Shown in pieces: positions 1 through 64,000 of a stretch of DNA of 64,000 nucleotides. Numbering within the stretch: position 1 is the stretch's first letter; each line of letters starts with the position of its first letter. The notes beneath the pieces were generated by a model. It searched no databases. It was not told the DNA's origin and was given only the letters and a program-made list of their open reading frames with translations. The position numbers were made by a program, and so were the translations under genes. Source of the DNA: an uncultured Nitrospiraceae bacterium (GTDB lineage: Bacteria > Nitrospirota > Thermodesulfovibrionia > Thermodesulfovibrionales > Dissulfurispiraceae); the NCBI GenBank assembly GCA_963705105.1, contig CAVPIW010000005.1, positions 416,001 through 480,000 of the forward strand. Direction: 5' to 3'.

Positions 1-2
1 TG

Positions 3-83
3 CGAAACAAGATTGACAAGGACTTTGAGAAAAAGGTGATTCAGACTATCCGAGGATTCGGTTATGTTCTCAGGGTCAATTAA
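3..83 (+). CDS. OmpR/PhoB-family response regulator, 3' end only (truncated by window edge)
   Basis: Frame 3 reads RNKIDKDFEKKVIQTIRGFGYVLRVN*, the typical winged-helix C-terminus; overlaps the start of the downstream kinase. Confidence 0.9.
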   Translation, partial: RNKIDKDFEKKVIQTIRGFGYVLRVN

Positions 84-1461
84 TCGTATACGGAAAACCG
101 TCAGTTTTCGGCTGGCGCTTACATACTCTGCAATCTTCGTCCTCAGTTCCGTGATTCTCTTCCTCGTGACATATTGGTTTCTCTTCCTTTCTATTCGGGA
201 TAAAGACAGAGAGAGTATTCATTTGGAATTCCATGAGTGTGCGATCCAGTATCAGAAAGGCGGGATTGCAGCGCTGTCGGCAGAAGTGGAGTTTGAGAAG
301 CATGTCAGCGGAAAGAATCCCTTTCTTGTTTGGCTCGTGGGGCCCCAAAACAACACTCTTTTCTTAAATATGCCGGATCAGTTCGGGCACGCCGACTTCC
401 AGGAGCTCGAAGAGAGAGGTGTCGATAGCAAGGACCAATGGTCATACTTCACGGTAAAGGGAAATAAGGATACTCTGGAAATTACATCTGAGCCTTTACC
501 GGATGGTTCTCGCCTGCTGATCGGCAAAAGCATTGTCACTCGCACAGAACTCCTGGAGCGCTTTCGCACAATATCTGTAGCCATCATATTTCCGGTACTT
601 CTTTTCGGCCTCGCGGGAGGGGCGCTCCTTGCCCGCCAGGCGCTTCGACCGATTCGTCACCTCACTGAGACCGTCAGATCGATAACAACGACCGGAGAGC
701 TGGGTGCACGCGTACAGATGGGGCAGCGTGATGACGAACTGGCTGAGCTGGGCACACTGCTCAACGCAATGTTGGAAAGAATCGAGACCCTGATAGAGAA
801 GCTGAAAGGCGAATTGGATGACGTTGCTCACGACTTGCGCACGCCGATAATGAGGATGCGCGGCATGGCCGAAATGGCATTACAGTCGGACGATGAGATT
901 GAGAGCCTCAGGTGTGCCGTGGGTACGTGCATAGAAGAATCCGAGCGACTTCTCACCATGGCAACCACCCTCATGGACATTTCCGTGGCGGAAGCGGGGA
1001 TGATGGACCTTCATCTGCAGGCAGTGAATATTTCGAATCTGATTGAAGATGTGGGCTCTCTTTATGCATATGTTGCCGAAGAGAAGAGTATTTCCATTCA
1101 CACCAGTTACCCAAGGGAACTCTACGTGTCCGTCGACCGCAAAAGACTGCAACAGGCCGTGGCAAATCTGCTGGACAATGCCATCAAGTACACGCCAAGC
1201 GGTGGAAAGGTCGATATACGGGCTTCCAAAGAACAGCATGTGATCGTCGTCACCGTAAGGGATACGGGGATCGGCATTCCCCCAGATGAGATCCGGAAGA
1301 TCTGGGATCGTCTGTATCGCGGCGATCGAAGCCGCTCTCAGGAAGGATTCGGCCTTGGCCTGAGCCTGGTGCGGGCGATTGTCCAGGCACACGGCGGCCG
1401 TGTCGAAGTCTTCAGCGAACCCGGCGCCGGCAGTCTTTTCGTCCTCACCCTGCCCGAATAA
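64..1461 (+). CDS. HAMP-domain sensor histidine kinase (CusS/CzcS-like architecture)
   Basis: Two TM segments, HAMP, H-box VAHDLRTP, N-box NLLDNAIKYT, G boxes DTGIGI and GFGLGL. Confidence 0.95.
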   Translation: MFSGSINRIRKTVSFRLALTYSAIFVLSSVILFLVTYWFLFLSIRDKDRESIHLEFHECAIQYQKGGIAALSAEVEFEKHVSGKNPFLVWLVGPQNNTLFLNMPDQFGHADFQELEERGVDSKDQWSYFTVKGNKDTLEITSEPLPDGSRLLIGKSIVTRTELLERFRTISVAIIFPVLLFGLAGGALLARQALRPIRHLTETVRSITTTGELGARVQMGQRDDELAELGTLLNAMLERIETLIEKLKGELDDVAHDLRTPIMRMRGMAEMALQSDDEIESLRCAVGTCIEESERLLTMATTLMDISVAEAGMMDLHLQAVNISNLIEDVGSLYAYVAEEKSISIHTSYPRELYVSVDRKRLQQAVANLLDNAIKYTPSGGKVDIRASKEQHVIVVTVRDTGIGIPPDEIRKIWDRLYRGDRSRSQEGFGLGLSLVRAIVQAHGGRVEVFSEPGAGSLFVLTLPE

Positions 1462-1509
1462 GAGTACCACCTCTCAAAATCCCGTCTCTCTTCATGAGCG
1501 GTTCTCTTT

Positions 1510-1606
1510 GTCATTCCCGCGCAGGCGGGAATCCAGGTTTTTTGAGACCTTTCTTGATGCCCGCTCCCCGCCTACCGCCTGCGGGGACAAGTTCCGCGGG
1601 CATGAC
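1510..1606. repeat. REP-like palindromic element (GTCATT...ATGAC family)
   Basis: GTCATTCCCGCGCAGGCGGGAATCC...GCGGGCATGAC with internal hairpins; related copies at 28648, 53106 and 63344. Confidence 0.75.
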
Positions 1607-2361
1607 GGCTTTCACGAGGGGAAGCCGATTCCGAGGTTGTAGTCATTACTCCGGCCCGTTCTCTCACCCGCTTTTGTAACCTTTCACATTTGTAATGCTA
1701 AAGAAAGGGTGCCGCAATCTTCGTCAGCGATAATTATGACATCAAAGAAGTCTGAAGGCGACGCGTCAGGTATTGTCATCAACGGGCCTTGGCGTGCAGC
1801 GGCTTTGAAGGAGGAGAATGCGTGCGACTGCGAGGCCGCTCGCATTCCAGCCTGGGCAGGGCGTTGGGCTGCGAGTGCCCGGCAGGCCTGCTGCCTCGCC
1901 GGGAAGAGGAAGGATGAGCGGGGGCATGAAGCTATTGAGCAAAAAGGAGAGCAAGAGAAGGTTCAGGAAGAAGAGCCCATCTCAGATGAAGAAGCTCCTT
2001 CAGCTAATCCAGAAAGTAAAAGTTCAGCTTGTACGGACAATCGTGGGGGCAGTCAACATATTTGTCATGGCGAAACTCTTTGGTGAACGTTGGACTCTGT
2101 AAGCCCTTTATCAGAGATTTCGGTCTTGGATTGCCGGACGTCAGAATACCATCTTTAGCCGCAGCGTACTGCGGTTTTCGAAACAAAGATTTTCGCCAGC
2201 GCCTTCCGCATTTGCGTCGGAGATAACACACTCGCTGAATGCCATTACATGCACTTTTCTGCTCTGCATTGCAGTGGATTCAAGGCGGTGTTTCTTCGAA
2301 GCATAGCCAGTTTGGACTCTTGTGTTGTCTGTTCAAAGACTTCGCTGTTGTTGAAATCGGC

Positions 2362-2377
2362 AGGCATCGTGTTTGCA
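2362..2377 (+). promoter_or_regulatory. Putative sigma54 -24/-12 promoter
   Basis: AGGCATCGTGTTTGCA: GG and GC separated by exactly 10 nt, about 50 nt upstream of the riboswitch. Confidence 0.55.
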
Positions 2378-2423
2378 AATGAGAGACATGAAACGGTCTC
2401 ACAGACACTGAGGCCTTCGATTG

Positions 2424-2512
2424 CTCTTTGATAAAAGCAAACTATCCGTAAGGGTAGGACGCAAAGCCATGGGTCCTTGCAATGAGTTAAGGATCGCCAG
2501 GTTGCCGGAGAC
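2424..2512 (+). ncRNA. GEMM-I cyclic-dinucleotide riboswitch aptamer (c-di-GMP-I fold; A at position 20, as in cGAMP-responsive GEMM-Ib)
   Basis: ATAAAAGCAAAC-TATCC-GTAA-GGGTA-GGACGCAAAGCC-ATGGGTCCTT...AAGGAT-CGCCAGGTTGCCG; P1 TCTTTG/CGGAGA can pair; the base before GCAAAC (2436) is A. Confidence 0.9.
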
Positions 2513-2620
2513 GACACTTTGTAGTTCCGTATCTTCAGCCGCATTTCCCAGCGCTTATTCTCCTCACGCGAACAGGCTTTTTTCGCTCGCATCGAGGCTC
2601 CTTAAGGGACGGCCTTTGCC

Positions 2621-2686
2621 AGACTGGTCCTGACAAAAGCAAACGACCCGTCAGGGTCAGTGATCGCCAGGTTGCCCGACGGTCTC
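2621..2686 (+). ncRNA. Second, internally deleted GEMM-I aptamer
   Basis: ACAAAAGCAAAC-GACCC-GTCA-GGGTC followed directly by AGTGATCGCCAGGTTGCC; the conserved GACGCAAAGCC core is missing. Confidence 0.7.
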
Positions 2687-2977
2687 ACTCTCACTACTAC
2701 GTCGTCTTTCTCTCACTCTTTCTTAATCTCAAATCGCACAACAGCACTATTTTGTCGAAAGCGCAGCATGAGGGGTTTCTCCTCCGGCACTCCCTTGCCC
2801 GATGAAACCGGTCGGGCAAGAGAAAAGAGATGAGACACAAAGAGGCGGCGATTGCGGCATTCTGCTGTGCCCCCGCAGAGTTCTAAACCGACAAATAATG
2901 ACTAAGGGAGGGATGCGAAGGCGAAAGGTGAACTCAGGAACTGTGTAGAACTATCCGACTATTTTAGGGAGGTTTTT

Positions 2978-3874
2978 ATGAGTATCTCTCGACGTGATTT
3001 TTTGAGATTCTGCGGTCTGTCCGCAGCGGCTGTGGGCTTGTCCGCAACCGATCTAATCCGCTTGGAAGAGGCCCTGGCCAGTCCGACCGCGCCTTCAATC
3101 ATCTGGCTGCAGGGCAGCGGTTGTACCGGGTGTTCCGAATCCTTTCTCAATCTGATATCCGCTTCCGGCCCGCAGACGGCTGCCGACGTATTGATCAATT
3201 CCGTCAATCTGGTTTATCACCCGACCCTCATGGCCCTGGCGGGGCAGGATGCGGTCGCCCAGGCCGTGGCGGCCTACGAAAAGGGCGGGTATCTTCTGGT
3301 TGTGGAAGGCGGCGTTCCGACCGCCTTCGGCGGTAGGGCCTGCTATGCCTGGACGTATAATGAACAGGAGTTCACCTTTGAAGAAACCGTCCTCGGCTTG
3401 GCTGCCAAGGCCGCCGGAATACTGTGCATAGGAACCTGCGCCGCTTGGGGAGGCATCCCTGCGGCTCCGCCCAACCCCGCCGGTGTCGTCGGAGTCAAGG
3501 CATTGACCGGCAGGGACACCATCAACATTCCGGGGTGCCCCACCCATCCCGACTGGATCGCCTGGACCGTGGTGCAACTGTTAACGAATACCCCTATCTC
3601 GGTTGACGGTGACGGACGGCCCACCCAGTTCTTCAGCGCCACCGTCCATGAACTGTGTCCCCGCCGCGGAGGAACGATAGCAACCGACACCATCGGTGTG
3701 GACGGCGCCTGCCTGATGGCTTTGGGCTGCCGTGGTCCGTTTACCATGTCCAATTGTCCCCAACAGAAATGGAATAACCAGGCCAACTGGTGTATCGATG
3801 CGAACGCACCCTGCATCGGATGCACCGAGCCCGGATTTCCGGGGACGGATCCCTTTTATTCCCCCGGTATTTAA
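2978..3874 (+). CDS. [NiFe] hydrogenase small subunit, Tat-exported, no C-terminal membrane anchor
   Basis: SRRDFL twin-arginine signal; CTGC, GTCA, PGCP, HELC, CLMALGC and NCP...NWC...PCIGC Fe-S ligands; GGAGG RBS. Confidence 0.96.
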   Translation: MSISRRDFLRFCGLSAAAVGLSATDLIRLEEALASPTAPSIIWLQGSGCTGCSESFLNLISASGPQTAADVLINSVNLVYHPTLMALAGQDAVAQAVAAYEKGGYLLVVEGGVPTAFGGRACYAWTYNEQEFTFEETVLGLAAKAAGILCIGTCAAWGGIPAAPPNPAGVVGVKALTGRDTINIPGCPTHPDWIAWTVVQLLTNTPISVDGDGRPTQFFSATVHELCPRRGGTIATDTIGVDGACLMALGCRGPFTMSNCPQQKWNNQANWCIDANAPCIGCTEPGFPGTDPFYSPGI

Positions 3875-3895
3875 ATCGTTTAAGGAGGCACATCT

Positions 3896-5329
3896 ATGTC
3901 AACCAAAATATTCATAGATCCCGTAACACGCCTGGAAGGACATCTCAAGATAGCGGTTACGGTCAATGAAGTGCAGGGGCAGCAACAAGTCATCAATGCC
4001 CGGGCGACCGGGACCCTGTTCCGCGGGTTTGAGGAATTGCTGGTCGGCCGTGACCCCGGAGATGCCCAGCATCTGACCCAGCGGATTTGCGGCGTTTGTC
4101 CGGTGCCCCATGGGATGGCCTCGGTCATGGCCCAGGACGCGGCCTACGGGGTGCGCGTGCCCTCGAATGCCCGCATCATGCGCAACCTGGTCATCGGCGC
4201 CAATTTCATCCAGTCCCATATCCTTCATTTTTACCATCTGACCGCCCTGGATTACGTGGAAGGACCGAACATGCCGCCCTGGCAGCCCTCCTGGAAAACA
4301 GACAAGCGCATCTCCGGAGCGGCGGCCACCAGCTTGATAGACCATTATGTGACAGCCATCGACATGACCCGCAAGGCCCATGAGATGGGCGCCCTTTTCG
4401 GGGGGCGCATGCCACACCCGCCCACCTACGTCGCCGGAGGTTTTACGGCCACGCCCCGGGCCGACCGAATCGCCAACTTCACCTCCTACCTCAACGAGTT
4501 GATCCCCTTTATCCAGAACGTCTATCTGCCCGATGTGGCCGCCCTGAGAGCGGCCTACCCGGATTATGACGCCATCGGCAGGGGCTACGGCAACCTGCTT
4601 TCCTTTGGGGTCTTCAATCAGGATTCTACGGGAAACAGGCTCTTGAGGCGGGGCCGATCGGAGAACGGCGCCACTTCCGTGCTGTCGGTCGACACGAATC
4701 AGATCAGGGAGTCGGTGCGCTATTCCTGGTATGAAGATTCCACAACCAATCTGAATCCCGCTTCGGGGCAGACACTGCCGCAAAACCCCAAAGCCAAGGC
4801 CTATTCCTGGCTCAAGGCCCCCCGCTATGGCGGTGCGCCTTATGAAGTAGGCCCACTGGCCCGGATGTGGGTCAACGGAGACTATCGACGGGGGATTTCC
4901 GTCATGGACCGACACCAGGCCCGGGCCCAGGAAACGCTGAAGATAGCGCAGGCCATGCGGTCCTGGGTGTCTCAGCTTCGGCCGGATGGAGCGGTGTACA
5001 CCAAACCGACGATTCCACCCTCTGCGTCCGGCGTGGGTCTCACCGAGGCGCCCCGAGGCGCCCTGGGGCATTGGTTCCGAATGGATGCGGGCAAGATTTC
5101 GAGCTATCAGGTCATTACCCCGACCTGCTGGAACGCCTCTCCCGAGGACGACGCCAGTCAGATGGGTCCCGTCGAAAACGCCCTGATCGGCACGCCGGTC
5201 AAGAACTTAGCGGAACCCATCGAGGTCCTGCGGGTCATTCATTCCTTCGACCCCTGCCTCGCATGCGCCGTCCATGTTTCCCGGCCCAAAGAACAGGCCC
5301 AAATCCGGATCGTTGCCGGTTATCGGTAA
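3896..5329 (+). CDS. [NiFe] hydrogenase large subunit, group 1a-like (Cys, no Sec)
   Basis: DPVTRLEGH, L1 QRICGVCPVPH, EAPRGALGH, L2 HSFDPCLACAVH followed by a cleavable C-terminal tail. Confidence 0.96.
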   Translation: MSTKIFIDPVTRLEGHLKIAVTVNEVQGQQQVINARATGTLFRGFEELLVGRDPGDAQHLTQRICGVCPVPHGMASVMAQDAAYGVRVPSNARIMRNLVIGANFIQSHILHFYHLTALDYVEGPNMPPWQPSWKTDKRISGAAATSLIDHYVTAIDMTRKAHEMGALFGGRMPHPPTYVAGGFTATPRADRIANFTSYLNELIPFIQNVYLPDVAALRAAYPDYDAIGRGYGNLLSFGVFNQDSTGNRLLRRGRSENGATSVLSVDTNQIRESVRYSWYEDSTTNLNPASGQTLPQNPKAKAYSWLKAPRYGGAPYEVGPLARMWVNGDYRRGISVMDRHQARAQETLKIAQAMRSWVSQLRPDGAVYTKPTIPPSASGVGLTEAPRGALGHWFRMDAGKISSYQVITPTCWNASPEDDASQMGPVENALIGTPVKNLAEPIEVLRVIHSFDPCLACAVHVSRPKEQAQIRIVAGYR

Positions 5330-5362
5330 ACCTGGAAGAAGGTTGTTCTACGGAAAATCAAA

Positions 5363-5956
5363 GTGAAGAAACAATCAAACAGAGCCGGGAGGATTGTTGA
5401 GCCAAGGCCGAGGATCCTTATCGCCGGGATGGGAAATATCCTGCTCCGGGACGACGGCGTCGGCGTTCATGCCGTACAGGGTTTTCCCCCGGCCGAGAAT
5501 CAGGAATACCGGGTTGTCGAGGTCGGCTGTGCGGTGTTTGACACTCTGGACCATTTTGACTGGGCGGAAAGGATCCTGCTCATCGATGCCATGCAGGCCG
5601 GGAGGGCGCCCGGGACCGTTTATCGTGTCGACAGTTTAACGGATATGGATGCTGGAACCATGGCAGCCTCTCTCCATGAGTTTTCGGTGATCCAGGCCCT
5701 CGGAATGATTCAAAAAGATCCCATGCCGGCCGTTACGATCATCGGCGTCGAACCGGAGGTCATCGACTATGGTCTGGAGCTTTCCGGTACAGTGGCCGCT
5801 TCCCTCCCCCTGGTCTGGGAAACCGGCCGCCAAATTATCGAGGACTGGATCAGGAACTGTCACGTCCAGGACCCGATGCCATTCCAGGAGAACGTCAACT
5901 GCCCGTGTCGGATATCAGCGAAAGTTGACTCTCCCATCCACCTGGAACAACTATGA
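5363..5956 (+). CDS. Hydrogenase maturation protease (HyaD/HybD family)
   Basis: GMGNILLRDDGVG, LIDAM and SLHE motifs; start codon uncertain. Confidence 0.93.
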   Translation: MKKQSNRAGRIVEPRPRILIAGMGNILLRDDGVGVHAVQGFPPAENQEYRVVEVGCAVFDTLDHFDWAERILLIDAMQAGRAPGTVYRVDSLTDMDAGTMAASLHEFSVIQALGMIQKDPMPAVTIIGVEPEVIDYGLELSGTVAASLPLVWETGRQIIEDWIRNCHVQDPMPFQENVNCPCRISAKVDSPIHLEQL

Positions 5957-5979
5957 ATACCAGCTTAAGGAGAACCAAT

Positions 5980-8349
5980 ATGAGAATTTCCAAAATAACC
6001 ATCCCCTTGATTAGTCTGGCGGCCGTGCTGCTGATCTCCAGCCACGTATTCGGAGTCAGTTCCTATACCACCTCGTTTAACGCCCGGTATGGGACGGCCG
6101 CCGGCACGGCTCTGGGTGCCAATAGTAGCGCTCGCTGCATCCTTTGCCATCCCGGTGGGAATACCAGCCAGTACACTTCCTATGCCAACGATTTCAGGAA
6201 CAACAATCACAATTATGCGACCATCGAACCGTTGGATTCGGACGGAGACGGCTTTTCCAATTTAGCCGAGATCACCGCTCTGACCCTCCCCTATGACGCC
6301 AACAGCCGTCCAACGACCAGTGCTGACACCACCCTGCCGGTGGTCTCGACCTTTACCGTCCCGGCCACGGCCACAACCCTGACCGTACCGATCTCCGCCC
6401 TGACCGCTACCGACAACGTGGGCGTGACCGGCTACCTGGTCAACGAAAGCGCCACCAAGCCTGCGGCCGGCAACTGGCCCGCTGCGGCCCCCACCAGCTA
6501 TACCTTTACCACCGCCGGGGCCAAAACCCTCTACGCCTGGGCAAGGGATGCCGCCGGCAACGTCTCCAACAGCCTGAGCCGGCCCGTGACCGTCACCCTG
6601 CCTCCGACGGCTGACACCACCCTGCCGGTGGTCTCGACCTTTACCGTCCCTACCACGGCCACAACCCTGACCGTACCGATCTCCGCCCTGACCGCTACCG
6701 ACAACGTGGGCGTGACCGGCTACCTGGTCAACGAAAGCGCCACCAAGCCTGCGGCCGGCAACTGGCCCGCTGCGGCCCCCACCAGCTATACCTTTACCAC
6801 CGCCGGGACCAAAACCCTCTACGCCTGGGCAAGGGATGCCGCCGGCAATGTCTCCAACGCCCTGAGCCGGCCCGTGACCGTCACCCTGCCTCCGACGGCT
6901 GACACCACCCTGCCGGTGGTCTCGACCTTTACCGTCCCTACCACGGCCACAACCCTGACCGTACCGATCTCCGCCCTGACCGCTACCGACAACGTGGGCG
7001 TGACCGGCTACCTGGTCAACGAAAGCGCCACCAAGCCTGCGGCCGGTAACTGGCCCGCTGCGGCCCCCACCAGCTATACCTTTACCACCGCCGGGACCAA
7101 AACCCTCTACGCCTGGGCAAGGGATGCCGCCGGCAATGTCTCCAACAGCCTGAGCCGGCCCGTGACCGTCACCCTGCCTCCGACGGCTGATACCACCCTG
7201 CCGGTGGTCTCGACCTTTACCATCCCGGCCACGGCCACTACCCTGACCGTACCGATCTCCGCCCTGACCGCTACCGACAACGTGGGCGTGACCGGCTACC
7301 TGGTCAACGAAAGCGCCACCAAGCCTGCGGCCGGCAACTGGCCCGCTGCGGCCCCCACCAGCTATACCTTTACCACCGCCGGGGCCAAAACCCTCTACGC
7401 TGGCAGGGATGCCGCCGGCAATGTCTCCAACGCCCTGAGCCGGTCCGTGACCGTTACTTCCGGCGACAGCGGCGGGGTCGATGTGGAATCTCCCGAGGTC
7501 ATGGAATTTACCTTGCCCCTGACCGGCACTTCTCTCACCGTGCCGATCATGGCCTTCCGGGCCATTGATAACATCAGCCCGACCGCTTATCTGATCACTA
7601 CCACCCCGACAGCGCCGTCGGCAAGCGATCCAGGCTGGAGAGCCACCCCGCCGACCAGCTACACCTTTACCTCCGCGGGCGCCAAAACACTGTACGGGTG
7701 GGCTAAGGATGCCGCCGGCAACGTCTCGGAAAGTGTTTGGGACAACGTGGGCATCACCGCACCGCCCCAGACAACTTCGTACACGCTGAGCGTGTCCAGA
7801 GCGGGAACAGGCTCTGGCACCGTGACGAGCGCCCCAGCCGGCGTGAGCTGTGGCACTGACTGCTCCCAGACCTATGCAGCAGGGACCCAAGTGAGCCTCA
7901 CCGCTGCGGCGTCGCCCGGTTCTGTTTTCTCCGGCTGGTCCGGGGCTTGCACAGGACCAGGGACCTGCACGGTGACGTTGAGCGCCGCCCGCTCGGTGAC
8001 GGCGACCTTCAACACCGCGCCGGCGGGATCGGCGCCTAACATTTCCGCTCCGTCCTCCTACAGCTTTGGGGAGACGCATTTGGACTCCACAAGCAGTCGC
8101 ACCATTGTGGTCAGCAACACCGGCTCGACCACGCTCCGGGTGACGGGTATTACGAAGAGCGGTACCGACGCCGGGATGTTCACAGTAGGGGTCAGCTCCT
8201 TCACTGTTGCGCCTGGAGGGACCTACAACCTCCCGGTAACCTTTAGACCAACCTCCGAAGGCACGAAGAACGCGACCCTGAGGCTCTCCACGAACGATCC
8301 TGACACAGCGGTCTGGCAGATCAGTCTGTCCGGCAGGGGAGAGGATTAG
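5980..8349 (+). CDS. Secreted repeat protein with an N-terminal single heme-c motif, five Ig-like repeats, an InlB-B-like repeat and a C-terminal ASH/choice-of-anchor-D-like domain
   Basis: AGGAG RBS before ATG 5980; signal peptide; CILCH then DSDGDGFSNLAEI; 4 near-identical plus 1 diverged 96-aa Thr/Ala-rich repeats (TDNVGVTGY, YAWARDAAGNVS); YTLSVSRAGTGSGTVTS...CGTDC; VVSNTGSTTL...FRPT...LSTNDP. Confidence 0.85.
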   Translation: MRISKITIPLISLAAVLLISSHVFGVSSYTTSFNARYGTAAGTALGANSSARCILCHPGGNTSQYTSYANDFRNNNHNYATIEPLDSDGDGFSNLAEITALTLPYDANSRPTTSADTTLPVVSTFTVPATATTLTVPISALTATDNVGVTGYLVNESATKPAAGNWPAAAPTSYTFTTAGAKTLYAWARDAAGNVSNSLSRPVTVTLPPTADTTLPVVSTFTVPTTATTLTVPISALTATDNVGVTGYLVNESATKPAAGNWPAAAPTSYTFTTAGTKTLYAWARDAAGNVSNALSRPVTVTLPPTADTTLPVVSTFTVPTTATTLTVPISALTATDNVGVTGYLVNESATKPAAGNWPAAAPTSYTFTTAGTKTLYAWARDAAGNVSNSLSRPVTVTLPPTADTTLPVVSTFTIPATATTLTVPISALTATDNVGVTGYLVNESATKPAAGNWPAAAPTSYTFTTAGAKTLYAGRDAAGNVSNALSRSVTVTSGDSGGVDVESPEVMEFTLPLTGTSLTVPIMAFRAIDNISPTAYLITTTPTAPSASDPGWRATPPTSYTFTSAGAKTLYGWAKDAAGNVSESVWDNVGITAPPQTTSYTLSVSRAGTGSGTVTSAPAGVSCGTDCSQTYAAGTQVSLTAAASPGSVFSGWSGACTGPGTCTVTLSAARSVTATFNTAPAGSAPNISAPSSYSFGETHLDSTSSRTIVVSNTGSTTLRVTGITKSGTDAGMFTVGVSSFTVAPGGTYNLPVTFRPTSEGTKNATLRLSTNDPDTAVWQISLSGRGED
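6322..7455 (+). repeat. Intragenic tandem repeat, 288-bp unit x4
   Basis: GCTGACACCACCCTGCCG (one mismatch in copy 4) recurs at 6322, 6610, 6898 and 7186. Confidence 0.97.
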
Positions 8350-8406
8350 TTCAGTCAAACCGCGTTTTTTCTGCGGGGCGGCCGTCTGATCCTTATGCCG
8401 GCTCAC

Positions 8407-8449
8407 AGGCGGGCGGAGAGAGACACCCTCTCTCCACCCGCCTCTTTTT
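8407..8449 (+). terminator. Rho-independent terminator of the hydrogenase-cytochrome operon
   Basis: AGGCGGGCGGAGAGAG-ACACC-CTCTCTCCACCCGCCT followed by CTTTTT. Confidence 0.8.
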
Positions 8450-8639
8450 CGTGCGCCGAAGCTCCCTCCCGGGGGATCACTCCCTGTAAATAAAGGGTAA
8501 ATAAAGGGGACAGCGATCGGGCGCAGTTGCAATTGCTCGTGTCGGTGGAGCGGTTTTTCAGGCAAGCGGCATCCGGGCCAACCGCCCCGTCCATTCTAAC
8601 ACCTATTTCTTAAAGTACTCCGGGGTGCCGGTGGCCGTC

Positions 8640-9400
8640 ATTTTTGAAGGCCTGTTTGCTCACTTTTAAACGGTGGACCCGGACTCCAGGTCTTTCGCCG
8701 TTCAGCCCGTGCCTGGCATGACCTTGCTGTAATCATACTGGTCGCCGTGGCAGGATGCGCAGGTGTCCTTCGCAACGACGGTTTTGATCTTCTTGCCCTT
8801 GTGAGGCATACTGCAATCATACAACACGGACCTCATTGTTGAAATTTGCTTCACTGGATGTACTCCTGGTATTGCTGGTGGTGTTTGCCTGAGTCGTAGT
8901 AGCCCGTCTTCTTTGCCAAGTCATCGAGGATGAAGATGCACTACAGGTCACCCGTGTATTCCTTTCGAAAGGGTAATCCCGTACGCCGGTGGCATGCCAT
9001 CTTCGGGTAGCAGGTCCCGTCATCCCAGGCTTGAAATCCCGATTCTGGTGCGCGGGAAAGTACGAGCCGCTGCCCTCGCAGGCCACTGTTAGTGTTGTCG
9101 ACATGGGAAGGCCGCAGGGGTCGCTGGACGAGCCAGCAGACCGTGCCTGGGCTGACGACCTCGGCTCCGGGTCCGTGGCAGGCCTCGCAGCCCGTGTTCT
9201 CTTCGATCCACGTTGCCTTCTGTACTTTCATCGCGGCGTCATCTCCATAAGACGCTATCCCGGGCGTGAGGTGAGGCACATGAAGTCCCAGTCGTTCTTC
9301 AGGGAGTTTTCCCATTTGCCCGACACCCGGTTGAACTGCTTGTCCATGAACTGGTGATTTCCCGTCTCGTCGTTCTTCACAAGATAACGCTGCTTCCAGA
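8640..9400 (-). pseudogene. Decayed multiheme cytochrome c (c554-like) gene
   Basis: Fragments in shifting frames: NDWDFMCLT, EENTGCEACHGPGA (9175-9189), GKHHQQYQEYIQ*, DCSMPH, DTCASCHGDQY (8747-8761); stops and frameshifts in between; boundaries approximate. Confidence 0.75.
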
Positions 9401-9497
9401 ATGAGCCGACGACATAGACGATGGGGATTTTTCTTTTTCAGGACATGGCGGCAGACAAACCTTATCATTGCAATAGGACATCCGAAAAGGCAAAGGC

Positions 9498-10022
9498 ATG
9501 ATCATCCTCGTCATCGGCGGCGCCAAGAGCGGCAAGAGCGCCTTTGCCCTCAGACGGGCCGAATCGTTTGAAGGGCGGAAGGCCTACGTCGCCACTGCCG
9601 AACCCCTCGACGACGAGATGAGACTGAGGATCGACAGCCACAGGCTTCAGCGGGGGCCGGACTGGGACACGATCGAGGTGCCGCTGAAGGTAGCCGAGGT
9701 GCTCGACGGGGCTGACGGCAGCCACGGGGCGCTCCTCATCGACTGCCTGACCCTCTGGGTCTCGAATCTCCTCATGAGGGAACAGGACAACGTCGATCCC
9801 GAGTGCGAAATGGAGCGTTTTCTTGAATCGCTCGTCGCCGTCCGCGACAGGGTCGCCACGGCGGTCCTGATTGTGACGAACGAGGTCGGCATGGGCATCG
9901 TCCCCGACAACCCCCTGTCGCGCAGGTTCAGGGATCTTGCGGGACGGCTCAACCAGGCCGTTGCCGAAGTGGCCGACGAAGTCTACTGCGTGATGGCGGG
10001 CATACCGCTGCGGATTAAGTAA
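9498..10022 (+). CDS. cobU: Adenosylcobinamide kinase / cobinamide-phosphate guanylyltransferase
   Basis: GGAKSGKS P-loop, YVATA, IDCLTLWVSN, TNEVGMG. Confidence 0.96.
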   Translation: MIILVIGGAKSGKSAFALRRAESFEGRKAYVATAEPLDDEMRLRIDSHRLQRGPDWDTIEVPLKVAEVLDGADGSHGALLIDCLTLWVSNLLMREQDNVDPECEMERFLESLVAVRDRVATAVLIVTNEVGMGIVPDNPLSRRFRDLAGRLNQAVAEVADEVYCVMAGIPLRIK

Positions 10023-10080
10023 CCGGCATGTTGCACCGGCATGTTGCACCGGCTCATTATTGTGAATCCCTTGAAAAAGG

Positions 10081-10170
10081 CAGGGCCTGCGGTTAGCGGC
10101 GCTGTCTCCGGGAAGGCAGATATGGTTCCGCGTGAAAAGGCGGGGCGCCCCGCCTTCCCGGAGGGCCCTG
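10081..10170. repeat. Collapsed composite of family B and family A palindromic element ends
   Basis: CTCCGGGAAGGCAGATATGGTTC is the reverse complement of the family B end near 61162-61185; inner GAAAAGGCGGGGC/GCCCCGCCTT are family A ends. Confidence 0.7.
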
Positions 10171-10190
10171 TCGCAACAATAAGGCAGGCG

Positions 10191-10254
10191 ACTTAATTAC
10201 TGAATTACTTAGTTACTCAATGACTTAGTTACTCAATGACTTAATTACTAATTT
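10191..10254. repeat. AT-rich 16-nt tandem repeat x4 (8-nt sub-period) upstream of cobT
   Basis: ACTTAATTACTGAATT ACTTAGTTACTCAATG ACTTAGTTACTCAATG ACTTAATTACTAATTT. Confidence 0.9.
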
Positions 10255-10270
10255 TTTTAGGGGAGCGGAC

Positions 10271-11332
10271 ATGGACAGCATCACGCGCACGATAGGTAAT
10301 ATCAGGGGGACGAACGAGGAGTTTTCCGAGATCGCCCAGCGGCACCTCGACAATCTCACCAAACCTCGGGGAAGCCTGGGAAGGCTCGAAGAATTTGCCC
10401 GCCGTCTCGTCACGATCACCGAGAACCGCAGCCCCGTCCTGGACAGGAAGGTCATTTTCACCTTTGCCGGAGACCACGGAGTCACCGACGAGGGCGTCTC
10501 CGCCTATCCCCGCGAGGTGACACGGCAGATGGTCCTCAACTTCCTCCGCGGCGGCGCCGGCATCAATGTCCTTGCCCGTCACGCCGGTGCCGAGGTCGTT
10601 GTCATCGACATCGGTGTCGATTGTGACTTCGGAGATATCGGCGGCCTCATGAAGATGAAGGTCCTGAGGGGGACGGCGAACATGGCCAAGATACCGGCGA
10701 TGACAAGGGATGAGGCCGTCCGGACCGTCGAGATCGGGATCGAGCTCGCCCAGGGGTATGCGAAAAGGGGCTACAAGATCTTCGGCACCGGTGAAATGGG
10801 GATCGGCAACACGACGCCGTCGAGCGCCATAGCGGCCGTGCTGACGGGCAGGCCCGTCTCTGATGTTACCGGGAAGGGCACGGGTATCACCGATGAGGCC
10901 CTGCAGCACAAGGTACGTGTCATCGAGAAGGCCATCGCCGTGAACAGGCCGGACCCGAAAGACCCCATCGATGTGCTCGCGAAGGTGGGCGGCGCCGAGA
11001 TCGGCGGCATTGCGGGGCTCATCCTCGGCGCGGCGGAGCAGAGGATCCCCGTTGTGATCGACGGATTCATCTCCACGGCAGGGGCCCTCATCGCCTTTGC
11101 ACTGGAGCCGAAGACGAAGGAATACATGTTCGCAGCCCATAATTCCGTGGAAATAGGACACCGGATCATGCTCGACGCAATGGCCCTCAGGCCGATCCTC
11201 GACCTCGACATGAGGCTCGGCGAGGGGACCGGCGCAGCCATCGCCATGGCTTTGATCGAGGCAGGCCTGAAGATCTACAAGGAGATGGCGACCTTCGGGG
11301 AGGCCGGAGTTTCAGGGGAGACGAAGAGCTGA
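10271..11332 (+). CDS. cobT: Nicotinate-nucleotide-dimethylbenzimidazole phosphoribosyltransferase
   Basis: [37 protein letters not shown]. Confidence 0.97.
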
Positions 11333-11335
11333 GAG

Positions 11336-12148
11336 ATGAGGAGCCTGCTTCTGGCATTCCAGTTCCTGACGATCGTGCCGATCCGCATCAGCGGTGACCT
11401 CACCGAGGGGGACATGGCCAGATCCGCCACGTTCTTCCCGCTCGTCGGCGTCGCCCAGGGGTGCGCTGCCGCCCTTGCCGGCGCCGCTGCCCTGCATGTC
11501 TTTTCCCCCGGGATCGCCGGCGCCTGCGTCATCATCGTCCTCACCCTCAGCAACGGGGGGTTCCACCTCGACGGCATCGCCGACACCTTTGACGCATTAG
11601 CGGTGAAGTCCTCGGGAGATACGGAGAGGGACAGGGCGAGGAGACTGGATGTCATGAAGGACAGCTCGACGGGGGCCATCGGCGTCGTCGCCGTCGTGCT
11701 CACTGTCCTGACGAAATTCCTCTTCCTCCAGGGCCTCTTCACAGAACAGCCCGTTGCCGTGAGCGGCGCTATCGTCGTCCTCATGGCGGCCCTCTCAAAA
11801 TGGTCGATGATCCCCGCCATGTATCACGGCGTGCCGGCGCGGCCCGACGGTCTCGGGCGCATCTTCATCGGTCATGTCTCATTCCCGTCGCTCCTGGCCG
11901 CCTCTTTTATCGTTCTCCTCCTCTTTGCCGCCTCCCGGGGCCTTATTCCGGGCGAACGGTACGGCATGGGAACGGTCATGGCATTCCCTCTCATGGCAGG
12001 GATACTTTACGGATTCAGCTATCTCTGGGTCCGCTTCTGCGAGCGCAGGTTCGGCGGGCTCACGGGCGACACCTTCGGCGCCATGGGGGAGCTTTCGGAA
12101 ATCCTTTTCCTCGCGGTGGCATCGGCATGGTTACGACACTCTTTCTGA
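11336..12148 (+). CDS. cobS: Adenosylcobinamide-GDP ribazoletransferase (cobalamin synthase)
   Basis: FQFLTIVP, GGFHLDGIADTFD, MKDSSTGAIG, GGLTGDTFGA. Confidence 0.96.
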   Translation: MRSLLLAFQFLTIVPIRISGDLTEGDMARSATFFPLVGVAQGCAAALAGAAALHVFSPGIAGACVIIVLTLSNGGFHLDGIADTFDALAVKSSGDTERDRARRLDVMKDSSTGAIGVVAVVLTVLTKFLFLQGLFTEQPVAVSGAIVVLMAALSKWSMIPAMYHGVPARPDGLGRIFIGHVSFPSLLAASFIVLLLFAASRGLIPGERYGMGTVMAFPLMAGILYGFSYLWVRFCERRFGGLTGDTFGAMGELSEILFLAVASAWLRHSF

Positions 12149-12852
12149 TCAGGCACGGCGCAACGGCGGGCGGCAGGAAGAACGCCTATAAGGGGAGCAT
12201 CGACGTGCCTCTCTCCGAAGAGGGAGAGGTCCAGATGACAAGGGCTGCCGCCTTTCTGTCCGGGACGATGAAGACCCTTGCGCGGGAGCGTATGACGAGT
12301 TACCTGAAGGATGTCAACTCCGGGAAAAATGAAGAACAGGGTCTCCGGGATGAACAGGCCGGTGCGTTGTCCGCCGTCTACTGCTCGGACCTCTCGCGGG
12401 CGCGGAAAAGCGCCGGCTATATCGCAGGGCCGTACGGCCTCGATCCCGTTGCTGTGCCGGACCTGAGGGAACGTCACTTCGGCGTCTGGGAGGGCATGAC
12501 CTTCCTCGAGATCCGTGATCTTTATCCCGCTGAATTCGAGGCGTGGGCGAAGGACCCGGTCCGCCACAGCCCGCCGGGAGGCGAGAGCACCCTCGACGTG
12601 AGGGACAGGGTGATAAAGGCCCTCGATGAGATCATGGACCGCCATTGCGGAGCGGGCGGCGCTTCTTCGACGGCCACCAACATCGCCGTCGTCGCCCACG
12701 GAGGCGTCAACAGGATCATCCTCTGCCACATCCTCGGCATTCCGCTGGAGAATGTCTTCAGGATCGAACAGGACCATGCCGCCGTGAACATCATCGAGTT
12801 CTGGGAGAGGTATCCGGTGGTGAAGCTGATAAACGGAGGAGACCGTGGCTAA
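12127..12852 (+). CDS. cobC: Histidine phosphatase, probable alpha-ribazole phosphatase
   Basis: LIRHG, SDLSRA, LRERHFGVWEG, PPGGES, VAHGG; follows cobS; start moved to ATG 12127. Confidence 0.88.
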   Translation: MVTTLFLIRHGATAGGRKNAYKGSIDVPLSEEGEVQMTRAAAFLSGTMKTLARERMTSYLKDVNSGKNEEQGLRDEQAGALSAVYCSDLSRARKSAGYIAGPYGLDPVAVPDLRERHFGVWEGMTFLEIRDLYPAEFEAWAKDPVRHSPPGGESTLDVRDRVIKALDEIMDRHCGAGGASSTATNIAVVAHGGVNRIILCHILGIPLENVFRIEQDHAAVNIIEFWERYPVVKLINGGDRG

Positions 12853-14353
12853 GGCCGTGATGGTGCAGGGGACAGGATCAGGGGCGGGCAAGAGCCTCAT
12901 TGCCGCGGCCCTGTGCCGGGTCTTCAGCGACAGGGGACTCTCCGTCGCTCCTTTCAAATCGCAGAACATGGCCCTCAATTCCTTCATCACCTGCGAAGGC
13001 GGCGAGATCGGCAGGGCCCAGGCCCTTCAGGCAGAGGCGGCACGGCTCGAACCGTCCGTCCATATGAACCCGATCCTCCTGAAGGCCTCCGGCGATATGG
13101 GCTCCCAGGTGATCATCCAGGGCAAGGCCCTGCGCCACATGAAGGCGCAGGAGTATTACGCATACCGAAAGACGGCATGGGAGGCGGTCAGGGATTCCTA
13201 TGAACGGCTGTCCCGCCGGCACGACATCATCGTCATCGAGGGCGCCGGCAGCCCCGCCGAGATCAACCTCATGGACGTGGACATCGTCAATATGGCCGTG
13301 GCGAAGCACGCGAAAGCGCCGGTGCTCCTCGTGGGGGACATCGACAAGGGCGGCGTCTTCGCCTCGCTCTACGGCACGGTGAAACTCCTCGGCAGGGACG
13401 GCAGGTTTGTCCGGGCCTTCATCATCAACAAATTCCGCGGTGATATGGAGATCCTGCGACCGGGCCTCGAGATGATCCGGCAGCGGACGGGCAAGCCTGT
13501 GATCGGCGTTTTGCCCTACATCACGGATATCGGGCTGCCCGAGGAGGACGGCCTCGCCCTGGGCCAGCGGACGGGGATCACACGGCCGTCGCCGGACAGG
13601 CACCCCGTGAAGGTCGCCGTCGTCAGGCTCCGGTACATCTCTAATTTCACCGACTTCGATCCCCTCTTCCACGAAGAGGACGTCGAAATCTCCTACACCC
13701 AGAGCCCGATGGAGATCGAGCACGCCGACTGGGTCATTGTGCCCGGTACGAAAAATACGGTGAAGGACCTGGCCTTTCTCCGCGAAAGGGGTCTCGACGG
13801 GAGCCTCCGGAGGGCCTTTGAAAGGGGTGTGCAGATCACGGGGATATGCGGCGGCTACCAGATGCTGGGCCGGACGATCCTCGATCCCCATTGCGTCGAG
13901 AGCCCCTGCAGGGAGGTCGGGGGACTGGGGCTGCTCAATATCGTGACGACCTTCGAGGCCAGGAAGGTCACTTGCCAGGACACGGCGGTAGCGCTCGGCC
14001 CCGTCGGCGGTCACGAAACAAGGGATGGCGACGGTCTGAAGGGTTATGAGATCCACATGGGAGTGAGCGACGGGGAGATCGGGCTCTTCCGTCTCCACAG
14101 AAAGCCCGGCGAGGCAGAAGTGCCCGACGGTTCGCAGAACAGGAACTGCTGGGGGACCTACCTCCACGGGATCTTCGACAACGACTCCTTCCGGAGGGGA
14201 CTGATCAATGCCCTGAGGGAGAAAAAAGGGACAGCTCCACTGCCGGTCACCGTGAGATACGGCACATTGAAAGAGAAAGCGATCGACAACCTCGCAGGCA
14301 TCGTGCGGGAGCATCTCGACATGGCCTTTATCACGAAAGAGATGGGGTTATGA
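12845..14353 (+). CDS. cobQ: Cobyric acid synthase
   Basis: QGTGSGAGKS, PFKSQNMALNS, EGAGSPAEIN, GICGGYQMLG, GTYLHG. Confidence 0.97.
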   Translation: MAKAVMVQGTGSGAGKSLIAAALCRVFSDRGLSVAPFKSQNMALNSFITCEGGEIGRAQALQAEAARLEPSVHMNPILLKASGDMGSQVIIQGKALRHMKAQEYYAYRKTAWEAVRDSYERLSRRHDIIVIEGAGSPAEINLMDVDIVNMAVAKHAKAPVLLVGDIDKGGVFASLYGTVKLLGRDGRFVRAFIINKFRGDMEILRPGLEMIRQRTGKPVIGVLPYITDIGLPEEDGLALGQRTGITRPSPDRHPVKVAVVRLRYISNFTDFDPLFHEEDVEISYTQSPMEIEHADWVIVPGTKNTVKDLAFLRERGLDGSLRRAFERGVQITGICGGYQMLGRTILDPHCVESPCREVGGLGLLNIVTTFEARKVTCQDTAVALGPVGGHETRDGDGLKGYEIHMGVSDGEIGLFRLHRKPGEAEVPDGSQNRNCWGTYLHGIFDNDSFRRGLINALREKKGTAPLPVTVRYGTLKEKAIDNLAGIVREHLDMAFITKEMGL

Positions 14354-15375
14354 CAGAGGCGATCATGAAATCCCTGGAAATCGCCCCGGTGATCCTGATC
14401 CTGGCATTTCTCCTTGACCTCGCCATCGGCGATCCCCGGTGGCTTCCCCACCCCGTGCGGTTCATAGGCGCGGCGATCGCGGGTCTGGAGGTGGTTCTCC
14501 GGAAGGTGTTCCGGAGGCCGGCAGGCGAGCGGGCCGCCGGCGTGCTGCTCGTTCTGCTGATCATTATCCCGGCCTTCGCCGTCACGGCTGCCATTGTGCT
14601 GGCCGCCACTCTCCACCGGTCCGATCCGGCCGCACTTGCCGGATCGGCGGTCCTCGTCTACCTGACGTCGACGACGATCGCAACGCGGGACCTCGTCGAT
14701 TCGGCCCGGCTGGTCATCGACGCCGTCCTGAACAGGGACATCGTCAGCGCCAGGCAGAGACTGTCCATGATCGTCGGGAGGGACACGCAGCACCTCTCCG
14801 AGGAGGCGGTCCTGAGGGCGACCGTCGAGACCGTGGCGGAGAATATCTCCGACGGCGTCATTGCACCCCTCTTTTATCTTGCCGTCGGCGGGCTCCCTCT
14901 CGCCATGACCTACAAGGCCGTGAACACCCTCGACTCGATGGTGGGGTACAAGAACGATCGCTACCTTCACATCGGCCGGGCCTCGGCCCGCCTGGACGAT
15001 GTCGCCAATTTCATCCCTGCACGGATCACGGGGCTCCTCGTCGTCTTTGCCGTATTTCTCCTCACCCTCGCCGGGAAGGCGAAACGTCCGCTGATGGACG
15101 CCCGCCGCGCCCTGACAGTGATGCTCAGGGACGGCAGGAAACACTCCAGTCCGAACAGCGGCATCCCTGAGGCGGCCGTCGCCGGAGGTCTCGGCGTCGT
15201 CCTTGGCGGACCATCCACGTACGGCGGAATCATCGTGGAGAAGCCCTATATCGGCGAAGGCCTGGGCAGGGAATATCTCCCCGCATCCCTGGAGGCGCTC
15301 AGCATCGCCAGGATGACGGCCCTGATCGGCGCCGGCCTCGCTGCCTGTGTCCTGCAGGTGAGGACGATCCTGTGA
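14350..15375 (+). CDS. cbiB: Adenosylcobinamide-phosphate synthase
   Basis: GDPRWLPHPV, VGRDT, AENISDG, YKAVNTLDSMVGY, SPNSG. Confidence 0.96.
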   Translation: MTEAIMKSLEIAPVILILAFLLDLAIGDPRWLPHPVRFIGAAIAGLEVVLRKVFRRPAGERAAGVLLVLLIIIPAFAVTAAIVLAATLHRSDPAALAGSAVLVYLTSTTIATRDLVDSARLVIDAVLNRDIVSARQRLSMIVGRDTQHLSEEAVLRATVETVAENISDGVIAPLFYLAVGGLPLAMTYKAVNTLDSMVGYKNDRYLHIGRASARLDDVANFIPARITGLLVVFAVFLLTLAGKAKRPLMDARRALTVMLRDGRKHSSPNSGIPEAAVAGGLGVVLGGPSTYGGIIVEKPYIGEGLGREYLPASLEALSIARMTALIGAGLAACVLQVRTIL

Positions 15376-16430
15376 AGGGGCACGGGGGCAACATCTACAG
15401 CGTCGCCCACGAGCTCGGCGTCCCGTCGTCGGAAGTCCTCGACCTGAGCGCATCCATCAATCCCCTCGGCGTGCCCCGGTCTGTGAAAAAGGCGATCATG
15501 CAAGGCATCGCATCGCTCCGCCATTATCCGGACACCGATGTGAAGGCACTGACGTCGCGCATCGCCGGCACCATCGGCGTCGATGCGGCATCGGTCCTCT
15601 GCGGCAACGGGAGCACCGAACTCATCTACGCGGTCGTGAAGGCCCTGCGTCCCCGGCGGGTGCTTATTCCGGCGCCGGCCTTCTCGGAATACGAGCGCGC
15701 CTGCACCGTGAACAGCGACGCCGTCGTGACTCACCTCCCGCTCACGCGGGACGTCGATTTCGATATCGGCGCCGATGAATTCGTCAGGGCCATGGAGGGC
15801 TGCGACATCGCCTTCCTCTGCAATCCCAACAACCCCACGGGGCGGCTCGTGGCGGAAAGAGACCTGATGAGGATCGCCGCAGCCGCCCGGGACATGCGCT
15901 GTTACTTCGTACTCGACGAGGCGTTCATCGACTTCATGCCCGGAGAATCCCTCGTGCGGGAGGTGGCGCAGAATCCGCGGCTCATCGTGCTGAGATCGAT
16001 GACGAAGTTCTACGCCCTGGCGGGGCTGCGGCTCGGATACGGCGTCTTCCCGGAGGAAGCAGCCGGCAGGCTGCTCACGGTGAAGGAGCCCTGGACTGTG
16101 AACACCCTCGCCCAGCTCGCGGGCCTTGCGGCGCTCGACGACGACGCCTATGCGGAAGAAACGCTCCTCGTCATGAAGGAGGCGAAACGCTATGTGGAGA
16201 AGGAACTGACCAGGCTCGGCATCGCGTTCATCCCGTCACCGGCCAACTTCTACCTCCTCAGGATGGACGACGCCCCGGCCGTTATCGCTTCCCTCAGGAG
16301 GGCGGGCATTATGGTGAGGGACTGTTCCAACTTCACCGGCCTCGATCACCGGTACATCAGGATCGCCGTCAAGTCCCGGCGGGACATGCGGCGCTTCTTC
16401 AGGGAGGTCGAACGATGCCGGGGTTTGTGA
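15372..16430 (+). CDS. cobD: L-threonine-O-3-phosphate decarboxylase
   Basis: HGGN, SASINPLG, CNPNNPTG, DEAF, RSMTKFYALAGLRLGY; lies inside the cob operon. Confidence 0.92.
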   Translation: MKGHGGNIYSVAHELGVPSSEVLDLSASINPLGVPRSVKKAIMQGIASLRHYPDTDVKALTSRIAGTIGVDAASVLCGNGSTELIYAVVKALRPRRVLIPAPAFSEYERACTVNSDAVVTHLPLTRDVDFDIGADEFVRAMEGCDIAFLCNPNNPTGRLVAERDLMRIAAAARDMRCYFVLDEAFIDFMPGESLVREVAQNPRLIVLRSMTKFYALAGLRLGYGVFPEEAAGRLLTVKEPWTVNTLAQLAGLAALDDDAYAEETLLVMKEAKRYVEKELTRLGIAFIPSPANFYLLRMDDAPAVIASLRRAGIMVRDCSNFTGLDHRYIRIAVKSRRDMRRFFREVERCRGL

Positions 16431-17818
16431 TTGCCGGCACGCACAGCGGCTGCGGCAAGACGACGGTGACCCTCGGTCTCCTCGCTGCACTGGTGAAGAG
16501 GGGGCTGTCCGTCCAGCCTTTCAAGGCCGGTCCCGATTTCATCGACCCGGGCCTCCACCGGCTCGTGACGGGAAGGCCGTCGCGTAATCTTGACGTATGG
16601 ATGTGCGGGGAGGATTATGTGCAGGCGTGCTACGGTGAGTATTCCCGACAGGCCGACATATCCGTTGTTGAAGGGGTGATGGGCCTCTACGACGGCGATC
16701 ACGGAACGGCCCGTCTCGCCCGGCTGCTCGAACTTCCCGTCGTCCTTGTCGTCGATGCATACGGGATGGCAGAGAGCGCCGGCGCCGTCGTGAAGGGATT
16801 CACGGAATACGGTGGCAGACCTTCATTCCTGGGGGTGCTTTTCAACCGCGTCGCCTCGGAAAGCCATTTCAGGAGGCTCAAAGACAGCATCGCCGCCGTC
16901 CCGGTGCTCGGATATCTGCCCCGCGACCTCGGTTTCGAAATCCCCCACCGCCATCTCGGGCTCATCGTGGCGGAGGAAAACCCCGTCACGAAGGAACAGA
17001 TCGACAGGCTTGCGGAGACGGTGTTGAGGCACGTCGATGTCGAGAAGATTATACGGGACAGCCGGCAGGCGGCAGCGGACAGGGGAGATGAAACGTTCAC
17101 CATTCAACGTTCACAATTCAACACATCCCCCCCTGCATTGTCCAGTGATGGAAAAGTGACGATCGCCGTCGCCTATGACAGGGCCTTCTGCTTCTATTAC
17201 GAGGACAACCTCGACATGCTGAGAGACGAAGGGGCGGAGATCGCGCTCTTCAGCCCCCTCTCAGACGGCGCCCTCCCTGCCGGGGCGGACGCCCTTTACC
17301 TCGGCGGAGGATACCCGGAGCTCTATGCCGGGGAACTCTCACAAAATGCATCCCTGTTACAGGCAATCCGTGACTGGGCGAAGGCGGACAGGCCCGTCTA
17401 TGCCGAATGCGGCGGGCTCATGTACCTGTCCCGGGGCATACACGATTTCGAGGGGCGTTTTTTCCCCCTGTGCGGTGTCCTGCCCTTTGAGACGGAGATG
17501 AAAACCGGCAGGTCACGACTGGGGTATCGCGCCGTCGAGTTCCGGGAAGACTGTCTGCTGGGACGCAGGGGGGACAGGGCCAGGGGGCACGAGTTCCATT
17601 ACTCCCTGATCAGGCAGGACCGGGATAGACAGAGTGAAGGGGACGATCCGGACATGATTTACAGGGTCAGCGGCGGCAGGGGTGAGGACCGGGATGGCGA
17701 AGGCTACCGGCTCGGCAACACCCTTGCAAGCTACATCCATCTCCATTTCGGGAGCAACGGCGGCATCGCGGCTGCCATGATACGGGCAATCAAGGAGGCG
17801 AGGCACCATGGACAATAA
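16415..17818 (+). CDS. cbiA: Cobyrinate a,c-diamide synthase
   Basis: SGCGKTT, FKAGPDFIDP, EGVMGLYDG, GGGYPE, AECGGLMYL, GHEFHYS. Confidence 0.96.
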   Translation: MPGFVIAGTHSGCGKTTVTLGLLAALVKRGLSVQPFKAGPDFIDPGLHRLVTGRPSRNLDVWMCGEDYVQACYGEYSRQADISVVEGVMGLYDGDHGTARLARLLELPVVLVVDAYGMAESAGAVVKGFTEYGGRPSFLGVLFNRVASESHFRRLKDSIAAVPVLGYLPRDLGFEIPHRHLGLIVAEENPVTKEQIDRLAETVLRHVDVEKIIRDSRQAAADRGDETFTIQRSQFNTSPPALSSDGKVTIAVAYDRAFCFYYEDNLDMLRDEGAEIALFSPLSDGALPAGADALYLGGGYPELYAGELSQNASLLQAIRDWAKADRPVYAECGGLMYLSRGIHDFEGRFFPLCGVLPFETEMKTGRSRLGYRAVEFREDCLLGRRGDRARGHEFHYSLIRQDRDRQSEGDDPDMIYRVSGGRGEDRDGEGYRLGNTLASYIHLHFGSNGGIAAAMIRAIKEARHHGQ

Positions 17819-18857
17819 AAGAGAGAGCATCATCCTCATCGGGCACGGCAGTCCGCGGCGGGAGGCGAACAATATCGATCTCATGGCGGGGCTCCTCCAC
17901 AGTTACATCCATCCGGGATGCGGAGACGGATGCGTCAGCGTCGCCTACCTCCAGTTCACGGAGCCGGAAATCATGGATGCCATCGGCAATGCCGTCGGCA
18001 GGGGAGCGGAGCGGGTGATCCTCCATCCCTTCTTCCTGAGCTCGGGCATGCACGTGACGAAGGACATTCCCGAAATGATCGAAGAGGCGAAGACGCGTTA
18101 TCCCGGAGTGCAGTTCCTCTACACGGAACCCCTGGGCCTCCATGAGCGGATGGCGCCGATCATCATGGAACGGATCAATGCGGCGAGGAACCCTGACCCG
18201 TCCGAAATCGAGCGCCGGAGCTTCGAGATGATCGGCGAAGAGATGGACCTGAGCGGCATCCCTGCTGCGCAGAGGCCCGTGGTTCAGCGCGTCATTCATG
18301 CGACGGCCGATTTCGAGTTCGCCGGGACCCTCGTCTTTCACCGCCGCGCCATCGAGGCGGGTGTCGCCGCGATACGCGCAGGAAAAGATATTCTCACAGA
18401 CATCGAGATGGTCCGGACGGGCATCAACAAGGGGCTGCTCGGCCGATGGGGAGGCAAGGTCATCTGCGCGCTGCACGATATTGAGCCGGCCGGAGAAAGC
18501 CATGCGGACACAACGTCGGAAGGAGGCGTCTGCGGCAGGACCCGGGCGGAGCGGGGGATAGAGAAGGGTCTGAGGGAGCATCCCGGCGTCGGCATCATCG
18601 TCATCGGCAACGCGCCGACGGCCCTCCTGAGGACGATCGATATCCTCACCTCGAAAGAGAGCCCCGTCGACCCGTCGAATGTCCTCGTCGTCGGTGTTCC
18701 CGTGGGGTTCGTCAAGGCCCTCGAATCGAAGACGCTCCTGTCACAGCAGGATGTCCCCCACATCACCAACCTGAGCAGGAAAGGCGGCACACCCGTCGCC
18801 GTCGCCGTCGTCAACGCGCTCCTGCGCATCGCGAACGATGAAGGAGCGGGAAAATGA
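17808..18857 (+). CDS. Fused sirohydrochlorin cobaltochelatase (CbiX) / cobalt-precorrin-8 methylmutase (CbiC)
   Basis: N-terminal GHGS...AYLQF...PFFL..GMHVTKDIP; C-terminal IERRSF, RVIHATAD, IGNAPTAL, PVGFV. Confidence 0.92.
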   Translation: MDNKRESIILIGHGSPRREANNIDLMAGLLHSYIHPGCGDGCVSVAYLQFTEPEIMDAIGNAVGRGAERVILHPFFLSSGMHVTKDIPEMIEEAKTRYPGVQFLYTEPLGLHERMAPIIMERINAARNPDPSEIERRSFEMIGEEMDLSGIPAAQRPVVQRVIHATADFEFAGTLVFHRRAIEAGVAAIRAGKDILTDIEMVRTGINKGLLGRWGGKVICALHDIEPAGESHADTTSEGGVCGRTRAERGIEKGLREHPGVGIIVIGNAPTALLRTIDILTSKESPVDPSNVLVVGVPVGFVKALESKTLLSQQDVPHITNLSRKGGTPVAVAVVNALLRIANDEGAGK

Positions 18858-19894
18858 ACAGGAGAGCCTCTCAGGCTGCAGGCGCCGAACACGTTAATCG
18901 TGTCGATGCACATGACCGGCCGAAAGGCGGGGTGTATGCGCCGAAAACCTTGATGCGGCGACACCTTAACCGTCACACAAGACGACGGCTCGATCTGACG
19001 GTTGATGATACAAACAACAGAATCCTGAAACACGAAGCTGACGATGCTCATCGTCGCCTTCATCAAGGCTTTGAGGCGCTTCGCCCCGCCTTTTCAGGCA
19101 ACTGCAACGTTAAAATGTCTCATCATATCTGCCTTTCCGGAGAAAGAGTCGGACCCTGGGGGCTATTTATCTGCGCCCTCTTGTCGATCCTCCTCGTCAG
19201 CGACGATTCATACGCCATGCACATATCGGAGGGCCTCCTCCCCTTTTCATGGGCTATCCTGTGGTATGCCGCGGCAATCCCCTTTCTCGCCTGGGGTCTC
19301 TGGCGGCTGAAACAACTCGCCCAAAAGGACCTGTCAAGCAAGCCCCTCGTCGGGCTCATGGCCGCCGTGGTCTTCATCATCTCCTGCATGCCCGTCCCCG
19401 TGCCAACGGCCGGCACCTGTTCACACCCCTGCGGAACGGGGATGTCGGGGATCCTCCTCGGCCCCGCCGTGAGCGTCGTCGTCGCCGCTGCAGCCCTCCT
19501 CATCCAGGCCCTCTTCCTCGCCCATGGCGGCCTGAGCACCCTCGGTGCGAATGTCATCTCCATGGGCGTTGTCGGATCGGCGGCCGGGTATGCCGTGTTC
19601 CGCCTCATGAGGTTCATGAACATCCGGCTTTCCGTGGCCGCCTTTTCAGCAGGTCTCTTTGCCGACTGGGCGACGTACGTGATGACGGCATTGGAACTCA
19701 CCCTTGGGATCAGGGGTGACACGCCGCTCATCTCCCTCTTTACGAAAATCGTCATCGCCTTCGTCCCGACGCAGCTCCCCCTCGGCATCCTCGAGGGCTT
19801 CATGACGGCGGGCATGGTGGTGCTCCTGTCGAAGAAACGGCCCGACCTGCTCATCAGGACCGGGGTGTTGAAAAACGGGGAGGCTGTGGCATGA
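18854..19894 (+). CDS. cbiM: Cobalt ECF transporter S component, with a repeat-derived N-terminal extension
   Basis: Signal-like segment then MHISEG, GTCSHPCG, LAHGGL, PTQLPLGILEG; ATGA overlap with the upstream stop; true start uncertain (18854 or ~19115). Confidence 0.92.
   Translation: MNRRASQAAGAEHVNRVDAHDRPKGGVYAPKTLMRRHLNRHTRRRLDLTVDDTNNRILKHEADDAHRRLHQGFEALRPAFSGNCNVKMSHHICLSGERVGPWGLFICALLSILLVSDDSYAMHISEGLLPFSWAILWYAAAIPFLAWGLWRLKQLAQKDLSSKPLVGLMAAVVFIISCMPVPVPTAGTCSHPCGTGMSGILLGPAVSVVVAAAALLIQALFLAHGGLSTLGANVISMGVVGSAAGYAVFRLMRFMNIRLSVAAFSAGLFADWATYVMTALELTLGIRGDTPLISLFTKIVIAFVPTQLPLGILEGFMTAGMVVLLSKKRPDLLIRTGVLKNGEAVA
18905..19108 (+). mobile_element. Family A palindromic MITE-like element nested inside a family B remnant, in frame within cbiM
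   Basis: GAAAGGCGGGG...CCCCGCCTTTTC ends; strong similarity to 39503-39700; flanked by a 7-bp direct repeat ACGTTAA (18891-18897, 19107-19113). Confidence 0.85.
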
Positions 19895-20448
19895 GCGCCA
19901 AAATCGCTGCAATGAGACCGTCCAAACGGGGAGAGGGTTTGGTTTCTGAAGCAAAATTCACGGGTAATGTGAACGGCGGCGGGAGTCGAAGGCGGAAGCC
20001 GAAGCGGGAGCCGCACAGGTGGACGTGTGAGAACGATCTCTTCAATCACAGGACATGTACACGGGGAAAGGTAGTTTATTTTGCGAAGAAATCATACCCT
20101 CTTCCCGTGTCGGATTGTTTTGGACACTATTGCATGAGCAGGGAAAAAACAGCCGCTGTCGTGCTATGCTTATTTTTCTTCCTTTGCCTGTCCTCGCTCG
20201 TTGCCGCCGCGGAGAAGTGGCAGGGCGTCGACGAGGCCGTCGTCGAGAAGGTCGCGAAGGAGCACGGCCGGGAGGCCCGTGAACCCCTCATCAATACCGA
20301 CCAGGGCGACCTCCTGCTCTTCGCCTTTCTCCTGGCCGGCGCCGGCGGCGGTTTCGCCGCGGGATACTACTGGCGCAAGCTGGTCGAACAGAGGCCGGCG
20401 ACGGGAAAGGACGGAGAAGCGAAACTCAGGGCGAAAACGGGGACATAG
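19891..20448 (+). CDS. CbiN-like small cobalt transporter component (core starts at ATG 20134; 81-codon repeat-derived extension)
   Basis: KWQGVDEAVVEK...PLINTDQGDLLLFAFLLAG...GYYWR; lies between cbiM and cbiQ. Confidence 0.8.
   Translation: MSAKIAAMRPSKRGEGLVSEAKFTGNVNGGGSRRRKPKREPHRWTCENDLFNHRTCTRGKVVYFAKKSYPLPVSDCFGHYCMSREKTAAVVLCLFFFLCLSSLVAAAEKWQGVDEAVVEKVAKEHGREAREPLINTDQGDLLLFAFLLAGAGGGFAAGYYWRKLVEQRPATGKDGEAKLRAKTGT
19908..20134 (+). mobile_element. Family C MITE-like element, copy 1
   Basis: Imperfect TIRs TGCAATGAGACCGTCCAAA / TTTGGACACTATTGCA; 8-bp direct repeat GCATGAGC at 19889 and 20132; reverse-complement copy at 23675-23893. Confidence 0.85.
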
Positions 20449-20450
20449 CG

Positions 20451-21203
20451 ATGGAACATCTCTCCTTCTGCATCACGAGGAACCACCTCCTGTCCAGGGT
20501 CGACGGCCGTGTCAAGATCGTCGTTTCCCTCACCCTGCTCGCCATGGTCCTGAGCTACAGGGGCTTTCTCTTTCCCCTCGTCGTGACGGTCCTTGCCGTG
20601 GCCCTCTGCGCCGGAATGCGGGTACCCATCCGTACTTTCGCCCTCCGCTTCGCCGAACCCGTCTTCATCGCCCTCGTCATCCTTGTCCTGAAGCTCTTCT
20701 TTTCCGGCGCCGATCCCCTTTTCAACATAGACATTTCCGGCGTCTCTCTCACCGGATACCGGGACGGTCTCATGGAAGGCCTCCTCATCGTGTCGAGGAT
20801 TATCGCCGCCGTGGCCCTCATCGCCGTGCTGGGGTTCTCCACATCCTTCACCGAGTTCATGGCCGGCCTGTCATGGCTGAAGGTCCCGCAGGTATTCATC
20901 GAGGTCCTCATGTTCGCCTATCGCTACATTTTTCTGTTCATCGAAGAGGCCTCCGTCATCTATAACGCCCAGAAAAACCGGCTCGGCTACTCGTCGGTCA
21001 GGCGGGGTCTCACGTCCTTCGGCATTCTCGCGGGGTCCCTCACCCTCCGCGCCTTCGAGCACAGCCAGAACACGACGATCGCCATGGTCCAGCGCGGGTA
21101 CGACGGCAACATCCCGATCATGAAGCACAGGCCTTTCAGGGCCGCCGAGGTGCTCCTCTCCCTCGTCCTCGTCGTCACCATGGGTGTCGTATGGAAGATC
21201 TGA
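20451..21203 (+). CDS. cbiQ: Cobalt ECF transporter T component
   Basis: Multi-TM; DGRVK, FAYRYIF, AQKNRLGY, AMVQRGYDG. Confidence 0.93.
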   Translation: MEHLSFCITRNHLLSRVDGRVKIVVSLTLLAMVLSYRGFLFPLVVTVLAVALCAGMRVPIRTFALRFAEPVFIALVILVLKLFFSGADPLFNIDISGVSLTGYRDGLMEGLLIVSRIIAAVALIAVLGFSTSFTEFMAGLSWLKVPQVFIEVLMFAYRYIFLFIEEASVIYNAQKNRLGYSSVRRGLTSFGILAGSLTLRAFEHSQNTTIAMVQRGYDGNIPIMKHRPFRAAEVLLSLVLVVTMGVVWKI

Positions 21204-22033
21204 TCAGGCTGTCCGTCCATGTGGGGTCCTTCTCCTATCCTGACGGGACAAAGGTGCTCAGCGGGATCGACCTCGACGTCAGAAAGGGTGAATTCGTCGG
21301 GATTCTCGGGTCCAACGGTTCGGGCAAGACATCGCTCCTGAAGGTCATGGACGGGCTTTTCAAGGATTTCTCCGGCATGGTCCTGCTCGACGGCGCGGAC
21401 ATCAGGAAGCTCTCCCCCAAGGACATCTACCGCAAGATGGGGCTCATTTTCCAGAACCCCGATGATCAGCTCTTCGCCTCGTCGGTCTCCGAGGACGTCT
21501 CTTTCGGTCCCCTGAACATGGGATATCCGGAGAGCGAAGTCTGCCGGAGGGTGGAAGAAGCCCTTCGGGACGTGGAAATGGAGGGGTTTGCGTTGAAGTC
21601 GATCCACAGTCTCAGCTTCGGCCAGAAAAAACGGGTCTGCATCGCCGGGCTCCTCGCCATGGGCCATGAGATCCTGCTCCTGGACGAGCCGACGGCAGGC
21701 CTTGATCCCATGGGCGAATACAAGATGATGAATCTCCTCATGAAACTGAACAGGGAACGGGCTGTGACGATCGTGATGGCGACGCACAGCGTCGACCTCG
21801 TGCCCCTCTTCCTCAGCAGACTCTATATCCTCAGCAAGGGAAGGATCGTCCGGGGCGGTACCCCCGAGGAGGTCTTTACGGCGCCCGAGGAGATGTCCCG
21901 GGTGAAGCTCCGCCTGCCCCAGATCGCCGAACTGATCTACCGGCTCAAACACGAGGACGGCATCTCCTTTAGACGGATACCGCTGACGATCGGCGAGGCA
22001 CGGCGGGAGATCGCGCGGATGATAAAGACGTGA
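21191..22033 (+). CDS. cbiO: Cobalt ECF transporter ATPase
   Basis: GSNGSGKT, FQNPDDQLF, LSFGQKKR, LLDEPT. Confidence 0.93.
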   Translation: MEDLIRLSVHVGSFSYPDGTKVLSGIDLDVRKGEFVGILGSNGSGKTSLLKVMDGLFKDFSGMVLLDGADIRKLSPKDIYRKMGLIFQNPDDQLFASSVSEDVSFGPLNMGYPESEVCRRVEEALRDVEMEGFALKSIHSLSFGQKKRVCIAGLLAMGHEILLLDEPTAGLDPMGEYKMMNLLMKLNRERAVTIVMATHSVDLVPLFLSRLYILSKGRIVRGGTPEEVFTAPEEMSRVKLRLPQIAELIYRLKHEDGISFRRIPLTIGEARREIARMIKT

Positions 22034-22560
22034 CGCCCATGAAGCGGAAGGGATACATCCAGGTCTACACGGGGACGGGAAAGGGCAAGACGACGGCCGC
22101 TCTCGGCCTGGCCCTGCGGGCTGCCGGCGCAGGTCACCGGGTCTTTATCGCCCACTTCGTCAAGAAGATGCAGACGAGCGAGCACAAAGCCCTCGGCCGG
22201 TTTTCCGATCTCGTCACCTTCCGGCAATACGGCACGGGATTCCTCAGGGGAAAGGGAAAGACGGACAAGGCGGCGGAAGCGGCGCAGCAGGGGTTCGGAG
22301 AGGCAAGGGACATCATTGCATCGGGAACATATGACGTCGTCATTCTCGACGAGATAAATGTCGCCGTCCACTACGGACTCATACGCGCCGAAGACGTGCT
22401 CGAAGTCCTCGATGCGAAGCCGCCCGGCGTCGAGGTCATCCTGACGGGCAGAAACGCCGAGGAACGGATCATCGCAAGGGCAGACCTCGTGACGGAAATG
22501 AGAGAGATCAAGCACTATTATCACGAGGGAGTGAAGGCGCGACGAGGTATCGAGCACTGA
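22030..22560 (+). CDS. cobO: Cob(I)yrinic acid a,c-diamide adenosyltransferase (CobO/BtuR family)
   Basis: YTGTGKGKTTAALG, ILDEIN, LTGR, ADLVTEM, ARRGIE. Confidence 0.93.
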   Translation: MTPMKRKGYIQVYTGTGKGKTTAALGLALRAAGAGHRVFIAHFVKKMQTSEHKALGRFSDLVTFRQYGTGFLRGKGKTDKAAEAAQQGFGEARDIIASGTYDVVILDEINVAVHYGLIRAEDVLEVLDAKPPGVEVILTGRNAEERIIARADLVTEMREIKHYYHEGVKARRGIEH

Positions 22561-22561
22561 G

Positions 22562-23692
22562 ATGAGGAAGCGCCTCCGATCGGGATACACGACGGGCGCC
22601 TGTGCCGCAGCAGCGGCAAAAGCCGCCGCCGAGCTGCTGACAGGGAGCTTTGAGCACCCGGGCTCCGTCGAGATCCCCTTTCCCGACGGGAGCAGGGTCA
22701 GATTCAGGGCCCGCCAGTGCGATATAACCCGTGACGGGAATGCCGCCTGGGCGGTCATCGTCAAGGATGCCGGCGACGACCCCGATGTGACGAACGGCGC
22801 CCGGATCAGGGCCGACGTCAGGTTCCTGGAGAACAGGGAGGATGACAAGGGTGAAATGATCATCATCAGGGGCGGCGCCGGTGTCGGAACGGTCACCAAG
22901 CCGGGACTCACCGTGCCCGTCGGCGGACCTGCCATCAACCCCGTTCCACGGTTGATGATCCGCGAAGCCGTTCATGAAGCGCTGGGCCGGGACGCTTCGC
23001 CGGAGACGCGCCGGGTGGTGGAGGTAGTTATTTCCGTGGCAGACGGCGAGGAGTTGGCCCGGAAGACCCTCAACGCCCGCCTCGGCATCGTCGGTGGCAT
23101 TTCGATCCTCGGCACGACGGGCATCGTGAAGCCCCTCTCGGCAGAGGCCTGGACGGCGACCGTCATTTCGTCGATGGATGTGGCCAAGGCGACGGGAAGC
23201 AGGGAGATCGTCCTTTCGGCGGGACGGGCCTCCGAGAGGGCACACATGGAGACGTTCCACCTGCCCGTGGAGGCCTACGTGATGATGGGCGATTACCTCG
23301 AGTTCTCCCTTGTCGAAGCGAAGTACCACCGCTTCGAACAGGTCCACCTCTGCGCCCAGTGGGCGAAGATGCTCAAGATTGCCATGGCGACGCCGCAGAC
23401 ACATGTACGGCACGGCGCTCTCGACACGGACAGGGCCGTCGCCTTTTTGAATGAACAGGGGATCGACACATCGGCGGGAAAACCGTTCAACACGGCACGT
23501 GAGATCTTCGAATACCTCGGGCGGACGGGTACGGACCAGCGGCTGGCCTGGCTGAAGATCTGCTCTGCCGCGCGGAAGTACGCGCAGGGACTGACGGGCG
23601 GCATTCCCGTCCCGACACACCTGGTCTCGTACGACGGTAAGATTCTGTTGACGGTTAACGACAATGACAGGACCGAGTCCAAAATAATCTGA
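22562..23692 (+). CDS. cbiD: Cobalt-precorrin-5B C1-methyltransferase
   Basis: LRSGYTTGACA, KDAGDDPDVT, AINPVP, GGISILGTTG; stop codon supplied by the adjacent family C element. Confidence 0.96.
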   Translation: MRKRLRSGYTTGACAAAAAKAAAELLTGSFEHPGSVEIPFPDGSRVRFRARQCDITRDGNAAWAVIVKDAGDDPDVTNGARIRADVRFLENREDDKGEMIIIRGGAGVGTVTKPGLTVPVGGPAINPVPRLMIREAVHEALGRDASPETRRVVEVVISVADGEELARKTLNARLGIVGGISILGTTGIVKPLSAEAWTATVISSMDVAKATGSREIVLSAGRASERAHMETFHLPVEAYVMMGDYLEFSLVEAKYHRFEQVHLCAQWAKMLKIAMATPQTHVRHGALDTDRAVAFLNEQGIDTSAGKPFNTAREIFEYLGRTGTDQRLAWLKICSAARKYAQGLTGGIPVPTHLVSYDGKILLTVNDNDRTESKII

Positions 23693-23893
23693 CACGAGGA
23701 TAAGGCATGATTTCTTCGCAAAATAAACTACCTCATATCTTGTGCGAGACTTGTTACGAAGATACACGTTCTCGCAAATACACTGTGCGGCTCCCGCTTC
23801 GGCGTACGCCTTCGACTCCCGCCGCCGTTCACGCTACCCGTGAATTTTACATCAGAAACCAAACCTTATCCTCGTTTTCAAGGTCTCGCTGCA
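23675..23893 (-). mobile_element. Family C MITE-like element, copy 2 (inverted relative to copy 1)
   Basis: ATGATTTCTTCGCAAAATAAACTACC and CTGTGCGGCTCCCGCTTCGGC match the reverse complement of 19908-20134. Confidence 0.88.
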
Positions 23894-25479
23894 GGCATCG
23901 TACGGGAAATGCTCCTTTCACTGACACGTCATCCCTGCAACGGGATATCCGGAAAGGCGGGGCGAAGATGCCGAAAAGCCTTGGTGCTGCGAAACCTATG
24001 CCTTCCCATACGGATCATTTCAGGCTGATGGGTAATCGCACAGAGGGTGGAATCCCCAATGTCCAATTTCAAATGATCATGCTCGCTATCAGCAAGGCTT
24101 TGAGGCACTTTGTCCCGCCTTTTCACACATCTGCATGGGATGACCTCACACTGTCACTGACTTTCTTTTGTAACATGAAAAAGGTCTACGTCATCGGCAT
24201 CGGCTACAAGCCCCTGGACAGGCTGGCGAGGAATATCATCGCCGCCTCGGACATTATCCTCGCATCGAGAAGACTCCACGAAGTCTTCATGCGGTACACG
24301 GAGCACGATCATGTGCGGGAGAGGGTCGTCGTCATCAACAACGTCGACGAAACGATCAACCGCATCCGGGAAATCCTCGAGCAGCCGCATGGAGATCAGC
24401 GGCCTGTAACACTCCTCGCCTCGGGCGACCCCCTCTTCCACGGCATCGGGCGGAGGGCCCTCAGGGAGTTCGGCAGGGAGGCCGTCGAGATCGTCCCGGA
24501 ACTTTCAAGTATCCAGGTCGCCTTCGCGAGGATCAAGCTGTCCTGGGACGATGCCTTCTTTGTCAGCCTCCACGGCGGTCCCGATCCGGAAAAGAGGCGC
24601 CACCTCCCCTATGTCATCACCGACATCCCATCACTCATAGGCATGCACCGGACAATCGCCGTACTGACAGACCGGGAGAACAACCCCGCCCGCATCGCCG
24701 GCGTCATCGCCTCATCGCCCGGGACGACCCACGCCGCAGTCCGGCTCCATGTCTGCGAGAAACTGGGCTATAACGACGAGAGAATCGTCACAGGAAGGCC
24801 GGAGGAGATAGCGGCGGGAGAGTACGCTGACCCCAACGTCGTCATCATCGAACGCGAGGGGGAGCAGACTCCGGTCGTAAGAGAACCCCTTGATGCCAGT
24901 TCGGCCGGCGGGGAGACCAGGTTCGGCCTCAGGGAGGAGGAGATAGCCCATGCACGGGGACTGATCACCAAGGATGAAGTCAGGGCCGTCGCTATCCATG
25001 CCCTTCGGCTGCCTGAACAGGGCGTGCTCTGGGACATCGGCGCCGGATCGGGGTCCCTCTCCGTCGAAGCGGCCCGGCTCAGCCCGGGGCTCTCCGTCCT
25101 CAGCGTCGAGCGGTCCGACGAACAGCTCAGACATATCGGGGAGAACAGGGAGAAATTCGCCTGCCGGAATATAGAAATCAGGGCCGGAGAGGCGCCGGGT
25201 GCCCTCGATGGTCTGCCGCGGCCGGACAGGGTGTTCATCGGGGGCAGCGGCGGCAAGTTAGGTGAGATCATAGAATCCGTTTCAGCCGTAATGCTGTCCG
25301 GTATCGTCGTGATCAACGCGTCGACGATCGAGACATTCTCGGCAGCCGTGGAAGCACTGAGGGCACACCGTTTTGACGTCGGGGCCGTCCAGGTCTCCCT
25401 GGCAAGGATGAAGCCTCTCGGGAGCGGTCACTTTCTTTCGGCCCTCAATCCGGTTTTCGTGATCAGGGGGGAGCGATGA
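23707..25479 (+). CDS. cbiET: Fused precorrin-6Y C5,15-methyltransferase (CbiE/CbiT); conserved core starts at ATG 24175
   Basis: MKKVYVIGIG, LASGDPLFHGIG, ITKDEVRA, WDIGAGSGS, PDRVFIGGSGG; the upstream 156 in-frame codons are repeat-derived. Confidence 0.93.
   Translation: MISSQNKLPHILCETCYEDTRSRKYTVRLPLRRTPSTPAAVHATREFYIRNQTLSSFSRSRCRHRTGNAPFTDTSSLQRDIRKGGAKMPKSLGAAKPMPSHTDHFRLMGNRTEGGIPNVQFQMIMLAISKALRHFVPPFHTSAWDDLTLSLTFFCNMKKVYVIGIGYKPLDRLARNIIAASDIILASRRLHEVFMRYTEHDHVRERVVVINNVDETINRIREILEQPHGDQRPVTLLASGDPLFHGIGRRALREFGREAVEIVPELSSIQVAFARIKLSWDDAFFVSLHGGPDPEKRRHLPYVITDIPSLIGMHRTIAVLTDRENNPARIAGVIASSPGTTHAAVRLHVCEKLGYNDERIVTGRPEEIAAGEYADPNVVIIEREGEQTPVVREPLDASSAGGETRFGLREEEIAHARGLITKDEVRAVAIHALRLPEQGVLWDIGAGSGSLSVEAARLSPGLSVLSVERSDEQLRHIGENREKFACRNIEIRAGEAPGALDGLPRPDRVFIGGSGGKLGEIIESVSAVMLSGIVVINASTIETFSAAVEALRAHRFDVGAVQVSLARMKPLGSGHFLSALNPVFVIRGER
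23931..24141 (+). mobile_element. Family A-related palindromic element
   Basis: ATCCCTGCA..GGAAAGGCGGGGCGAAG ... AGCAAGGCTTTGAGGCACTTTGTCCCGCCTTTTC..TGCATGGGAT; ends match family A, interior differs. Confidence 0.78.
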
Positions 25480-26195
25480 AACAGGGGAAACTTTTTGTTG
25501 TCGGCGTTGGTCCCGGAGACCCGGAACTGATCACGCTCAAAGCGGTCCGGATCCTGAGGGATGTGCCTGCCCTCTGCGTCCCCAAGGGGAAGGAGGAAGG
25601 GACGAGCCTCGCCCTCTCGATCCTGAGACCTGTCGTCTCCCTCGAGGGAAAGGACGTCTTCGAGGCGCACTTTCCCATGAGAAAGACGAAGGACCCTGAC
25701 CATGAATCCGAGCTGGGCAGGAAATGGGATGCCATAACCGGTGCCGTCATGGCCCGCCTGAATGCGGGGACCGATGTGGCCTTCATCACCCTCGGTGACC
25801 CGTCCGTCTACAGCACCTTCTTCTATCTCTACGACCGGCTGCTGACGGCTGACCCGCCGCCGTCCGTCGAGATCATCCCGGGCGTCTCATCCGTGAACGC
25901 CGCAGCCTGCCGTCTGGGCCTGTCCCTGGGACTGGCAGACGAGAAGATCGCCGTCATCCCCGCGACGTACGCGAAGGACCTCAGTGCAATCCTCGGCCTC
26001 TTCGACACCGTCGTTCTCATGAAGGTCCACCGGGTCTTCGGAACGATCCTGAAGACCCTCGAAGGCCTGAACCTTGCGGGAAACGCTCACTACATCGCCA
26101 GGGTCGGCATGGACGACGAGATCGTACACCACGACGTCAGGAACATACCGGAAGAGCACCTGAACTACTTCTCGGTCCTCATTGTCCGGAAATGA
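25476..26195 (+). CDS. cbiL: Precorrin-2 / cobalt-factor II C20-methyltransferase
   Basis: GVGPGDPELITLKA, FPM, FITLGDPSVYST, VVLMK, YFS. Confidence 0.94.
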   Translation: MKQGKLFVVGVGPGDPELITLKAVRILRDVPALCVPKGKEEGTSLALSILRPVVSLEGKDVFEAHFPMRKTKDPDHESELGRKWDAITGAVMARLNAGTDVAFITLGDPSVYSTFFYLYDRLLTADPPPSVEIIPGVSSVNAAACRLGLSLGLADEKIAVIPATYAKDLSAILGLFDTVVLMKVHRVFGTILKTLEGLNLAGNAHYIARVGMDDEIVHHDVRNIPEEHLNYFSVLIVRK

Positions 26196-26560
26196 GCGGC
26201 ATGCCCTTATCGTCACATGCGTCTTCCGGAAAGGAAGGGCGGAGATGCCACCATCATGGTCATCACTTCCTGGTCGAGGGTCGACAGTCGGAACAAGGCC
26301 GGGAACGCCGGGACGGGAAGGCTGATGTGGTGAAAAGCCTTTCCGCTAAGATACCTTATTCGTCACCAGACCACACTTTTCCGTGTCGATTGACATCAAG
26401 TGCCCGTCAGGCAGCAGGCGCTGAACACCCGAGCGATGTCTCATCATCGCATTGGATAGGCTTTGAACCACATCTGCCTTCCCGGCATCAGCGTCGATAT
26501 CCGCGAAACCTTCAGATGCTTTCCGCCGTTTTTCCGGGGCTTGTTACGATGATAAGGTGA
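26192..26560 (+). other. Repeat-derived bridging ORF (122 aa) between cbiL and the HD gene
   Basis: Starts in an ATGA overlap with the cbiL stop and ends 7 nt before the next start; made of family A-like ends around a family B copy; TGAGC at both ends. Confidence 0.55.
26314..26484 (+). mobile_element. Family B palindromic MITE-like element
   Basis: CGGGAAGGCTGATGTGGTGAAAAGCCTTTCC ... GGATAGGCTTTGAACCACATCTGCCTTCCCG; closely similar copy at 61012-61181. Confidence 0.9.
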
Positions 26561-26567
26561 GCATATC

Positions 26568-27350
26568 GTGAAGCAGACTGAACTGGACAGGCTGAAGGCG
26601 TGGTTCGCCCGGTACTGCGGGAGGTTTCACACACCCCGCCGGGAAGACCAGTTGAACTACACGCTGAAAGAGGTGCACACCCGCAATGTCTGCAGGGACA
26701 TCGCCCTTATCGCCGGGGAGAGCGGGCTGTCTGAGGACCTCGTCGCCCTCGCCGAGGCGATCGGCCTGTTCCATGACGTCGGCAGGTTCCCCCAGTATGA
26801 GCAGTACGGGACCTTCAGGGACGCCGTGTCGGTCAACCACGGACTCCTCGGTTCCAAGGTGATCATTCAGGAAGGGGTTCTTGACGGGCTTCCCGAGCGG
26901 GAGCGTCGGATCATCATCACCGCCGTGAAATACCACAACTCCTTCAGCATCCCGGACCTCGGCGACAACGAGACGGTCCTCTTCCTGAGGCTGATCCGCG
27001 ATGCCGACAAACTCGACATCTGGCGGGTCTTCTGCGAGTATTTCGAAGGCAACGAGGAAGACAGGGCCTCTGCAGCGTGCCTCGGATTCCCCGATGTCCC
27101 CGGGTATGACGGGGAGGTCATCTCATGCCTGCGCGAGGGACGTGTCGCCTCCCTGGCCCATGTCCGGACCCTCACCGACTACAAGCTCATGCAGCTGTCC
27201 TGGATGTTCGACATCCAATTCGGGACGTCCTACCGCCTCCTTAACGAGAGAAACTATATCGGCCGTTACGCCGCCGTCCTCCCGACTGACGGGGAGATCG
27301 TGACTGCCGTAGGAAAGGTGAAAGAGTATGTCCAGAAGCGAGCGGGCTAA
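26568..27350 (+). CDS. HD-domain metal-dependent phosphohydrolase
   Basis: KEVHT, LFHDVGRF, NHG, YHN, RDADKLDI. Confidence 0.9.
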   Translation: MKQTELDRLKAWFARYCGRFHTPRREDQLNYTLKEVHTRNVCRDIALIAGESGLSEDLVALAEAIGLFHDVGRFPQYEQYGTFRDAVSVNHGLLGSKVIIQEGVLDGLPERERRIIITAVKYHNSFSIPDLGDNETVLFLRLIRDADKLDIWRVFCEYFEGNEEDRASAACLGFPDVPGYDGEVISCLREGRVASLAHVRTLTDYKLMQLSWMFDIQFGTSYRLLNERNYIGRYAAVLPTDGEIVTAVGKVKEYVQKRAG

Positions 27351-28131
27351 ACCGCAGAAGACAGCACGTGCAAGGCAGGGAAAGGTCTTTTTCATCAGCG
27401 CAGGGCCCGGTGACCCCGATCTCATCACCGTCAGGGGGCGGAAACTCCTCGACGCAGCGGACCTGATCATCTATGCCGGGAGCCTCGTCAACCCCGCGCT
27501 CTTCGAGGGGTTGTCCGCAGAGGTCGTCGATTCGGCAAAGCTGCACCTCGACGAAATTGTGGCCCTCATGCAAAAGGCCGTTGAAGGCGGCGGGACCGTC
27601 GTCCGTCTCCACACCGGCGACACCTCTTTTTACAGCGCCATCTCCGAACAGATCGAAAAACTCAGGGAAAAGGAGATAGGGTTTGAGGTAATACCGGGCG
27701 TCTCATCGGCGATGGCGGGCGCGGCAATCCTCGGCCAGGAACTGACGATACCCGAGGTGAGCCAGACCGTGATCTTCACCCGCATCGAGGGCAGAACGCC
27801 TGTCCCCGTCACGGAGCGACTGAGCGGGCTCGCGAAGCACCGGGCGACGATGGTGATCTTCCTGAGCGTCGGCATGATCGAAAAAGTGCAGGAGGAACTC
27901 CTGACCGGGTATCCCGAAGATACACCCGTCGTCATCATCGAAAAAGCGACATGGCCGCAGCAGCGCCTTGTGCGGGGCCGCCTCCGGGACCTCGTCTCCC
28001 TCGTGAAGGACGCAGGCATCCGGAAAACGGCGCTCATCTATGTCGGCGAATCACTCAGGGCGTCGGAAGAACCCACGGGCAGGGAGTCACGGCTCTATCA
28101 CAAAGATTTCAAACACGGGTATCGTCGATAA
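27328..28131 (+). CDS. cbiF: Cobalt-precorrin-4 C11-methyltransferase
   Basis: AGPGDPDLIT, YAGSLVN, VRLHTGD, ELTIPEVSQTVI, SRLY..F.HGYR. Confidence 0.95.
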   Translation: MSRSERAKPQKTARARQGKVFFISAGPGDPDLITVRGRKLLDAADLIIYAGSLVNPALFEGLSAEVVDSAKLHLDEIVALMQKAVEGGGTVVRLHTGDTSFYSAISEQIEKLREKEIGFEVIPGVSSAMAGAAILGQELTIPEVSQTVIFTRIEGRTPVPVTERLSGLAKHRATMVIFLSVGMIEKVQEELLTGYPEDTPVVIIEKATWPQQRLVRGRLRDLVSLVKDAGIRKTALIYVGESLRASEEPTGRESRLYHKDFKHGYRR

Positions 28132-28606
28132 CATTGCCGTAAGCGCGGCAGAGTGATTCGAGAAGGGACTGGAGTTCACCGGGATCGGGCAGTCTGACCG
28201 GAAGCCCTGCATCCTGAATCCGGCAGGCGTCGAGGATTTTCCTGACCAATGCGAGAACGCAGAGGTTCATGATCTCCTCGGACAGGAACTCCGTGGCGTT
28301 TTCGATCAGCAACTGCTCCGTGTACCAGCCCCCGGTCGCAGGCGTCATGCCCTCGCAGAGCTTTCCCCGGGCGGTCTTCGGCGTCGCTCCCCTGGAGAGA
28401 ATGAGCGCCCGGACGTCGAGATTCGTAAGCTGAAGGCCCCGCAGGGCCGGGTTCGATCCCAGGCCGTGCCTGCCCCTCGTCATCGGCAGAAAAGCCTCAA
28501 GGTTGACGCCGGAGCAATAGAGGAACGTTTCTCTCCCACTTCCCTGGTCTGGTTTGATGACAAAATACAGGAAATCGTTCCTATATGTCATACCGTTCAC
28601 TGACAT
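28109..28606 (-). CDS. Hypothetical protein (165 aa)
   Basis: Protein-like composition, convergent on cbiF; no motif recognised. Confidence 0.7.
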   Translation of the reverse strand: MSVNGMTYRNDFLYFVIKPDQGSGRETFLYCSGVNLEAFLPMTRGRHGLGSNPALRGLQLTNLDVRALILSRGATPKTARGKLCEGMTPATGGWYTEQLLIENATEFLSEEIMNLCVLALVRKILDACRIQDAGLPVRLPDPGELQSLLESLCRAYGNVIDDTRV

Positions 28607-28647
28607 ACCTACGATATTTACCTCGGCAATCGAATACCTGTACCACT

Positions 28648-28731
28648 GTCATTGCCGCAACCCCGCACTTGATGCGGGGGCGTCGGCAATCCTTCTGAAA
28701 ATGAGAAGGATTCCGGACAAGCCGGAATGAC
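28648..28731. repeat. REP-like palindromic element
   Basis: Reverse complement closely matches 63344-63423 (GTCATTCCGGCTTG.CCGGAATC...TTTCAGAAGGATT...GTTGCGG.AATGAC). Confidence 0.85.
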
Positions 28732-28835
28732 GATACTGTGAGGAGTTCGTCCGTTAAATTGCCGGATTAATAACGGACAATTCTTTGCGCTCTTTGCGGC
28801 TTTGCGTGAGACATGGTTTCTTCTATGGCCCATGT

Positions 28836-30410
28836 TTAAGGCTCCTGCATCCCGACGGGCAGGTGAAGGATGAACCAGAACCGCGACCCCTTTCCCGGCT
28901 CGCTCTCGACGCCCATTTCCCCTCCCATTAGCTCCACGATCCTTTTCGAAATACTGAGGCCGATGCCCGTCCCGCTGTGCCGTCTCGTCAGAGAACCGTC
29001 CGCCTGCTCGAAAGGCTCAAAGATCTTCTCCTTCATCTCAGCGGGGATACCGATTCCGGTGTCAGACACGTCAAAGCGCACAACCGTTGTTTCCCCGGCC
29101 TGATCCAGCACGGAGATTTCGACCGATACGTTCCCTTCATCGGTGAATTTAATGGCGTTCCCCACGAGATACGTCAGTACCTGGTGCAATCTCGCCATGT
29201 CGCAATGAACGTATGCGTCCTCCCCGGATCTCATACGGGTTTTCAGCACCAGACCCTTGGCCTCAGCCTGTGGCCGGAGGGCCTTCATCAACTCCTCGAG
29301 GAGACCCCGCAACGGGAACGTGACGGGATTGAACTCGATCTTTCCCGTCTCGACCCGCGCAAGGTCGAGGATGTCGTTGATGAGCGACAGCAGGTTTTTT
29401 CCCGATGTCTCGATGATCTCGATAAAACGGGCCTGCGTCTCGCTCAGGGGAGTCGCCCGAAGCATTTCAGCCATCCCCAGCACACCCGTCAGAGGGGTGC
29501 GGATCTCGTGGCTCATGTTTGTGAGAAAAGCCGTTTTCGCCCTGTTTGCCGCCTCGGCGGCATCCTTCGCCGTCCTGAGTTCCGCCGTCCTTTCTTCCAC
29601 CAGGTCCTGCAGATGGTCCCTGTGACGGCGCAACTCATCTCTCGTGCGCTTCTGCTCCGTAATGTCCCGGAACACCAGGACAGCGCCGAGGCTCCTTCCC
29701 CGCTCATCCTTAATGGGAGCGGCACAGTCATCAATCGGCCTGCCCGTGCCGTCTCTGGCAATGAGGAGGGTATGGTCGGCCAGACCGACGACAGCCCCCT
29801 TCCGGAGGCACCTGACAACGGGATTTTCCGCCGGGCCTCCTGTTTCCTCATTCACAATGGTGAAAACGTTTTCTACGGGACTGGACAGTGCCTCCTTCTC
29901 TCTCCATCCCGTGAGGTCCTCGGCCACAGGGTTTATGAGCCTTACACGGGTCTCCTCATCCGTCGCGATGACGGCGTCACCGATGCTCCTCAGGGTTGTC
30001 GCCAGCCACTCCTCTCTCTCCCTCAGACTCTTTTCCGCCCTGTGCTTGTAAAGCGCCATCTCGATGGTCGTGCGCAATTCCCTTTCCTCGAAGGGCTTGA
30101 CAAGATAACCGAAGGGCCCCGTCTCCCTTGCCCGTTCTATGGTCGCCTCATCGGAGTAAGCTGTCAGGTATACGATAGGAACGTCGATCCTTTCCCTGAT
30201 GAGAGTCGCCGCGTCGATGCCGTCCATGTCGCCTGCAAGCATGATGTCCATGAGGATAAGGTCGGGACGGATGTCCGTCGCCTGCCTGACCGCCTCTTCT
30301 CCGGAACCTGCGACAGAAGGGACCAGATAGCCCAGGTTCTCCAGCTTCTTCTGCAGCGAGAGAGCGACGAGCCCCTCGTCTTCCACGACCAACACCTGTG
30401 CTTTATCCAT
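28836..30410 (-). CDS. REC-PAS histidine kinase
   Basis: N-terminal receiver (VVEDE, LMDIML, YLTAY, KPF), PAS, MSHEIRTP, DTGIGI, GTGIGL; GGAGG before ATG 30410. Confidence 0.93.
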   Translation of the reverse strand: MDKAQVLVVEDEGLVALSLQKKLENLGYLVPSVAGSGEEAVRQATDIRPDLILMDIMLAGDMDGIDAATLIRERIDVPIVYLTAYSDEATIERARETGPFGYLVKPFEERELRTTIEMALYKHRAEKSLREREEWLATTLRSIGDAVIATDEETRVRLINPVAEDLTGWREKEALSSPVENVFTIVNEETGGPAENPVVRCLRKGAVVGLADHTLLIARDGTGRPIDDCAAPIKDERGRSLGAVLVFRDITEQKRTRDELRRHRDHLQDLVEERTAELRTAKDAAEAANRAKTAFLTNMSHEIRTPLTGVLGMAEMLRATPLSETQARFIEIIETSGKNLLSLINDILDLARVETGKIEFNPVTFPLRGLLEELMKALRPQAEAKGLVLKTRMRSGEDAYVHCDMARLHQVLTYLVGNAIKFTDEGNVSVEISVLDQAGETTVVRFDVSDTGIGIPAEMKEKIFEPFEQADGSLTRRHSGTGIGLSISKRIVELMGGEMGVESEPGKGSRFWFILHLPVGMQEP

Positions 30411-30490
30411 ATCAGTGTTCTCCTCCGGCTTATTCCCCTTTCCCATATAATACCAAACGAGTTCGGCCTCGCGCGATGCCGGCCGGGCAG

Positions 30491-32911
30491 TCATCCGCCT
30501 TCCCCCCCCGATTCCCGAAAGGTAATTGTTATTTCAGCGAGCCCTGCATGACGGATATCCATGGCGCCCCTGAGCTGCCTGACCAGCGTCCGGACTATCG
30601 TCAGACCAAGGGAATCAGTCTGCCCCGGATCGAAGCCAGGCGGGAAGCCGACGCCATCGTCCGCCACATAAAGGGTCAGCTTACCATCCTCATCGGCGTC
30701 TATTCGTACCTTCACGTGACCCGGCCTACCTTCCGGAAAGGCATGCTTCAGGCAGTTCATCACCAGCTCATTGATGATCAGACCGCATGGTACGGCGGTG
30801 TCCAGGCTCAGGAAAAGCTCCGGGATGTCGACGGACCAGGCGACCGAGCGCGCCTCCGCCGAGAAGGACTGGAAAAGGTACGTCATGAGGCTCTCCACAT
30901 ACTGTGCGAAGTCGATCCGCTCCGTGTCCCGTATGCTGTATAACTGGTCGTGGATCAGCGCCATCGAACGGACCCTGCGCTCGCTTTCCCTGAACGCATC
31001 GAAGGCCTGCCGGTCTTCGATGTACCGCGCCTGCAAGTCCAGGAGACTCGAAATGACCTGGAGATTGTTCTTCACCCTGTGATGGATCTCTTTGAGCAGG
31101 GTCTCCTTTTCCCGCAGGGACTCACGGAGGTCCCGTTCCATGCGCCGGCGCTCGCTGATGTCGAGGATGAAGGCTGCAATGACCCGGCGCGACTCGTACA
31201 CGCCCGGCTGCAGATGGACTTCGACGGGATAGACCGAACCCTCCTTTCGCTGATGCACCGTTGTGAACTCGGTCTTCGCCTTTGCCCCGGATATGAGGGG
31301 TTGCAGCAGGGAGACGAAGGATTCATTATCATATTCAGGTTTAATGTCCACAGGTGTGAGACGCTGAAGCTCTTCGAGGGAATAACCGAGGTTTTCACGG
31401 GCGGAACGGTTCACAAAGAGAAATCTCAATGTGTCGGCGTCGAACAGATAGATTTCGTTGAGGGAGTTCTCCAGGATCCCCGCCAGACCCGCCTGCTTCA
31501 ACTCGGCATGTTTTCGCTCCGTGATGTCGATCTGAATCCCGTACATGCCGGCCGGATCGCCCGTTTCATCGAACATCATGCTGCCGATGTCATTAAGCCA
31601 GTGGATGGTTCCGTCGGGCCAGACGACCCGGAAGGTGATGTCGAGATCCTTTCTCTGTTCCACCGCTTCCCTGACGCGCCTTTCGGCCTCGTCACGGTCA
31701 TCGGGATGGACGCACCGGAGCCATGTTTCATAACAGGACGGGGCGCTTCCCGGGACGAGTCCAAGGATCCGGTAATTCCCCTCTGACCATATGGCGCAGT
31801 TCGTTCTCATGTCCCACTCCCATGCTCCCGCATTGGCCGCCCGCAAGGCATAGGCCAGCCTCTGCTCGTTCCTCACAAGGGATTCCTCAGCCCTTTTTCG
31901 CTGGACGATCTTCCAGACATCGTTCGCCAGGAGCTGCAGTTGGAGGACGTCGGAGTCTTCATAATCGTGCTCCTTGTTGCCGACGCCTGTGATGACCCGG
32001 ACTTTGCCGTTCTCGACGACGGGGACACTCATGTGCCGCACTATCTGCGAGTGCCCCGCCGGCAAACCACGCCGGCCCGGCACGGAGGCAAAATCATTGT
32101 GCACGACGGGCCTGCCGGTCCGGGCGCAGTCCGCCCATACGCCTGCCGCTGAAAGGGGGTAATGCTTTTCATAGGGAGCCCGGCAATTCATGAGGGTATT
32201 CCTGCTCCAGGAGACGAGCTCGATCGTTTCCTGGTCTTCGTTCAGGAAATGAAAATACCCGATCCTGCTGCCCGTCAAGCGGACAGCCTCCTCCAGGGCA
32301 TAGCGGACGATCTCCTGCTCGCTCAATGTATGCGCCTTCTGTGAAAGTTCAAGTAGCGAGTTGAGACGCGATTCGTTGAGCCTGATGAGCTCTTCCGTCC
32401 CTTTCTGCTCCCCGATATCCAGGGCCATGCCGGAGAGGTATTGCCTGTCACCTATTGAGACGAGCTGGCCGGTGAAGAGACAGTGTGTTGAATTGCCTCC
32501 CTTTGCCATGAGCCTTGCTTCCGTTGAGGACCTGCCCCGGACAAAGACCTGCCGTATGGCCTCCGCTGCAGATGCGCGGTCTTCGGGGACCACGAAATCA
32601 AGGGCCCTCATCGCCCCGATTTCTTCGGAGGAGTAACCGGATAGCAGCTCCAGCTTCCTGTTCCACCTTTCGAGGCGGCCGTTCTCATCGAAGAGATAGA
32701 AGAGGCCCGGCAGGCTGTTGATGATCGAATCCGAAAGGCGTTTCTCCCGGAGCAGCGCCGTTTCCGCCTCTCTGCGTTCGGCCACTTCCTTCTCGAGATC
32801 AGCCGTTCGTTCGGCCACTATCCGCTCCAGGGCTTCAAGTTCCCTGACCCTCATCCTGAGCGCTTCGAGTTCTTCATAAATATCCAATGCCGACTCTTTT
32901 CCGTCACTCAT
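30491..32911 (-). CDS. Multi-PAS/GAF sensor kinase, HisKA_2 type
   Basis: PAS, GAF, PAS, PAS, then EIHHRVKNNLQ, NELVMNCLKHAF, DDGVG, SLGL. Confidence 0.94.
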   Translation of the reverse strand: MSDGKESALDIYEELEALRMRVRELEALERIVAERTADLEKEVAERREAETALLREKRLSDSIINSLPGLFYLFDENGRLERWNRKLELLSGYSSEEIGAMRALDFVVPEDRASAAEAIRQVFVRGRSSTEARLMAKGGNSTHCLFTGQLVSIGDRQYLSGMALDIGEQKGTEELIRLNESRLNSLLELSQKAHTLSEQEIVRYALEEAVRLTGSRIGYFHFLNEDQETIELVSWSRNTLMNCRAPYEKHYPLSAAGVWADCARTGRPVVHNDFASVPGRRGLPAGHSQIVRHMSVPVVENGKVRVITGVGNKEHDYEDSDVLQLQLLANDVWKIVQRKRAEESLVRNEQRLAYALRAANAGAWEWDMRTNCAIWSEGNYRILGLVPGSAPSCYETWLRCVHPDDRDEAERRVREAVEQRKDLDITFRVVWPDGTIHWLNDIGSMMFDETGDPAGMYGIQIDITERKHAELKQAGLAGILENSLNEIYLFDADTLRFLFVNRSARENLGYSLEELQRLTPVDIKPEYDNESFVSLLQPLISGAKAKTEFTTVHQRKEGSVYPVEVHLQPGVYESRRVIAAFILDISERRRMERDLRESLREKETLLKEIHHRVKNNLQVISSLLDLQARYIEDRQAFDAFRESERRVRSMALIHDQLYSIRDTERIDFAQYVESLMTYLFQSFSAEARSVAWSVDIPELFLSLDTAVPCGLIINELVMNCLKHAFPEGRPGHVKVRIDADEDGKLTLYVADDGVGFPPGFDPGQTDSLGLTIVRTLVRQLRGAMDIRHAGLAEITITFRESGGEGG

Positions 32912-32929
32912 TGCAACTCCCCTGCAGAA

Positions 32930-32960
32930 ATAGAAATCGGGCCGTTCGGGGAACGGCCCC
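32930..32960 (-). terminator. Possible terminator downstream of the TauE gene
   Basis: GGGCCGTT-loop-AACGGCCC hairpin followed on the minus strand by ATTTCTATTT. Confidence 0.45.
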
Positions 32961-33002
32961 TACTCATTCATTCCCCTATTAGAAAAGGCCACTGTGTCAT
33001 GG

Positions 33003-33746
33003 TCACCCCGGCCGACGGGTCCTGAGATAGCGGATACCCGTCCAGGAGAGGACGGCCGCGAAAATCAGCCTCAGTGTCGACTCAGGGAGGATCAGGGCAA
33101 GGCTCCCGCCGAAATACGTCCCGATGAGCACCCCCGGGATGAGACCGTACAGGAGAGGACGTTCCACATTGCCGAGCCTGTCGTGCGTCATCGCGCCGAC
33201 GGACCCGGCCGGGACCATGGAGAGGAGCGACGTCCCCTGGGCCATATGCTGGCCGAACCCCGCAAGGAGCACCATGGCAGGTACCATGATAGTGCCGCCT
33301 CCGACTCCCATCATGCCTGAGAGGAATCCTGCAAAGATACCGGTCCCGAGGAGTGCGGCGATCCTGATCAACCCGCCGGCAGGCTGGCCGGCCTGGGAGA
33401 GATAAGGCTTGATGAGCAGCAGCGCCGACACGACGAGCAGGAAGCCGCCGAAGGACCGCTTCAGCTTCCAGTCAGGGAGAGAGTGTGCGAACCGTGCTCC
33501 CGCACGGGCTGTCAGGACGGCCGTCACTGCCATGAGAGCCGCTCCCGCGACGTCGACGGCGCCCTTGAGGGAATATGTGACGGCTCCGGACAGGCCGGTG
33601 AACACGAGAGCGACGAGACTCGTCCCGTGCGCCTTGTGCTGACCCATTCTAAGAAAGTCCACCATGAGAGGGATCATGACGACCCCGCCGCCGAGCCCGA
33701 CAAGGCCGCCGAAAAGGCCCGCAATCAATCCGATGAGAAATGACAT
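33003..33746 (-). CDS. Sulfite exporter TauE/SafE family membrane protein
   Basis: Duplicated G.GGG..M.P and A.GTSL motifs, multi-TM. Confidence 0.92.
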   Translation of the reverse strand: MSFLIGLIAGLFGGLVGLGGGVVMIPLMVDFLRMGQHKAHGTSLVALVFTGLSGAVTYSLKGAVDVAGAALMAVTAVLTARAGARFAHSLPDWKLKRSFGGFLLVVSALLLIKPYLSQAGQPAGGLIRIAALLGTGIFAGFLSGMMGVGGGTIMVPAMVLLAGFGQHMAQGTSLLSMVPAGSVGAMTHDRLGNVERPLLYGLIPGVLIGTYFGGSLALILPESTLRLIFAAVLSWTGIRYLRTRRPG

Positions 33747-33787
33747 CTCTATGCAGATCCTTCTGTCTGATATTGAGGAGGCAATGT

Positions 33788-34981
33788 CTACCTTTTGCGC
33801 ACGCGTGCGCCGTCGGTGATCGCATCATCGGGATGGGTGATGACGCTCTCTCCCGCGGAGAGGCCGGAGAGGATCTCCGCTGCAAGCCCGGTCCGGTGGC
33901 CGATCTCGACAGTTTGCTCACGGGCCCGGCCGTTCCTGACCACGAAAACCGCCCATCCCTCCCCCTTCCGGAAGAGGGCGCTCGCAGGCACCTGGAGCAC
34001 GTCTTTCCCCTCCCAGATGACGAAACGGGCCTCGACCCGGTACCGGTCAGCGAGGCCCTTCCAGTTCTCCGGCACCGACCTGATGTCGGCGATGACAAGG
34101 ACGCGCTGCTCTTCGACGCCGAGGCTCGAAATCTTCGTGAAACCTCCTGGTTCGACGACCCTCACCCTGCCTTCAAGGGCGGGGGATCCTCCCCAGCGTT
34201 CGAAATAAACCCGCGTTCCCGGCCTGATGCTGACGGCATCGGCAGAGAGCACCTCAACCTCCACCTCGATGTTGGCGGGATCCCCCACATCGATGAGGGG
34301 GTCGCCGGAATGAACCACCCCCTCGCTTTCGCGGTGGAGCTTGAGGACCGAGCCGCTGACGGGCGACCTGACCCTGGTGATCCGGCTGCTGTCCGCCACA
34401 TCCTCCGCTGCCGAGTATTTGAGGGTGTTTCTGGCCCTGTCGAGCTGATGAACGGCGACGCGCATGGAGGCCTCGGCAGAGAGACGGTTCGCTTCCGTCC
34501 GTTTTGCCTCGCTCCCGGACTGTTCAAGATTATCAAGTGCCGCATAGCCGGCGTCATAAAGCTGCTTTGTGCGGTCATGGTTGGCCTTCGCGTACGCTGC
34601 TTCAGCCTCTGCTGCACGAAGTCTCTCTTCAGCGGCCTTCACTGATGCACCGGCCGCGGCAACGGCCGCCTCCGCTTCGGCGCGGGAACGCGGATCGAGA
34701 GCCTCGGACCGCAAAGGCTCCAGTTCGGCCACGATCTGCCCCTTCCTGACAGTATCTCCCGCATCGATGAGGATGCGGCGCTGAAATCCCGACACCGGCG
34801 CCGATATGGTATAGCGGTCTTTCACCCGTGTCTTGCCCTCCTCCTCGACGGTCACCGTAAAGGAGCCCCGTGAAACGGTCGTCATGTCGGCGGGGACCGC
34901 CCCGGCCATGAAACCATAGGCAATTGCAAGGACGACGGCCGCTCCGAGGGCAATGATAAGAATCCAACGGCTTCGTTTCAT
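33788..34981 (-). CDS. Efflux periplasmic adaptor (HlyD/MacA-like)
   Basis: N-terminal TM, EEEGKTRV..RY.ISAPVSG, coiled coil, SSLGVEEQRV. Confidence 0.92.
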   Translation of the reverse strand: MKRSRWILIIALGAAVVLAIAYGFMAGAVPADMTTVSRGSFTVTVEEEGKTRVKDRYTISAPVSGFQRRILIDAGDTVRKGQIVAELEPLRSEALDPRSRAEAEAAVAAAGASVKAAEERLRAAEAEAAYAKANHDRTKQLYDAGYAALDNLEQSGSEAKRTEANRLSAEASMRVAVHQLDRARNTLKYSAAEDVADSSRITRVRSPVSGSVLKLHRESEGVVHSGDPLIDVGDPANIEVEVEVLSADAVSIRPGTRVYFERWGGSPALEGRVRVVEPGGFTKISSLGVEEQRVLVIADIRSVPENWKGLADRYRVEARFVIWEGKDVLQVPASALFRKGEGWAVFVVRNGRAREQTVEIGHRTGLAAEILSGLSAGESVITHPDDAITDGARVRKR

Positions 34982-34987
34982 AGCACC

Positions 34988-37351
34988 CTACTCCCTCGTC
35001 TTCAGCACCGCAACGAGGTCCAGGCGGTCGAGACGGTACCGCACGATCAGACCTGACAGGCACGCCGATATGACGACGACGGCGGCGGCATAAGAGTATG
35101 TCGGCGGGGCGACGACCACGGGGACCCTGAAGAGGTCCGACGCAAGGGCCTGGGCGATGTATGTGCAGAGGCCCCTCCCGATGAGAAAGCCCAGGGGGAT
35201 CGAGGCGAGAGTGAGAAGGCCCAGTTCACCCAGGAAGATGTAGGAGATCTCGGCCCTCGTAAAACCGAGCACCCTGAGGCTCGCCAGTTCCCTTCCCCTT
35301 TCGGACAGGGCGATGCGGGCGCTGTTGTAAACGACGCCGAAGGCGATCGTTCCTGCCAAGATCGTCGCGACAAAGGTGAAAAAGAGGAGCGCCTCCGCCT
35401 GCGTCTCGTAGAAGTTCCTGATCTCCTGCTTCCGCATGACCACGCCGGCCACCCGGGGCATCTCGACGAGATCCCGGTACAGCCTTTCCCGATGGAGCAT
35501 GTCGACGGAGAGGTAGGCGCCCGATATGGCGTCATCCTCCCGCATGAGACGATTGAGGGCCTTTCTGTCCATGTATCCCGTCACACCGATGAACTGTTTT
35601 ACGAGGCTGACAACAGGGATCCGGCGCGTAGGCCGTTCGCCCTCGAGCACCTCGACGGTGAGCATGTCTCCGGCCTTGACGCCGAGCAGTTTCGCGAGAT
35701 AGTCCGTCAGGACGATCCCTTCCTCAGGGACACTGAAGGGTTTCAGGTCCGTGTCGATGAGAGAATGAAGGCGCCCGGCCGGCTCTATGGCCTGGATGGA
35801 CGAGCGGTAGCTCCGGTGGCCGAACCTGAATCGGGCCGACACGGAACGGAAGACCTCGGCGTGAGCGACCCCCGCCCGCCCTTTCAGTTCGTAGACGGCC
35901 TTGTACGACGTCGGCTCCGTAAACGTGACGGTCATGTCCTCCTTCTGGGCGAGCGAAAACTGGACGTCGATCATGAAATCGACGGCATCCTTCGAAAACA
36001 TTCCTGCTATCATGATAGCACAGGCAAAGGATATTCCAATGACGGTCAAGAGAGACTTGACGGGTCTCCTGGCTATATTTCTGACGATCATCTTCGTCGG
36101 CTGCGAGACGAGCTTCCAGATGGCCAGCCGCTCAAAAAAAACCGTTCGGTACCGGGCAGGCTGCTCGGGTCTCATCGCCTCGGCAGGAGGGAGCTTCACC
36201 GTCTTCAGCACGGCATGGACGATGCCCGCGAGGGCCGATAACACGCTGATGCCCGCCGCGACGATGACGACGGAGGGCTTCAGTTCATAGATCAGCGACG
36301 GGAAACGGTGGAATTCCATGTACATATTTGCGAGGCCCCTGCCGAGGGTTATGCCGATGCCGAGGCCGGCGGACACGCCGATAAGGACGATGAGCACCAC
36401 CATTTTCCCGTAATGCACGGCCACGTCCGCCGTCCTGTACCCGAAGGCTTTGAGTGTCGCGATCTGGTCGCGCTGCAGCCCGATGGTCCTGCTGATCACG
36501 ACATTGAGGAGAAAAGCGGCGACGGCGATGAAGATGGCCGGGAATATCTCCGCGCTTCGCCGGAGCTGCCGGAACTCTTCGGTGAGGAAGCGGTGCGACA
36601 ACTGGTCCTTCCGGGCGTAGGCGCCCAGACCGCCGTAGCGGTCGAGGAGGTCGTCGAGCCGCGCGATGACGTCGTCGGGCCGGGCGTCGCGGGACAGGGA
36701 TAGGGCGACGTCGTTGAAGGCGCCGTCCATGTTGTAGGCTATTCCAAGGGCGTCCCGTCCCATCCAGAGGATGGCGTGGCGCTTGTAGTCGGGGCTGATC
36801 GCCCCGGGCCTGCCCTGGATGACGAATTCGGGCGACAGGGCGATGCCGACGATGACGAGGGTCCTCCACCTGCCGTTGATGACGGCGCCGAAGGTGTCGC
36901 CGGGACCGAGGCGGTGGGCCTCTGCGAAGGGCTCGCTCACCATGACCTCATTGGTGCTCCAGGGTTGCACGAGCCTTCCTTTCCTGATGTAGACCCTGTT
37001 CAGGATGGGACTTCCCGTATCGGGGATGGAAACAATGCGGGCCGTCACGGGCTCCGGGAAACCCCGGATGTCCAGTTTCACGTCGGCGACGACGCGGGTC
37101 TCGACCCTGTTGACGCTTTCGATTTCGGCGATGCGCAATCTCAGGCTCTCCGGCGCCCGCTTGAGCGATGAGAAGACATCGGCGAAATCATACTCCCGGT
37201 AGAACCGGTCCCTCGTCAGGAGCAGGGAATTCATGGCACTGATGAGCATGACGAAGGTCGACACACCGCTGGCGATCACGAGGGAGATGGCGAGGACCTG
37301 ACCCTTCATCCTCCAGAGGTCGCGCCAGAGTTTCCTGTCCAGTGCCCTCAT
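34988..37351 (-). CDS. FtsX/MacB-like ABC permease (duplicated)
   Basis: LDRKLWRDLW, QIATLKAFGY, PPAEAMRP, ELASLRVLGF. Confidence 0.93.
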   Translation of the reverse strand: MRALDRKLWRDLWRMKGQVLAISLVIASGVSTFVMLISAMNSLLLTRDRFYREYDFADVFSSLKRAPESLRLRIAEIESVNRVETRVVADVKLDIRGFPEPVTARIVSIPDTGSPILNRVYIRKGRLVQPWSTNEVMVSEPFAEAHRLGPGDTFGAVINGRWRTLVIVGIALSPEFVIQGRPGAISPDYKRHAILWMGRDALGIAYNMDGAFNDVALSLSRDARPDDVIARLDDLLDRYGGLGAYARKDQLSHRFLTEEFRQLRRSAEIFPAIFIAVAAFLLNVVISRTIGLQRDQIATLKAFGYRTADVAVHYGKMVVLIVLIGVSAGLGIGITLGRGLANMYMEFHRFPSLIYELKPSVVIVAAGISVLSALAGIVHAVLKTVKLPPAEAMRPEQPARYRTVFFERLAIWKLVSQPTKMIVRNIARRPVKSLLTVIGISFACAIMIAGMFSKDAVDFMIDVQFSLAQKEDMTVTFTEPTSYKAVYELKGRAGVAHAEVFRSVSARFRFGHRSYRSSIQAIEPAGRLHSLIDTDLKPFSVPEEGIVLTDYLAKLLGVKAGDMLTVEVLEGERPTRRIPVVSLVKQFIGVTGYMDRKALNRLMREDDAISGAYLSVDMLHRERLYRDLVEMPRVAGVVMRKQEIRNFYETQAEALLFFTFVATILAGTIAFGVVYNSARIALSERGRELASLRVLGFTRAEISYIFLGELGLLTLASIPLGFLIGRGLCTYIAQALASDLFRVPVVVAPPTYSYAAAVVVISACLSGLIVRYRLDRLDLVAVLKTRE

Positions 37352-37355
37352 CGGA

Positions 37356-38096
37356 TCACCACCGGAGCTCGCCGGGCGGTCTCTTCACGGTGTTTGCGCT
37401 GACACCGGAGATGAGGCCGTTCCGGAGCTGCACGACCCGATCAGCCATGTCGGCGATGACAGCGTTGTGGGTGATGATGACCGTCAGCGTCCCCAGTTCA
37501 CGGTTGACCCTTTCGATGGCCTCGAGGACGACGATACCGGTCGATGAGTCGAGGGCGCCCGTCGGTTCGTCGCAGAGGAGCACCTCGGGGTTCTTCGCGA
37601 TGGCGCGGGCGATGGCGACACGTTGCTGCTCTCCTCCCGAGAGCTGGGCGGGAAAGTGGTCCATCCGCTCACCCAGGCCGACAACGGCAAGGGCCTCCTC
37701 GGGCTTCATGGGATGACGCGCTATTTCGGTCACAACAGCGACATTCTCGCGGGCCGTGAGGCTCGGGATGAGATTGTAGAACTGAAAGACGAAGCCCACA
37801 TGAAAGCGGCGGTAATCCGTGAGCTCCTGCTCCGTCGCATGGGTGATCTCCCTGTCCCCGTAGATGACCTGCCCGCCCGTGGCGGTGTCGAGGCCACCGA
37901 GGATGTTGAGGAGCGTGGACTTGCCGCTCCCGGAAGGGCCGAGGAGAACGACGAGTTCCCCTGCGCGGAGATCGAGGTCTACCCCTCTCAGGGCCTCCAC
38001 CCGCACTTCTCCCATGACGTAGACCTTTGTCAGGCCCCGTATGCGAAAGACAACGCCCTCTTGCTCAGGCCCGCGATCATCCGCCGCCGATACCAT
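37356..38096 (-). CDS. ABC transporter ATP-binding protein (LolD/MacB-like)
   Basis: [27 protein letters not shown]. Confidence 0.95.
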
Positions 38097-38241
38097 GAAA
38101 CAATACTACCACGACCGATAGACTCGTTGTGCAGAAGGGTACGCTTATTCTTGACACAAGGGGGGTGAAGTCGAAATCACAACGGACAAACAGAGGTGAG
38201 ACAAGCTGAAAAATGCAAAAAACCGGCCGTTTTCGGCTAAA

Positions 38242-38423
38242 GTGCGCCCGGATAGCAAGCGATTCTCGAGGGCTCAGCAGGAAGGGATATTGGCATCTTG
38301 CAAAGACCCTGTCCACGAATTTCAGCTTGGGCAACGAGTTTCTGACACCACAGGGACTTCTGTCGATACGATCACTGTTGATCGGGATTCACTATCCGGC
38401 TACGGCCCGATGATTTCCTCGAT
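38242..38423 (+). mobile_element. Group II intron remnant (internally deleted)
   Basis: Begins GTGCGCCCGG; encodes GLSRKGYWHLAKT...QGLLSIRSL..IHYPATAR*, resembling the C-terminus of bacterial group II RT/maturases; ends CTCGAT; RT core and domain V absent. Confidence 0.65.
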
Positions 38424-38628
38424 TCGGCCTTTTTCCGTCTCTTGATGATTTTGGTCAACCCCCGAAGGGCCTCGTTGACTGCCTCATGATTGGAAAATAT
38501 TCAGCCACATCCGGATCGATTACCACCACGTTGGTCCCTTCAGCATACCTCTGCGCGTACTTACCCCGGATCCCCCCGCTGAAATCATATTCCTCAAGCA
38601 TGTCTGGATCATTCCGCATTTTCTTCAT
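38424..38628 (-). pseudogene. BrnA-like antitoxin gene with a -1 frameshift
   Basis: MKKMRNDPDMLEEYDFSGGIRGKYAQRYAEGTNVVVIDPDVAEYFP, then shifted HEAVNEALRGLTKIIKRRKK; one base missing near 38490. Confidence 0.7.
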
Positions 38629-38750
38629 AACGATGTCTCTCGGTCACAACCGGGCTCATACGAGCACCGCAAACTGTACATTTCATATGTGGCTCCGTAG
38701 GGTCTTATGGTCCTTTTCCCATTGTTCCGGACTGGTGTTCGTCAGTCTCG
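38609..38750 (-). pseudogene. Fused TA fragments (DUF4258-like toxin tail, YgiT-type Zn-finger start, BrnT-like tail)
   Basis: SPEQWEKDHKT, then mini-ORF 38686-38609 MKCTVCGARMSPVVT-ERHRYEENAE*. Confidence 0.5.
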
Positions 38751-38771
38751 TGCAGGGCCTGGTTCACCCTC

Positions 38772-38996
38772 TCACCGGTATTTCAGCAGCTCGCGGACGG
38801 TCATGCCGATGTCTTGTGCGATCTCCCGGAGAAGAATAGGGGAGATGTCGCGGCCCTGATGAAAGGGTACCGTCGTGCCCCGACCATCCTCGTGTCTGAA
38901 CTGCTTGTGACCGCCTTTCTGCCTCGCCTCGTAGAATCCGAGGCGCTCAAGGATGGCAATCACTTCCGACGGCTTCAGAACTGGAATGACGCCCAT
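38772..38996 (-). CDS. hicA: HicA-family toxin (mRNA interferase)
   Basis: LERLGF..RQKGGHKQFRHEDGRGTTVPFH...LLREI. Confidence 0.92.
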   Translation of the reverse strand: MGVIPVLKPSEVIAILERLGFYEARQKGGHKQFRHEDGRGTTVPFHQGRDISPILLREIAQDIGMTVRELLKYR

Positions 38997-38998
38997 GG

Positions 38999-39208
38999 CT
39001 AATCGACCACGACATTTTGGGTGCCCACAAATTCCGCCTCAAGCTTCGGCTCGCCTTCCTCGAGCAGCATCTCTATTACTTCTTTCAAGTTGGTCGCGAG
39101 CTCATCCATGGTCTCGCCTTGCGAGTGCGCACCCGGAAAGCCAGGCACATAGCCTACATACAATCCGGTGTCGGCGCACTTCTCCACTACGGCAGTGTAT
39201 GTTCTCAT
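38999..39208 (-). CDS. hicB: HicB-family antitoxin (short form, no DNA-binding domain)
   Basis: YVGYVPGFPGAHSQGETMDEL..NLKEVI; AGGAG RBS. Confidence 0.92.
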   Translation of the reverse strand: MRTYTAVVEKCADTGLYVGYVPGFPGAHSQGETMDELATNLKEVIEMLLEEGEPKLEAEFVGTQNVVVD

Positions 39209-39502
39209 GTGGTGTTCTCCTTGAAGCTTTTTGGCTTCATCTTCTCGGGCGTTCCCGCAGCGCGCAGCGCTTCGGGAACCATTGTATTTTAGCTATCGAT
39301 TGTATTTTATCACATCAATACAGCGAAGAGGGGGTGAATCAAGAAATAAAACACAAAAATACAGTGACTTTCGGCTTTGAGAAGCCGCGTTATGTCGTCC
39401 GCAACGGGTGTCATGAGGCGACGATTGTCGTCAGGTTCGCCTTCCAGAATGCTATGCAATGTGTCACCCACCATCCGCTTGAAGCTCTGTCTTTTCCTTA
39501 CC

Positions 39503-39700
39503 GTTGCAATACACTCGCGGGAAAGGCGGGGCGTATGCGCCGAAAACCTTGCTGCGGCGACACCTGTATCAAAACGAGAGACGACCTATACGCCTATGGT
39601 CGATGACACAAAGAGTAGAATCCTGAAACACGAAGCTGACGAGGCGTATCGTCGCCTTCAGCAAGGCTTTGAGGCTCTTTGCCCCGCCTTTCTATGCAAC
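39503..39700 (+). mobile_element. Family A palindromic MITE-like element (cleanest copy)
   Basis: GTTGCA..GAAAGGCGGGGC ... GCCCCGCCTTTCTATGCAAC; shares AGAATCCTGAAACACGAAGCTGACGA with the 18905-19108 copy. Confidence 0.88.
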
Positions 39701-39735
39701 TCAAGGTGTATGCAATGATTAAGGTATAATTCAAC

Positions 39736-40404
39736 ATGGACCGCATACCGGAACCGGAACTCATGGATGACGACGAACAGGCAAAGGCATACGCCATGGC
39801 TGATTTCGCCGAACCGCATAACAATTTCGTCCGCCTCTTCGGCGAGGTCTTTCCGGGACTTCAGGTCACAGGATACGTTCTCGACATCGGGTGCGGGCCC
39901 GGCGATGTCCTGCAGCGCTTTGCAAGGGCGTACCCGGATTGCACCATCCATGGCGTCGACGGCTCGGAGACGATGCTTCACTACGGCGAGAAAATGCTTT
40001 CGACGATGCCTGATCTGGCGGGACGTGTGCGGCTCATACACGGCATGCTTCCCGGCGCCGTCCTGCCGAGGGAACGCTACGACGTCATCATCAGCAACAG
40101 CATCCTCCACCATCTCCATAACCCGCAGGTCCTGTGGGAGGCGGTGAAAAGGCATGCAGCCGCCGGTGCACCTGTGTTCATCATGGACCTCATGAGGCCC
40201 CGGTCACAGGAGGAGGCGGGAATCCTGGTCGAGACCTACTCGCGGGATGAACCGGAGATACTGAAGAGGGACTTCTTCAACTCGCTGTGCGCGGCCTTTA
40301 CGATCGATGAGGTCCGGGAGCAGCTTCACGCTCCGGACCTGAGCCATCTTTCCGTGCAACCCGTCAGCGACCGGCACATGATCATCTGCGGCACCATTAA
40401 GTGA
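39736..40404 (+). CDS. Class I SAM-dependent methyltransferase
   Basis: RIPEPELM, VLDIGCGPG, GVDGS, SNSILHH, MDLMRP. Confidence 0.93.
   Translation: MDRIPEPELMDDDEQAKAYAMADFAEPHNNFVRLFGEVFPGLQVTGYVLDIGCGPGDVLQRFARAYPDCTIHGVDGSETMLHYGEKMLSTMPDLAGRVRLIHGMLPGAVLPRERYDVIISNSILHHLHNPQVLWEAVKRHAAAGAPVFIMDLMRPRSQEEAGILVETYSRDEPEILKRDFFNSLCAAFTIDEVREQLHAPDLSHLSVQPVSDRHMIICGTIK
40189..40397 (+). repeat. 209-bp direct repeat, left copy (3' end of the methyltransferase)
   Basis: Near-identical to 48953-49161. Confidence 0.97.
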
Positions 40405-40413
40405 AACCTTTCT

Positions 40414-40466
40414 GTTGCATGAAAAGGCGGGGCGAAGCGCCTCAAAGCTCTGCTGAAGGCGCCGAT
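40414..40466 (-). repeat. Family A element end (truncated, inverted)
   Basis: GTTGCATGAAAAGGCGGGGCGAAGCGCCTCAAAGC is the reverse complement of the family A right end. Confidence 0.8.
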
Positions 40467-40478
40467 TTCGTTTGCAGC

Positions 40479-41894
40479 CTAGCGCAGGCGATAGATGTGA
40501 ATATCCTCGAAAGTGGCGGTCGTCTTACCTTTGACCACAGGGGAGAACACAAGCCAGAGATGATCATGTGAAATAATCGGCTCTTCCCAGGTTCCCATTT
40601 CTTCCCCGTTCCAGAAGATCCGGCATGTCCGGCCCGTCTTTACCAAGGCCAATGTGCCGGGGGCAGGATCAGGATCCGTTTTTCCATAATCTCCCGATGT
40701 CTTCGTCCCGAGAATATGGTTCCACGGCTTGCCCTCTGCTGTTCGTCGATACACGTTTACCCAGGACTCGAGACCATACTTGAAGGCTGTCACCCCGATG
40801 ATGGAATCGGTTTTAATGACGTCTCCTGTTTTATTGCCGTACATGATCCCCGCAATATAGTCTTTGTGTGACGTTGTATCCACCCTGACTTTCACTGTCG
40901 CATAAAAATCCGAAAGGAGCTCGTCGGAGAGTTTGACTGTGCAACACTCATAGTTCTTTCCGCCTTTTGCGGTCATCTCTATCTTGTCCGCGTGAAATTC
41001 AATCGTTCCGGACTCGCAACGCACAGATTTTCCTAAACCACCGACGTTTACAGGGACGGTGGTCCGGGAATACGAGGCGAGTGCGTCCTCGATTGATCTC
41101 TTCCCTGCTCCCTTTTCAATGGATGCAGGTTCCTTCTCCTTTTGAGCCGGCGCCGGTTCTTTCCCGGTTCCAGGCCTGCCTGATCGAGAGTATACGAGCG
41201 CATCCATGCCGATATTGGGCTGACCCTTAATTTCAAAGGGCAAGGCGTCCACCGTGCCGCCTTCCTTGACGGCGCTGATGCGCCAGGTGCCCACCTGGAT
41301 CGCTTCGCCGTCCACGGTATAACTCACCTTGACAGCATCCCCTTCATCTGCGGGCCAATCCTTTTCGTCAATCCGGACCGTGATCACGTCTCCCCTGGTC
41401 ATGATTACCTTGCCTCTGGCCGTCAGTAACGGTTTGTTCTCCCGTCTGGACGCAGTAAAGGCATCATGATTGGTCAGGTGTTGACCTTGCGTAGGCTTAG
41501 GCGACTCGCCCGCAGGCGCAGATCCTGTAAAGAGATGGATCTCCGCCTTCATGTTCACCTGCGGTGGGTCTACACCCATAGCCATGATTGGTTCAGCTCT
41601 TACTATTCTTCCATCGACTGCTGTCACCTGCCAATCGCCGATGTCCAGTTCAATACGTCCCTCCCCGACCGTCTTGATGATGTCGACCTTATCTCCGACG
41701 GCCGGCAAAACAGGCTCTCTCGGGTCAAGGGCGATGGTCAGACGAAATCCGTCCACGGCAATGACTGTTCCTCGCAGTGTGAAGGCTGAAAAGGCGTATC
41801 CACCCATGAAGAGGCTGAGAACCGCTGCGAAAATCGACAGGGTCACGATTCTCTTAAGTAGCGTGGATGTGTTCTTCACTGCGCAGTTTTCCAT
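40479..41894 (-). CDS. Secreted hypothetical protein with two internal beta-domain repeats and a beta-rich C-terminal domain
   Basis: Signal peptide; RG.VI...GD.V.....IG.W.V.AV motif occurs twice. Confidence 0.8.
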   Translation of the reverse strand: MENCAVKNTSTLLKRIVTLSIFAAVLSLFMGGYAFSAFTLRGTVIAVDGFRLTIALDPREPVLPAVGDKVDIIKTVGEGRIELDIGDWQVTAVDGRIVRAEPIMAMGVDPPQVNMKAEIHLFTGSAPAGESPKPTQGQHLTNHDAFTASRRENKPLLTARGKVIMTRGDVITVRIDEKDWPADEGDAVKVSYTVDGEAIQVGTWRISAVKEGGTVDALPFEIKGQPNIGMDALVYSRSGRPGTGKEPAPAQKEKEPASIEKGAGKRSIEDALASYSRTTVPVNVGGLGKSVRCESGTIEFHADKIEMTAKGGKNYECCTVKLSDELLSDFYATVKVRVDTTSHKDYIAGIMYGNKTGDVIKTDSIIGVTAFKYGLESWVNVYRRTAEGKPWNHILGTKTSGDYGKTDPDPAPGTLALVKTGRTCRIFWNGEEMGTWEEPIISHDHLWLVFSPVVKGKTTATFEDIHIYRLR

Positions 41895-42147
41895 AGGATC
41901 AGTCTCCCGTTAATTTATTTTACTTCTCTACTTTATCCTGGACCCGGCGTATTGACTGGTCAAAAGAATCCATGTTCCGTCTCCCTAAAACGCCTGCCCG
42001 CGCAGTTCCCCCAACATGCCTCACGTTTCATATTTTGACTGCTATCTTTTTTTCTGTTCTCGGCTTATCAATAAAATCTATAACATCGTACAACAGTTCA
42101 TAGACTCCCGGACAGGGCAAAGATTGCTCCTTCGAAATGAAAATTTA

Positions 42148-44995
42148 TCAGAATCGTCTCCACTTATATGTACAAATATTCTTTTCGTATCTGCAAAATC
42201 CTTTACAGCCGGCAGTAAGAAGCTCAACATTACGCCATCCCCCATATTTTGAAAAAATTTGACCCGAATAGGATGTTGATCCATCAGATTCTGAGCCTAT
42301 TTTTTTCATCCTGAAATAGAGCATCCCCGGTTGATAACCGTCGTTTCTCCAATTATCACTAACCCTGATAATTCTCCCTTCGTAATTGACTCCATCTCTG
42401 GTGACAAATTCGACAGCTATGTTGCCGCTGGGATCTGATTCAAAACGACCCGACAGGTCACAGGATCCGTCTGGAGTCTGTACTTTTCTTCCGGCCACAC
42501 AACGCGTTTTGTCCGCCGACCAGACATGTCCCTGCGGACAAACACATAAGACTTTGCCGCTGGCATCGTTTCCGTCGGGCACACTGCCGGGATAATTGCG
42601 GGTGCAGAGTTCCTGTGGTGAAAGCTGTTTCTCGCATCCTGTTCGAGCGGCATTCCACACATATCCTTGAGGACATTCACAGTTGACCCTGCCGCCGGCA
42701 TCTCTTCCGGTGGGGACGCTGCCGGGATAATTCCGCGTACATAATTCTTGCGGCGGGATTTGTTTCTCACATCCCGTTCGAGTGGCATTCCAGGTATAGC
42801 CATCCGGGCACTCGCAGTTGACTTTCCCGTCAGCGGTCCTGCCTTGTGGAATGCTGCCGGGGTGATGCAGGGCGCAGAGCTCCTGTGGTGAAAGCTGTTT
42901 CTCGCATCCTGTTCGAGCGGCGTTCCATACAAATCCTTGAGGACATTCACAGTTGACCTTGCCGCTGGCATCTCTTCCGGTGGGGACGCTGCCGGGATAA
43001 TTCCGCGTACATAATTCTTGCGGCGGGATTTGTTTCTCACATCCCGTTCGAGTGGCGTTCCAGGTATAGCCATCCGGGCACTCGCAGTTGACTTTCCCGT
43101 CAGCGGTCCTGCCTTGCGGAATGCTGCCCGGGTGATGCAGGGCGCAGATCCTGCGGTGAAAGCTGTTTCTCGCATCCTGTTCGAGCGGCGTTCCATACAA
43201 ATCCTTGAGGGCAGACACAGTTGACCCTGCCGTCAGCGGTCCTGCCTTCAGGAATGCTGCCCGGGTGATGCAGGGCGCAGAGCTCCTGTGGTGAGAGTTG
43301 TACACAATGAGTTTTACCCGCAGCCCATTGGTAATCCTGAGGACAGACACAGTTGATTTTGCCGTCAGGTGTTTTCCCCTGGGCTATGCTGCCCGGAAGT
43401 TGTTGAGCACAGAGTTCGTTGGCGTGGGCATCTGCAGTGACGCACTGCGTTTTGGCCGGGTTCCATTGGAGTCCGTCAAAGCATCCGCAAGCAGGCTTTT
43501 GAGAGACATCATCCCAATAGGCCCGGCTTCCCGGAAACCGCGAGCAGTCAGAGGCTGCCACCTGCTCTTCCCGGGTGGGAACATATTGGCCATACACCCA
43601 GACAAGAACAGATGAGCCCTTGGACACCCGTATCCCTGCCGCAGGTTCTTGCCTCTGCACTGTGTCGGCAAAGCGCTGCTCCGGCGGCTTCCCCGCGTCT
43701 CGCCTGCCTGCCTGCAACCCTGCCGCCTCCAGCTTTCTTCTGGAATCGGGATAGGAAAGCCCTCCCACGTCAGGCACCGCAATGGCATCGACAAAAGCAC
43801 CGTAGACGAAGAGTGTCACCTCCGCGCCGGGAGTAATGGTCGCTCCCGGATTCGGACTCTGTCGTTCCACCGTCCCTGACTGCTCCCGGGTGGACGGTGC
43901 GCCTCCCGGCTGAATCACCGCGGTAAGGCCGGTTGCTGCAATGCTCCTCTCGGCCTTTTGCGCATTCAGACCCACAACGTCGGGAACTTTCCGGAGATCA
44001 ACGTACTGAGCGTGGACGGTAAGCGTCACCGTATCCCCTGCCTTTACCTGTATGCCAGGTGCAGGCCCCTGTTTTTCTACAGTTCCCGACTTCTCAGCCG
44101 TCGGGGCGGGAGAACCGGGTTGCACGTTCGGCAGCAGCTTGTTTCTTTCGAGCCATTTCCTGGATTCGCCCAGTGTTTTCCCGGTAAAGTCGGGCAAAAC
44201 CACTGCCGGCGGCAGATAGGGGGAGCGGACAGTCAACGTGAGAGTTTGACCTTTTTTCAGGAATCGCTCAGGACCAGGGTCCTGCCCTTCGACGGTGCCC
44301 TCCTGTTCCGGCGTGCGCGCGGGAGATCCGGGAGACAGAGAATATCCAAAACCGGCACCGGTCACCACTGCCCTGGCGTCGGCAAGGCGCATGTCTTTCA
44401 GGTCCCTGACTGCCCCATAGCGTCCGGCGCAGTGGCTGACGGATTCATTTTTCAGGCGGGCGACGACATATTCCTCCATGGTGCAGTGGTCGATGGAATC
44501 GAGTTGCCTTTTGTTGGTCCACAGATATACAGGGTCGATCCCACCGGTCTCGTGCCTCGACTCAATGACGCCTCCCCTGACCGTGCCGATCACATTCCCT
44601 TTGTTCGAGTAACGAACATTGTTCCCCTCGACGGCGTTCTCGGGGGGTTTGGCCGTGGAGATCCATTCACGGATCAGGAGTGCAGTTTCCTCTTTCTTCG
44701 GATCAACACTACGGGGGTCTGTGGCCTCCCTGCGCCCTTGATCCCTTGCATCTGTATCGCCGGCTTCAACACCCGGTGTTTCAGGCACAGCAGTCCTCTC
44801 CGGTCTTTCCAGGTCCCCGAAGCGCGGCACGCGGGAACCCACTTTCATGCCCTTCGCATCCTTTAAGGAATCCAACCAGGGGTCTTCTTGCGCACCGAGT
44901 GCTGACGGGAGCATGATGAAAACGATGAGCAGGCTCAAAGTCACCAGGCCTGAGATTGAAGACAGCATGTTCCTGTGCAATGTTTTTTTTGGCAT
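42148..44995 (-). CDS. Secreted protein with 4 PASTA domains and 8 Cys-rich ~45-aa repeats; frameshift at ~43149
   Basis: Signal peptide; VRDLKD, LPDFTG, VPDVVG and VPDVGG PASTA starts with Q.P.PG; repeats C....PGS......G..NC.CP.G..W....C; ORFs 43100-45091 and 42148-43350 join if 2 nt are restored (~949 aa). Confidence 0.82.
42490..43420 (-). repeat. 135-bp intragenic tandem repeats with a 270-bp higher-order period
   Basis: TCCTGTGGTGAAAGCTGTTTCTCGCATCC at 42611 and 42881; alternating CALHHPG / CTRNYPG units. Confidence 0.93.
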
Positions 44996-44996
44996 G

Positions 44997-47168
44997 TCAG
45001 TTCCCACAACCACCGCGCTTTCTGAGTTCACCCAGAGAGATGCCATTCTCATTAATGGTCTTCCAAGTATCTTTGAGTGACCTTCCTTCAAGTTGTTTCA
45101 CGTCCGTGATCGGACCGGTAAGCACGGTGATCTCTGCCCAATTAAAGATCTGGGGTGGCGCGTCTTTTGAAATCATACCCGGTGGGTTGACAATTTCGCA
45201 GACATCACCGAGCAGACGGCTATGATAGGCCTCGAGTTCGGTTCTCAGATCCTGTCCCCTCTTCAGCCGGAAAATCTCCTCATGAGAACCCGACTGGACA
45301 AGGCTCTTGCCCGCCCAGTCGGGGCTGGCTCCAATTCCCCCAACAGATATAACAAAAAGGGTTTCATCAGAACGTGGTTTCCTTTCATCAGGAGGTGGTT
45401 TCCTTTCGGCACAAATGAGCTTACCACCGTCCCGATAGCATAACCTCGGAGTGGCCCTTTCCTTGTTTATAACCAGGGTGGACTTTACTCCATCAAAGTC
45501 AACAATGACATTCTCTCCTGAGCAATGCCATTTTCCTTCTCTACGAATTATCGGGCTTTGCGCGGTCGGCAGGTTTGTCGCTCTGTCCCCACCCAGCTTC
45601 TCCATGACCATCGTGGCCTTGCAATCCGAAAGCAGCGTCAATTCCCCTTTTTCATCCTGTAGAGTCAAAAACCATTCCCCGGTCGCGTACGCCTGCTCGC
45701 AGGGACCACAATTCTCGCATGTCTTGATGTCCGGGTCCGGACATTTTTTGTTCGGCTCAAAGCGTGCGTTATTTTTTGCCGCGCACTCCCTAATCGACAC
45801 CGTCGAGCAATCCATGACGCTCGGTGATAGGGCACACGGCACATAGCATGCGCCCTCAACGGGGGGACAGGTACCCGGACAACCGTCCGGGAAAAACCTG
45901 GCGTCTTGCCTCAACAGACATTCAGCCTCGGAAACATTCTCTTCGCATTTTCCAAAGATGTCGCAACAGCCGCCCTTGGGTGGCTCCGGCTGTTGGCAGG
46001 GGTTCGGATCACAGGTCTTGCCAGGCAAGAAAACAGCACTGTCACCTTTTTTGCTGCAGTCGGCCTGCGTCTCTAAATTGCATTCACCATTGAAACAGCA
46101 TGCCCCTTTTGGTACTTGGGGCGTTGGTAGCTGGGGTGGAGGACACCTGGTGCCGTTTCCCTGGTACTTGCCGCTCAGGTATTGCACGCAGGAACACTCT
46201 GTTTGAAAGGGCTCACAGTTTGTGCCGACCATGCAGGCCCCGGTAAGGCTTCCACAGTCCTCTTCAAAGTTGCCACTGCATGGCCGATAAAGAGGCGTTC
46301 CGCACTGCTCCCCGCATTCCGTCCGTGGGAGGTCGACGCATTTTCCATTCAGACAGCATCCGTTCTTTGCTTTTGCACAAGGATTAGGGGTGCAGCTCCT
46401 TTTGTCCGGCATGAATGTCCCCACAGTTTTGCACCCGTCAGCATTAAGCAATAAACAAGGTCCGTTAGTAATACAGCACGCACGTTCTTCGAAATCTTTT
46501 CGATCTGTTCTTGCCTGGGAAACCGATTTGCATTTTCCTCCAGGTCCGCAACATGTTGCTTTACCCGCGGAAACCGTCCCTTCGGGGCAGGACTCACCAT
46601 CCCAAAGAAGTCCATCCTTTACACATTTCCCGTCAGAGCAGCATGCCTGTAAGGGTTCGACTCTGACTCGGCGCCCGTTAATGGTGAATTTCAAAGCTAA
46701 CTCACTATAGAAACATTGTGCCAATACCCCACGCAGTTTTTCCATGTCACTGTCGGAAATTTGAACTTCGTTAGTGCCATAAAGTCGACCATGTGACACG
46801 GCAAACCCACAGTATGATGTTGTTGTGTCCTCCCGTTGCGACTCAATAAATTTTATTCTTATCTCATCTGGAAGAGGAGCAGAGAGATATGGTGCAGTTG
46901 GATACCCTCGAACAACTGGTCTAAGTTCCCTAGCAGAGCAAACAAATGAGTCATCGCATTCAACAGGGAATTGTCCCAAATACATACCTTTCTCACATTC
47001 CTCCGGATCTTCGCTCGATCCGACGTGAAGCACAATCTCAGCGCCTCCCGAGGCATAAAGACCCCCAGGAACCCAGATCGCGTTTGCCATTATCAGAATC
47101 ACGACTGTTGGCAACAGCCTGAGGTAAGAAGAAAACCTTTCCAGAGATGTGGCAATCTTTTCTCTCAT
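44997..47168 (-). CDS. Secreted, very Cys-rich repeat protein (GACC-type repeats)
   Basis: Signal peptide; RACC, NGCC, GACM, GACC, GGCC and GACY repeats with C.PNPC ends. Confidence 0.85.
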   Translation of the reverse strand: MREKIATSLERFSSYLRLLPTVVILIMANAIWVPGGLYASGGAEIVLHVGSSEDPEECEKGMYLGQFPVECDDSFVCSARELRPVVRGYPTAPYLSAPLPDEIRIKFIESQREDTTTSYCGFAVSHGRLYGTNEVQISDSDMEKLRGVLAQCFYSELALKFTINGRRVRVEPLQACCSDGKCVKDGLLWDGESCPEGTVSAGKATCCGPGGKCKSVSQARTDRKDFEERACCITNGPCLLLNADGCKTVGTFMPDKRSCTPNPCAKAKNGCCLNGKCVDLPRTECGEQCGTPLYRPCSGNFEEDCGSLTGACMVGTNCEPFQTECSCVQYLSGKYQGNGTRCPPPQLPTPQVPKGACCFNGECNLETQADCSKKGDSAVFLPGKTCDPNPCQQPEPPKGGCCDIFGKCEENVSEAECLLRQDARFFPDGCPGTCPPVEGACYVPCALSPSVMDCSTVSIRECAAKNNARFEPNKKCPDPDIKTCENCGPCEQAYATGEWFLTLQDEKGELTLLSDCKATMVMEKLGGDRATNLPTAQSPIIRREGKWHCSGENVIVDFDGVKSTLVINKERATPRLCYRDGGKLICAERKPPPDERKPRSDETLFVISVGGIGASPDWAGKSLVQSGSHEEIFRLKRGQDLRTELEAYHSRLLGDVCEIVNPPGMISKDAPPQIFNWAEITVLTGPITDVKQLEGRSLKDTWKTINENGISLGELRKRGGCGN

Positions 47169-47292
47169 GACAGAAATCCCTTAAGAACTTCCAGACCAGC
47201 CAGAAGCAGCTCATACATACTTCCCACCTTTAGATCCGTCCAGGGGTCAGCCAACCCTGACCCGACAGCGCCCGTGCAATAAAAAACCATCA

Positions 47293-47658
47293 TTATTGAC
47301 CCCACAATCCTCCAGGGGCCGGTTTTTCCTTTTCCGGCACGATCGGCCCGGGTTTGGAACACCATTGGCCGCTGCCACCATAGGAGGGGACATAACCCTG
47401 GGGGCAGCGGACACACACAGCGCCCGTCGTCACGTTCGACTGGACAGTCCAGCCTTGGGGGCAGGTTTCATAGCAGGTCGGAGGGTTCTTCCCGAACAGC
47501 CGCGAGTAGCCTTGCGGGCATTGAATGTTAGGCCGCGTCGTTGCAAGAACATGCTTCGGAGCGAAATGTTCCGCTTGAACCCTGTCTGCCGCCTGTACAG
47601 GAAGACTTCCTACCCCGGCGAGAGCAATTGTGCTTAAGAACATAAGGACTTTTATCAT
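47293..47658 (-). CDS. Small secreted Cys-rich protein
   Basis: AGGAGGAG RBS, signal peptide, CPQG x3. Confidence 0.82.
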   Translation of the reverse strand: MIKVLMFLSTIALAGVGSLPVQAADRVQAEHFAPKHVLATTRPNIQCPQGYSRLFGKNPPTCYETCPQGWTVQSNVTTGAVCVRCPQGYVPSYGGSGQWCSKPGPIVPEKEKPAPGGLWGQ

Positions 47659-47742
47659 CTTTCTCCTCCTTTCTGCGATGCAGCCACAATCCGAACTCCA
47701 TCATCAAAGGCTGAGCAGCACCGGAACGTCGGTTCCTAAAAA

Positions 47743-47771
47743 ACCATAACCGTAAAGTGGCGGCTTGTCAA
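47743..47771 (-). promoter_or_regulatory. Putative sigma70 promoter for the Cys-rich gene cluster
   Basis: TTGACA-N17-TATGGT on the minus strand, about 85 nt upstream of ATG 47658. Confidence 0.55.
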
Positions 47772-47831
47772 GCATTTTTTGTGATCATCAGGCCTGCCAT
47801 CTATGAAGGACACGACAGAAAGCCTGATCGG

Positions 47832-48845
47832 CTATTTGTTTTCGCGACATATCATTTCGCCGTGCCGGAAAGCGCATTCCACTCTATAACCATATTTCAA
47901 TTGGATTATTGCACCTGCGGGAGAGATGCTGCCTATGGCAGGCTCGGAAAGGTGTTTTGCATCGGGCAGTTTTGTCTTTGATAGCAGGGTTATGCCGCCC
48001 GTCGTTATCTTCCAGGCGGCAAATTCCCGGGGTGACTCTGTTTCACCATCGACGTGCGTATCGAGATCCATTTCTTCGGGCTCAAGCACCGCTATGATCT
48101 CCTTTTTCTTATCCCCGTCCATATCCGCAAGGGCCGCGTAAATGACAGAGGGCGCGCCAGTCCAGTTCGGCCACCACATTTCGTAGCCGTCTTTCTTCCA
48201 TCGGAGCACGGCAGCGCCGGGCCGGGACGTTCTGTCACGGCCCCGGCCGGGCAGGAAGATCTCTGCTATGCCGTCACCGTCCAGGTCCGGAAACTCCGGG
48301 TGACCTTCAAGCAAGACTGGTCCGCTGATGAGATCGAGGGACTGCGTCTTCAGATTCAGGTAAAACAGTCCTGTGCCTGACGAGCCGCCGATACGAGTCA
48401 TAAAGACCGCCTTTGGATATGGCTGTTCATCGAGGAACCATGCTCCGGGGTTGTAGCCAAGACTCTCAGCCTTCAGCCTCAGGTATCGGCGGTATTTTCC
48501 GCGGATCTTCTTGAAGACGAGAAGCACCACGTTGTCGCCGTCTGTACGATTAAACGGCGACCAGTAGTCGACGAATACCTCCGGCGAACCGTCGCCGTCG
48601 AGGTCAAAGACACCGTAGAAAGTGGCAGAGTGCGCTTTCTTGACTTCCCGAGGGATTTTGACCAATCTGGTCCGACAGACAGAAGGCCTGTTTGAGTCGA
48701 CAAGACAGACCGTGCCGTCGGGGAAAAGGCGGGCCGGCAGCGAACCCTTCCCAAGCGGAGCGGGATCGATTGTCGCAGCGTTCACGCCTCCGGTGGGGAG
48801 GACAATGAGGGCGACAAGAACAAAGGAAAATATTATTGACAACAT
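47832..48845 (-). CDS. Secreted FG-GAP/VCBS-like repeat protein
   Basis: Signal peptide; DLDGDGSPE, DLDGDGIAE, DMDGDKKKE. Confidence 0.85.
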   Translation of the reverse strand: MLSIIFSFVLVALIVLPTGGVNAATIDPAPLGKGSLPARLFPDGTVCLVDSNRPSVCRTRLVKIPREVKKAHSATFYGVFDLDGDGSPEVFVDYWSPFNRTDGDNVVLLVFKKIRGKYRRYLRLKAESLGYNPGAWFLDEQPYPKAVFMTRIGGSSGTGLFYLNLKTQSLDLISGPVLLEGHPEFPDLDGDGIAEIFLPGRGRDRTSRPGAAVLRWKKDGYEMWWPNWTGAPSVIYAALADMDGDKKKEIIAVLEPEEMDLDTHVDGETESPREFAAWKITTGGITLLSKTKLPDAKHLSEPAIGSISPAGAIIQLKYGYRVECAFRHGEMICRENK

Positions 48846-48952
48846 TTTCTGATGACCTCTCGCCTTCGAAATCCTTTTCTGAAATGATACGCTCCGCCTG
48901 ATGAAAAGACAAGGGGGTCTTATTTGATGAACCTTGATGAATCGATAAAATT

Positions 48953-49161
48953 CTCATGAGGCCCCGGTCACAGGAGGAGGCGGGAATCCTGGTCGAGACC
49001 TACCAGCGGGGTGAACCGGAGATACTGAAGAGGGACTTCTTCAACTCGATATGCGCGGCCTTTACGATCGATGAGGTCCGGGAGCAGCTTCACGCTCCGG
49101 ACCTGAGTCATCTTTCCGTGCAACCCGTCAGCGACCGGCACATGATCATCTGCGGCACCAT
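48953..49161 (+). repeat. 209-bp direct repeat, right copy (orphan 3' fragment of the methyltransferase)
   Basis: Encodes MRPRSQEEAGILVETY...DRHMIICGT, as at 40189-40397, with few substitutions. Confidence 0.97.
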
Positions 49162-49221
49162 GCCCCGCTGAAACGGTATAATGATCTATAGCGTCAGAAC
49201 AGAGAAAGACAGGAGGGGCAA

Positions 49222-49395
49222 ATGGGTGAAGAGAAGGAATCGGGCGAGGGAAAGAAAAAGTCGATGTGCAAGGTCGGCAAGGAAGGCGACCTGGAGCGGA
49301 TCAGGCGCCGGGTGAGGGATTCGAAGTATTTCTGTGCGAAGTGCGGTCGTGCTGCCCACAGCAAGGTCTATCTCTGCAAGCCGACCGCCATCTGA
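49222..49395 (+). CDS. Small basic Cys-containing protein (57 aa; below the ORF-track cutoff)
   Basis: AGGAGG RBS, TATAAT upstream; MGEEKESGEGKKKSMCKVGKEGDLERIRRRVRDSKYFCAKCGRAAHSKVYLCKPTAI. Confidence 0.8.
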   Translation: MGEEKESGEGKKKSMCKVGKEGDLERIRRRVRDSKYFCAKCGRAAHSKVYLCKPTAI

Positions 49396-49408
49396 CACGT
49401 CCCTGAAC

Positions 49409-50701
49409 ATGAAGGTCCTCCTTATCTCCGAGAACAGGTCGTCGCACCTGCTGTCACCCTTCCCTCTCGGCCTTGCCTTTTTATCGGCGGCCCTGAGGCG
49501 GGCGGGACACGAGGTGGCGGTCATCGATTTCATGTTCCTCGACGCATGGCAGGATGAGCTGAAGTCTGCGCTGGTGCGATTTCAGCCTGATGTTGTCGGT
49601 CTTTCCATCCGCAACATCGACAACCAGGACATGCATAACCCCGTTTTTTTCCTCGATGACCATCGCGCCATCGTCAATGCCATCCGCGCATTCAGCGACG
49701 CACCTGTCATCCTCGGCGGCGCCGGGTTCGGCATCCATCCCGCCGGCTGCCTCCGCTACCTCGAAGCGGATTTCGGCATTTACGGAGAAGGCGAGGAGGC
49801 ATTCCCCCTGCTCCTTGAGGCCATGAAGGACGGGGGGTATGAGGAGGTGCCCGGAGCAGTCCGGAGGATGGGGGACCGTATCGTTGTCAACCCTCCGGGG
49901 TTCATCACCGATCCGGACCGTTGGGTCTCTCCCGCATACGACGACTTCGACATAAAGGCCTATCACGAGGCGAAAACGGAGCTGCCGGGGTGCATCACCG
50001 TGCAGAGCAAGCGGGGCTGCCACATGAAATGTATATACTGCTCCACGCCCTTTCTTGAGGGGAGACAGTGCCGGTGGAGGGACCCGGGCCTGACAGTCGG
50101 CGAAATGGCCGTTTTGAAGAGGGAGATGGACGTCCGGCGCTTCTATGTCGTGGACAATGTGTTCAACTTTCCGCCCTCCCAGGCAAAGGACTTCTGCAGG
50201 CGGATCATCGCAGAGGGCCTGGATGTGAGCTGGCAGGCGATCGTGAACCCCGCCTTCGGTGACGGGGAACTCTTCCAGCTGATGGGGCGTGCGGGATGCA
50301 GGTTCATCAGCCTCGGGAACGAGTCAGGCCATGAACTCGTGCTGAGGAGCCTCCGGAAAGGATTTACCCTCAGGAATGTGAAAAAGGCCGCCGGCCTCGC
50401 CCGGTCGAACGGGATCAGGTTTGCATGCTTCCTCCTGCTCGGCGGGCCTGGTGAGACACGGGAAACGGTCATGCAGAGCATCGAGTTCATGGATGAACTC
50501 TCGCCGGACCTCGTGATGCTTAAGGCGGGGATCCGCATCTATCCCGGGACGGAGCTCGAAAGAATAGCCCGGCGCGAAGGGATGATCGGAGATGATGACG
50601 ACCTGCTTCGTCCCTCTTTTTACCTGTCGCCGGCCGTCAGGGACTGGGTGCGCGATTATCTGGACGTGACGGTACGGGACCGGGGAAACTGGAAAATTTG
50701 A
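49409..50701 (+). CDS. B12-binding domain radical SAM protein
   Basis: MKVLLIS..PLGLAFL, GLSIRNID, GEGE, KRGCHMKCIYC. Confidence 0.93.
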   Translation: MKVLLISENRSSHLLSPFPLGLAFLSAALRRAGHEVAVIDFMFLDAWQDELKSALVRFQPDVVGLSIRNIDNQDMHNPVFFLDDHRAIVNAIRAFSDAPVILGGAGFGIHPAGCLRYLEADFGIYGEGEEAFPLLLEAMKDGGYEEVPGAVRRMGDRIVVNPPGFITDPDRWVSPAYDDFDIKAYHEAKTELPGCITVQSKRGCHMKCIYCSTPFLEGRQCRWRDPGLTVGEMAVLKREMDVRRFYVVDNVFNFPPSQAKDFCRRIIAEGLDVSWQAIVNPAFGDGELFQLMGRAGCRFISLGNESGHELVLRSLRKGFTLRNVKKAAGLARSNGIRFACFLLLGGPGETRETVMQSIEFMDELSPDLVMLKAGIRIYPGTELERIARREGMIGDDDDLLRPSFYLSPAVRDWVRDYLDVTVRDRGNWKI

Positions 50702-50708
50702 AACCGGG

Positions 50709-50954
50709 TTAGAGGCCCGATTCGGTCTGGTAGGTGCGGTAGTACGGGGAGTCTTCGCCGTAGAAATGCACGTCATCGCCGTCTTCACCGAGAAGGCCGG
50801 GCAATGCGTATCCGATGAACGCGCCGGTGGCGGTACCGACGAGCGCTCCTCTCCAGGGGTTCCTCTTGTCGCAGAGCATCCCCATGACACCACCCACTCC
50901 TGCAATGCAGAGCGATGTGGTGAGCTTGAGCTTTTCCTTCGGACATTCGTTCAT
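50709..50954 (-). CDS. Small glycine-rich membrane protein
   Basis: AGVGGVMG...GALVGTATGAFIG glycine-zipper-like segments. Confidence 0.6.
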   Translation of the reverse strand: MNECPKEKLKLTTSLCIAGVGGVMGMLCDKRNPWRGALVGTATGAFIGYALPGLLGEDGDDVHFYGEDSPYYRTYQTESGL

Positions 50955-51042
50955 AATTTTAATAATATCATATTTCTTTCCCCTCGTGCCCAAAAGGGAT
51001 TTCTGAAAAACCCGCAATGCAGCGGCGTTGCAGGAGATGACA

Positions 51043-51699
51043 TCACCTGCTTCTCCGGACTCCCACCCTCTCGCAGAAGCCCGAGATGGTGCACTGCGAG
51101 CAGAGCGGGGAAAGGGGTTTGCATATATGCTGGCCGAAGGCCACGAGGTTGCCGTTGAGCTCTTTCCAGTAACGGACCGGAACGGTCTCCCTGAGGGCGA
51201 ACTCCGTCTCCTTCGGGCTGCCCGTCTGCACCAGTCCCCAGCGGTTCGTGATCCGGTGGACATGGGTATCGACACAGATGCCCGGCTTACCGTATCCGAG
51301 GGTCACAACAAGGTTCGCCGTCTTCCTGCCGACGCCCCGGAGCGTCAGGAGTTCATCGATGGAATCGGGCACGCGTGATTTGTGACGCTCCACGATCTCG
51401 CGGCTCATTTCCCGGATCCTCTCCGCCTTGACCCGGTAGAATCCCACGGGATAGATCACCTTTTCGATCGTCTCGACGGGCAGCAGAGCCACCGCTTCTG
51501 GAGTGTCAGCGAGGGCGAAGAGCCGGCTGGACGCTTCGGCAGTGGTCTTGTCCTGGGTGCGGAGGCTGAGAATGCAGGAGATGAGCACCTTGAAAGGGTC
51601 GTTGTCCTTCGCCGCCATGGTGTCGAGCCAGGGTATGCCAAGCTTTCTGACCTGGCGCTTCAGGCTGGCCCAGGCGCTCCTGAAATCGGCAGGGGTCAT
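51043..51699 (-). CDS. nth: Endonuclease III
   Basis: LSLRTQD, HhH GVGRKTAN, VDTHV, C-x6-C-x2-C-x5-C Fe-S motif. Confidence 0.95.
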   Translation of the reverse strand: MTPADFRSAWASLKRQVRKLGIPWLDTMAAKDNDPFKVLISCILSLRTQDKTTAEASSRLFALADTPEAVALLPVETIEKVIYPVGFYRVKAERIREMSREIVERHKSRVPDSIDELLTLRGVGRKTANLVVTLGYGKPGICVDTHVHRITNRWGLVQTGSPKETEFALRETVPVRYWKELNGNLVAFGQHICKPLSPLCSQCTISGFCERVGVRRSR

Positions 51700-51887
51700 T
51701 CCTGCAGGGTTATGGCGTCGACGGGACAGTTCTCTTCAGCCGCCTCGCAGCAGCCGACGAATTCACAGGCCTCGGGGTCGATCACTGTCGATTTCCCTGT
51801 CGTCTCGTCGAGGTGAAAGACGGCAGGGCAGATCTCCTCGCAGTTGCCGCAGCTTATGCAGGCTTCTTCGTCAACGATCACGTCCAT
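51696..51887 (-). CDS. Single-cluster ferredoxin
   Basis: CISCGNC...CP and ENCPVDAI; acidic. Confidence 0.93.
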   Translation of the reverse strand: MDVIVDEEACISCGNCEEICPAVFHLDETTGKSTVIDPEACEFVGCCEAAEENCPVDAITLQE

Positions 51888-52880
51888 TCATATCTCCTCG
51901 ATGATCATCCCCGCCAGGAGCGGGAACATGATTTCATGGTGTCCCGTGAGGGAGAAGCACCGACCTTTCATCATGGTCGGTCTTTTGAGAACGTTTTCAC
52001 GGGGGCGGTAGTGCTGGATAAAGTCCATATTCACCGTCGTGAGGGTCTCGACGGTGTTGCCGAGGTTCCTGGCGATGGTCAATGCCTTGAGAAAGACCTC
52101 GGGAAGGATGACGGCGGAACCGAGATTGATGTACACGCCTCCCTCGAGGTCGGCGACGACGGAGGTAAAGAGCCGGAAGTCCATCATGCTGCCCTCCCCG
52201 ATGCTCCTTCCGTCGGCATCGGGGTGCATATGGATGATGTCCGATCCGACGGCCACATGGACCGTTGCCGGTATGTCCTTTCGAAAGGCGGCCCTGAAGA
52301 CACTGGCGTCGACGAAGGGAAAGCCCGAGGAGTCGATGTAGGACCCCATGGAACGGCCGATGCCCCGGCCCGCGCGGACACCCTCCGTAATGGCCCTGTT
52401 GATCAACTGACCCGTCTCCCTGGCCATGCCGAAGGTCCCCGCGCAGAGTTCCCGCGCCACGTCTTCGGAGGTCCGGCCGATGAAGGACATCTCGAAATCA
52501 TGGATGATGCAGGCGCCGTTCGTCGCGATCGCCGTAATGACTTCCCGTTCGATGAGATCGATGATAAGGGGAGAGAGGCCGACCTTGACGGGGTGGGCGC
52601 CCATGCCGAGAACGACGGGCCTTCCTTTCCTGCGGGCATCGATAACGGCGCCGACGACCGCTCTCAGATCATCGGCTGCGAGGAATCCCGGCAAGGCCGA
52701 GGCGAACTCCGCGAATGTCGCCCCTTTCCTGTGCGGTTTTCCGGCCTGATCGAGGGAGGCCTTGCTCGGCCGGTCCCTGAGAGAATACGTTTTGATGCCC
52801 GATATGTCGATCTGTCCGTATTTCAAACCGCCCCTGTCTCCCGTCGCACACCGGTCCCCGTTGTCCATCGGCGTACCCAT
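51888..52880 (-). CDS. Conserved protein with a deoxyhypusine-synthase-like fold
   Basis: MGAHPVKVG, NGACIIHDFE, FGMA.ET, GSAVILPEVFLKAL, GHHEIM. Confidence 0.75.
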   Translation of the reverse strand: MGTPMDNGDRCATGDRGGLKYGQIDISGIKTYSLRDRPSKASLDQAGKPHRKGATFAEFASALPGFLAADDLRAVVGAVIDARRKGRPVVLGMGAHPVKVGLSPLIIDLIEREVITAIATNGACIIHDFEMSFIGRTSEDVARELCAGTFGMARETGQLINRAITEGVRAGRGIGRSMGSYIDSSGFPFVDASVFRAAFRKDIPATVHVAVGSDIIHMHPDADGRSIGEGSMMDFRLFTSVVADLEGGVYINLGSAVILPEVFLKALTIARNLGNTVETLTTVNMDFIQHYRPRENVLKRPTMMKGRCFSLTGHHEIMFPLLAGMIIEEI

Positions 52881-53066
52881 CTTCTCGCCGCGCTCCTGCT
52901 GCGTGCAGAAGTCCCGGCGGTTTCAGAAATTGTAGCATAACCGGTAATATTCGCACACGGCCGTCCCACATACGTCCACACTCCTGCCTAAATCACCCCT
53001 GTCCGGGATAGCCTGCAGCAAAACCTCGTTTCAGATCATTATTCGGATATCGATGCTCTGTTCGGG

Positions 53067-53151
53067 TTGACGCCCTCGTAAAAAAACCGGACACAGCGCT
53101 TGTCTGTCATTCCCGCCTTCGCGGGTATGACGACTTTCTCGAATCCATCAA
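53067..53151. repeat. Short palindromic element containing a REP-like hairpin
   Basis: TTGACGCCCTCGTAAAAA ... ACTTTCTCGAATCCATCAA enclosing GTCATTCCCGCCTTCGCGGGTATGAC (53106-53131). Confidence 0.65.
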
Positions 53152-53248
53152 GGTTGATTTTCTTACTCTTTATATGCTATTTTTTAATTTCCGCAGCGGA
53201 ACCTGGTTTTCCCGCAGCAGATGACTCAGCACAGCAAGGAGGCGTTAC

Positions 53249-53569
53249 TTGGTCACAAAGGCGGCACCCAAAAAGAACCTCTCGACCCTGAAAAGGGCCA
53301 GGCAGGACGACAAGAAAAAAGAGCGCAATCTCTCGGTAAAGACGAAGATCAAGACCTACATCAAGAAGTTCGAATCGTCTTTGGCATCGAAAAATCCCGA
53401 AGAAGCGAACAGCACCATGCAGGCGACGATCAAGGTCATCGGCAACGCCGCTTCAAAAGGCATCATCCACCGGAATACGGCATCGAGGAAGATTTCGAGG
53501 CTCATGAAGAAGGCACACGAGGCCTTCCGGCAGGAGACCGCCCCGCAGGAGCCCGCTTCAGCCGAATAA
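53249..53569 (+). CDS. rpsT: 30S ribosomal protein S20
   Basis: KRARQ...RN.S.K..IKTYIKK...ASKGIIHRNTASRKISRL; TTG start after GGAGG. Confidence 0.95.
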   Translation: MVTKAAPKKNLSTLKRARQDDKKKERNLSVKTKIKTYIKKFESSLASKNPEEANSTMQATIKVIGNAASKGIIHRNTASRKISRLMKKAHEAFRQETAPQEPASAE

Positions 53570-54428
53570 GCCTGACCAGGAGCTCTTCGAGGGCGCAGGG
53601 ACGGGAGGACTTCAGTGCGATGTCCGCCTCGTGGAGCGCCGAGAAGATCTCCCTGCTGAGGCGGGCATCACCGGCGCCCTTTGCGCCGTAGTGCCAGTTC
53701 AGCGCCCCGAGGAGGGCCATCGGGTCGATGATGCTCCCGATCTGCTCGAAAATTCTGAAAACCTTCCCCGCATCTCCTCGTTCAAGTGCCCTGATGAGGT
53801 CGAAAGCGGAATATTCTATGCCCGCATAGACCGTGTCCTTCAGATCCGCCGCATCTATGGATTCTTTCCCCAGGGCTGAGCATTTCTCCACTTCCGAGGC
53901 GAGCATCCCGAAATCCGTCCCCACACAGCTGACAAGGTAGTCAATGGCACGGTCGCTCAGTGTAATGCCCCGTTTCCGCGCACGCGCCCGCACCCACGAG
54001 GGTATCTCCTTTTCCGGAACAGCAAGGGCAAGGACTTTCACCGTTTTCAGGAAGGCGGCGTCAAGGGTCTTCGGGACCGCTCCCTCGCAAAGCATGACGA
54101 GGAGGGATGCGGGGGAGGGGTTTCCGAGGTATGACCCGAGTCTCTTCACCTCGGCCTTCTTCATTTTCTGGATGTTCCTGACGAGGACGAGGCGGCGTCC
54201 CGTGAGGAAAGGCAGGGTGTTCAGGAGATCTATGATCCCTTCGAAGGACACCGGGGTGTCCGGTGAGGCGAGGTCGAAGGAGTCCGTATTCAGGGCGTCG
54301 GAGGGGCCGAAGGCGTCCCTGATGTGCGTCAGGGCGTCGTAGAGGAGAAAACCGTCGTCCGAGTGGATGAGATAAGCCGGCGACGGGAGCCCCTTTGCGA
54401 TTTCCCCGTAAAACTGCCTGAAACTCAT
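53502..54428 (-). CDS. holA: DNA polymerase III delta subunit
   Basis: PAYLIH, NTLPFL..RRLVLV, EVEK, AFDL, ADIALKSS; leuS-lptE-holA synteny opposite rpsT. Confidence 0.9.
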   Translation of the reverse strand: MSFRQFYGEIAKGLPSPAYLIHSDDGFLLYDALTHIRDAFGPSDALNTDSFDLASPDTPVSFEGIIDLLNTLPFLTGRRLVLVRNIQKMKKAEVKRLGSYLGNPSPASLLVMLCEGAVPKTLDAAFLKTVKVLALAVPEKEIPSWVRARARKRGITLSDRAIDYLVSCVGTDFGMLASEVEKCSALGKESIDAADLKDTVYAGIEYSAFDLIRALERGDAGKVFRIFEQIGSIIDPMALLGALNWHYGAKGAGDARLSREIFSALHEADIALKSSRPCALEELLVRLIRLKRAPAGRSPAGRPRVPSS

Positions 54429-54472
54429 GGGTGTATGACAGGCCCGCTGCGCAATGTCCTGTCATATGATGT

Positions 54473-54508
54473 GACGGGAAGGCAGACATGGTTCAAAGCC
54501 TTCCCGTC
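54473..54508. repeat. Collapsed family B element (hairpin of fused ends)
   Basis: GACGGGAAGGC-AGACATGGTTCAAA-GCCTTCCCGTC. Confidence 0.75.
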
Positions 54509-54531
54509 CCTGAGTTCGCTTCTCCTGTTAC

Positions 54532-55015
54532 TCATGGCGCCTGGTAGAGGACCCGTCTGAGCAGTTCCTCCGAGAGGTCCTGCAGGGCCCTGTCCGTTGC
54601 AACCTCCTTCTCTGCGATGACGTTCTCCAGCTTTCCTGTTGCACTGAAGTAGGTGACGAAGGGGCTCCCGACGCCGACGAGTTTGGCGGCCTTCCCGTCA
54701 CCGTCCCGGAACTCGAAGTCGGCCTTGATGACGATGGCATACTCCGAGGCCGTCAGGTCCCTCTCGGACAGGACCTGCAGCCTAAAGTCCGTGATGCTGC
54801 CGCTAAGAGTGTACGGTGCTGCGGGCCGGACATCGAATCCGTATTCCATGAAGGTGTCCGTCAGGATACTGTTGAGCCTGTCCTGGAGTTTGGGCTCAAG
54901 GGTCTTATTCTCGACAGGCATGATCGTGATGGCCCTGAAAGGGAGGTCCGCCTTCCCGTGCACCGAATACCCGCAGCCGGACAGAAGTGCGATCAGGAAA
55001 ATCAGAAGGAGCTTG

Positions 55016-55035
<20 letters not shown>
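54532..55035 (-). CDS. lptE: LPS assembly lipoprotein
   Basis: Lipobox LSGC followed by GY; lies between leuS and holA. Confidence 0.85.
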
Positions 55036-57556
<2,521 letters not shown>

Positions 57557-57562
57557 CGCACC

Positions 57563-58276
57563 TCACAGTTTTATGCCGAAATCGGGAAACAGGCCCGACA
57601 GCCTGCCCATGCTGTTTGTCAGGAGCATGATGCCGAAGATGATGAGCACAAGGCCGCTCACGACCATGATGACGCGCATGAACCTGTGAATGGTGCGCGC
57701 GTTGTTCAGGAACACGTTGATCGCCAATGTCGCGAGGACGAAAGGCACGGCGAGGCCGAGGGAATAGACGGACAGGAGCTTGAGACCGTATGTCGCCGAC
57801 CCCTGGGAACCGGCGTAGATGAGGATCGTCCCGAGGATCGGGCCGATGCAGGGTGTCCATCCTGCCGCGAAGCTCATCCCGATCAGGAAGGCGCCTGCAT
57901 ATCCCGCGGGACCCTTATGGATATGGAATCTCCTGTCGCGCATGAGGAAATCGAGCTTCACCGCGCCGGCGACGAAGAGTCCGAATATGATCGTGAGAAT
58001 ACCGCCGCCGATCCGCAGGTAGTCCTGGTAGTCGAGCAGGAAACCGCCCAGGTACGACGACGACGCCCCGAGAGAGATGAAGATCGTCGAGAAGCCCATG
58101 ATAAAGGCGGCCGTGCTCCCCATCGTTTTCGAGAGGCGGGGGGAGGATTTCAGTTCGTCCAGCGACAGGCCGGTGATGAAAGAGACGTAGGCCGGCACAA
58201 GAGGAAGTACGCAGGGGGAGAAAAATGACAAGAGACCGGCCAGGAAAGCGAGGGGGAATGAGACGTCCCCCTTCAT
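57563..58276 (-). CDS. ccdA: Cytochrome c biogenesis thiol-disulfide transporter
   Basis: SFFSPCVLPL and WTPCIGPIL; ATGA overlap with the mog stop. Confidence 0.93.
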   Translation of the reverse strand: MKGDVSFPLAFLAGLLSFFSPCVLPLVPAYVSFITGLSLDELKSSPRLSKTMGSTAAFIMGFSTIFISLGASSSYLGGFLLDYQDYLRIGGGILTIIFGLFVAGAVKLDFLMRDRRFHIHKGPAGYAGAFLIGMSFAAGWTPCIGPILGTILIYAGSQGSATYGLKLLSVYSLGLAVPFVLATLAINVFLNNARTIHRFMRVIMVVSGLVLIIFGIMLLTNSMGRLSGLFPDFGIKL

Positions 58277-58752
58277 CGTGCGCACTCATCCGGGCTGCCC
58301 TGTATCTTTTCGACGGCGTGGGGAATGACGTCGAGAATGACGCCCAGGTTTTCCCTGACGGCCTTCGGGCTTCCCGGCAGGTTGACGATGAGGGTCCGTC
58401 CCCGGACGCCCGCAACGGCCCGGGAGAGCATTGCCCGCGGCGTCTTCCGGAGGCCTTCCGACCGCATGGCCTCGGCGATGCCCGGCACCTGCCGTTCGAT
58501 GACGTCCAGCGTCGCCTCGGGCGTAACGTCGCGGGGCGCGAGGCCCGTGCCGCCCGTCGTCAGGATGAGGTCGACCTTCCCCGCATAGTCGAGAAGCTTC
58601 TGCCGGATCAGGTCCCGCTCATCGGGAAGAATGTCATAATATGTCACCTCCCCGAGCCCCTTCAGCATCTCGGCGATGGTCCGACCGCTGAGATCCTCGC
58701 GTTCACCCCTCGCCCCCTTGTCGCTCAGCGTGAGAACGGCAACGGTCATCAC
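58273..58752 (-). CDS. mog: Molybdopterin adenylyltransferase (MogA/MoaB family)
   Basis: TLSD, TTGGTG..PRDVTPEAT, LSR, NLPGSP. Confidence 0.92.
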   Translation of the reverse strand: MMTVAVLTLSDKGARGEREDLSGRTIAEMLKGLGEVTYYDILPDERDLIRQKLLDYAGKVDLILTTGGTGLAPRDVTPEATLDVIERQVPGIAEAMRSEGLRKTPRAMLSRAVAGVRGRTLIVNLPGSPKAVRENLGVILDVIPHAVEKIQGSPDECAR

Positions 58753-59201
58753 GGGGCGTCACCGGTCAGCACGCGCACGTCGTCGCCCACTCTGACTCTG
58801 CCTCCCCTGGCGATGCGGATGAATATGCCTTCCTTCGGCATCACGCAATCACCGGCCTGGTGATAGATGGCGCAGCGGGTATGACATTCCTTGCCGATCT
58901 GGCTGACCTCTCCAAGGACTTCACCGCCGATGGCAACGGCTGTGCCGATCGGAAGGGAAGGCAGGTCCAGTCCTTCCGTCGTTATGTTTTCTGCAAAGTC
59001 CCCGGGTTTGACGTCGAGCCCGAGGGCCTGCATCTTTCGGACGCTTTCGATAGCCAGAAGGCTCACCTGCCGGTGCCACTCCGACGAGGCATGGGCATCG
59101 CCGACGATGCCGAAGTTCGCATCGATGAATGCCTCCCCGACGGGTTTTTTCCGGACGCCTTTCTTTTCGCTGATGTTAATGGAGACGACTTTCCCGTTCA
59201 T
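58749..59201 (-). CDS. MOSC domain protein
   Basis: GDAHA..WHRQVSLL, GDFAEN, QIGKECH..C, CVMPKEGIF. Confidence 0.92.
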   Translation of the reverse strand: MNGKVVSINISEKKGVRKKPVGEAFIDANFGIVGDAHASSEWHRQVSLLAIESVRKMQALGLDVKPGDFAENITTEGLDLPSLPIGTAVAIGGEVLGEVSQIGKECHTRCAIYHQAGDCVMPKEGIFIRIARGGRVRVGDDVRVLTGDAP

Positions 59202-59246
59202 ATGAAACTTTAAAATACCACAAAGGGAAAGGGTAAGTCAGCAGGA

Positions 59247-59275
59247 TTGACAGGCGCCTGCCGATGGGATAGAGT
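59247..59275 (+). promoter_or_regulatory. Putative sigma70 promoter
   Basis: TTGACA-N17-TAGAGT upstream of the PQQ dehydrogenase gene. Confidence 0.55.
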
Positions 59276-59317
59276 AAAATATAGACGTTGAACCGGAAAG
59301 AAAACGGGAGGTGTTTC

Positions 59318-60907
59318 ATGGCGTTGAACATTTATAAGACCACAATCCTGTGTTCACTAATGTTGTTCATGCTTTTTGTCCCCATTGTCGTATCGGCGCA
59401 GACCGTCGGTTTCCCTCAGCTCGTGACGGCGCCCTTCGTTTCCGGCCTCGCTCAGCCCGTCCACATCACCCATAGCGGTGACGGATCGGCCAGGCTCTTC
59501 CTGGTCGAGCAGTTGGGGCGCATAAGGATCGTCAGGAACGGGGCCCTGCTGCCCGAGCCTTTCCTCGACATCCGCAACCGTGTGAGCTGCTGCGGCGAGC
59601 GCGGGCTCCTGAGCGTGGCCTTTCCTCCCTCTTTCGCCACCACCGGCCGGTTCTACGTGAACTACACCGACCTGTCCGGCAACACCGTCGTGGCCCGGTA
59701 CAGATTGACTGCCGACCCGGACAGGGCCGACCCTTCCTCGGAAGAGGTGATCCTCAGGGTGACGCAGCCCTTCGCAAACCATAACGGAGGTCAGCTTGCC
59801 TTCGGTCCCGATGGTTTTCTCTATGTCGGCATGGGAGACGGCGGCTCCGGGGGAGACCCTAACAACTTCGCGCAGAATCTCACACCCCTGCCCGGCAACC
59901 AGAGGCTCCTCGGCAAGCTGCTCAGGCTCGACGTGGAGGCCGGCGCCGTCCCTTACGCGATTCCGGTCACCAACCCCCTCATCGGGGGAGCGAGGAGCGA
60001 GATCTGGGCCCTCGGCCTCAGGAATCCCTGGCGGTTTTCCTTTGACAGGCTCACAGGGGACCTCTTTATCGGCGACGTCGGACAGAACGCCTTCGAGGAG
60101 ATCAATTTCCGGCCGTCCGCCTCCGGGGGAGGCGAGAATTACGGATGGCGTCTCATGGAGGGAGCCCACTGCTTCAATCCGCCGGCAGGATGCAACGACG
60201 GCAGCCTTACCCTCCCCGTCTTCGAATACAGCCACGCCGAGGGCTGCTCGGTCACCGGCGGCTTCGTCTATCGGGGCCGGCTGAGGGGACCCGAGGGGAT
60301 TTACCTGCACGGTGATTTCTGCACCGGCCGTATCCGGGGCCTCAAGAACAGCGGCGGCCTATGGCAGGACACCCTTCTCCTTGACACGGCCTTCGGCATT
60401 ACGACATTCGGTGAAGATCAGGATGGCGAGCTGTATGTGAGCGACTGGACGAACGGGACGGTGTCACGCCTGCGCTTCGTCGCACCGCTGCCGTCGGCTC
60501 AGCAGGTCTTCACTCTTCAGCCACGGGCCCTGCCGGTCATGAGCACTGACCCGGCAACGTCAGAGCCGATCGGGTTCGGCTCCTTCATGTCCGGAGGGGC
60601 CACGCTCGGTCTCCGCATCGCCCTGGCGCAGTTCAGCAGCGCCGTCGACGTGTATCTCGGCATCTACGCGCCGTCGGTTGACCCGACTGAAGTCTATCTG
60701 CTGTCCGCGCAGGGGACCTTAAGCCGCGTCTCAGCGGGGCTCGTCCGGTGGAAGAGAAACCTCCTCGATGTCGTCGACGAGATGCCCTTCGGCGAGGTGC
60801 CCCTGTCGATTCTTCCGAAGGGTACCTACACCTTTTACGTCGCCGTCGCGCCGTCTGGCAGGACCGACACCTACGCCATCTGGACAGCGGAGATCTCCAT
60901 TCAGTGA
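59318..60907 (+). CDS. Secreted PQQ-dependent glucose/sorbosone dehydrogenase-like protein with an extra C-terminal domain
   Basis: Signal peptide; ERGLL, NHNGG, GDGG, GLRNPWR.SFD, DVGQ, NYGW, SVTGG. Confidence 0.92.
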   Translation: MALNIYKTTILCSLMLFMLFVPIVVSAQTVGFPQLVTAPFVSGLAQPVHITHSGDGSARLFLVEQLGRIRIVRNGALLPEPFLDIRNRVSCCGERGLLSVAFPPSFATTGRFYVNYTDLSGNTVVARYRLTADPDRADPSSEEVILRVTQPFANHNGGQLAFGPDGFLYVGMGDGGSGGDPNNFAQNLTPLPGNQRLLGKLLRLDVEAGAVPYAIPVTNPLIGGARSEIWALGLRNPWRFSFDRLTGDLFIGDVGQNAFEEINFRPSASGGGENYGWRLMEGAHCFNPPAGCNDGSLTLPVFEYSHAEGCSVTGGFVYRGRLRGPEGIYLHGDFCTGRIRGLKNSGGLWQDTLLLDTAFGITTFGEDQDGELYVSDWTNGTVSRLRFVAPLPSAQQVFTLQPRALPVMSTDPATSEPIGFGSFMSGGATLGLRIALAQFSSAVDVYLGIYAPSVDPTEVYLLSAQGTLSRVSAGLVRWKRNLLDVVDEMPFGEVPLSILPKGTYTFYVAVAPSGRTDTYAIWTAEISIQ

Positions 60908-61011
60908 TAATGTTACTTCACCCTGTCGCATGAAGAGGCGGGGCGATGACGCCTCGAAACAGCAGACAATAGAAAGCAGGCAGTAAACAGGAACCAGCGA
61001 CAAAGGCATAA

Positions 61012-61181
61012 CGGGAAGGCTGATGTGGTGAAAAGCCTTTCCGCTAAGATACCGTATTCGTCACCGGACCACCCTTTGCCGTGTCTATCGATGCCAGGTG
61101 CTCGTCAGGCAACAGGCGCTGAACACCTTGAGATGTCTCATCATCGCCTTGGAAAGGCTTTGAACCATATCAGCCTTCCCG
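61012..61181 (+). mobile_element. Family B palindromic MITE-like element
   Basis: Collinear with 26314-26484; followed by hexamer repeats (GACACC/GACACT) and a family A end at 61242-61261. Confidence 0.9.
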
Positions 61182-61267
61182 GAGACAGCGGTAGTGACAC
61201 CGACACCGACACTGACACTCACACTGTCACTGTTCTTCAGAGCGCTTTGTCCCGCCTTTTCGCGCGG

Positions 61268-62344
61268 TTACTCGTGATCCGCCGTGATGACCCCGCCGCC
61301 GATCACAGCGTCGCCGTCATACAGGACGGCGCTCTGACCGGGTGCGGGCGCCCACTGGGGGAGGTCGAAGCTCACCCTGATGCCCCTGTCATCGACAAGT
61401 GAGATTGTGGCGGGCTCGTCCTTCATAGTCGACCTCACCTTCACTGTCGCCCGGAAGGACCGGTTTGTCCCGCATTCAGGCTCAAAAGGAGGGGTGCCTA
61501 TCCAGTTAAGGTCCGTCACGGCGAAGTCACGCACCATCACCGATTCCCTGGGCCCGACATACACGGCATTCTGCGGCGGGTCTATCCTGACGACGTACAC
61601 GGGTTTTCCCGTTGCGACGAGTCTTTTCCGCTGGCCCAGGGTGTAGCGATGTATCCCCCGGTGCCGGCCGATCTCCTTTCCCGTCCCTAGGTCGATGATA
61701 GGACCCTCCGCATGAGGGGTGACGGCATCGAGGAGCCCGACATAACTCCTCTCTTCGATAAAGCAGATCTCCTGGCTCTCTGGTCTCTGCGCGGCAGGAA
61801 GACCGAGGTCCGCGGCGATGCGGCGCACCTCCTCCTTTTTCCTGTTGCCGAGGGGAAGGACGAGGCATTCCAGCACATAACGACTGAGGACATAGAGGAC
61901 GTAGGACTGGTCCTTTGCCGGATCAATTCCTTTCAGAAGCTGCCCGTCGTGGATCCTCGCGTAATGTCCCGTTGCGATTGCATCGGCGCCGGTGTCGCGG
62001 GCTATTTTGAGGAGATAGGGAAACTTGATGTGGCTGTTGCAGAGGATACAGGGATTCGGTGTCTGTCCCTTCTTGTACGACTCCATGAATGGTTCGATGA
62101 CCAGCTCCATGAAGGCTTCCCTCAGGTCCACGGTGGTGTGTCTGATGCCGAGGACACGGGCGGTGCCTTCGGCATCGCGGACGGAACTGATCGAACAGCA
62201 GGAAGCGTGGGCAAAGGCCTGCCGCAGGCGCGCCTCATAGAGGATGAAGCTCACACCTTCGACATCATACCCCTGCGACTTGAGGAGCCAGGCGGTGACG
62301 GATGAATCGACACCACCGCTCATGCCGACAACGACCCTGCTCAT
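61268..62344 (-). CDS. mnmA: tRNA 2-thiouridine(34) synthase
   Basis: MSGGVDSS, TPNPCILCN, ATGHYA, KDQSY, ESQEICF, PGQSAV.Y. Confidence 0.97.
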   Translation of the reverse strand: MSRVVVGMSGGVDSSVTAWLLKSQGYDVEGVSFILYEARLRQAFAHASCCSISSVRDAEGTARVLGIRHTTVDLREAFMELVIEPFMESYKKGQTPNPCILCNSHIKFPYLLKIARDTGADAIATGHYARIHDGQLLKGIDPAKDQSYVLYVLSRYVLECLVLPLGNRKKEEVRRIAADLGLPAAQRPESQEICFIEERSYVGLLDAVTPHAEGPIIDLGTGKEIGRHRGIHRYTLGQRKRLVATGKPVYVVRIDPPQNAVYVGPRESVMVRDFAVTDLNWIGTPPFEPECGTNRSFRATVKVRSTMKDEPATISLVDDRGIRVSFDLPQWAPAPGQSAVLYDGDAVIGGGVITADHE

Positions 62345-62363
62345 CCTGTCAGACGGCTGTTCC

Positions 62364-63113
62364 TCAGGACCGCGTGACGATCAGGGGAGTCGTCTGGTTC
62401 CGTACCTGGATGGTCGTTCCCCGGCGGAAGAGATCGGGCCAGACCTCTGAAGGCGCCTTGTCGAAGATGGCCCGTTCATCAGCGGCCATGACATACCAGT
62501 CTCCCCGTGCGATCTCCCGTTCGAGCTGCCCGGCGCCCCATCCGGAGTATCCTGCATAGACCCTGAAAGTCACGGGCTTTCCCGCGGCGTCGGCCAGTCG
62601 TTCGAGTTGGGTGATGCTCGAGCTCACATGGACCTGACCGAACACCTTCCGGGCGTCCTCCTGCGGGCCCGCTGATCTGAAAAGGAGGACCATGTTGCTC
62701 ATCGAGACGGGACCCCCGATATGGATGACGTCTTTCTTCTTTCGCAGTCCCTTGATATCGGGGAACACTTCGGCGAGCTTCGTCTCCGTGGGACGGTTGA
62801 TGATAAGGCCCATCGCGCCCCGGCTGTTGTAATCGACAAGCAGAATGACCGCCTCGGCGAATCTGGGGTCCCTGAGTTTCCTGTCAGCGACGAGGAACAT
62901 TCCCTTTGACAGCTCCTGGTCCACCATGGAGCGCCCCTGTGCCGTGGCCGGGGTGGGGTGGTCCGGGGATTGGGGTGATGCATCATCCGCAGCGCCTCCG
63001 GACCATGATGCGGTCAGGAGCACCTGGAGGGAGAGGAGAAGCAGGCCCGCGATGAGAGTCATGGGGAGCGCGGCCCTTCCCATTCCCGTCTTTTTCAGTC
63101 TCTCACGCAGCAC
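62364..63113 (-). CDS. YqgE/AlgH (DUF179) family protein with an N-terminal signal/TM segment
   Basis: LVA...DPRF..AVI, GAMGLIINRP, GGPV, GYSGW..GQLE.EI; start uncertain. Confidence 0.88.
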   Translation of the reverse strand: MLRERLKKTGMGRAALPMTLIAGLLLLSLQVLLTASWSGGAADDASPQSPDHPTPATAQGRSMVDQELSKGMFLVADRKLRDPRFAEAVILLVDYNSRGAMGLIINRPTETKLAEVFPDIKGLRKKKDVIHIGGPVSMSNMVLLFRSAGPQEDARKVFGQVHVSSSITQLERLADAAGKPVTFRVYAGYSGWGAGQLEREIARGDWYVMAADERAIFDKAPSEVWPDLFRRGTTIQVRNQTTPLIVTRS

Positions 63114-63196
63114 GATATCGTCCCTTTCCCTCCGATTTGATGGGATTCAGAAAGCCTCCCGACCCGGTCTTTCCGGAGCACCCTGGCCTGTGTACC

Positions 63197-63296
63197 TTTG
63201 GCGTATAATTCATCTCTCGTTTCGATACAGGAGTCGCCGCATCAAGGTTTTCGGCGCATTCACCCCAACCCCGCCTTTCCGGAAAGCGCATGCAAC
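63197..63296 (-). mobile_element. Family A element, left half, inverted
   Basis: Reverse complement GTTGCA..GGAAAGGCGGGG..ATGCGCCGAAAACCTTGATGCGGCGACTCCTGTATCGAAACGAGAG matches 39503-39590. Confidence 0.85.
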
Positions 63297-63343
63297 CATA
63301 AGGTTTACTGTCTGTCCGTAAAAACATGAAATTCAGTCCTTTT

Positions 63344-63423
63344 GTCATTCCGGCTTGCCCGGAATCGCTCTTTCAGAAGGATTCCCGACAACCCTCATCG
63401 AGCGTGGGGGTTGCGGGAATGAC
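63344..63423. repeat. REP-like palindromic element
   Basis: Inverted copy of 28648-28731. Confidence 0.85.
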
Positions 63424-63482
63424 ATATGAAGAATACTTTTTAGCCATCCCTATTAATCATACACAATGGGGAACGTTTGCCG

Positions 63483-63890
63483 CTATCTGACAGATGTGAT
63501 CTGCACTGTCCCGCTGTCGATGAGCGTATTGTCGGAGCCATAGAGAAAAATGTCTCCCACCCCCGCCTCAATGTCAAACAGGATGATCAAAAGGTGCTGC
63601 CTGATGTGAAGATCGATCACGATTCCCGCCGGTGCGACGTATCCCGAGCCGTGGACCGGCGGACTGTCGACAGTCGTACGGCCGACGATCAGGGAGATGC
63701 CGGAGACATGAAAGAATTCCTTGCCGAAGTCGATGTCGAAGGATAGGTTTCGTATTTCCCGGCCCGCGTCATCGAGAAGGCCCGAAACCTCCCAGGCGAC
63801 GGTATACACCGGCTCGGCAAAGGCAATTGAGGCACCGAGCACGATACAGAGGACGAAAAGGAGACCCGAAAAAAGACTTGCTGCTTTCAT
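63483..63890 (-). CDS. Secreted hypothetical protein (135 aa)
   Basis: AGGAGG RBS before ATG 63890; signal peptide ending AFA. Confidence 0.75.
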   Translation of the reverse strand: MKAASLFSGLLFVLCIVLGASIAFAEPVYTVAWEVSGLLDDAGREIRNLSFDIDFGKEFFHVSGISLIVGRTTVDSPPVHGSGYVAPAGIVIDLHIRQHLLIILFDIEAGVGDIFLYGSDNTLIDSGTVQITSVR

Positions 63891-64000
63891 TTTAATCCTC
63901 CTTACGTTGGTCCTGATTGACGAATACGCCGTCCGGGAATCTCCGCACACGGTGACGCCCGACGGACAATGCATCCCATCCCGGCGAGGAGATGCTCCCG

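Follow-up and report, generated by a model that had tools for sequence, protein, structure and literature searches.

An anchorless group-1a-like [NiFe] hydrogenase encoded with a stalked CxxCH protein behind a GEMM-I riboswitch: a candidate module for surface electron exchange

Where an exported [NiFe] hydrogenase works, and with which electron partner, is the question raised by an operon in the window, the 64,000-nucleotide stretch of an uncultured Nitrospiraceae genome analysed here. The operon at 2362..8449 is real, and its gene content, gene order, motifs and recurrence were observed directly: a GEMM-I aptamer is followed, 5' to 3', by the genes for a small subunit, a large subunit, a protease and a stalk protein, and by a terminator. 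Its best explanation, which we hold tentatively and at somewhat less than an even chance, is a surface-lifestyle module in which electrons would be exchanged between H2 and outside partners via a predicted heme.

2362..2376, plus strand: sigma54-like -24/-12 site, weak (2 mismatches), with similar sites at contig C16 and homologous loci and rpoN in the host
2427..2510, plus strand: GEMM-I cyclic-dinucleotide riboswitch aptamer 1, over the Rfam gathering threshold
2624..2675, plus strand: degenerate second aptamer copy, 32 central bases missing
2978..3874, plus strand: [NiFe] hydrogenase small subunit, Tat signal, no membrane anchor
3896..5329, plus strand: [NiFe] hydrogenase large subunit, Cys-type (motifs, tree)
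5363..5956, plus strand: hydrogenase maturation protease (PF01750, TIGR00072)
5980..8349, plus strand: secreted stalked protein, 789 aa, Sec-type signal, one CxxCH
6052..6324, plus strand: head domain, temptin-like, CxxCH at 6136-6150 and a DSDGDG..N..E loop
6325..7779, plus strand: five ~96-aa Ig-like (PKD/FnIII-like) repeats, the first four nearly identical
7816..8307, plus strand: divergent InlB B-repeat (PF18998) and choice-of-anchor D domain (NF012200, 64.7 bits; cut-off 45)
8407..8449, plus strand: intrinsic terminator-like hairpin (8407-8443) and U-run, from inspection of the sequence

By sequence, the hydrogenase groups with the group 1a [NiFe(Se)] enzymes. The initial annotation had described an anchorless Tat small subunit, a group-1a-like large subunit and a protease, and all three were borne out. 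The small subunit has the Tat motif SRRDFL (TIGR01409, 22.5 bits; cut-off 16.7) and lacks the hydrophobic C-terminal helix that was looked for, and no clear membrane anchor was seen in the homologous small subunits. It is predicted to carry three [4Fe-4S] clusters, with a medial-cluster Cys as in [NiFeSe] enzymes and in 75 of the 80 homologous loci compared (the best 80 of 169 found by six peptide patterns, and not independent of one another). The large subunit contains the motifs R63-C65-C68 and D452-C454-C457-H460 and a C-terminal extension of 17 residues, and its closest solved relatives are periplasmic [NiFeSe] enzymes (8e-131), but it has Cys itself in DPCLACAVH. In a tree of 101 sequences, repeated after a strict motif filter had removed 25 loci from the first tree and leaving out the split gene of L032, the window clade is sister to 10 Sec-type HysA sequences and apart from 1b/1c-like and MIC sequences; the small-subunit alignment covered 59 of the 80 loci. 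Cytochrome b, the quinone-coupling subunit said earlier to be missing, is likewise absent from 2362-8449, and neither it nor HybB was matched in the best 80 of 169 loci, which favours an outside electron partner.

The nearest known system is the periplasmic group 1a enzyme HysAB (PDB 2WPN, 1CC1; NF045518/NF045520/NF033181), which shares the anchorless Tat small subunit, the medial-cluster Cys and the lack of cytochrome b, and whose large subunit is 44-47% identical and forms the sister clade. Unlike HysAB, the window enzyme has Cys for Sec and scores under the NiFeSe cut-offs, and its partner gene, heme fusions, acidic tails and GEMM leaders were not seen at 10 Sec-type loci, for which only short flanks were at hand. 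Assignment to [NiFeSe] HysAB proper was rejected on the missing selenocysteine (DPCLACAVH) and on scores of 539.8 of 780 and 256.4 of 470 bits for NF045518 and NF045520. Cytochrome c3 is a usual electron partner of group 1a hydrogenases, and the main rival explanation, which we regard as somewhat unlikely, keeps the enzyme in the periplasm as a group-1a-like uptake hydrogenase whose heme head or fused heme would replace c3 as acceptor and feed a periplasmic cytochrome pool during surface respiration, with the stalk merely positioning the head in the envelope. The periplasmic location of the nearest solved relatives speaks for it, as does the definition of group 1a, for which an anchorless periplasmic hydrogenase with a c-type partner is the norm in the available part of PMC5037454; that norm also weakens the preferred reading.

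The partner is the secreted CxxCH protein on a repeat stalk that had been annotated, with 789 aa, one CxxCH and five ~96-aa repeats. Its frame opens also at 5953, overlapping the protease stop, and the protein has a Sec-type signal, neither lipobox nor membrane tail, and a C-terminus ending in GED. The stalk comprises seven beta-domains, and a long stalk with a choice-of-anchor D domain is left unexplained by a periplasmic enzyme. The terminator placed at the operon end was recovered as the hairpin 8407-8443 with its U-run, which a simple terminator scan did not pick up.

The head resembles the N-terminal part of the NCBIfam GEGP diheme family. All 75 head homologues match NF041762, at positions ~42-140, and all 21 aligned head domains match Temptin_C PF24784 (best 4e-18, some exceeding the cut-off). 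Unlike those families, the window head falls under both cut-offs (17.5 bits against 27 for PF24784; 35 bits against 300 for NF041762), has one CxxCH and matched no solved structure. A fold search gave a best Z of 2.1, Foldseek gave no match, and solved and viral structures yielded nothing usable, which is no proof of a new fold; ESM Atlas matches at 0.89-0.90 are leads only. With its predicted export, its CxxCH and the heme-c assembly system of the host, the stalk protein qualifies as a putative c-type cytochrome. The CxxCH is conserved in 120 of 120 full-domain head homologues, and CFI-box-CTERM or choice-of-anchor U/D domains are matched in 11 of 75; both observations favour a heme displayed at the surface. 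No invariant second axial ligand was found among the 120 homologues, the best candidate being a His at 56%, and this weakens it. The predicted complex of small subunit, heme and head scored 0.00, gave no answer and weighs neither way.

The CxxCH could also bind no heme and form a disulfide or metal site, which may be the case in animal temptins, with the stalk a mere tether or scaffold for the exported hydrogenase, an explanation compatible with the unmatched fold, the variable distal ligand and the 13 loci at which the partner is adhesin-like and without heme. We consider it very unlikely, given that all three motif residues (C, C and H) are kept in every one of the 120 homologues, that the domain is exported and often fused to multiheme modules, and that the NCBIfam diheme family is partially matched in 75 of 75.

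With 1925 representatives at E<=1e-10, some drawn in via the Asp-rich loop alone, the head family is a large one, and its genes are mostly stand-alone: so are those at all 15 loci from host relatives and at 29 of 30 from Desulfobacterota (flanks of 1.5 kb), and in 1 of the 45 a hydrogenase is adjacent. This counts against the preferred reading and for the view that hydrogenase and stalk protein are co-regulated neighbours under a common surface-lifestyle promoter, the stalk being an adhesin or a surface redox or gas sensor and no redox partner. Further head-domain copies without hydrogenase occur in G000, and in a relative that has no hydrogenase there, head-domain genes also lie near kdsA/kdsD, so the pairing at a second locus may be an insertion. 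That locus, on contig C16 of the source genome, repeats the layout of the window with a hydrogenase that is 39% identical and of a different group, and this recurrence of one layout within one genome favours electron exchange at the surface. Co-regulation of mere neighbours, to which we give a low probability, does not account for the same partner beside two unrelated hydrogenases, for frames that overlap or abut (on C16 the stop of the large-subunit gene overlaps the start of the heme gene), or for independent heme fusions and choice-of-anchor V heme heads (L007/L050) at the same position.

Control by a cyclic dinucleotide is predicted from aptamer 1, which scores 63.5 bits with RF03167 (threshold 59) and 68.8 bits with RF01051 (threshold 35). 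In the alignment column that we take to be Vc2 position 20, this aptamer has A, as do the Geobacter aptamers, and the other four host aptamers have G, including that of C16 (c-di-GMP type). A at this position is the rule for GEMM-Ib (cGAMP), and A20 aptamers can be bispecific (PMC6140456); the window aptamer is thus predicted to be cGAMP-type or bispecific. Aptamers in the plural had been annotated, but one is intact (2427-2510) and the other (2624-2675) is missing 32 bases at its centre. The latter has no Rfam match even at E<=10, reaches 15 bits with a model built in this analysis and has an incomplete P2-junction-P3 core; it is likely non-functional, and a tandem riboswitch was rejected for this locus. 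In a related contig from run X5 the downstream leader follows immediately on a single aptamer, and contigs spanning 2644-2695, sought as a check on the deletion, were not found; runs X2-X7 contain only a small share and say nothing on habitat. The leader scans showed no clear terminator 3' of the aptamer and no sigma70 promoter.

The sigma54-like promoter fared similarly: the site is present, with 2 mismatches, but such sites occur in the window at chance level (46 found against 53 expected), and the one at 2362 gains weight only because of its position and recurrence. It lies 60 nt upstream of the aptamer, and 1.6% of random 100-nt windows contain such a site; on C16 a 1-mismatch site lies 44 nt upstream (random-window frequency 0.13%). 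Six homologous loci, related to one another and AT-rich, were checked, and 5 of them have sites with <=2 mismatches within the 800 nt upstream; rpoN is present in the host genome.

Recurrence was followed in the best 80 of 169 loci (downstream scan: 75 ORFs from 73 loci). The stalk gene lies directly 3' of the hydrogenase in 5 of these 80, the small subunit carries fused CxxCH hemes at its C-terminal end, next to the distal cluster, in 17 of 80 from two separate clades (0 of 10 in Sec-type HysA loci), and the next gene encodes another heme protein in 4 of 80 or an adhesin-like secreted protein in 13 of 80. In L042 the small subunit is fused to Ig repeats, and L007/L050 have a second heme-head family (choice-of-anchor V) at the partner position; L035, L036 and L076 were called adhesin-like by a common N-terminal sequence, and L050 was assigned by eye from its likeness to L007. 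The proposed link of hydrogenase homologues to a heme or adhesin-like partner thus holds in 40 of the best 80 of 169 loci and fails in the other 40. The partnered half, with its stalk loci and fusions, favours the surface reading and the partnerless half weakens it, and the 17 fusions, which require no outer-membrane step, also suit a periplasmic enzyme. An acidic [DE]D C-terminus is found in 25 of the best 80 of 169 small subunits against 8 of 2348 long host ORFs, and tatA lies directly downstream in 7 of these loci; both favour electron exchange outside. The acidic tails, the heme-free adhesin-like partners at 13 loci and the Ig-fused small subunit of L042 are unexplained by a periplasmic enzyme.

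A GEMM riboswitch precedes the heme-fused form in five Geobacterales genomes, again in favour of the preferred reading. Synteny was upheld in that the stalk gene recurs at five other loci (the four closest syntenic genomes and L005), but no GEMM was present in the flanking DNA searched at these five, which weakens that reading; the four of these genomes that were searched throughout have 1-2 GEMMs each elsewhere. The pairing of hydrogenase with heme and its link to cyclic dinucleotides therefore each recur far above chance placement, but GEMM, hydrogenase and stalked heme protein occur together only in the source genome, twice. What had been observed in the initial annotation was partly confirmed, and its interpretation partly supported. 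Its authors' failure to recognise the combination as a described system was matched by the literature searched, which yielded no description of the pairing; supplementary tables of GEMM-I downstream genes may still list hydrogenases.

Two described systems resemble parts of the operon. Like the archaeal MIC hydrogenase FohAB, as presented in the available parts of PMC6181927, PMC7848899 and PMC12667266, it encodes an anchorless Tat-exported enzyme with its own protease and a secreted partner, and a variable hydrophilic small-subunit tail; tatA, part of the MIC core in the accessible text of PMC6181927, occurs 3' of the hydrogenase in the 7 loci. Unlike the MIC core, 2362-8449 has neither tatAC nor the FohE carbonic-anhydrase-like gene, and, unlike FohAB, the window enzyme would have an outer membrane to cross and its partner has a heme motif. 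Membership of the MIC family, whose large subunits are ~90% or more identical to each other (PMC7848899, in part), was rejected at 29.6% and 28.6% identity to two micH loci and a position outside the MIC clade; if the preferred reading holds, the system would be a functional analogue. The Geobacter GEMM-Ib regulons include the outer-surface electron-transfer genes pgcA, omcAHG and omcS and share with the window the riboswitch class, the A at the specificity position and a secreted heme protein downstream, but no hydrogenase is among the members given in the available part of PMC6456294. No earlier case of a [NiFe] hydrogenase being secreted through an outer membrane turned up in the literature searched, which weakens the preferred reading, and in the accessible part of a Desulfovibrio proteome study hydrogenase in the supernatant is put down mainly to lysis or vesicles (PMC13638558).

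In the surface-lifestyle module that we prefer, hydrogenase and stalk protein would be switched on jointly by the riboswitch during surface growth, from a single transcript controlled by sigma54 and by cGAMP/c-di-GMP. The folded enzyme would be exported by Tat and the stalk protein by Sec, followed by heme attachment, and both would pass through the host type II secretion system and work beyond the outer membrane. The predicted heme would relay electrons between the hydrogenase, at its outermost iron-sulfur cluster, and a mineral, metal or partner cell, and the stalk, roughly 25-30 nm at ~4 nm per beta-domain, would keep it away from the cell. Because the stalk cannot itself conduct, the module is probably linked to the cell's membrane-bound Hyb hydrogenase by diffusing H2. 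Except with a heme of very low potential, oxidation of H2 with reduction of an outside acceptor would run more readily than the reverse; in a corrosion-like alternative, H2 would be evolved from a reduced solid. Several host genes are in favour of this course: a locus resembling type II secretion, Hyb, the genes for heme-c assembly and a single GGDEF (C8:46626) whose Hypr position is Ser. The host also has 30 ORFs with >=3 CxxCH motifs together with dsrA, which suit a periplasmic cytochrome pool.

A wider conjecture, which we think somewhat unlikely as a whole, is that diderm anaerobes of several phyla evolved a secreted [NiFe] hydrogenase independently of archaeal MIC. Displayed on the cell or released from it together with an adhesin stalk or heme tip, and in some lineages controlled by cyclic dinucleotides, it would interconvert H2 and electrons on minerals, steel or partner cells; its acidic C-terminal tail would serve as a tag for secretion across the outer membrane, and the temptin-like head would be a new heme-c fold. 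H2-mediated electron exchange is a mechanism long debated in sulfate reducers and Geobacter, and such trade with the outside has so far been described for the distantly related archaeal corrosion enzyme. If active outside the outer membrane, the window system would be its bacterial counterpart and a concrete path for H2-mediated exchange with iron minerals, steel, electrodes and syntrophic partners. Even if periplasmic, it would add to group 1a an undescribed branch that carries its own hemes, would be an instance of a hydrogenase controlled by cyclic dinucleotides and would supply an orphan heme domain with a candidate physiological partner. The idea is directly testable in a cultured organism, Geobacter hydrogenophilus DSM 13691, whose locus (L051) has the riboswitch-led, heme-fused form with tatA.

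The pairing of an anchorless exported hydrogenase with a CxxCH-bearing stalk protein is real and recurrent, and it is apparently undescribed, no published description having been found in the literature searched. Both the anatomy of the operon and its recurrence are established by observation. The window contains the following features:

2362-8449, unit of four genes in the same orientation, ended by a hairpin with a U-run (the strong terminator of the initial annotation)
5980-8349, gene for the 789-aa secreted stalk protein: signal peptide, then a head of 90 aa (one CxxCH, one DSDGDG loop) and five repeats of ~96 aa; C-terminal to these, a choice-of-anchor D domain preceded by an InlB-B-like repeat
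4605-6351, stretch covered by a near-identical contig (independent or from the source run), so that the protease-stalk junction exists as DNA
7396-7410, site in stalk repeat four where three gaps of one base each leave the frame intact but remove the Trp from the YAWARD motif; possibly an assembly error, since a related contig has the bases
1504-1543, short palindromic, REP-like repeat (ATTCCCGCGCAGGCGGGAAT) matched by many contigs of other runs

The initial annotation had described a Tat small subunit without a membrane anchor, a protease and a secreted CxxCH protein on a repeat stalk, all of which are borne out: the small subunit carries a Tat motif, ends 16 residues past the distal-cluster cysteines and lacks a hydrophobic helix, and the protease gene lies between the large subunit and the 789-aa protein. 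The large subunit, called group-1a-like, is indeed nearest to periplasmic [NiFeSe] enzymes, but Cys replaces their Sec. Only one of the proposed GEMM aptamers (cyclic-dinucleotide riboswitches) is intact, the second copy lacking 32 bases, and the sigma54-like promoter is at chance level taken alone and draws its backing from position and recurrence.

The host genome (G000) contains the hydrogenase and heme-stalk design twice. On a second contig, C16 (L081:7824-12180), a near-consensus sigma54 site and a GEMM aptamer lead genes for a Tat small subunit without an anchor, a large subunit and a CxxCH stalk protein. The last of these is shorter than the window protein but has its head, choice-of-anchor D domain and InlB-B repeat, and its start overlaps the large-subunit stop; this unit has no protease gene. 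The large subunit encoded there shares just 39% identity with that of the window and is placed in the tree with 1b/1c-like enzymes, and the small subunit has Asp at the site of the medial Cys in [NiFeSe] enzymes and of Pro in [NiFe] 1b enzymes. A further head-domain gene, fused to CHRD domains, lies on the opposite strand at L081:6071-7791 and has a frameshift, either real or an assembly error, that separates CxxCH from DSDGDG.

A search with the window large subunit gave 169 loci, and recurrence was assessed in the best 80, a sample of related genomes biased by the peptide patterns used for the search. These 80 form one clade, sister to Sec-type HysA (44-47% identity), from Deltaproteobacteria, Geobacter, Acidobacteriota, Planctomycetota, Verrucomicrobiota, Armatimonadota and others. 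Among these 80, a stalk gene lies immediately 3' in five (L001, L002, L003 and L029 at 79-83%, L005 at 70%), another heme protein is next in four (choice-of-anchor V monoheme or decaheme), and the small-subunit C-terminus is fused to one to four CxxCH in 17, on two separate branches, a tail found in 0/10 Sec-type loci. In 13 the next gene encodes a large secreted protein carrying choice-of-anchor D, cadherin-like, CARDB or LVIVD domains, and in one locus Ig repeats are part of the small subunit. In total, 40 of these best 80 have a heme or adhesin-like partner of any kind, and 40 do not. Four cytochrome b queries and HybB had no match in the 80 loci, and HybA-like matches occur in two, several kb distant.

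The head is a bacterial temptin-like domain with CxxCH conserved in 120/120 full-domain representatives (N-terminal in 118), and no second His or Met is invariant among them. A heme-free tether is a very improbable role for the stalk. The head model is confident (pLDDT 82) and matched no fold among solved structures. The stalk repeat, an Ig-like sandwich, is similar to PKD and FnIII domains found in adhesins and extracellular enzymes (all E > 0.001), and 11/75 head homologs match C-terminal sorting or anchor models. Since this widespread family mostly does not adjoin hydrogenases (0/15 loci in host relatives, 1/30 in Desulfobacterota), the hydrogenase link is a recruitment in some lineages and not the sole job of the head. 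Mere co-regulation of hydrogenase and stalk protein is improbable. The best reading of the sequences is that the enzyme's electron partner, replacing cytochrome b or c3, would be heme, which 17 loci fuse beside the distal cluster and nine others, and the host twice, provide through the gene that follows.

Two of five host GEMM aptamers above the cut-off head the hydrogenase and stalk operons. The specificity position (read as Vc2 position 20) is A in the window aptamer and G in the C16 aptamer, which by the rule in PMC6140456 would predict cGAMP (or both ligands) and c-di-GMP, respectively. The Hypr position, as described in PMC6456294, is Ser in 1/12 host GGDEF regions (G000:C8:46626-46877, GGDDF motif), a candidate cGAMP synthase only. 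Among the best 80 of 169 loci, four have GEMM ahead of the small subunit, all of them heme-fused Geobacter/Geobacteraceae, with an additional hit at the cut-off in L046; in G511 it is tandem, and none was found at the five stalk-gene loci (L001, L002, L003, L005, L029). Two near-identical GEMM leaders elsewhere (L084:8995-10082, L085:1805-2860) each stand before the gene of a secreted ~260-aa protein that has no Pfam match at 1e-5.

A location beyond the outer membrane is suggested by the adhesin-like partners, a dedicated tatA (next in 7 of the best 80 of 169 loci), control by cyclic dinucleotides, which in Geobacter is known to act on outer-surface genes (PMC6456294), the type II secretion-like locus of the host, and a shared acidic [DE]D tail, a possible sorting signal that ends 25/80 small subunits versus 8/2348 long host ORFs. 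The tail also ends the stalk proteins of the window, L001, L003 and L005. The type II secretion-like cluster (G000:C14:225494-246525) lies immediately behind the gene for a 3005-aa secreted repeat protein. The stalk does not conduct and bears a single heme, which cannot connect the cell electrically, so H2 would ferry electrons to or from the membrane-bound Hyb enzyme of the host. This combined reading is favoured tentatively, at somewhat under even chances; its periplasmic version, to which the periplasmic nearest relatives lend themselves, is less probable. The boldest reading, in which bacteria secrete the enzyme to exchange electrons between H2 and solids and the head is a new heme fold, is rather doubtful. 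A Hyb-type operon of the host (L083:7822-12784, contig C10) has TGA at the second Cys of the large-subunit N-terminal CxxC, likely selenocysteine, and dsrA is present in the host.

If the preferred reading of an exported enzyme with a heme partner holds, the system would work like the archaeal MIC hydrogenase; the window enzyme lies outside that family because it is 29-30% identical to two micH loci and has no fohE. By sequence it belongs beside group 1a, and identity as a [NiFeSe] enzyme was rejected on a failed [NiFeSe] test. The literature drawn on comprises PMC6181927, PMC7848899, PMC12667266, PMC6456294, PMC6140456, PMC9481103, PMC5037454, PMC2996986, PMC8835794 and PMC13638558.

The enzyme is patchily distributed, with close matches (E < 1e-160) in 8/239 Geobacterales and 58-59% small-subunit matches in 2/400 genomes of the host phylum, both without a heme partner, and this patchiness suggests lateral spread. 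L054, labelled a Methanobacteriota archaeon, has a hydrogenase of this bacterial type, followed by the gene that also comes next in the Nitrospiraceae record L043, by transfer or misbinning. Two Geobacterales small subunits (L143:3532-4707, L144:7166-8347) have a long Cys-rich C-terminal extension with repeated CxxC, and their large subunits stop at the final His, with neither extension nor protease. Planctomycete and verrucomicrobial hydrogenase operons (L023, L035-L038, L048, L055, L076, L061, L064, L068) end with a 560-1700-aa secreted protein that combines a DUF2271-like head, LVIVD propellers and either choice-of-anchor D or CARDB. G000:C8:79342-81711 encodes a putative second heme-on-stalk family of the host, a secreted protein in which two CxxCH and a reeler-like head are joined to several choice-of-anchor-D-like domains and an acidic C-terminus, ...EEDD.
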